Assembly: GCA_035426405.1 (NCBI GenBank)
Contig: DAOLZR010000001.1
Coordinates: forward strand, 1-25,314
DNA: 25,314 bases
Source: Minisyncoccota bacterium
GTDB taxonomy: Bacteria; Patescibacteriota; Minisyncoccia; Phycocordibacterales; UBA1006
Reading direction: 5' to 3'
The notes under the pieces: model-generated
What the model was told of the DNA's origin: nothing
Database searches by the model: none
Seen by the model: the letters and a program-made list of their open reading frames with translations, nothing else
Program-made: the position numbers and the translations under genes
In this document: positions 1 to 25,314 of the stretch, one piece after another
Layout: each line of letters opens with the position of its first letter
How positions within the stretch are numbered: position 1 is the stretch's first letter

Positions 1-1260
1 ATTAAAACAATTCAGGATAATCAGTTTCAAAGTCCACTTACAGAAAGTTGGCTTGGAATTACAGCCGAGGCAGTTGATGCACAGACTGTGAAAATTACTT
101 TGCAGCGACCTTTTTCTGGATTCCTAGATGCAGCTACTGTTGGTATTTTACCCGCACATATCTGGGGAACCCTTACTGTTGATGAATTTCTTGCAAGTAA
201 ATACAACACATTTCCAATTGGAACAGGTCCGTATAAGGTCAACAATGTTTCAAGAGATAAAAACGGTTTAGCAAACGAATATAATATGAGTGTTTTTACA
301 CGATTCGCATTAGGTAAAGCCCTTATTAATCATATAAGTATTGTACTGTATCCGAATGAGCAAGAACTATTGAATGGTTATGAATCTGGAGACTTTGATA
401 TGCTCGCAAATATCCGACCATACGAGATGAGTAAAAAAAATACTAATTATCGGATCACAGATGAATTACCTCGAATGTTTGGATTATTTTTAAATACCGA
501 GAAGAATGAACTATTTAAAGACACAGTACTCCGAGATATAATTAACGATACTATTAATGTAGATGAAATCATAAAAAGTGTTTTCCAAGGTTACGCTACA
601 CCTATCAGTCACCCATTATCTGAAGTTTCAGAGCATTCAGCAAAGAATTCAATCAATCTGGCGGAATCAGTAAAACGACTAGATACTGCGGGTTGGAAAT
701 TGAATCCTGAAACAGGAATTCGTTCTAAATCTGGAAAAGTACTGAGTTTTAATATAAGCACCGCTGATACAGCAGAGCTAAAATACACAGCACAGATTAT
801 TCAAAAACAATTAAGAGAAGTCGGTATCGAAACTGAACTACAAGTATTTCAATTAAACGATCTTGAAAATTCTGTTATCAAGAAGCGTTCATTTGATGCA
901 TTATTATTTGGACAATTCATTCGAAATGATGCTGATCTGTATGCGTTTTGGCATAGTAGTCAAAAAGATTCAGGTGGGTTAAATATCACTGGATATTCAA
1001 ATAAGAACCTTGATTCGATGATTGAAAAGTTATTTGGAACTACTGATGAAACTACTCGAATACAGACTCTTACCACTATAAAGAATGAACTTTCTGGAGC
1101 GCCTGTTATTTGGCTCTATCGACCAGATTTCATTTATGCATTACGCCGTCCGGTATACGGAATACACCTTGCCAACCTTATTAGTAAACACGATCGATTT
1201 GCAACTATCCATCAATGGTATCTGCAAACTGATACGGTTTGGAAATTATTTAACAAATAA
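1..1260 (+). CDS. ABC transporter substrate-binding protein, family 5 (OppA/DppA-like), 5'-truncated by window edge
   Basis: Frame +1 is open from base 1 (IKTIQDNQFQSPLTESWLGITAEAVDAQTVKITLQRPF...), so the track start at 88 is internal. SBP family 5 motifs: GILPAHIW, PIGTGPYKV, LDTAGWK, FDALLFG, NITGYSN. Confidence 0.88.
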   Translation: MKTIQDNQFQSPLTESWLGITAEAVDAQTVKITLQRPFSGFLDAATVGILPAHIWGTLTVDEFLASKYNTFPIGTGPYKVNNVSRDKNGLANEYNMSVFTRFALGKALINHISIVLYPNEQELLNGYESGDFDMLANIRPYEMSKKNTNYRITDELPRMFGLFLNTEKNELFKDTVLRDIINDTINVDEIIKSVFQGYATPISHPLSEVSEHSAKNSINLAESVKRLDTAGWKLNPETGIRSKSGKVLSFNISTADTAELKYTAQIIQKQLREVGIETELQVFQLNDLENSVIKKRSFDALLFGQFIRNDADLYAFWHSSQKDSGGLNITGYSNKNLDSMIEKLFGTTDETTRIQTLTTIKNELSGAPVIWLYRPDFIYALRRPVYGIHLANLISKHDRFATIHQWYLQTDTVWKLFNK

Positions 1261-1299
1261 ATAAATAATTTCTCACAACAATTAAACATATTATAATTT

Positions 1300-3309
1300 A
1301 TGAACACTCAAACACAATCTAATACTCCAAGCGAAACATCGACCCGACCAAACGCAGGTTATCAACCGCGACATGGTGGGCACACATCTTCTCCTCGAGG
1401 TAATAATTATCCGCCAAAACGGACTTTGGATCAGTCACTTGAAATGTTGGCTCATTCGACGACTATTCAAAAAACAAACCCATCATCTGGACCTGGCCCT
1501 GCGCCAAGAGGTAATTTCCGCAATAATGACCGACGGTCTCGATTTAATGATCGTGGACCGCGTAATTTTGGACCAAGTAATCAGCAAAATGAATCTCGGT
1601 ACGAGAAAAAACCAGATGTTATTCCACCGCTTGCACCAGGCGATATTCGTATCATCCCATTGGGTGGAGTAGAAGAAATTACAAAAAACATGACGATGAT
1701 CGAATATCGCGATCAGATTGTTATTATTGATGCCGGAATACAAATGGGAGACAGTGGCCCTGGTATTCAAACAACTATCCCAGACACAGGATATCTAGAA
1801 GAACGAAAACACATGATTAAAGCAATGGTGATTACTCATGGTCACTTGGACCACATTGGAGCCATTCCTTTTGTTATGGAGAAAATTGGAAATCCGCCTA
1901 TTTATACTCGTGAATTTGGTGCAATTTTAATTAATAAACGCCAAGAAGAATATCCACATCTTCCACCTTTAGATATTCGTATCGTAGAAAAAGATGAAGG
2001 AGCTGTGAGACTTTCTGAGGATTTAAAAGTGCGATTCTTTGGACTAACTCATAGTATTCCAGACTCGACTGGTGTCATTATTGAAACACCACATGGAGAC
2101 ATCGTTTCAACAGGTGATGTTCGTGTAGAAAATATTGAAGGCGTTCCAGTTGATCACGAAGTTGAACAATATAAATTCTTTAAAGATCGAAATGTTCTCT
2201 TAATGACAATGGACTCGACTGGAATCCCAACACCAGGATGGTCACTAGCCGAATCAATTGTTATTAAAACGGTTGATAAATTGATCGGAGATACAAAAGG
2301 ACGACTATTGATTGCAGCTTTTGCTTCCCAAGTAGAACGATTGATCCAATTTATGGAAAGCGCAAAACGATATGGACGATATGTTGTCGTAGAAGGACGA
2401 TCAATGAAAACAAACATTGCTATCGTAAAACACTTAAACCTTACTAACTTGGACCATGTTATTCCTGTAGAAGACATGCATAAATATCCACCTAACAAGA
2501 TTTTAATTCTTGCTACTGGTGCTCAAGGTGAACAGTATTCGTTACTTGATCGAGTTTCAAACGGAACACATAAATACTTGAAATTAACAGAACACGATAC
2601 AATTATTTTCTCTGCATCTGTTGTTCCTGGAAATGATCGTATTGTAGACGCCTTGAAAGATCGTATCTATCGATTAAATCCAAAGGTTATCACTTATGCC
2701 GATACACAAGTTCACTCATCTGGACACGGTCGTCGAGCAGAACTTGAATGGGTACATACTCAAATCAACTATAAATTCTTTATGCCGATTCACGGTAATC
2801 ATTACCGCTTGAAAATGCACCGAGATGTTGTACTTGCATTAAAACCTGAAAAAACTATTGATGATATTATCGTTCCAGATAATGGAACCATCGTTGAAAT
2901 TCGTGAGAACGGGACTAAGTTAGTGAAATTGGATGTACGCGCTTCGCATGATCGAATCGTAATGGATGGTAACTATATTGGTATCGCCCATGAAGTAGTA
3001 TTGCGAGATCGTAAAGTAATGAACGAAGAAGGTATCTTTACTGTAATTGTGGCACTAGATCAGCGAACTCATGCATTGAAAAAATCACCTGATATTAGTT
3101 CGCGAGGATTCGTCTATTTACGAGACAATCAAGAATTACTCCATAAAGTTCGAGGACTTGCTAAAAAAATTGTCGAGACAGAAACCGAAGGCGGTCGTCA
3201 ATTAGACATCAGCAATCTGAAAGACTTGTTGTCAGATAAAATTCAAAAGTTTTTATTCCAAAAAACTGGGAAAAAACCAATTGTTACAGCAGTTATTATT
3301 GCATTGTAA
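1300..3309 (+). CDS. rnj: Ribonuclease J (MBL/beta-CASP) with ~105-aa disordered N-terminal extension
   Basis: IIPLGGVEEITKNM, THGHLDHIGA metallo-beta-lactamase motif, HSIPDS, VEGRSM, HSSGHG, PIHGNHY, C-terminal PDISSRGFVYLR typical of RNase J. Confidence 0.96.
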   Translation: MNTQTQSNTPSETSTRPNAGYQPRHGGHTSSPRGNNYPPKRTLDQSLEMLAHSTTIQKTNPSSGPGPAPRGNFRNNDRRSRFNDRGPRNFGPSNQQNESRYEKKPDVIPPLAPGDIRIIPLGGVEEITKNMTMIEYRDQIVIIDAGIQMGDSGPGIQTTIPDTGYLEERKHMIKAMVITHGHLDHIGAIPFVMEKIGNPPIYTREFGAILINKRQEEYPHLPPLDIRIVEKDEGAVRLSEDLKVRFFGLTHSIPDSTGVIIETPHGDIVSTGDVRVENIEGVPVDHEVEQYKFFKDRNVLLMTMDSTGIPTPGWSLAESIVIKTVDKLIGDTKGRLLIAAFASQVERLIQFMESAKRYGRYVVVEGRSMKTNIAIVKHLNLTNLDHVIPVEDMHKYPPNKILILATGAQGEQYSLLDRVSNGTHKYLKLTEHDTIIFSASVVPGNDRIVDALKDRIYRLNPKVITYADTQVHSSGHGRRAELEWVHTQINYKFFMPIHGNHYRLKMHRDVVLALKPEKTIDDIIVPDNGTIVEIRENGTKLVKLDVRASHDRIVMDGNYIGIAHEVVLRDRKVMNEEGIFTVIVALDQRTHALKKSPDISSRGFVYLRDNQELLHKVRGLAKKIVETETEGGRQLDISNLKDLLSDKIQKFLFQKTGKKPIVTAVIIAL

Positions 3310-3310
3310 T

Positions 3311-3344
3311 AAACAAAAGAACTCCGATTGGAGTTCTTTTGTTT
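3311..3344 (+). terminator. Intrinsic terminator after rnj (possibly bidirectional)
   Basis: Perfect inverted repeat aaacaaaagaactcc-gatt-ggagttcttttgttt starting 2 nt after the rnj stop. Confidence 0.85.
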
Positions 3345-3355
3345 TAATCAAGGTA

Positions 3356-3466
3356 TAACAAACAAGATGAGTTGTAATTTTATTCGCCTCCGTGCCTGAT
3401 ATTCGTTCTTTACGGATGTGACATTCATACTCGGCTTCATAAAATTACAACTCATCTTGTTTGTTA
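3356..3466. repeat. Palindromic element copy 1: perfect 28-bp arms around a 50-nt structured core
   Basis: 3356-3383 taacaaacaagatgagttgtaattttat is the exact reverse complement of 3439-3466. Core 3386-3435 matches core 3515-3564 at 43/50 positions. Confidence 0.9.
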
Positions 3467-3492
3467 AAACGGTTTACAAAGCAAGGCATGTG

Positions 3493-3588
3493 GAAATTAT
3501 TATTTATTTTTCTTGTCTGCGTGCCTGATATTCGTACTTAACGCAGGTGACATTCATACTCGACAGCGCAAAATATACAGATTATTTC
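3493..3588. repeat. Palindromic element copy 2: same core, different and degenerate outer arms
   Basis: Core 3515-3564 gtctgcgtgcctgatattcgtacttaacgcaggtgacattcatactcgac. Flanks are imperfectly complementary to each other (gaaatt...tgtc / gaca...atttc) and unrelated to the arms of copy 1. Confidence 0.8.
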
Positions 3589-3622
3589 TTTGAATACTTA
3601 TACATGAAAAATAAAGAGAATG

Positions 3623-3631
3623 TGTTATAAT
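3623..3631 (+). promoter_or_regulatory. Extended -10 promoter (TGtTATAAT) for the MFS gene, near-leaderless
   Basis: TGn-TATAAT ends 8 nt before the ATG at 3640; no Shine-Dalgarno. Confidence 0.65.
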
Positions 3632-3639
3632 TTATAAAT

Positions 3640-4785
3640 ATGAAATCTGGTTTAAAATTATTATATGTTATTGGATTTATTTTCTCCCTGCATACAGCAC
3701 TCATAATGTATAGCAACTCCTCGTTCTTGAATCAATTTATTCCTGAATCGTATATGGGATTGTTGTATTCTGCAGGATCGTTACTTGCGATTTTTGGACT
3801 CGTTATGATTCCAAAATCAATTTCAAAATTTGGATCCAGAGTTACTATGTTTGTTTTACTACTTGCAACTATCGCCGTATGTATCATCAATATCGTTGCA
3901 ATGAGTCCAATTACAATTGCAATTGCATTTTGTTTCTTATTTGCAATGAATGTCATGTTTTTTCTTACTAACGATATTCTAATTGATCAACTTGGGAACA
4001 ACGCATCAATGGGATCAATCCGTGGAAAATACCTCACAGTGTTAAACACGGGATATGTATTAGCACCACTTGCAACAGGTTATATATTAGCGCGTATTGG
4101 GTTTCCAGCCTTATATACTGTCGCAGCAATACTATTAATTCCCCTGGTTTGGCTCGCATTTTTTGTCCCATTATCGCCCCAGGTTCACGAATCTAAAATA
4201 AATATTTTCACATCACTTCGAAAATTATGGAAAACGCCCGACATTCGAAATATTATGTTTGCAAATTTTATCTTGCAATTCTTTTATGCATGGATGGTAA
4301 TTTATACACCAATTTATTTACATACAGAAATCGGAATTCCGTGGGACAGTATTGGAACCATGTTTTCAATTATGTTATTTGCCTTTGTATTAACCCAAAT
4401 TCCACTTGGAAAACTTGCAGATAAAGTATTAGGTGAAAAGGAGTTATTATTTGTAGGCTTTATTGTTATGAGCGCAAGTACTATTGCATTATACGCTCTA
4501 CCTTATTTTACTCTTCCCTTGCTTGCCTTGATTCTATTTATCACAAGACTTGGTGCCAGTTGCGTAGAAGTTATGACCGAGACTTATTTCTTTAAAAAAG
4601 TTTCACCATCTGAAACTGGTATTATTAGTATTTTCCGAAATACTTATCCAATTTCATATATTATTGCGCCCATTATTGGATCCGGAATTATTGCTCTTGG
4701 TTCGACAAAACATTTGTTTTTAGTGCTCGGAATTATTTGTCTAGCAGGACTATTCTTTATAGTTCCCATTCGCGATACATTATAA
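3640..4785 (+). CDS. Major facilitator superfamily transporter
   Basis: About 12 hydrophobic segments; MFS loop motifs SISKFGSR and LGKLADKVLGEKE; substrate unknown. Confidence 0.88.
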   Translation: MKSGLKLLYVIGFIFSLHTALIMYSNSSFLNQFIPESYMGLLYSAGSLLAIFGLVMIPKSISKFGSRVTMFVLLLATIAVCIINIVAMSPITIAIAFCFLFAMNVMFFLTNDILIDQLGNNASMGSIRGKYLTVLNTGYVLAPLATGYILARIGFPALYTVAAILLIPLVWLAFFVPLSPQVHESKINIFTSLRKLWKTPDIRNIMFANFILQFFYAWMVIYTPIYLHTEIGIPWDSIGTMFSIMLFAFVLTQIPLGKLADKVLGEKELLFVGFIVMSASTIALYALPYFTLPLLALILFITRLGASCVEVMTETYFFKKVSPSETGIISIFRNTYPISYIIAPIIGSGIIALGSTKHLFLVLGIICLAGLFFIVPIRDTL

Positions 4786-4788
4786 TCT

Positions 4789-5517
4789 ATGGAAAAATTA
4801 TATAAACAGTCTTTAATAATAAAAATCATTGCCGTTGTTACGATGATTATTGATCATGTAGGCGCGCTCTTTTTCCCACAGATATTGTTGCTTCGAATTA
4901 TTGGACGACTCAGTTTTCCATTGTTTGGATTGTTAGTCGCAGAAGGATTTGATAAAACGCATAACAAGAAAAAGTACCTGTTTCGAATGTTTTGTTTTTT
5001 TCTAGTCTCGCAAATTCCCTATTATCTGACATTTCATGATGGTCAGCTGAATATATTTGTAACACTTTCCATTGGATTATCTACGATCTGGATTCTGACC
5101 GAGAAAAAATTAGAATTATTCTTTAAGGTATTATTCACTGCTTGCTTGTTGTTTATCGCATTTATATTACCCATCAATTATGGACTTGCCGGTGTTATTT
5201 CCATCATTTCTTTTTATTTCTTAAAGAATTCACCTTGGAAATTATCTATCGCACAAATTGTTATTTGGTCAGTGTATATTGGGTTTTCAATCTTGAATGG
5301 AATGTTTGATAATGAACTCATCAATTATAAAAACGAGATTACTCAACTAGTTGCAGTCCTGGCAATTCCAATTATTTATTTAATTAAGAAATATAGCATA
5401 ACCACGGAGTATTTCTTGATTTCACGAACAAAAAAATATCTTGTTCAATATGGATTTTATTTATTTTACCCTGTGCATTTATTATTACTCTTTGTACTGA
5501 CCTTATTAATACAATAA
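4789..5517 (+). CDS. TraX-family membrane protein (putative acyltransferase)
   Basis: IKIIAVVTMIIDHVG...LRIIGRLSFPLF...AEGF..T.NKKKY...R, and C-terminal FYLFYPVHL match the TraX family pattern. Confidence 0.85.
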   Translation: MEKLYKQSLIIKIIAVVTMIIDHVGALFFPQILLLRIIGRLSFPLFGLLVAEGFDKTHNKKKYLFRMFCFFLVSQIPYYLTFHDGQLNIFVTLSIGLSTIWILTEKKLELFFKVLFTACLLFIAFILPINYGLAGVISIISFYFLKNSPWKLSIAQIVIWSVYIGFSILNGMFDNELINYKNEITQLVAVLAIPIIYLIKKYSITTEYFLISRTKKYLVQYGFYLFYPVHLLLLFVLTLLIQ

Positions 5518-5548
5518 AACCACTTCATTCCCCAGAATGAAGTGGTTT
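5516..5548. terminator. Bidirectional intrinsic terminator between convergent genes
   Basis: aaaaccacttcattc-cca-gaatgaagtggtttt perfect 15-bp stem with A/T tracts on both sides. Confidence 0.85.
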
Positions 5549-5554
5549 TATTTT

Positions 5555-6229
5555 TTATATCTTCTTTTCATCAACAATCTGTCCGTCAGACAAATAAATT
5601 ACTCGATTACAATATCTCGTATATTCAGGCTCATGGGTAACCATAATAATTGTTTGGCCTTGGTTGTGCAAATCTCTAAACACATCCATTACTGACTCAC
5701 TAGACACATTATCAAGGTTTGCTGTTGGTTCATCTGCAAATAGAATCTTTGGCTTGTGAGCTACGGCTCTCGCAATCGATACGCGCTGCTGCTCACCTCC
5801 TGACATCTGACTTGGTAAATTGTTTTCTCGATGTGATAATCCAATCTGCGCAAGTGATGCACGGGCAATTTCTGTCGCTTCATCATCTGATTTTCCTTGC
5901 ATTAATAAGGGAACAATCACATTTTCAATTGCAGTAAGTTCTGGAACTAATGCATAGTCTTGGAATATATAACCAAGATTTTCTAAACGAAATCGTGTGC
6001 GATCATCGTGATTCAAACTTGTTGCATTTATATCATCAATAATAATATCACCTGATGTTGGATGATCCAGTAATCCAAGTTGGTACATGAATGTAGATTT
6101 TCCCGCACCGGATTTTCCCATGATTGCAATGAATTCACCTTGTTCAATTTGTAATGAAACATCCTTTAAAACCCGTGTTTCCACAGATCCGTTTTTGAAT
6201 GTTTTTACGATGTGTTGTGCTTTTATCAT
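5555..6229 (-). CDS. ABC transporter ATP-binding protein (MacB/LolD-like)
   Basis: Walker A GKSGAGKST, GYIFQ Q-loop, MSGGEQQRV signature, ILFADEPTANLD, IMVTHE. Confidence 0.95.
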   Translation of the reverse strand: MIKAQHIVKTFKNGSVETRVLKDVSLQIEQGEFIAIMGKSGAGKSTFMYQLGLLDHPTSGDIIIDDINATSLNHDDRTRFRLENLGYIFQDYALVPELTAIENVIVPLLMQGKSDDEATEIARASLAQIGLSHRENNLPSQMSGGEQQRVSIARAVAHKPKILFADEPTANLDNVSSESVMDVFRDLHNQGQTIIMVTHEPEYTRYCNRVIYLSDGQIVDEKKI

Positions 6230-6237
6230 AAGTTTTA

Positions 6238-7494
6238 TTATCGTCCCAAAATACTATCTAAAGTATTCTTCTTTACAATCATGCGTGCTGGAATATATCC
6301 TGCAAATAATGTAACGATTAACAATAAGAAGAATCGAATCATGGTTCCGCCAATTGGAGCCGACAGAATTCCATCAGAGAACGGGAAATCAAGTGGGTGC
6401 GCATTAAGTAACGGGACAAATACAGTATAAATTAAAAGCATTCCAAGGCCTGCACCAATTACTGCATATACAAATGATTGCAGCACATACGAAAATTCAA
6501 TTGCACCTGATGTAACACCAATTCCTTTTAAGATTCCAATGTATTTTCGTCTTGTTACTGCGTTAATAAAGATAACAATAAAAATAGTGATTGACGCAAC
6601 CACAATTCCAATAAACCCGATTACATTTCCAAGTAGACCGAACGCAAGCTTGATCTGATTCAAGAAATCTGGGATTGCTTCGGTTGCCGTTTGAATTAAT
6701 CCAAATCGATCAAATCCATAATTCACTAATGTTGATTTTAATGCATCATCCGTGATACTTCCGTCTGTTGCGATTGCAATTTCATCCGCATTCAGACTTG
6801 GTCGTTCTACAAATTGTAAGAAGTCTTGTTTTGTAATAAATGCCCGAAAGGAAACCTCGCCTACTTTTGATTTCACAATTCCTTTTACAATAAACTCTTT
6901 TGTTTTTCCATTTGATGTCACTTTTACACGGTCACCTGGATATACTCCGTCAAGCGAGCCAAATCCATCGCCAAACGCACTTGAGAACCGACGGAGTAGT
7001 GTTGATCCCATTAATATATAACCACTTTCGTTGGGGTCAAGGTATTCACCTTCTAACACATACTTTGAAAGATTTGTTAAATCATCTTCCTGTTTAACAT
7101 CTATTCCAAGTAATGATGAGCCTACCGTATCGCGTTCTGTATTAAAATCTCGTCGTGTTAAATAGTTTGCTTCAAATTGTGCACCAGTGCTATATCGCTC
7201 ATTCCATTTTGTTACACCAGGAATCGTTGGAATAGTGGCCAAAATATTTTGAGTATTTTCAATATATGGGTCGCCTGATAATTTTGTTAAAATTACATTA
7301 CCAGTATATTGTTTACGATTGGCAATATTTCCTCCATCTATTAACCCAACTAAAATCCCTGAAACAACCACCATATTCAAGAATGTTAACATCATAATAA
7401 ATACGATCAAAAGCGTCGTCCAAATGTTGGCACGGCGCAATTGTCGCGTTCCCAGGAATGTTCCTACTTTGATTGTGGTAAGAAAATTTTGCAT
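6238..7494 (-). CDS. ABC transporter permease, MacB/FtsX family
   Basis: One N-terminal TM, large extracytoplasmic domain, three C-terminal TMs; RRKYIGILKGIG and YIPARMIVK motifs. Confidence 0.92.
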   Translation of the reverse strand: MQNFLTTIKVGTFLGTRQLRRANIWTTLLIVFIMMLTFLNMVVVSGILVGLIDGGNIANRKQYTGNVILTKLSGDPYIENTQNILATIPTIPGVTKWNERYSTGAQFEANYLTRRDFNTERDTVGSSLLGIDVKQEDDLTNLSKYVLEGEYLDPNESGYILMGSTLLRRFSSAFGDGFGSLDGVYPGDRVKVTSNGKTKEFIVKGIVKSKVGEVSFRAFITKQDFLQFVERPSLNADEIAIATDGSITDDALKSTLVNYGFDRFGLIQTATEAIPDFLNQIKLAFGLLGNVIGFIGIVVASITIFIVIFINAVTRRKYIGILKGIGVTSGAIEFSYVLQSFVYAVIGAGLGMLLIYTVFVPLLNAHPLDFPFSDGILSAPIGGTMIRFFLLLIVTLFAGYIPARMIVKKNTLDSILGR

Positions 7495-7501
7495 GATAAT
7501 A

Positions 7502-8995
7502 CTATTTTGGAACTATTTCTGAAACAATATCGCCCGCTGATAATCCTGAGATAATTTCAGTCATACCATCTGAACCTCTAATTCCCTGTTTAATTTCGCG
7601 TTCTACGATTTTATTTTCAGCATTCACAACTTCAACAAAATATTTTCGAGCGACCTTGTCTTCGCGAATATAACTACCCGGAATTGCAAGAACTCCATTT
7701 TTCTCACCAATTTTAATAGTTACGGTTGCCGTCATTCCAGAACGAATTCGAGAATCTTTGTCGGTAAACAATACGGTTCCTTCGTATACTGGTACACCAT
7801 CTACAATTGTTTCTGCAGGGTTAATTGTTGTCAGTGTTCCTAAAAAGTTTACATCTGGACCATATGCATCCAGATTAATCGACACCGGAGTATTTGCAGA
7901 AACTCGCGCAACATCAATTTCAGGAATTTTTATAATAACCTTATATTGATCTGTCGCAAGCATTGAAACTCCAGGCGAAGTATCTTTCGAAATACCAATT
8001 GTTGATTCTCCAGTCTTTAGTCCTACAGATGAAACTGTTCCAGCAAAAGGAGCGACAATCTTTCGTCGAGTAAGTGCTGATGAAATTTGATTGATTGTTG
8101 CTTGTGCTTGATCTATTCGAGCATTTAATAATACTGATTCGTTACTACCTTCGTTTCCAACCGCAACATTTCTTGACGCGACAGCTGTATCGTAGGCACT
8201 TTTTAATCCAGCGTAAGCTGATGAACGATCATTAGGAACTGGAATAATCCATTTTGTATATAAATAATCTGAAGATGCTGGAAATTGGATATATAATCCT
8301 TTTGTACCAAGAACAACCCGATTATCAATTGTCAGTTGTGTTGTTCCAGATTCAAGTCCTGAAAATTGGACCGATGCTCCTGTTGATGCATTTGAAGGAT
8401 ATACATTCAAATAATACGCACCATTACTATCACCTTGATATGATCCATATACTGTTGGTGCAACCTGGGGCGCAAAAACATTATCAGGATATGCTTCTAG
8501 GCTTCCATATAATGCTCGTTTTGCAGTTTCTACACGAGAATCTTGTTCTCGACTAACTGTGTTTATATTTGCACGCGCAATAACTAACTCTGCGCGAGCA
8601 CTTTTTAACTGAGCAAGTAAGTCACCCATTTCAAGCTCGGCTAATACTTGACTCTGCTTTACTTGTTGACCTTCGGTTACAAATACTCGACTAACGCGAC
8701 CTGAGTCTGCAAATCCAAGATCTACTGAACTAATTGATTCTGTTCGTCCTGAAAGAACTACTTGATCGATGATGTTTTGAGTTGAAACTGTATATGGATT
8801 AACTGGCATTCCAGATTTTGAACCACCAAGAATAATTAATAAAATTATTATTGCAATAATAACCCCTAAAATGGTTTTTTTACGATGATTCTTCCATGCA
8901 GATTTAGATGTTTCTACTACAGTAGTTTTACCTTGAATACTCGTTGTTTTCGCTTTTTTAAGACCGTCTTCCGCCCATTGTCGTAATGTTTTCAT
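7502..8995 (-). CDS. Efflux periplasmic adaptor / membrane fusion protein (MacA/HlyD-like) with beta-rich insertion; alternative start 9013
   Basis: N-terminal TM, lipoyl halves SGRVSRVFVTEGQQVKQSQVL and IVAPFAGTV, RIRSGMTA, GVLAIP. Start at 8995 preferred because TATAAT (9005-9010, minus) lies inside the longer ORF. Confidence 0.9.
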   Translation of the reverse strand: MKTLRQWAEDGLKKAKTTSIQGKTTVVETSKSAWKNHRKKTILGVIIAIIILLIILGGSKSGMPVNPYTVSTQNIIDQVVLSGRTESISSVDLGFADSGRVSRVFVTEGQQVKQSQVLAELEMGDLLAQLKSARAELVIARANINTVSREQDSRVETAKRALYGSLEAYPDNVFAPQVAPTVYGSYQGDSNGAYYLNVYPSNASTGASVQFSGLESGTTQLTIDNRVVLGTKGLYIQFPASSDYLYTKWIIPVPNDRSSAYAGLKSAYDTAVASRNVAVGNEGSNESVLLNARIDQAQATINQISSALTRRKIVAPFAGTVSSVGLKTGESTIGISKDTSPGVSMLATDQYKVIIKIPEIDVARVSANTPVSINLDAYGPDVNFLGTLTTINPAETIVDGVPVYEGTVLFTDKDSRIRSGMTATVTIKIGEKNGVLAIPGSYIREDKVARKYFVEVVNAENKIVEREIKQGIRGSDGMTEIISGLSAGDIVSEIVPK

Positions 8996-9036
8996 ATGGT
9001 GGTTATTATACATAATTTGAGAGTTTTGTGAATTAT

Positions 9037-9063
9037 AAAAACACTCTTTGAAGGAGTACTTTT
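9037..9063 (-). terminator. Possible weak intrinsic terminator after the SDR gene
   Basis: Minus-strand aaaagtactc-cttcaaa-gagtgtttt; stem needs two G-U pairs that form only in this orientation. Confidence 0.4.
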
Positions 9064-9099
9064 AATTCACACTTGCCACTATTACCGCAAGAATTACTC

Positions 9100-9834
9100 T
9101 TATTGAACTGTCCATCCACCGTCAACATATAAGATTGATCCCGTTGTATACTTTGATTCATCTGACGCTAGGTACAGCGCAGCATACGCAATATCATTTG
9201 GTTCACCCATATAGCCAAGTGGTGTTGCAGTATTAATCATTCTAAGTTCTTGCGCATCTTTCTGAATACCTTCAGTCATAGCAGTAACAATAAAGCCAGG
9301 AGCAATTGCATTGACTCGTATTCCCTGTTTTGCTAAATCAATCGCGGCTGACTTTGTTAACTGATTAATTCCCCCTTTTGCTGCAGAATACGCAGAGGTT
9401 TCCGGAAATCCAACAATCCCCAGTATTGACGATGTGTTAACGATTGACCCCTTTATTGAATGTTGTTGCATATATCTAGATGCACTACGAACTCCGTACA
9501 TAACCCCTGACAAATTTGTTGCAATAACTGTATCCCATAACTCGTCAGTCATATCTGTAATGGGCGCAGTTAATCCTACCCCAGCATTATTGACCATAAT
9601 ATCTAAACTCCCGAAATGTTCAGCTGTCTTTTTAATAAGCTGATCAACTTGAGCAGGATCTGTTACATCACACTGCACATAAATTGCGTTATCACCATAC
9701 GACAAGACATTAAATTCATCAGCGCGCCCAGAAAACACAACACGAGCGCCCTCGTTCAAAAACATTGTTGCAATTGCAAGTCCGATTCCTGATGTTGATC
9801 CAGTAACAATGGCAACCTTATTCTGTAGTCTCAT
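9100..9834 (-). CDS. Short-chain dehydrogenase/reductase (classical SDR, FabG/glucose-1-dehydrogenase-like)
   Basis: TGSTSGIG nucleotide-binding motif, NNAG, catalytic S...YSAAK, GIRVNAIAPG, VDGG; substrate not assignable. Confidence 0.93.
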   Translation of the reverse strand: MRLQNKVAIVTGSTSGIGLAIATMFLNEGARVVFSGRADEFNVLSYGDNAIYVQCDVTDPAQVDQLIKKTAEHFGSLDIMVNNAGVGLTAPITDMTDELWDTVIATNLSGVMYGVRSASRYMQQHSIKGSIVNTSSILGIVGFPETSAYSAAKGGINQLTKSAAIDLAKQGIRVNAIAPGFIVTAMTEGIQKDAQELRMINTATPLGYMGEPNDIAYAALYLASDESKYTTGSILYVDGGWTVQ

Positions 9835-9841
9835 ATATTTA

Positions 9842-9850
9842 ATTATATCA
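9842..9850 (-). promoter_or_regulatory. Extended -10 promoter (TGaTATAAT) for SDR, leaderless
   Basis: Consensus extended -10 ends 7 nt before the ATG at 9834. Confidence 0.7.
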
Positions 9851-9854
9851 CAAT

Positions 9855-9875
9855 AAAAAACCGGCTACAGCCGAT
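9855..9875 (-). terminator. Intrinsic terminator after DoxX gene
   Basis: Minus-strand atcggc-tgta-gccggt followed by a U-tract, just after the stop at 9878. Confidence 0.55.
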
Positions 9876-9877
9876 TA

Positions 9878-10306
9878 TTATGATTCTGATCTCATTGCTA
9901 TATAAATCAATATAAGTGCATATATTAAATGCTCGTCCACAAACGGGTTATTTGCAGGCCATAATAATGCAAGATACATCAACATCAACATTACAGCGCC
10001 GGCTGCTGCCCCCCATTTTACCAAACGATTTGTCATTAATGTTACTCCGATGAATAGTAATCCAATCATAAACAACCAATCAACTATCACTAATCCTGAC
10101 AGTCCATTAAAAAAACTTGCGAGCGGTCCCTGTACTGCGTTTGATAAAAACCCTGTAGTTGGAGAACCTCCATGTATCCACGCATTTGTAGATTTTGTTG
10201 CAAAACCTAATCCAAATGTTTTATCTAAAAATGCCCATAGAAAAACAAAGCCTAGTAAAATTCTTGATAATGATAATACTGCTCCACTTGAAATTAATTT
10301 TTTCAT
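9878..10306 (-). CDS. DoxX-family membrane protein; alternative start 10336
   Basis: RILLGFVFLWAFLDKTFGLGF...W..GGSPTTGFL...DWLFMIGLLFIG...NPFVDEH. Start 10306 is supported by TATACT (10313-10318, minus) 6 nt upstream. Confidence 0.85.
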   Translation of the reverse strand: MKKLISSGAVLSLSRILLGFVFLWAFLDKTFGLGFATKSTNAWIHGGSPTTGFLSNAVQGPLASFFNGLSGLVIVDWLFMIGLLFIGVTLMTNRLVKWGAAAGAVMLMLMYLALLWPANNPFVDEHLIYALILIYIAMRSES

Positions 10307-10341
10307 ATTATTAGTATACTCCTGTTGAAATAACAATACAA

Positions 10342-10581
10342 TTATTTTCTCTTTGCTATATTTCTCATTGTGTATACATATAACGACTCAACTTTCGTTC
10401 TGGCCCAAGGTGTTTTACGCAAAAATACTAAACTTGATTTTATATTTGGATCAACATTGAAACAATTTATACGAATTTTTTCTCCGAGTAATTCCCACCC
10501 ATAATGATCTACTAGAAATTCAAGTATTGATTCAAGTGTTTTATTTTGAAGTGGATTATTTGACGATACCTGTGTAATCAT
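10342..10581 (-). CDS. VF530-family (DUF2132) small putative DNA-binding protein
   Basis: NNPL...[49 protein letters not shown]. Confidence 0.9.
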
Positions 10582-10594
10582 AATTAATAAATAA

Positions 10595-10993
10595 TTATCT
10601 ATTCATCCAAGTAATTGTAATTTGCAGCACGGTAGCAAAGCAAACCCACAGCAAATAAGGAATATTTGCATAGGTTACAAATCTTGCGTATGGAAAGATT
10701 GCAATCAATGCCCAAATTAGCGTACCCAATACCAATAGTATATCAATTGCTGCCAAGTAGTTATTTTGCAGACCAAACTGTAACGGTGTGAATAATGCAT
10801 TAAAGATTATATTTAGTATAAATGGCAATAGAACAATAGAAGGGATTTTTTTTGTAAAGAAAAGATATCCAACATAACCATAGGTTCCAGCAATTATCAC
10901 ATAAAGAACACTCCATACTGGGCCGAACAACCACGATGGTGGAGCCCATGTCGGCCTTATTAAAGTCTGATACCACATATAAGATTTCATCAT
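10595..10993 (-). CDS. tspO: TspO/MBR family tryptophan-rich sensory protein
   Basis: [44 protein letters not shown]. Confidence 0.93.
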
Positions 10994-10999
10994 AACACT

Positions 11000-11030
11000 A
11001 GTATATCACACTATATAGATATGATATGCT
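11000..11030. promoter_or_regulatory. Back-to-back extended -10 promoters for tspO (minus, 11000-11008) and DUF167 (plus, 11022-11030)
   Basis: TGaTATACT (minus) and TGaTATGCT (plus), each ending exactly 6 nt before its ATG. Confidence 0.6.
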
Positions 11031-11036
11031 TACATT

Positions 11037-11261
11037 ATGAACATTATTCGCATAAAAGCTTTTCCAAGTAGTAAGAAAGCACATATCGAAGAAACTGCCG
11101 AGAAAGTACTTCGAGTATTTGTTTGCGAAGACCCAAAAGACAATAGAGCAAACAAGGCGGTAGTCCGAGCTGTTTCGGGATATTATACAATCCCAGAAAA
11201 TAAACTGCGTATTATTTCAGGACACCATGGATTAAATAAAATGATTCAAATTTTGGAATAA
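11037..11261 (+). CDS. DUF167 (YggU/UPF0235) family protein
   Basis: IRIKAFPSSKK...LRVFV...P.DNRANKAVV......Y.IP..KLRIISGH....K pattern; 74 aa. Confidence 0.85.
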   Translation: MNIIRIKAFPSSKKAHIEETAEKVLRVFVCEDPKDNRANKAVVRAVSGYYTIPENKLRIISGHHGLNKMIQILE

Positions 11262-11298
11262 AAAGAAGAGATTAATATTGTATTAATCTCTTACTTTT
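11261..11298. terminator. Bidirectional terminator between DUF167 and the orphan gene
   Basis: aagagattaata-ttg-tattaatctctt 12-bp stem flanked by A/T tracts between convergent stops. Confidence 0.7.
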
Positions 11299-11300
11299 GT

Positions 11301-11837
11301 TTACCGAGCCGTAAACACGATTTTTCTTTTTTCTTTGTCAGCATACAATCTTCGTAGATTTAAATAATTTAAATCGGGAGAAATAAGTGCATTTTTATGC
11401 CTTTTTAAATATTTCCAATCTAGCTCATATCCACTATCAGAAAATAATGCATATAATGCAAATCCAGAATCATAAGACATAGTAGCCATCGTCCAAAGGT
11501 TTGGGTCTTCAACATGAAAAGAATAATCAAGTTTACCTTCTGAATTTTCAAATAGAGTAATCCCGCATCCGTTCATTAAACAAACCTTTCGAAAAACTGC
11601 ATATGAGTCGCGTTCGGTATCAAACTCTTGTTGATACAGAAACAAATGAGGCGTGAATCCAAAATCAGAAGGTGGAATAAGTCTTTCGCAAGTTGATTTC
11701 CAGTACTCTTTTCTTGAACTACCAATAATCATAAACGAATCATTTATTTGTGGTCTACCTTTCTTGGCACATTCTGGACAGTAGGCTGATCTGCAAAAAG
11801 AACTCGGAAACTCAAATTTGTTTAATAAGAATCCCAT
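11301..11837 (-). CDS. Hypothetical protein, 178 aa, Cys-containing
   Basis: Fills the gap between two terminators; no family recognised; CRSAYCPEC and CLMNGCG clusters. Confidence 0.6.
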   Translation of the reverse strand: MGFLLNKFEFPSSFCRSAYCPECAKKGRPQINDSFMIIGSSRKEYWKSTCERLIPPSDFGFTPHLFLYQQEFDTERDSYAVFRKVCLMNGCGITLFENSEGKLDYSFHVEDPNLWTMATMSYDSGFALYALFSDSGYELDWKYLKRHKNALISPDLNYLNLRRLYADKEKRKIVFTAR

Positions 11838-11876
11838 AATGTTGTAATTTATGAAAGATTACCATATTCCAATCAA

Positions 11877-11926
11877 AACAAAAACCCTTATCCCGCAGGA
11901 TGACCTACTGGGTTAAGGGTTTTGTT
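11877..11926 (-). terminator. Intrinsic terminator after typA
   Basis: Minus-strand aacaaaacccttaacccagtagg-tcat-cctgcgggataagggtttttgtt; a G-U pair fixes the minus orientation; U-tract follows. Confidence 0.75.
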
Positions 11927-11932
11927 CATCAA

Positions 11933-13747
11933 TTATGATTTCTTTGCTCGCGCTCGTAATGATTCTTGGAGAATCTGTTTTCGTAATCGAACAGATTTTG
12001 GAGTGATTTCCAAATATTCATCAAGGTTCATTAATTCAAGTCCGCGTTCAATTGTAATTTCAATTGGTGGAATCAATGTAATTGTTTCATCAGTTCCAGA
12101 CGCACGCATGTTGGTAAGCTGTTTTCCTTTTGTAGGGTTTACAGCCATTTCATCACCTTTTGATGTGTTTCCGATAACCATACCTTCGTACACTTCAACA
12201 TTGGGACTGATGTACAAAACTCCACGGTCTTGTAAGTTTCCAAGTGAGAATGCAAGAACTTTTCCTGTTTCCATAGTTGTCATAGAACCAGTTAGTCGTT
12301 TTTGGATTGCTCCAGCGTATGGACGGAATTCCAGGAATCGTGTTGCCATAATTCCCTGTCCTCGCGTATCAATCATAAACTGTCCTCGGTAACCAAAGAT
12401 TCCACGAGTTGGCCCTTCAAATACCATACGAACTGAACTTTCATGCATTTTCATGTCTTTCATGATAAATCCACGCATTCCCAATTTTTCAATTACCAAT
12501 CCTTGTGCCTCTGAAGGAACATCGATTGTAACTTCTTCAAATGGTTCTGTTTTCACACCATCAACTTCTTTAAAGATTACCTGAGGTTGTGACACTTGAA
12601 TTTCATATCCTTCGCGTCGCATTGTTTCAAGCAATACCGCGATGTGCATTTCTCCTCGTCCGTATACCTTGAAACCTTCGATTGTTCGTTCTGAACTTGG
12701 TGCAAAATCTACCCGAAGCCCAACGTTTACTTCAAGTTCTCGTTCTAGTCGTTCACGAATTTGTCGAGTCGTTACGAATTTTCCTTCGCGTCCTGCAAAC
12801 GGTGAGTTGTTTACAAGGAAATCAAGTACGATTGTAGGTTCATCAATAGTAATAGCTGGAAGCGGATCAACAGTTGCATCGGTTGCGATTGTTTCTCCGA
12901 TAAAGATATCTGCAATTCCGGCAATCATTACAATGTCGCCAGCTACTGCTGTATCAACTTCTTTTTTCTGAGTTCCCTCAAATGTGAATAATTTTGTAAT
13001 TTTTCCATTTCGAGTTTCACCATCAGGTTTTCGAATAACAACATTCTGCCCGTTTTTTACAATACCTTCGAATACACGACCCACAGCCATACGACCAAGG
13101 AAGTTATCATAGGCCAAGTTGAATGCCTGCATTCGGAAAGTTTTTGTAGTATCGTTTGCAGCTGGTGGAACTTTTTCGATGATTGTATCGAATAATGGTT
13201 CCAAATTTACAAGCTCGTCTTCCATTGTTCGTTTTGCTGTTCCATCTCGTCCAATGGCATACACAGTTGTGAAATCTAATTGTTCGTCGTTAGCGCCAAG
13301 TTCCATGAATAATTCGAATACTTCATCATGTGCTCGTGCAGGATCTGCTCCTGGCTTATCGATCTTGTTCAAAACCAAAATAGGCTTCAGTCCAAGTTCA
13401 AGAGATTTTTTAAGTACGAAGCGAGTCTGAGGCATTGGTCCTTCTTGTGCATCCACAACTAATAATACCGAGTCAATTGACCGCAGTACGCGTTCTACCT
13501 CTGATCCAAAGTCGGCGTGACCTGGTGTGTCCACGATATTGATCTTTGTCTTGTTTCCGGTAAGTTTTGATGTGTAAAACACAGATGTGTTTTTTGCATA
13601 AATGGTGATACCACGCTCTTGTTCAAGTGCGTTTGAGTCCATTGACACACCTTCCTCACGCATACCACACTGTTCCAACATTTCGTCGGTTAAAGTAGTT
13701 TTTCCGTGGTCTACATGGGCAATAATTGCAATGTTTCGAATTTCCAT
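11933..13747 (-). CDS. typA: Translational GTPase TypA/BipA
   Basis: RNIAIIAHVDHGKTT, EQERGITI, DTPGHADFG, NKID, NNSPFAGREGKFVTTRQI, GRGEMH, EITPKSVRLRK. Confidence 0.98.
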   Translation of the reverse strand: MEIRNIAIIAHVDHGKTTLTDEMLEQCGMREEGVSMDSNALEQERGITIYAKNTSVFYTSKLTGNKTKINIVDTPGHADFGSEVERVLRSIDSVLLVVDAQEGPMPQTRFVLKKSLELGLKPILVLNKIDKPGADPARAHDEVFELFMELGANDEQLDFTTVYAIGRDGTAKRTMEDELVNLEPLFDTIIEKVPPAANDTTKTFRMQAFNLAYDNFLGRMAVGRVFEGIVKNGQNVVIRKPDGETRNGKITKLFTFEGTQKKEVDTAVAGDIVMIAGIADIFIGETIATDATVDPLPAITIDEPTIVLDFLVNNSPFAGREGKFVTTRQIRERLERELEVNVGLRVDFAPSSERTIEGFKVYGRGEMHIAVLLETMRREGYEIQVSQPQVIFKEVDGVKTEPFEEVTIDVPSEAQGLVIEKLGMRGFIMKDMKMHESSVRMVFEGPTRGIFGYRGQFMIDTRGQGIMATRFLEFRPYAGAIQKRLTGSMTTMETGKVLAFSLGNLQDRGVLYISPNVEVYEGMVIGNTSKGDEMAVNPTKGKQLTNMRASGTDETITLIPPIEITIERGLELMNLDEYLEITPKSVRLRKQILQESLRARAKKS

Positions 13748-13818
13748 AATAAATTAGATGATATAAATAATACTGGCTTACAGTACAGGAAAAAGGGTGT
13801 TTTGTAAAGGTCATATGA

Positions 13819-13846
13819 AAAACCCCGAGAAAATTCTCGGAGTTTA
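13819..13846 (-). terminator. Intrinsic terminator after pyrC
   Basis: Minus-strand aaactccgaga-attt-tctcggggttttt. Confidence 0.75.
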
Positions 13847-13868
13847 AATTATCATATATTTAATTGTG

Positions 13869-15074
13869 CTAACCGGCCAATGTTACATCAATTGCTTTCC
13901 ATGGGAGTGTCTGACCGGCAAACGGTGTGACAGCTCCATAATAATTCTCTTTCACAAAATTTGGTTCACGCACAATTGCAATACGCTTGTAAATCTTTTT
14001 CGGCTTTATTCCATAAACTCCCAATCCAATATCACTTGCGAATCGTTGGAATTCAGATAAAAAACCAGGTTCTGTTTTATCGAAAGCTAAAAATTGCATA
14101 AAATACATTTCTAAACTGATCGGGCTTGTGAACACGCCGCATGCACATCCTTCAATGTATTTTCTATCAGGCGTATGAAATGCTGTGTCGTCGCCTAGAA
14201 AGACTTTATTAACTTTCTTTTTATATTGCGAATAAAGTAATCTGCGAACTGCATTTAAATCTTCTTCTGGTTTTAATACAGGCATACATACCATTGATGG
14301 ATATAGTGCCATTTTACTTTCGATCTCATAAAAATCATCTTTTATTCTTGCTTTATGAAAAATGACATCATTAGTAAACAACATATGATGTGGTGTTATT
14401 GTCGCAAAAACATTGTCATATGATGCTACAAATTCACAACCAGTTCGTGTTGAAATATGCTCTGCAACAACTGGTCCTGTATACCACTTCATCAAGTGTT
14501 CACCGGTACTTTGATAGAAAGCCGGCTCTCTTTTATCGCGATGAATACATGCACCACTTTGATACTCAGGAGTTTCTCCGTGGATACTAAATACAACACC
14601 AAGATCCGACATACATTCTAATTGCTTACGCACCGATTCTAATTCGGCTAATCCGTTTTCACTATTAGTGGTTCCGCCCTTTGGGTAAAATTTTACATTG
14701 CCAATTAATCCTTCGTTTTTTGCTTTTCTTATATCAGAAACAGAAAGTGTAGGATTTAAATAAAATGAAAATATTGGTAAAAATGATTCATTATTTCCAG
14801 ATATTTCCATAATGTGATCACGATACCAAAGTAACTTATCAATAGATGTAATACCCATTTTATCGTCACCGATTTCTGAAACCATAACATTCGGCATTAT
14901 CTGTTGTACCCAAAATTGCTGCTTCATATATGGAATAATCCATTGTGCCTCCTGGTCACGCCTTGCGTGTCCATGGAAATTTGTAGGATTATTCAAAACG
15001 AAAAGAATATCATCTTCTGTTATCTGTAATCCATGCTGTCTTTGTAAAAAATCTAAAATTACTGTCTTGTTCAT
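13869..15074 (-). CDS. pyrC: Dihydroorotase, homodimeric (E. coli-type), divergent
   Basis: NFHGHAR (HxH), VKFYPKGGTTNSENG, SIHGE, AEHIST, ATITPHH, CMPVLK, FLGDDTAFH, GCACGVF; all six metal-ligand equivalents present. Confidence 0.9.
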   Translation of the reverse strand: MNKTVILDFLQRQHGLQITEDDILFVLNNPTNFHGHARRDQEAQWIIPYMKQQFWVQQIMPNVMVSEIGDDKMGITSIDKLLWYRDHIMEISGNNESFLPIFSFYLNPTLSVSDIRKAKNEGLIGNVKFYPKGGTTNSENGLAELESVRKQLECMSDLGVVFSIHGETPEYQSGACIHRDKREPAFYQSTGEHLMKWYTGPVVAEHISTRTGCEFVASYDNVFATITPHHMLFTNDVIFHKARIKDDFYEIESKMALYPSMVCMPVLKPEEDLNAVRRLLYSQYKKKVNKVFLGDDTAFHTPDRKYIEGCACGVFTSPISLEMYFMQFLAFDKTEPGFLSEFQRFASDIGLGVYGIKPKKIYKRIAIVREPNFVKENYYGAVTPFAGQTLPWKAIDVTLAG

Positions 15075-15076
15075 TG

Positions 15077-16075
15077 TTAATAATTTTTATATGAAAAAAT
15101 ATTTTTTCCATGATTAATTAATGATTGCATACGCCATGGACGCGTAATTGCAACCGACCCCAGGGCAATAGCTTTTACACAGCGGAATTTTGATAGACGA
15201 GTAATATTATCTTTCGTCATAATTCCGCCACCAGCGATAATAGTTACATTAGGATCGACACGATCCATTTCCTTTAACCAATCTACTAAAACAGGAAATA
15301 ATGGCTGTCCAGATAATCCGCCTTGGAAATTTGTTCCGAAGATTCTGGCGAGTGGCGATCCATTTCTAAAGAATTTCTTCCACTGCACTTGTTCCGGTAA
15401 TTTTCCAAACGCGAGCGTATTGCCCATGCATATTGCATCGCAATGTTTTTGTAATTGACTTACCACTTGCTGACTAATTGTCAAATCTAATTTAAAGATC
15501 AGTGGAGTGTCAGGCATTAGTATTTTAAATACTTTTGCAAGTGCAATCCATTCTTCAAGCGCTTCTGTCTGTGCATGACCCGTATTAGGGCATGACACAT
15601 TCATTTGAACACCATACGCATGTTTTATTGGCGGAAGATGATACAGCATCCATTCACAAAATTGTTTCACTTCTGCAATCTTTCCTTGCAATATTGACTC
15701 CATTGGCATAAAGGAAATTTGAAAAGGTTCTGTGCGCTTTTGCCACTTATTCAAACCTATCAGAAAAATGGTACCGGGTGTTGGAATACCCATAGCATTA
15801 AGTACATAACCTTGTATGATAGATTTCAAACTAAACCAAATTGATTTTGGAAACCATTGTTTTAATTTGTAACCCACAAGTGCGGTTTGTGATTTTTCCG
15901 GATAAATTCGTGCGTGTAAACTTGTTGTTTTTGCAACAAATGTCATCCCAGAAAACGAAAATCCAAATATGAATTTTAATAATTTATGATGAGGATATTC
16001 GTCACCTTCACCAAAGAATCCTTGAATACCTGATTGACCAAAGACATGTCCAAAATTAATGTTTTTTAATTTCAT
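15077..16075 (-). CDS. pyrD: Dihydroorotate dehydrogenase, class 1-like (catalytic Cys), divergent
   Basis: AKTT, NAMG, NVSCPN (catalytic Cys), IFKL, GNTL, GGLSG, IIAGGGI, GS; sits directly upstream of pyrC (2-nt gap). Confidence 0.82.
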   Translation of the reverse strand: MKLKNINFGHVFGQSGIQGFFGEGDEYPHHKLLKFIFGFSFSGMTFVAKTTSLHARIYPEKSQTALVGYKLKQWFPKSIWFSLKSIIQGYVLNAMGIPTPGTIFLIGLNKWQKRTEPFQISFMPMESILQGKIAEVKQFCEWMLYHLPPIKHAYGVQMNVSCPNTGHAQTEALEEWIALAKVFKILMPDTPLIFKLDLTISQQVVSQLQKHCDAICMGNTLAFGKLPEQVQWKKFFRNGSPLARIFGTNFQGGLSGQPLFPVLVDWLKEMDRVDPNVTIIAGGGIMTKDNITRLSKFRCVKAIALGSVAITRPWRMQSLINHGKNIFSYKNY

Positions 16076-16213
16076 GTGATTTCAATTTAAATTGTTATTG
16101 TAAATGTACTGTTTTTATTTTAAAAATGATTTAAAAATTTGTCATTATAATAAATATTTTTACAGAAAAGTCAATATCACCATAAGTCAATAGGTTTTTC
16201 TCGTTTAATTTCA

Positions 16214-16222
16214 TGGTATAAT
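16214..16222 (+). promoter_or_regulatory. Extended -10 promoter (TGgTATAAT) for the Cache-cohesin gene
   Basis: Consensus extended -10, 28 nt upstream of ATG 16251. Confidence 0.6.
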
Positions 16223-16250
16223 CATCCTGTAATACACTATACTAATAACC

Positions 16251-18287
16251 ATGACTTTAAATCCGTTTAAAAAGCCAGTTTTTCATCTTCCTTCTATTGC
16301 TCGTGGTTTTAAAATTGCGACTGGTTTTTTTGTTCTTGCAACTATTACTATTTTCATAATTCAGATTTGTTATAACAAAAAGATGAACGACCAAGTGGTG
16401 AGTAAATTTAACACAGGTATCAACCAAGAACTAATGATGTTAAAACAAAACGGAGATGAAATTGCACAAAACGAGACTCTGAAAAAGTATATTCAACAAA
16501 AAGATATATATAGAGCGCTTGGACTACTTTCCGAAGAAAGCCGTAAGCGCGGTATCACGGCAGGATTAGTAACAGACGAGAATGGTATCGTAATTACACG
16601 AATTAGAACCATATCAAAACGAGGTGATAATGTTTTCTTGAATACACCACAGGGTAGAGCTTTAGTTCGCGGAGAACATCCAGCATCATTTGAAAAAGGA
16701 AGTATTGATCCAAGTAATGTTATTATGGTGACGGGTAGACCTATCACTAACCAACAAAAATTAATCGGCTCATTAATCAATGCACATACCCTAGATAATA
16801 CTTATGCCGCTAATTTTAAAACTAATTACTTGCCATTGAAAAGCGAAGTTGTTTTCTTTACAAAAGATTATGGAATATATGGCAGTAGTTTTACATCTGA
16901 ACAAGATAATAATTTATTAAGATCTTATTTTAGTAATGAATCTGATTGGATAAAAAAAGTAAAACCTGATGAGGTTATTGAATTTTCTGATGGTCGCCAC
17001 TATAAAGTTCATCAATTATTTTTAAAAGGATTAGAGAAAGATACTACTGGTGCACTTATTTTTATTCCAAAATATTCATTCAATGTATTCAGTTTTTCCA
17101 TAGCACTGATTGCAACATTACTATTTTTTTGTTTTGCAGTAATTAGTCATATTGTACATAAAAACCAAGAAACGCGAGCCTATCATTTTTACTGGATTAC
17201 TGCGCTTATTTCAATTTTTATTTTTTGTGGAATTATTATAATTTTTAAAATTTCTATAAATTATCATCAGAGACTTCGAGCACTTCCTTATGTTATATAT
17301 AATTCAACGCTTCGACTTCAACCTGACTCAGGAACATTTAGTACCGAATATGAGCAAAAGATCAGTATTATAATCGATAGTGGGGGCGAGCCTATAAACA
17401 CTATAGAAACAGTACTCTCTTTTGACCCTAGTAAATTAACAGTCGAAGAGGTATTAATGGAGAACTCTATCTGTGGTTATGTTGTCAAAAAAATTATCAA
17501 CCCTGAGGAAGGCACTGTGTCACTTTCTTGTATTATTCCAGATCCTGGGTTCAGTAAAAAAACAGGCGTAATTGGTGAGCTATTAATTCGCCCGAAACAA
17601 TCTGGATCGTTTTCACTTAAATTTTTACCTACAACGAAGATTCTTGCTAATGACGGTATAGCAACATCGGCACTGCGTATGGTGACAAATGGATCTTATC
17701 GAGCAGTCGATGAAGCAAAAAATACATCACTGTCGCTTTCCTCCCCAACCCATCCAAATACTGAACGGTGGTATAACGAAAAAGATATAACAATATTATG
17801 GAAAGGTCCTACAGAAATAAATTATCAATTAAAATCAAAAGATGGTCTTGTCATTACTGAAGGAACTACGCGTAAAAATAATTTTAATATAACTGTACCA
17901 AAAGATGGGACATATGTATTTTGGGCACAGGCAAATCAAAAAGATATTACTAGTATGGAAATGCCTCAGGAGTATATGTTAAATATAGACAGTACAAGTC
18001 CTGAACAGATTGCACTGAACGCAAGCGAAGAACGAGTTCATAAAAATGATGTTGTACGATTTGTTTCAAGCGGATCGGACAGTACAAGTGGCTTACAAGA
18101 TAATTATTATCTTAAAATTAATGACGGATTTCTATTACCTGTTGGAAAACAAGTTTTTATTCCGTTTACAAAAAAAGGTACCAATACGGTAACTCTTCGA
18201 ATATTCGATAATGCTGGAAACACAACAGAAACGAAAAAAATTATTTATGTCGTTGATGATTCCCTATTCCGTCGTCTTTTTAAATAA
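16251..18287 (+). CDS. Membrane protein: TM, double Cache-like sensor domain, 2 TM, cohesin-like domain, Ig-like repeats
   Basis: TM at aa ~21-40, ~279-302, ~313-335. Cache-like VTDENGIVITR..RGD..RAL.G..PI..IGSL..LD; cohesin-like aa ~352-485 (LRLQP..ISIIIDSGGEPINTIETVLSFDPSKL..ILANDG); SPTHPNTERWY and IDSTSPE Ig-like/PKD-like segments. Confidence 0.72.
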   Translation: MTLNPFKKPVFHLPSIARGFKIATGFFVLATITIFIIQICYNKKMNDQVVSKFNTGINQELMMLKQNGDEIAQNETLKKYIQQKDIYRALGLLSEESRKRGITAGLVTDENGIVITRIRTISKRGDNVFLNTPQGRALVRGEHPASFEKGSIDPSNVIMVTGRPITNQQKLIGSLINAHTLDNTYAANFKTNYLPLKSEVVFFTKDYGIYGSSFTSEQDNNLLRSYFSNESDWIKKVKPDEVIEFSDGRHYKVHQLFLKGLEKDTTGALIFIPKYSFNVFSFSIALIATLLFFCFAVISHIVHKNQETRAYHFYWITALISIFIFCGIIIIFKISINYHQRLRALPYVIYNSTLRLQPDSGTFSTEYEQKISIIIDSGGEPINTIETVLSFDPSKLTVEEVLMENSICGYVVKKIINPEEGTVSLSCIIPDPGFSKKTGVIGELLIRPKQSGSFSLKFLPTTKILANDGIATSALRMVTNGSYRAVDEAKNTSLSLSSPTHPNTERWYNEKDITILWKGPTEINYQLKSKDGLVITEGTTRKNNFNITVPKDGTYVFWAQANQKDITSMEMPQEYMLNIDSTSPEQIALNASEERVHKNDVVRFVSSGSDSTSGLQDNYYLKINDGFLLPVGKQVFIPFTKKGTNTVTLRIFDNAGNTTETKKIIYVVDDSLFRRLFK

Positions 18288-25314: not shown

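What the first reader, a model, noticed from the sequence alone, without database searches (positions are those of the whole stretch)
3356..3588. Tandem palindromic elements: conserved 50-nt core with compensatory base-pair changes inside interchangeable long stems
Seen: cores 3386-3435 and 3515-3564 differ at 7 of 50 positions, and four of these are two compensatory pairs. Core 2/49 changes C-G to T-A in stem gcc/ggc vs gtc/gac; core 5/30 changes C-G to G-C in stem tccgt/acgga vs tgcgt/acgca. Copy 1 sits in a perfect 28-bp inverted repeat; copy 2 sits in a different, decayed one. Both lie after the rnj terminator and before the MFS promoter, so they appear to be outside both mRNAs. Inference: structure is under selection in single-stranded form, as for a REP-like/non-autonomous mobile element recognised by an HUH nuclease, or an unannotated structured RNA. 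I cannot match it to a named family.
Basis: partly seen in the sequence, partly recalled or inferred. Interest (0 to 1): 0.75.

Follow-up and report, generated by a model that had tools for sequence, protein, structure and literature searches.

The report
Capped long-hairpin repeats, Ssn-motif-like cap
The two look-alike 50-base cores are copies of a small non-coding repeat family of one Saccharibacteria genus, in which a conserved, folded "cap" sits on a long hairpin stem that differs at every site. The cap resembles the hairpin signals of single-strand DNA nucleases (Ssn) that the same genome encodes.

Summary
Window 3386-3435 and 3515-3564 differ at 7 of 50 bases. Copy 1 lies in a perfect 28-bp inverted repeat and copy 2 in a decayed one.

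They are not a local duplication. The genome (506 kb, 79.5% complete) holds 9 elements bounded by CTGCGT...TACTCGA, in four cap types, plus at least 6 variants. Related copies occur in 7 of 10 species of the genus and were not found in 45 other genomes of the family.

- **Structure:** each cap sits on its own stem, and stems change by matched pairs.
- **Turnover:** sites are filled or empty among close relatives, and one site can hold different cap types.
- **Ruled out:** no Rfam match, no coding signal, and no Y1 (RAYT) or TnpB gene in this genome.
- **New lead:** the genome encodes three ~96-aa GIY-YIG proteins bracketed by NTS-like hairpins, as described for Ssn single-strand DNA nucleases. 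Read on the minus strand, this cap has the same layout (TGTCAC, 8-bp palindrome, CAGG).

My best reading is a strand-specific hairpin repeat that acts as single-stranded DNA, with Ssn as candidate partner (about 0.45). A cis-acting RNA module is the main rival.

This scan has noted the same architecture before in other Saccharibacteria genomes. I class it as a new variant of a known kind.

The parts
3311..3344 (+). Intrinsic terminator of the RNase J gene (15-bp stem, A-run and T-run on either side); not part of the repeat
   Evidence: I3; RNase J domains in 1300-3306
3356..3383 (.). Left arm of the locus-specific stem of copy 1; ends in the T-run (ATTTTAT) found next to every cap
   Evidence: I1, 28 nt, 100% complementary
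3384..3438 (.). Cap of copy 1 (type A). Conserved core 3386-3435, with family-wide end blocks CTSCGT (3388-3393) and TACTCRR (3428-3434)
3395..3423 (-). Ssn-related-motif-like segment of copy 1, read on the minus strand: TGTC, then the 8-bp imperfect palindrome ACATCCGT/ACGAATAT around loop AAAGA, then CAGG
3439..3466 (.). Right arm of the stem of copy 1; begins with the A-run (ATAAAAT)
   Evidence: I1
3418..3445 (+). Promoter-like hexamer pair inside copy 1 (GTGACA, 16 nt, TAAAAT; 10 of 12). It is a consensus match only
3492..3511 (.). Decayed left arm of copy 2, with T-run
   Evidence: read; the fold is not better than shuffles
3513..3567 (.). Cap of copy 2 (type A); conserved core 3515-3564. 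This copy is absent from the orthologous spacer of relative G004
3524..3552 (-). Ssn-related-motif-like segment of copy 2 on the minus strand (TGTCAC ... ATATCAGG); its palindrome is only 5 of 8 Watson-Crick
3570..3588 (.). Decayed right arm of copy 2, with A-run
   Evidence: read (I4 gives an alternative 14-nt pair 3503-3516 with 3602-3615)
3604..3631 (+). Promoter-like site of the MFS transporter gene (ATGAAA, 16 nt, TATAAT with TG). The ATG at 3640 is 8 nt after it, so the mRNA is leaderless or nearly so; not part of the repeat

Best explanation
The two copies belong to type A of a genus-restricted superfamily of non-coding 'capped long hairpins'.

**Anatomy (shown)**
- Each element has a locus-specific, AT-rich stem of 15-30 bp.
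- A T-run on the 5' arm and an A-run on the 3' arm lie 3-7 bp from the cap.

**Mechanism (inferred)**
- The element works and turns over at the DNA level, as a strand-specific hairpin in single-stranded DNA. Such DNA arises when transforming DNA is taken up, and during replication or repair.
- On the strand antisense to local transcription (the window's minus strand), the stem zips up and presents the cap.
- The type A cap has the layout of the Ssn-related motifs that bracket the three ssn genes (GIY-YIG single-strand nucleases) of this genome. An Ssn-type protein would bind it and cut upstream.
- As shown for Neisseria NTS, this would limit or shape recombination of flanking DNA. It could also drive gain and loss of the element.

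**What it is not**
- When the element lies in an mRNA leader it is carried passively.
- It is not a gene, a riboswitch or a known ribozyme.

How new copies acquire their own stems is not explained.
For: **Family**
- The own genome holds 6 type-A copies and 9 canonical-end elements of types A-D. At least 6 more variants were found.
- The pattern hits 7 of 55 family genomes; five are in genus g1, and the two outside it have no stems and are chance. The reversed-pattern control gave 0 hits in every genome. Adding G005 and G007 gives 7 of 10 species of the genus.

**Stems are locus-specific**
- Three identical 48-nt caps in G002 have unrelated arms.
- The arms have no other copy in the genome.

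**Pairing is maintained**
- Orthologous stems show 3 of 3 and 2 of 2 compensated changes.
- In type A, 84.5% of cells are paired, against 38-50% when the partners are slid.

**Turnover**
- G009 is 95% identical to G002 in rnj, yet it lacks the element at all five G002 type-C loci examined: four are empty and the fifth holds an unrelated 277-nt insert. Where they could be aligned, outgroups G001 and G005 are empty at three of these loci.
- One site holds types D, C and E in different species. The rpsS-leader hairpin holds type A in this genome and type D in G001.

**Strand evidence**
- The arms fold better on the antisense strand in 21 of 28 copies, by 4.2 kcal/mol on average (Wilcoxon p = 0.0004).
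- Arm mismatches are A.C 20 times and G.T 6 times on the sense strand (p = 0.009).
- The type C/D loop is G[CUUG]C on that same antisense strand.

**Ssn link**
- Three ~96-aa single-domain GIY-YIG genes are each flanked by inverted TGTC-ATTCCGG...CCGGAAT-CCAGG hairpins. Relatives have the same cassette.
- The genome holds 17 canonical motifs.
- These match the published NTS, CGTCATTCCCGCG MAV GCGGGAATCYRG, and the NTS-ssnA-NTS gene layout (PMC11893778).
- The type A cap aligns colinearly with them.
Against: **The cap's likeness to the Ssn motif is suggestive only**
- A structured scan gives 2 chance hits per genome. Only copy 1 of the window passes it, at 6 of 8 Watson-Crick pairs.
- The published degenerate motif does not match.
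- The cap palindrome of type A pairs better on the sense strand (G.U 24 against A.C 7). That is opposite to the arms (Fisher p = 6e-5).
- Caps of types B, C and D show no such likeness.

**Gaps in the chain**
- No cleavage or binding data exist.
- Membership of the three proteins in cd10448 could not be tested. NCBIfam gave only a weak GIY-YIG hit.
- ssn genes occur in all 10 species of the genus, including the three where no element was found, so there is no co-distribution signal.

**Points that favour RNA**
- In 10 of 11 co-directional loci the CTGCGT-first strand of the cap is the sense strand. Several copies lie inside conserved 5' leaders. Both facts fit an RNA role as well.
Confidence: 0.45

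Rival explanations
1. A cis-acting structured RNA module carried in sense transcripts (5' leaders, operon spacers, read-through 3' ends). It would be a long double-stranded stem presenting a protein-binding cap, for example an RNase III processing site, an mRNA stability element or a regulator-binding element.
For: - The strand that reads CTGCGT...TACTCGA is the sense strand in 10 of 11 co-directional loci (p = 0.012).
- Copies lie inside conserved leaders downstream of conserved promoters: the DEAD-box helicase, rpsS, a T-box-controlled aminoacyl-tRNA synthetase, and the rplO-secY spacer.
- The type A inner helices keep pairing through G.U on the sense strand. The one position where a transition would break a pair is invariant.
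- Caps are conserved across species that share only 72-80% of nucleotides in rnj.
Against: - The window's own copies lie between a terminator and a promoter.
- Arms and type C caps fold better on the antisense strand.
- Copies are dispensable. They are present or absent between genomes 95% identical in rnj, and one site holds different cap types.
- No Rfam family matches.
- One orthologous pair is antisense to its gene.
Confidence: 0.25
2. A classical miniature transposon or REP/REPIN-type element, moved by a transposase encoded elsewhere (RAYT/IS200-IS605, IS110 or other).
For: - The elements are multi-copy, intergenic and palindromic, with filled and empty sites and tandem or inverted pairs about 130 nt apart.
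- The end blocks GCGTA and TACTC form a short imperfect inverted repeat (read).
Against: - Y1 transposase was not found in G000, G002, G004 or G009, and TnpB was not found either.
- The only reverse transcriptase belongs to a diversity-generating retroelement.
- Stems are not conserved between copies, unlike the terminal repeats of MITEs or REP stems.
- No clear target-site duplication is seen.
- No long autonomous copy was found.
Confidence: 0.1
3. Independent small RNA genes transcribed from the antisense strand. The long stem and the CUUG-capped hairpins would belong to that RNA.
For: - The antisense strand has the better stems.
- That strand also carries purine-rich internal loops and the G[CUUG]C loops of types C and D.
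Against: - No conserved promoter or terminator goes with the elements, and the flanks differ at every locus.
- Copies are dispensable between close relatives.
Confidence: 0.06
4. A mobile outward-facing promoter. The GTGACA of the type A cap would serve as -35 and the A-run of the right arm as -10.
For: Hexamer pairs GTGACA-16-TAAAAT (10 of 12) in copy 1 and GTGACA-16-CAAAAT (9 of 12) in copy 2. Many right arms read NAAAAT.
Against: - The region has only about twice the matches found in shuffles.
- Types B-D have no -35 at that place (read).
- Several copies already lie downstream of strong conserved promoters.
Confidence: 0.04
5. A short minus-strand open reading frame (M-x-x-T-x-x-K-N-E-Y-Q-A-R-R, 14-28 codons) is what is conserved.
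For: The frame is open in 9 of 11 type A copies, with some synonymous differences.
Against: - Variable columns number 7, 7 and 8 of 13 at codon positions 1, 2 and 3, so there is no third-position excess.
- Codon 5 is YNC with an invariant third base.
- One copy has a stop and one a frameshift.
- Types C and D read ACC or ACG where type A has the ATG.
Confidence: 0.02

Closest known systems
NTS / Ssn-related motifs (SRM) with Ssn GIY-YIG single-strand DNA nucleases (Chenal et al. 2025, PMC11893778)
   Same: - Both are directional hairpin repeats that are intergenic and multi-copy.
- The type A cap has the layout TGTC + 8-bp palindrome + short loop + C(C)AGG, colinear with the genome's own canonical motifs.
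- The same genome carries three hairpin-flanked ssn-like genes in the published NTS-ssnA-NTS layout.
- The host is a lineage that takes up DNA naturally (my own knowledge).
   Different: - The cap is only part of a larger element: a long locus-specific stem, a T/A-run and the end blocks CTGCGT/TACTCGA.
- Its palindrome is imperfect on the motif strand, and the 3' flank lacks one C.
- Cap types B-D do not resemble SRMs.
- No biochemical data exist.
REP / BIME / REPIN elements with RAYT (Y1 HUH) transposases
   Same: Both are short extragenic palindromes, strand-asymmetric and clustered in pairs. Both are thought to act as single-stranded DNA hairpins and are often transcribed within mRNAs.
   Different: - In REPs the palindrome itself is the conserved part. 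Here the stem is unique to each copy and the tip is conserved.
- No RAYT was found in this genome.
MITE-like palindromic repeats (Correia/NEMIS, ERIC, RUP)
   Same: They are similar in size (100-160 bp). They form long hairpins in transcripts, lie in intergenic regions and leaders, and are patchy between strains.
   Different: Those elements have conserved terminal inverted repeats and target duplications. Here the arms share only a T-run/A-run, and no duplication is evident.
Integron attC sites
   Same: Both have a structure that is conserved while the sequence varies. Both are strand-specific single-stranded DNA substrates with an asymmetric fold.
   Different: In attC the conserved boxes lie at the base of the hairpin and the centre varies. 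Here the arrangement is the reverse. No cassette organisation is seen.

Membership tests
Ssn-related motif (SRM/NTS) repeats | Hairpin palindrome with directional flanks (YGTC upstream, CYRG downstream) | tested here: inconclusive
   On the minus strand, copy 1 reads TGTC, then ACATCCGT, loop AAAGA, ACGAATAT, then CAGG. The structured scan gave 20 hits against 2 in the reversed control, of which 17 are canonical, 1 is this copy and 2 are chance. The published degenerate pattern does not match it.
Ssn-related motif (SRM/NTS) repeats | The genome encodes a single-domain ~95-aa GIY-YIG protein whose gene is flanked by the motif on both sides | tested here: met
   Three genes (C43:1342-1692, C43:2654-3046, C61:1516-1857), each between inverted TGTCATTCC...GGAATCCAGG hairpins. 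G002 and G004 have the same cassette. Assignment to cd10448 itself could not be run.
Ssn-related motif (SRM/NTS) repeats | Near-perfect stem on the strand that carries the directional flanks | tested here: not met
   Canonical motifs pair 8 of 8. Type A caps pair 5-6 of 8 on that strand and pair better on the opposite strand.
Ssn-related motif (SRM/NTS) repeats | Bound and cut by the cognate Ssn as single-stranded DNA only, on one strand only | not testable with these tools
   Needs purified protein and oligonucleotides.
REP/REPIN with RAYT | A Y1 (HUH) transposase gene in genomes that carry the repeat | tested here: not met
   PF01797 gave no match in G000, G002, G004 or G009. G000 is 79.5% complete, so absence is not proven.
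REP/REPIN with RAYT | The palindromic stem sequence is conserved among copies | tested here: not met
   The arms differ at every locus and have no second copy in the genome.
MITE (Correia, ERIC, RUP type) | Conserved terminal inverted repeats and a target-site duplication | tested here: not met
   Only the T-run/A-run is shared. No consistent duplication is seen at five filled/empty comparisons.
Any Rfam family (riboswitch, ribozyme, sRNA, leader) | Match to a covariance model | tested here: not met
   Only hairpin-shaped chance hits far below gathering scores in 3250-3700. None in the window at gathering thresholds. None in eight loci with types B, C and D at E <= 0.1.
Retron or other RT-linked non-coding RNA | An adjacent reverse transcriptase gene | tested here: not met
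   The single RT of G000 lies on another contig with a 113-nt template/variable repeat pair, so it belongs to a diversity-generating retroelement. G002 and G009 carry elements but no RT was found.

The most novel reading that the evidence does not exclude
These are a distinct class of Ssn-linked repeats in which only the cap is the heritable, transferable unit. The long stem would be made anew, or rapidly remade, at each site. One possible route is single-strand nicking followed by fold-back or template-switch synthesis nucleated at the T-run/A-run. That would be a mode of repeat propagation and palindrome generation not described for REP, MITE or NTS elements.
Probability: 0.15. Interest if true: 0.8.

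Novelty: new variant of a known kind. Interest (0 to 1): 0.6.

Why it matters
- **A reversed design.** Small-genome, epibiotic Saccharibacteria are thought to have little room for selfish or regulatory DNA. Yet about 15 of these elements sit beside core genes in half a megabase (RNase J, a DEAD-box helicase, ribosomal protein operons, a T-box leader). A conserved tip on a free stem is the reverse of classical palindromic repeats and asks for a different recognition or propagation mechanism.
- **A testable partner.** If the cap is an Ssn target, this links a newly described nuclease family to a second kind of repeat, in a phylum that depends on natural DNA uptake. It also gives a direct test of how such bacteria police incoming DNA.
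- **Annotation.** In practice the family should be masked or annotated, so that its copies are not taken for riboswitches, small RNAs or short genes.

Tried and rejected
- **RNA evidence.** Two metatranscriptome runs and two DNA runs were laid on 2900-4100. All are contigs. The RNA contigs cover only 2900-3053 and the DNA contigs break at the repeats, so nothing can be said about transcription or alleles.
- **Whole-collection pattern scan of genomes.** It was swamped by chance hits. The Saccharibacteria hit checked, and two pattern hits in other genera of the family, have no stems.
- **Metagenome scan with a type A pattern.** One true copy among the 120 loci returned, again with an A.C stem mismatch.
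- **Are the stems guides or spacers?** A 22-nt arm word has no match in viral contigs, and the arms have no other copy in the genome.
- **Are the stems inverted copies of the local flank, or pre-existing hairpins split by an insertion?** The empty sites do not contain the arm sequences.
- **Terminator role.** Both strands have the U-run 5' and the A-run 3' of the cap, and no terminator-like site is found.
- **Self-cleaving ribozymes, tRNA-like folds, T-loop and K-turn readings.** I tried these by eye. None held across cap types, and Rfam found none.
- **Published SRM degenerate pattern.** It is too narrow even for this genome's canonical motifs, with 2 hits.
- **Naming the GIY-YIG proteins.** NCBIfam and PDB sequence searches gave only generic, weak matches.
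- **Retro-element idea.** Rejected, because the RT is part of a diversity-generating retroelement.

Full report
**1. Observation**

Window 3377-3445 and 3506-3574 are direct copies, 80% identical over 69 nt. The 50-nt cores 3386-3435 and 3515-3564 differ at seven positions.

Copy 1 is enclosed by a perfect 28-bp inverted repeat, 3356-3383 with 3439-3466. The 123-nt hairpin folds at -48.5 kcal/mol, z = -9.2. Copy 2 has only a decayed repeat, and its fold is no better than shuffles.

The copies lie between the terminator of an RNase J gene (3311-3344) and a promoter-like site (3604-3631). That site lies 8 nt before the ATG of an MFS transporter gene.

**2. A family, not a local duplication**

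A profile of the core finds six copies in the window's genome, which is 506 kb in 71 contigs and 79.5% complete. By eye, all share the end blocks CTGCGT and TACTCGA.

A pattern on these ends hits 7 of 55 genomes of the family, five of them in the window's genus. The two hits in other genera have no stems and are chance. The same pattern read backwards finds nothing in any genome. Adding G005 and G007, found by other searches, gives 7 of 10 species of the genus.

The hits fall into cap types:
- **Type A:** the window's type.
- **Type B:** always between a T-box terminator and its aminoacyl-tRNA synthetase gene.
- **Types C and D:** both share CCUCACG, a small hairpin with a CAAG loop, and a second, covarying hairpin.
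- **A possible type E**.

This genome holds 9 elements with canonical ends. A scan for long inverted repeats with 40-110-nt spacers adds at least 6 variants.

**3. Anatomy**

Every copy is built the same way:
- a long, AT-rich stem whose sequence is unique to the locus;
- a T-run on the 5' arm and an A-run on the 3' arm, 3-7 bp from the cap;
- the cap itself.

The arms have no other copy in the genome. Three G002 copies with identical 48-nt caps have unrelated arms.

For 11 type A copies, a four-helix model pairs 84.5% of cells, against 38-50% when the partners are slid. The 3-bp helix that closes the cap has changes on both sides at all three pairs.

The second (tccgt/acgga) is Watson-Crick in only 3 of 10 copies. 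The same segment pairs better with UUCGU, at 89% of cells.

**4. Evolution**

Orthologous copies in G000 and G004 (80% nucleotide identity in rnj) keep their position and orientation at seven loci. Their stems differ by fully compensated changes, three of three in one pair and two in another. In one pair the outer stems are wholly different but still perfect.

Turnover is evident elsewhere:
- Copy 2 of the window is absent from G004.
- The whole spacer is 66-75 nt in G007, G001, G003 and G008.
- G002 and G009 are 95% identical in rnj, yet G009 lacks the element at all five G002 type C loci examined. Four are empty and the fifth holds an unrelated 277-nt insert. Where they could be aligned, outgroups G001 and G005 are empty at three of these loci, which points to gains in the G002 lineage.
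- The empty sites do not contain the arm sequences.
- One site just upstream of a -35 box holds type D in two species, type C in a third and type E in a fourth.
- A hairpin of the rpsS leader holds type A here, type D in G001, and only a 6-9-bp hairpin in two other species.

**5. Which strand**

In 10 of 11 loci with co-directional neighbours, the strand that reads CTGCGT...TACTCGA is the sense strand (p = 0.012). Several copies lie inside conserved leaders.

The stems give the opposite signal. They fold better on the antisense strand in 21 of 28 copies, by 4.2 kcal/mol on average (p = 0.0004). Their transition mismatches are A.C 20 times and G.T 6 times on the sense strand. Type C caps are also more stable on the antisense strand, where the small loop reads G[CUUG]C.

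The inner helices of type A do the reverse, with G.U 24 against A.C 7 on the sense strand. The contrast with the arms is strong (Fisher p = 6e-5). I cannot explain it.

**6. What it is not**

- **Not a known RNA family.** Nothing reached a gathering score, and nothing reached E <= 0.1 in loci of the other types.
- **Not a coding sequence.** The short minus-strand frame shows no third-position excess (7, 7 and 8 variable columns of 13). It is broken in two copies and lacks its ATG in types C and D.
- **No HUH or TnpB partner.** Y1 transposase and TnpB were not found in the genomes with most copies.
- **Not RT-linked.** The only reverse transcriptase sits beside a 113-nt repeat pair next to the 23S rRNA gene. 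It belongs to a diversity-generating retroelement.

**7. The Ssn lead**

I tested this here.

- The genome has three ~96-aa single-domain GIY-YIG genes.
- Each lies between inverted hairpins of the form TGTC-ATTCCGGNC-loop-GNCCGGAAT-CCAGG.
- G002 and G004 have the same cassette.
- The genome holds 17 such motifs, often as convergent doublets about 15 nt apart.

These hairpins share the blocks and the gene layout of the Neisseria NTS (CGTCATTCCCGCG MAV GCGGGAATCYRG; NTS-ssnA-NTS). SsnA binds the NTS on one strand of single-stranded DNA only and cuts upstream of it, which modulates natural transformation (PMC11893778).

Read on the minus strand, the type A cap is colinear with these motifs: TGTCAC, an 8-bp palindrome around a loop ending in GA, then ATCAGG.

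The likeness is suggestive, not proof. The structured scan gives two chance hits per genome, only copy 1 passes it, and the palindrome is imperfect on that strand. The published degenerate pattern fails even on most canonical motifs of this genome.

**8. Reading**

*Shown:*
- a genus-restricted, multi-copy, non-coding hairpin repeat;
- a conserved folded cap on locus-specific stems;
- pairing that is maintained;
- turnover between close relatives.

*Inferred (about 0.45):*
- It acts as a strand-specific hairpin in single-stranded DNA. An Ssn-type nuclease is the best candidate partner for type A.
- It is carried passively in mRNAs.

The main rival (about 0.25) is a cis-acting RNA module, supported by the orientation bias and the sense-strand wobble of the inner helices. 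How each copy comes to have its own stem is unexplained.

**9. Standing**

This scan has described the same architecture before, in other Saccharibacteria genomes: a conserved tip on locus-specific arms. I found no paper that describes it. I class it as a new variant of a known kind, the extragenic palindromic repeats.

Noticed in passing
L234:1299-1700 and L234:2611-3050 (G000 contig C43); also G000 C61:1516-1890: Three paralogous ~96-aa single-domain GIY-YIG genes, each bracketed by inverted TGTCATTCC...GGAATCCAGG hairpins. This is the NTS-ssnA-NTS layout of Ssn single-strand nucleases. G002 and G004 have the same cassette.
   Followed up: yes
G000 contigs C14:3386-3460, C15:2384-2459, C19:4379-4454, C27:5972-6048: Convergent doublets of the canonical Ssn-related hairpin, about 15 nt apart. 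They look like ssn cassettes without the gene, in the manner of REPIN doublets.
   Followed up: partly
L096:2853-2965 and L096:3309-3421; RT gene at L096:1312-2529 (-); 23S rRNA from L096:886 downwards: A diversity-generating retroelement: a 405-aa reverse transcriptase and a 113-nt repeat pair (89% identical). One copy lies at the 3' end of an open reading frame. The element sits directly upstream of the 23S rRNA gene.
   Followed up: partly
L005:520-866 (G000 contig C14): A conserved structured leader of about 300 nt between a TTGACA/TAGTAT promoter and rpsS, shared by four species, with no Rfam match. One of its hairpins is the site that holds a type A or type D element in some species.
   Followed up: partly
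G000 contig C21:2450-2725: A T-box leader (GGGTGGCACCGCGG) with its terminator. A type B element follows, between the terminator and the start of an aminoacyl-tRNA synthetase gene. It occupies the same place in four species.
   Followed up: partly
whole genome G000; for example C24:3725-3787 and window 3311-3344: More than 100 perfect palindromes with arms of 13-31 bp and loops of 0-5 nt, flanked by an A-run and a T-run. This small genome uses unusually long two-way terminators.
   Followed up: no
window 3604-3642; also the orthologous spacers in L023, L026, L029: The -10 boxes lie only 6-9 nt before the start codons, which suggests that many mRNAs of this lineage are leaderless.
   Followed up: no
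L058:1440-1640 (G002 contig C100): Beside the element, a 13-nt inverted copy (TTAGATTATCAGG) of the downstream -10 region is present in G002 but absent from G009. Whole hairpins, including terminators, differ between these two genomes, which are 95% identical in rnj.
   Followed up: no

What the first reader, a model, noticed from the sequence alone, without database searches (positions are those of the whole stretch)
16251..18287. Cache sensor domain fused to cohesin and Ig domains with no cytoplasmic output
Seen: predicted topology is TM1, extracellular double-Cache-like domain, TM2, ~10-aa inner loop (HKNQETRAYH), TM3, then extracellular cohesin-like and Ig-like domains. There is no HAMP, kinase, GGDEF or MCP domain. 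Established: Cache domains normally signal inward to such outputs. Inference: an outside-to-outside device in which ligand binding could regulate or localise docking of a dockerin-bearing structure, or a nutrient-capturing scaffold. I know of no characterised protein with this architecture.
Basis: partly seen in the sequence, partly recalled or inferred. Interest (0 to 1): 0.7.

Follow-up and report, generated by a model that had tools for sequence, protein, structure and literature searches.

The report
Outward-facing Cache sensor fused to cohesin
This gene from an ultra-small (CPR/Saccharibacteria) wastewater bacterium encodes a membrane protein whose ligand-sensor domain and protein-docking (cohesin) domain both face outward with nothing inside the cell. 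It is most likely a chemically responsive socket for the base of the neighbouring pilus, an arrangement I found described in no paper.

Summary
ORF 16251-18287 (+) encodes 678 aa: a 21-aa tail, TM1, a double-Cache domain (AF2 pLDDT 95.6; VIA Z 16.3 to DctB), TM2, the 10-aa loop HKNQETRAYH, TM3, a cohesin fold, then two Ig-like domains. There is no cytoplasmic output.

It is not a chimera. More than 200 full-length relatives exist at 50% clustering, and independent wastewater assemblies span the gene.

The context changes the reading. The adjacent operon is a Pam pilus operon of CPR bacteria. It holds the only dockerin found in this assembly (79.5% complete) and a small membrane cohesin. Across Patescibacteria a cassette recurs: chaperone, dockerin protein, small cohesin, large cohesin-Ig-Ig anchor. 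The large anchor normally has a C-terminal TM and a conserved cytoplasmic tail. The 678-aa protein is a rare variant (about 1-2% of sampled species) in which an N-terminal TM-dCache-TM-TM unit replaces that anchor. Split forms, and a fusion to a canonical anchor, tie the Cache unit to the cohesin independently.

Most likely it is an alternative socket for the dockerin-capped pilus base, with an extracellular ligand input. Docking and ligand control are inferred. I found no paper on it. This scan noted the same architecture once before, on other DNA, without follow-up.

The parts
16251..18287 (+). Whole gene: 678-aa Cache-cohesin membrane protein (P0001)
   Evidence: ORF list and translation. 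Full-length relatives at 31-41% identity. Spanned whole by independent contigs.
16251..16376 (+). Cytoplasmic N-terminal tail (res 1-21, 4 K/R) and TM1 (res 22-42)
   Evidence: Hydropathy. Family mean net charge of the tail is +3.25. In the model the helix runs on into the Cache stalk.
16377..17078 (+). Extracytoplasmic double-Cache (dCache_3-like) domain, res 43-276: stalk helix 43-99, membrane-distal PDC module about 100-195, proximal module about 196-276
   Evidence: AF2 pLDDT 95.6. Foldseek matches DctB, LuxQ, Mlp24 and PctA. VIA Z 16.3. dCache_3 in 32 of 65 members. Conserved G112, R117, G125-D126, F129, G135(-R136) and G173 lie in the distal module.
17085..17258 (+). TM2 (res 279-302), 10-aa cytoplasmic loop HKNQETRAYH (303-312), TM3 (313-336)
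   Evidence: Hydropathy. Loop net charge is +3.29 across the family. This is the least conserved part of the protein (top-residue frequency 0.21-0.31).
17298..17720 (+). Cohesin domain, res 350-490, with invariant C408/C427 and the motif LANDGLGTxVLR
   Evidence: Foldseek TM 0.69-0.72 to CaCohA2, and top hit 2w1n cohesin+FN3. Pfam Cohesin E 0.007 here and in 19 of 65 members. An iterated local HMM joins it to the neighbouring 217-aa cohesin. Most conserved domain of the protein.
17727..18254 (+). Two Ig-like domains: Ig1/FN3-like (res 493-585, motif SPTHPNxxRWY) and Ig2 (res 586-668, PKD / OmpL47-type / Big_13-like)
   Evidence: Pfam PKD E 4e-4. NCBIfam barrel_OmpL47 E 3.6e-9. The same two domains follow the cohesin in canonical CPR anchors.
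18245..18898 (-). Neighbour: small cohesin anchor (217 aa; signal peptide, cohesin, C-terminal TM), convergent, with a 43-nt 3' overlap
   Evidence: Pfam Cohesin E 0.06. Iterated HMM E 4e-34. Groups with the 'small cohesin' proteins of other cassettes.
18905..19531 (-). Neighbour: 208-aa secreted protein with a Big_6 Ig domain and a C-terminal type I dockerin (nt 18908-19117). It is the presumed plug.
   Evidence: Pfam Dockerin_1 29.2 bits (cut-off 22.9) and Big_6 28.3 bits. Two DxNxDxxxxxxD loops are visible in the sequence. Only dockerin found in the assembly.
19547..22630 (-). Neighbours: membrane-anchored chaperone-like protein (334 aa) and two Pam-type pilins (349 and 323 aa)
   Evidence: NCBIfam CPR_Pam_pilin_C 77.2 and 75.3 bits (cut-off 55). 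The same chaperone-dockerin-cohesin order occurs in 12 other genomes.

Best explanation
The protein is a membrane socket of the CPR cohesin-dockerin pilus-anchoring cassette, built with an unusual anchor.

Shown:
- It has three TM helices, and only 21 + 10 residues are predicted to be cytoplasmic.
- A dCache ligand-binding domain lies between TM1 and TM2.
- A cohesin-Ig-Ig arm follows TM3.
- Hydropathy, charge bias and fusion/split relatives all place both the Cache domain and the arm on the outside.
- The cohesin-Ig-Ig arm is the same module that, in canonical cassettes, follows a signal peptide and ends in a TM helix plus a conserved ~85-aa cytoplasmic tail.

Inferred, step 1: the cohesin binds the C-terminal dockerin of the 208-aa protein next door. 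That protein is the only dockerin carrier found in this assembly. It most likely caps the base of the Pam pilus, standing in for the TM-anchored PamR of Ca. Mycosynbacter. The 678-aa protein and the 217-aa small cohesin would then be alternative sockets that hold the pilus to the membrane.

Inferred, step 2 (least supported): the dCache domain still binds a small molecule in its membrane-distal pocket, where R117, G125-D126, F129 and G135-R136 are conserved. No transmitter exists inside the cell, so any effect must be passed on outside it or within the membrane. The likely routes are movement of TM2 carried over the short hairpin to TM3 and the cohesin arm, or ligand-dependent dimerisation. 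The outcome would be a change in how, where or whether the pilus base is docked. In the canonical anchor the input would come from the cytoplasmic tail; here it would come from outside.
For: - Architecture and topology.
- Whole-length conservation.
- Dockerin and cohesin count in this assembly: one dockerin, two cohesins, all within 3 kb.
- Adjacent Pam operon.
- Canonical cassette (chaperone, dockerin, small cohesin, large cohesin-Ig-Ig) in 12 of 12 re-fetched loci. Its large anchor carries a conserved tail that the Cache form lacks.
- The fused gene lies beside cohesin, dockerin or pilus genes in 6 of 26 loci. Where it does not (G018, G069), a dockerin-cohesin cassette lies elsewhere in the same genome.
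- Independent links between the Cache unit and the cohesin:
  - Split forms in G108 and G285: a multi-TM-dCache-TM gene directly followed by a TM-cohesin-Ig1 gene, inside a chaperone/cohesin cassette that in G285 also holds the dockerin gene.
  - P0023: a canonical anchor fused in front of the whole Cache-cohesin protein, with a TM count that keeps both cohesins outside.
  - P0090: a roughly nine-TM domain fused in front.
- On a quick tree, Cache-linked cohesins group together.
- The cytoplasmic loop and the TMs are the least conserved parts, and the cohesin and Ig2 the most.
- No HisKA or HATPase_c was found in the assembly.
Against: - No binding, ligand or localisation data exist.
- No multimer prediction could be run.
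- The full-length model has pTM 0.48, so any Cache-cohesin contact is unknown.
- 20 of 26 fused loci have no cohesin, dockerin or pilus gene within the DNA held.
- The single-protein Pfam scores for Cache and cohesin are below threshold.
- R163 of the putative pocket is variable.
- The genome is only 79.5% complete, so 'one dockerin' and 'no kinase' are lower bounds. Two response regulators are present.
- Deep nodes of the cohesin tree are weakly supported, and only the quick search finished.
- The RNA evidence is one 171-nt contig at depth 2.
Confidence: 0.5

Rival explanations
1. Constitutive structural anchor. The cohesin arm docks the pilus base as above, but the dCache domain no longer senses anything. 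It would serve as a dimerising, spacing or cell-wall-binding module that, with three TM helices, gives a firmer hold for a load-bearing filament.
For: - dCache domains of kinases and chemoreceptors are dimeric (established knowledge).
- The stalk and the TMs are poorly conserved, and the pocket residue R163 varies.
- L018 carries a Cache-less derivative nested among the fused forms, so the arm can work without the Cache domain.
- Canonical anchors manage with one TM.
Against: - Pfam dCache_3 homology to true sensor domains is retained, above the gathering score in several members.
- Conserved polar residues (R117, D126, R136) cluster in sequence where PDC domains bind ligands: the end of beta2, the beta2-beta3 insert and beta4.
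- The R117/G125-D126-N127 motif persists in the split and multi-TM relatives.
Confidence: 0.25
2. Kinase-less co-sensor. The Cache-TM unit would signal sideways in the membrane to another protein, such as a histidine kinase, a transporter or the multi-TM partner seen in relatives. YycH/YycI do this with WalK. The cohesin arm would only localise the sensor at the pilus base.
For: - A WalK-YycH model is among the Foldseek hits, and NCBIfam HK_WalK matches weakly (E 4.6e-5) over TM1 and the distal module.
- Related dCache proteins carry 4-11 extra TM helices and no soluble output.
- Two orphan response regulators exist in the genome.
Against: - TM1-3 and the loop are the least conserved regions, which does not fit a specific intramembrane partner.
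- No HisKA or HATPase_c was found in the 506 kb held, and no kinase lies beside either response regulator.
- Across 115 flanking ORFs of 12 canonical cassettes, no kinase or receiver family was among the 25 most frequent Pfam families.
Confidence: 0.12
3. Nutrient-capture device. The Cache domain would bind a scavenged metabolite and hand it to a transporter, with the cohesin arm gathering dockerin-tagged helpers.
For: - A Vut_1 (YhhQ-type, queuosine-precursor transporter family) gene lies directly beside the Cache-cohesin gene in 8 of 26 loci.
- Some solved dCache domains bind purines or uracil (titles of hits).
Against: - No Vut_1 was found in this genome.
- The polytopic domain fused in P0090 is not Vut_1.
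- The only dockerin carrier here is a small non-enzymatic Ig protein inside a pilus operon.
- Cache domains are not known as substrate-binding proteins of transporters (established knowledge).
Confidence: 0.06
4. Assembly or gene-calling artefact that joins a sensor gene to a cohesin gene.
For: Split forms of the two halves do exist in other lineages.
Against: - The frame is open throughout.
- More than 200 diverged relatives match at E<1e-30, and the listed ones align over most of the length.
- 5 of 251 class genomes and 4 of 301 phylum genomes carry the same 660-730-aa frame.
- Contigs from other studies (5029 and 6583 nt) span the junction.
Confidence: 0.01

Closest known systems
dCache (double-PDC) sensor domains of histidine kinases and chemoreceptors, e.g. 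DctB (3by9), LuxQ (3c38, 2hje), KinD (4jgo), PctA, Tlp3
   Same: Same fold and placement: a long stalk helix continuous with TM1, two PDC modules, and a return into the membrane through TM2. Pfam dCache_3 homology holds at family level.
   Different: There is no HAMP, DHp/CA, MCP, GGDEF or any other cytoplasmic transmitter. TM2 is followed by a 10-aa loop and a third TM that leads back outside to a cohesin.
Non-cellulosomal cohesin modules, e.g. the cohesin-FN3 pair of Clostridium perfringens GH84C (2w1n), and type I cohesins such as C. acetobutylicum CaCohA2 (6kgc)
   Same: Cohesin beta-sandwich followed by an FN3/Ig domain. A single cognate-looking type I dockerin is encoded next door.
   Different: The cohesin is membrane-anchored through a sensor unit. 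There is no CBM and there are no dockerin-tagged enzymes. The presumed partner is a pilus-base protein.
Pam pilus of CPR bacteria (Ca. Mycosynbacter amalyticus; Troman et al. 2026, bioRxiv 10.64898/2026.03.03.709456)
   Same: The adjacent operon has two pilins with the CPR_Pam_pilin_C domain and a membrane-anchored chaperone-like protein. The habitat is also shared (wastewater / activated sludge).
   Different: In the paper the filament is tethered by PamR through its own C-terminal TM helix. Cohesin, dockerin and Cache are not mentioned there. Here the terminator-like protein ends in a dockerin, and the membrane hold is delegated to cohesin proteins, one of which carries a Cache domain.
Canonical CPR 'large cohesin' anchors (signal peptide, cohesin, Ig1, Ig2, Big_13, TM, conserved cytoplasmic tail). 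I found no paper on them; this scan has noted them on other genomes.
   Same: Homologous cohesin-Ig1-Ig2 arm with the same motifs (LANDGLGT, THPxxxxWY), and the same cassette.
   Different: The domain order is permuted. The anchor is N-terminal and carries an extracellular dCache domain instead of a cytoplasmic tail.
Sensor-like ectodomain proteins that act only through protein contacts: YycH/YycI with WalK (bacteria), and the alpha2-delta subunits of voltage-gated Ca2+ channels (Cache domains, wholly extracellular). Recalled from established knowledge.
   Same: An extracytoplasmic domain with no cytoplasmic output (Cache in alpha2-delta), acting through contacts with another membrane protein.
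   Different: Neither is fused to a docking module. No sequence relationship was shown here beyond the shared fold, apart from the WalK-YycH model hit.

Membership tests
dCache sensor domain (Pfam clan Cache; PF14827 dCache_3) | Significant match to a Cache-family profile | tested here: met
   The single protein gives no Pfam hit. However, 32 of 65 aligned full-length relatives hit dCache_3 (best 1.4e-10). Members P0033, P0149, P0159 and P0088 score 29.7-37.9 bits against a cut-off of 25.7.
dCache sensor domain (Pfam clan Cache; PF14827 dCache_3) | Two tandem PDC (alpha/beta) modules on a long N-terminal helix | tested here: met
   AF2 pLDDT 95.6, with helix 41-72 followed by two five-stranded modules. 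VIA Z 16.3 over 216 aligned residues to DctB, and 43 chains at Z>=8; nearly all of those listed are sensor domains.
dCache sensor domain (Pfam clan Cache; PF14827 dCache_3) | Extracytoplasmic position between two TM helices | tested here: met
   Hydropathy and positive-inside statistics over 65 members. This is a prediction, not an experiment.
dCache sensor domain (Pfam clan Cache; PF14827 dCache_3) | Binds a small-molecule ligand in the membrane-distal module | not testable with these tools
   The only evidence is conservation of R117, G125-D126, F129, G135-R136 and G173 in the distal module.
Transmembrane receptors (sensor kinases, chemoreceptors, cyclases) | A cytoplasmic transmitter or output domain after the second TM | tested here: not met
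   Only 21 + 10 residues are predicted to be cytoplasmic. No HAMP, HisKA, HATPase_c, MCPsignal or GGDEF hit was found in the protein or in 65 relatives.
Cohesin (PF00963) | Profile match | tested here: inconclusive
   This protein scores 15.1 bits, E 0.007, against a cut-off of 24.1. 19 of 65 relatives hit at E<0.01, with P0159 at 25.1 bits. Paralogous arms in canonical anchors score 24.5-33.1 bits.
Cohesin (PF00963) | Nine-stranded jelly-roll beta-sandwich | tested here: met
   Foldseek matches 6kgc_A, 6kgd_A and 6kgf_C at TM 0.69-0.72 (target-normalised), rmsd 3.4-3.6, 147-154 columns. 2w1n, 3kcp and 4fl4 are among the top hits.
Cohesin (PF00963) | A cognate dockerin encoded in the same genome | tested here: met
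   One Dockerin_1 locus was found in the assembly, 620 nt away from this gene. G018, G069 and G121 also hold dockerins.
Cohesin (PF00963) | Ca2+-dependent binding of that dockerin | not testable with these tools
Pam pilus system (Troman et al. 2026) | Pilins with the Pam C-terminal truncated-Ig domain in the operon | tested here: met
   NCBIfam NF058581 scores 77.2 and 75.3 bits (cut-off 55) on the 349- and 323-aa neighbours.
Pam pilus system (Troman et al. 2026) | The protein in question is one of the described components (PamA-E, PamT, PamR) | tested here: not met
   No Pam model hits P0001. The paper names no cohesin, dockerin or Cache component.
Cellulosome scaffoldin | Several cohesins that gather dockerin-tagged enzymes, usually with a CBM | tested here: not met
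   There is one cohesin per protein, no CBM hit, and a single non-enzymatic dockerin protein in the assembly.

The most novel reading that the evidence does not exclude
A signalling path that never enters the cell. A diffusible, perhaps host-derived, molecule binds the dCache domain. Through the TM2-loop-TM3 hairpin, or through ligand-driven dimerisation, it switches the neighbouring cohesin between dockerin-accepting and dockerin-rejecting states. An epibiotic CPR bacterium would then attach, reposition or shed its Pam pilus in response to chemistry outside the cell. More widely, output-less dCache and CHASE membrane proteins encoded beside TM-anchored surface proteins in CPR genomes would form a class of 'outside-to-outside' regulators of surface structures.
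Probability: 0.25. Interest if true: 0.85.

Novelty: new variant of a known kind. Interest (0 to 1): 0.62.

Why it matters
Cache domains are the commonest extracellular sensors of prokaryotes. As far as I know they have been studied in bacteria as inputs to cytoplasmic transmitters. A conserved family in which the only thing wired to the sensor is another extracellular module would be a different logic of signal use, and it is directly testable with two small recombinant domains.

It also bears on how ultra-small, host-dependent CPR bacteria hold and perhaps control the pili they use to reach hosts. The Pam pilus paper leaves anchoring and release open. The cohesin-dockerin plug with up to three kinds of socket (plain, cytoplasmic-tail, Cache) offers a concrete model.

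The organism recurs in activated sludge and wastewater from many studies, the habitat of the cultivated Pam-pilus model organism, so experiments are within reach.

Tried and rejected
- Pfam and NCBIfam on the single protein gave no Cache or cohesin call. Hits were only weak PKD, OmpL47-type and WalK matches. Family-level scans and folds were needed.
- A profile of 16 relatives against PDB sequences found nothing meaningful (best E 0.6).
- The word-indexed search with the Cache region alone returned only 2 proteins and was useless for finding other architectures. A Cache-only profile over whole genomes replaced it.
- A cohesin HMM built from the fused family alone did not reach the 217-aa neighbour. 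An HMM iterated from the neighbour did.
- Vut_1 transporter link: the gene is adjacent in 8 of 26 loci, is not found in this genome, and is not the domain fused in P0090. I treat it as synteny only.
- Lead from earlier scan notes that cohesin-dockerin pairs are 'nearly always' flanked by two-component genes: this was not reproduced in 12 canonical cassettes. No kinase or receiver family was among the 25 most frequent of 155 Pfam families found in 115 flanking ORFs. Ten immediate neighbours were housekeeping genes. Only G015 has an output-less CHASE protein.
- The essential dockerin protein SEML1_0315 of Southlakia (PMC10633639) is a 927-aa Ig-repeat protein in a different context, and that paper's tables hold no cohesin annotation. 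It is not informative here.
- A weak tail-HMM hit at a contig end of G000 (C48, 51-aa frame, E 0.003) was rejected as chance.
- Transcription: one 171-nt contig at depth 2 in one metatranscriptome is too weak to claim expression.
- The promoter and terminator scans found no more than shuffled sequence gives.
- The careful maximum-likelihood search did not finish, so only the quick tree is reported.
- Model coordinates are not exposed to scripts. Pocket geometry, the C408-C427 distance and Cache-cohesin contacts could not be measured.
- The TM count, and therefore the topology, of the split and multi-TM relatives was not resolved by simple hydropathy.
- Database names: four NCBI/JGI/ENA cluster representatives carry no name.
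Full report
**1. What is there**

The frame 16251..18287 (+) is open from an ATG and encodes 678 residues. Hydropathy gives three membrane segments, at about 22-42, 279-302 and 313-336.

On this single sequence Pfam sees only a weak PKD match at 587-664, and nothing for Cache or cohesin. The domain calls therefore had to be tested at family and structure level.

**2. It is a real, conserved protein**

- A word-indexed search found 16 clusters of full-length relatives at 32-41% identity, one of them pre-annotated with PF14827 (dCache_3).
- An exhaustive phmmer search of 1.8 billion representatives found 206 proteins at E<1e-30. Nearly all of the 150 listed are 640-730 aa long and align over most of the query.
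- 19 loci from species-representative genomes all come from Patescibacteria/CPR MAGs (Saccharibacteria, Parcubacteria groups, Uhrbacteria). One MAG is labelled Gammaproteobacteria.
- The same DNA is near-identical in at least 14 activated-sludge or wastewater runs.
- Contigs of 5029 and 6583 nt from two other studies cover 15900-19600 in one piece, with two substitutions inside the gene. A third study's 2403-nt contig bridges the Cache-TM-cohesin junction.

**3. Domain calls**

- **Family-level Pfam.** Of 65 aligned relatives, 32 hit dCache_3 (best 1.4e-10), 19 hit Cohesin (best 4.7e-6) and 15 hit PKD. Several members pass the gathering scores.
- **Cache domain.** Residues 40-280, folded with a 103-sequence alignment, give pLDDT 95.6 and pTM 0.91. 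The model has a long helix followed by two alpha/beta modules. Foldseek puts DctB, vpHK1S-Z8, Mlp24, McpH, Tlp3, PctA, LuxQ and KinD on top (E 4e-10 to 1e-6). An independent all-against-representatives search gives Z 16.3 to DctB (216 residues, rmsd 4.5) and 43 chains at Z>=8, nearly all of those listed being sensor domains.
- **Cohesin and Ig domains.** The full-length model (pLDDT 76) matches cohesins in its C-terminal half. CaCohA2 gives target-normalised TM 0.69-0.72 and rmsd 3.4-3.7. The best hit overall is the cohesin+FN3 pair of C. perfringens GH84C. NCBIfam adds an OmpL47-type barrel at 599-665.

Both domain calls stand.

**4. Topology**

- Across the 65 relatives the N-terminal tail carries a mean net charge of +3.25 and the TM2-TM3 loop +3.29. 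The segment before TM2 is -0.11. This fits N-in, Cache out, loop in, C-terminal arm out.
- Two invariant cysteines (C408, C427) sit in the cohesin. That fits an extracytoplasmic domain, but the distance between them could not be measured.
- P0023 (1211 aa) fuses a signal peptide, cohesin, Ig domains, a TM helix and a lysine-rich linker to the front of a complete Cache-cohesin protein. Its number of TM helices keeps both cohesins outside.
- The cytoplasmic tail, the loop and all three TM helices are the least conserved parts (mean top-residue frequency 0.21-0.31). The cohesin and Ig2 are the most conserved (0.52-0.53), and the Cache modules lie in between (0.45-0.46).

There is therefore no room for a cytoplasmic output, and no sign of one.

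**5. The surroundings change the reading**

The genes converging on this one form a Pam pilus operon.

- The 349- and 323-aa proteins pass NCBIfam's CPR_Pam_pilin_C model (77 and 75 bits against a cut-off of 55).
- Pam pili are donor-strand-exchange filaments of CPR bacteria, described in 2026 for Ca. Mycosynbacter amalyticus. They have membrane-anchored chaperones and a terminator, PamR, which has its own TM helix. That paper does not mention cohesin, dockerin or Cache.
- In the window the protein after the chaperone-like gene is a 208-aa secreted Ig protein ending in a type I dockerin (29.2 bits against a cut-off of 22.9). Two DxNxDxxxxxxD loops are visible in its sequence.
- Next comes a 217-aa signal-peptide-cohesin-TM protein.
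- The whole 506-kb assembly (79.5% complete) shows one dockerin locus, and the only two cohesins I could find. All lie within 3 kb.

**6. A recurrent cassette, and where this protein fits in it**

A profile of the family, run over 301 evenly drawn Patescibacteria genomes, hit 76 of them. Only 4 hits were full length (G000, G069, G018, G121). Many of the rest matched only the cohesin-Ig-Ig part.

I re-fetched and annotated these places with local HMMs. In genome after genome the order is chaperone-like protein, dockerin protein, small cohesin (about 300 aa with a C-terminal TM), then a large cohesin of 550-750 aa. The large cohesin consists of a signal peptide, cohesin, Ig1, Ig2, often Big_13, and a TM helix. 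Its cohesin often passes Pfam's threshold. Pam-type pilins lie upstream in some of these loci.

The large anchors end in a conserved cytoplasmic tail of about 85 aa (E 1e-14 to 1e-31 in 16 distinct loci). The Cache form lacks this tail, and I did not find it in G000.

The 678-aa protein thus carries the standard arm on a different anchor. In G000, G069 and G121 it is the only cohesin-Ig-Ig protein found. In G018 a canonical trio lies 200 kb away on the same contig.

**7. Independent links between the Cache unit and the cohesin**

A Cache-only profile over the same 301 genomes found six more genomes.

- **Split forms.** In G108 and G285 a protein of about 402 aa (four to five TM helices, dCache_3 at 33-38 bits, one more TM) is directly followed on the same strand by a TM-cohesin-Ig1 protein. 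Both genes lie inside a chaperone/cohesin cassette, and the G285 cassette also holds the dockerin gene. This is the fused protein cut between TM2 and TM3.
- **Multi-TM forms.** In G065, G066, G245 and G016, output-less proteins with 8-11 TM helices, a dCache domain and a final TM lie next to giant (1149-2019 aa) signal- or TM-anchored proteins. In three of the four they lie directly upstream on the same strand.
- **CHASE neighbour.** In G015 an output-less TM-CHASE-TM protein follows the large cohesin gene.
- **Tree.** On a quick ML tree of 69 cohesin domains, the 22 Cache-fused cohesins, the two split-form cohesins and a Cache-less derivative (L018) fall on one side. They are apart from nearly all 'large' and 'small' paralogues, and four small cohesins from the split-form genomes group with them. 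SH-aLRT support is 79-89, the split-form branches are long, and the careful search did not finish.
- **Adjacency.** The fused gene sits beside cohesin, dockerin or pilus genes in 6 of 26 loci: the window, L003, L005, L010, L017 and L061.
- **Prevalence.** In a sample of its own class the fused form occurs in 5 of 251 genomes, in several families.

**8. How it most likely works**

Shown: the anatomy, the topology (by prediction), the conservation, the cassette, and the fusion and split relatives.

Inferred, step 1: the cohesin receives the dockerin of the 208-aa protein. That protein most likely closes the pilus base, as PamR does in Mycosynbacter. The pilus would then be plugged into membrane sockets instead of being anchored by its own TM helix.

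Inferred, step 2: the Cache domain still binds a ligand. R117, G125-D126, F129, G135-R136 and G173 are conserved in the membrane-distal module. The R...GDN motif persists in the split and multi-TM relatives, although R163 varies. Since nothing lies inside the cell, ligand binding can only act on the arm next to it (through the TM2-TM3 hairpin or through dimerisation) or on a neighbour in the membrane.

The contrast with the canonical anchor suggests two alternative inputs to one kind of socket: a conserved cytoplasmic tail there, and an extracellular sensor here. This is my reading, not a result.

I put 0.5 on the combined statement. The docking step is more likely than that, and the ligand-control step less likely.

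**9. Rivals**

- **Purely structural Cache (0.25).** Favoured by the Cache-less derivative and the variable pocket position. Opposed by retained profile homology and conserved polar residues at the usual ligand site.
- **Sideways-signalling co-sensor (0.12).** Favoured by the YycH/WalK-type precedents and the multi-TM relatives. Opposed by the poorly conserved TM helices and by the lack of any HisKA or HATPase_c in the assembly. Two response regulators exist, with no kinase beside them.
- **Nutrient capture (0.06).** Rests only on Vut_1 synteny.
- **Artefact (0.01).** Excluded.

**10. Comparison with the literature and with this scan**

No paper in the searchable library holds both 'Cache domain' and 'cohesin domain'. 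Papers that mention CPR, Patescibacteria or Saccharibacteria together with cohesin or dockerin do so only in passing.

Earlier notes of this scan describe cohesin-dockerin anchoring of CPR pili on other genomes. One unfollowed first-reader note (e1-2062260) describes the same three-TM sensor-cohesin architecture elsewhere. These were leads. I re-derived the points I use.

One earlier claim was that such pairs are nearly always flanked by two-component genes. It was not reproduced in my 12 cassettes.

**11. Verdict**

- Observation: confirmed.
- Interpretation: partly supported. The 'outside-to-outside' geometry is real. The partner is a pilus base, not a nutrient or enzyme complex. Regulation by ligand is untested.
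- Novelty: a new variant. A known sensor domain and a known docking module are joined in a way that removes the cytoplasm from the path, within a pilus-anchoring cassette that is itself not yet in the literature.
- Interest: 0.62.

Noticed in passing
window 18245-18287: The 3' ends of the convergent 678-aa gene (+) and the 217-aa cohesin gene (-) overlap by 43 nt. No terminator-like site lies between them.
   Followed up: partly
L022-L036, L046-L055 (e.g. L046:9955-12033): Canonical CPR 'large cohesin' anchors end in a conserved, charged, helix-like cytoplasmic tail of about 85 aa after the last TM (local HMM E 1e-14 to 1e-31 in 16 distinct loci). It has no Pfam name and its function is unknown. 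It is absent from the Cache-fused form.
   Followed up: partly
L046:12046-13086 (G015): A 347-aa TM-CHASE-TM protein with a 13-aa tail (Pfam CHASE E 1.9e-38) lies directly after the large cohesin gene. It is another output-less extracytoplasmic sensor inside the cassette.
   Followed up: partly
L042:6052-7563, L043:5136-6833, L044:6076-8040, L045:5471-7207: Output-less proteins with 8-11 TM helices, a dCache domain and one final TM lie next to genes for giant (1149-2019 aa) signal- or TM-anchored surface proteins in four unrelated CPR genomes; in three of them (L043-L045) they lie directly upstream on the same strand. One of them also has an N-terminal HTH_17 domain.
   Followed up: partly
L017:2407-3075 (-): A 222-aa protein carries both a cohesin (36-172) and a dockerin (162-222). 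It could act as an adaptor that chains sockets.
   Followed up: no
L003:8473-9153, L004:7143-7817, L005:9330-10004, L009:9228-9971, L010:9267-9941, L015:9261-9956, L019:9279-9956, L038:3813-4493: A Vut_1 (YhhQ-type, queuosine-precursor transporter family) gene lies directly beside the Cache-cohesin gene in 8 of 26 loci. It is on the same strand in seven of them. None was found in this window's genome.
   Followed up: partly
window 13869-16075 (-): Divergent upstream neighbours are a 332-aa dihydroorotate-dehydrogenase-like protein (Pfam DHO_dh E 4e-10) and a 401-aa protein with no Pfam hit. Then comes BipA/TypA (11933-13747). None shows a link to the surface genes.
   Followed up: no
G000 C17:1458-2168 and C5:10073-10444: The assembly has two response-regulator genes, but no HisKA or HATPase_c match anywhere in its 506 kb. 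The HATPase_c model should also detect a GyrB-type ATPase domain, so those genes probably lie in the missing 20%.
   Followed up: partly
window 15900-19600: The locus is near-identical in activated-sludge and wastewater metagenomes of at least nine studies (2017-2025). Most differences between strains lie in 15962-16163, upstream of the gene, including two small deletions at 16115-16118.
   Followed up: partly
G069:C2:331230-332048: One 377-aa frame holds about six tandem dockerin-like repeats (Dockerin_1 E 5.6e-9 to 1e-3), unlike the single-dockerin proteins of the cassettes.
   Followed up: no
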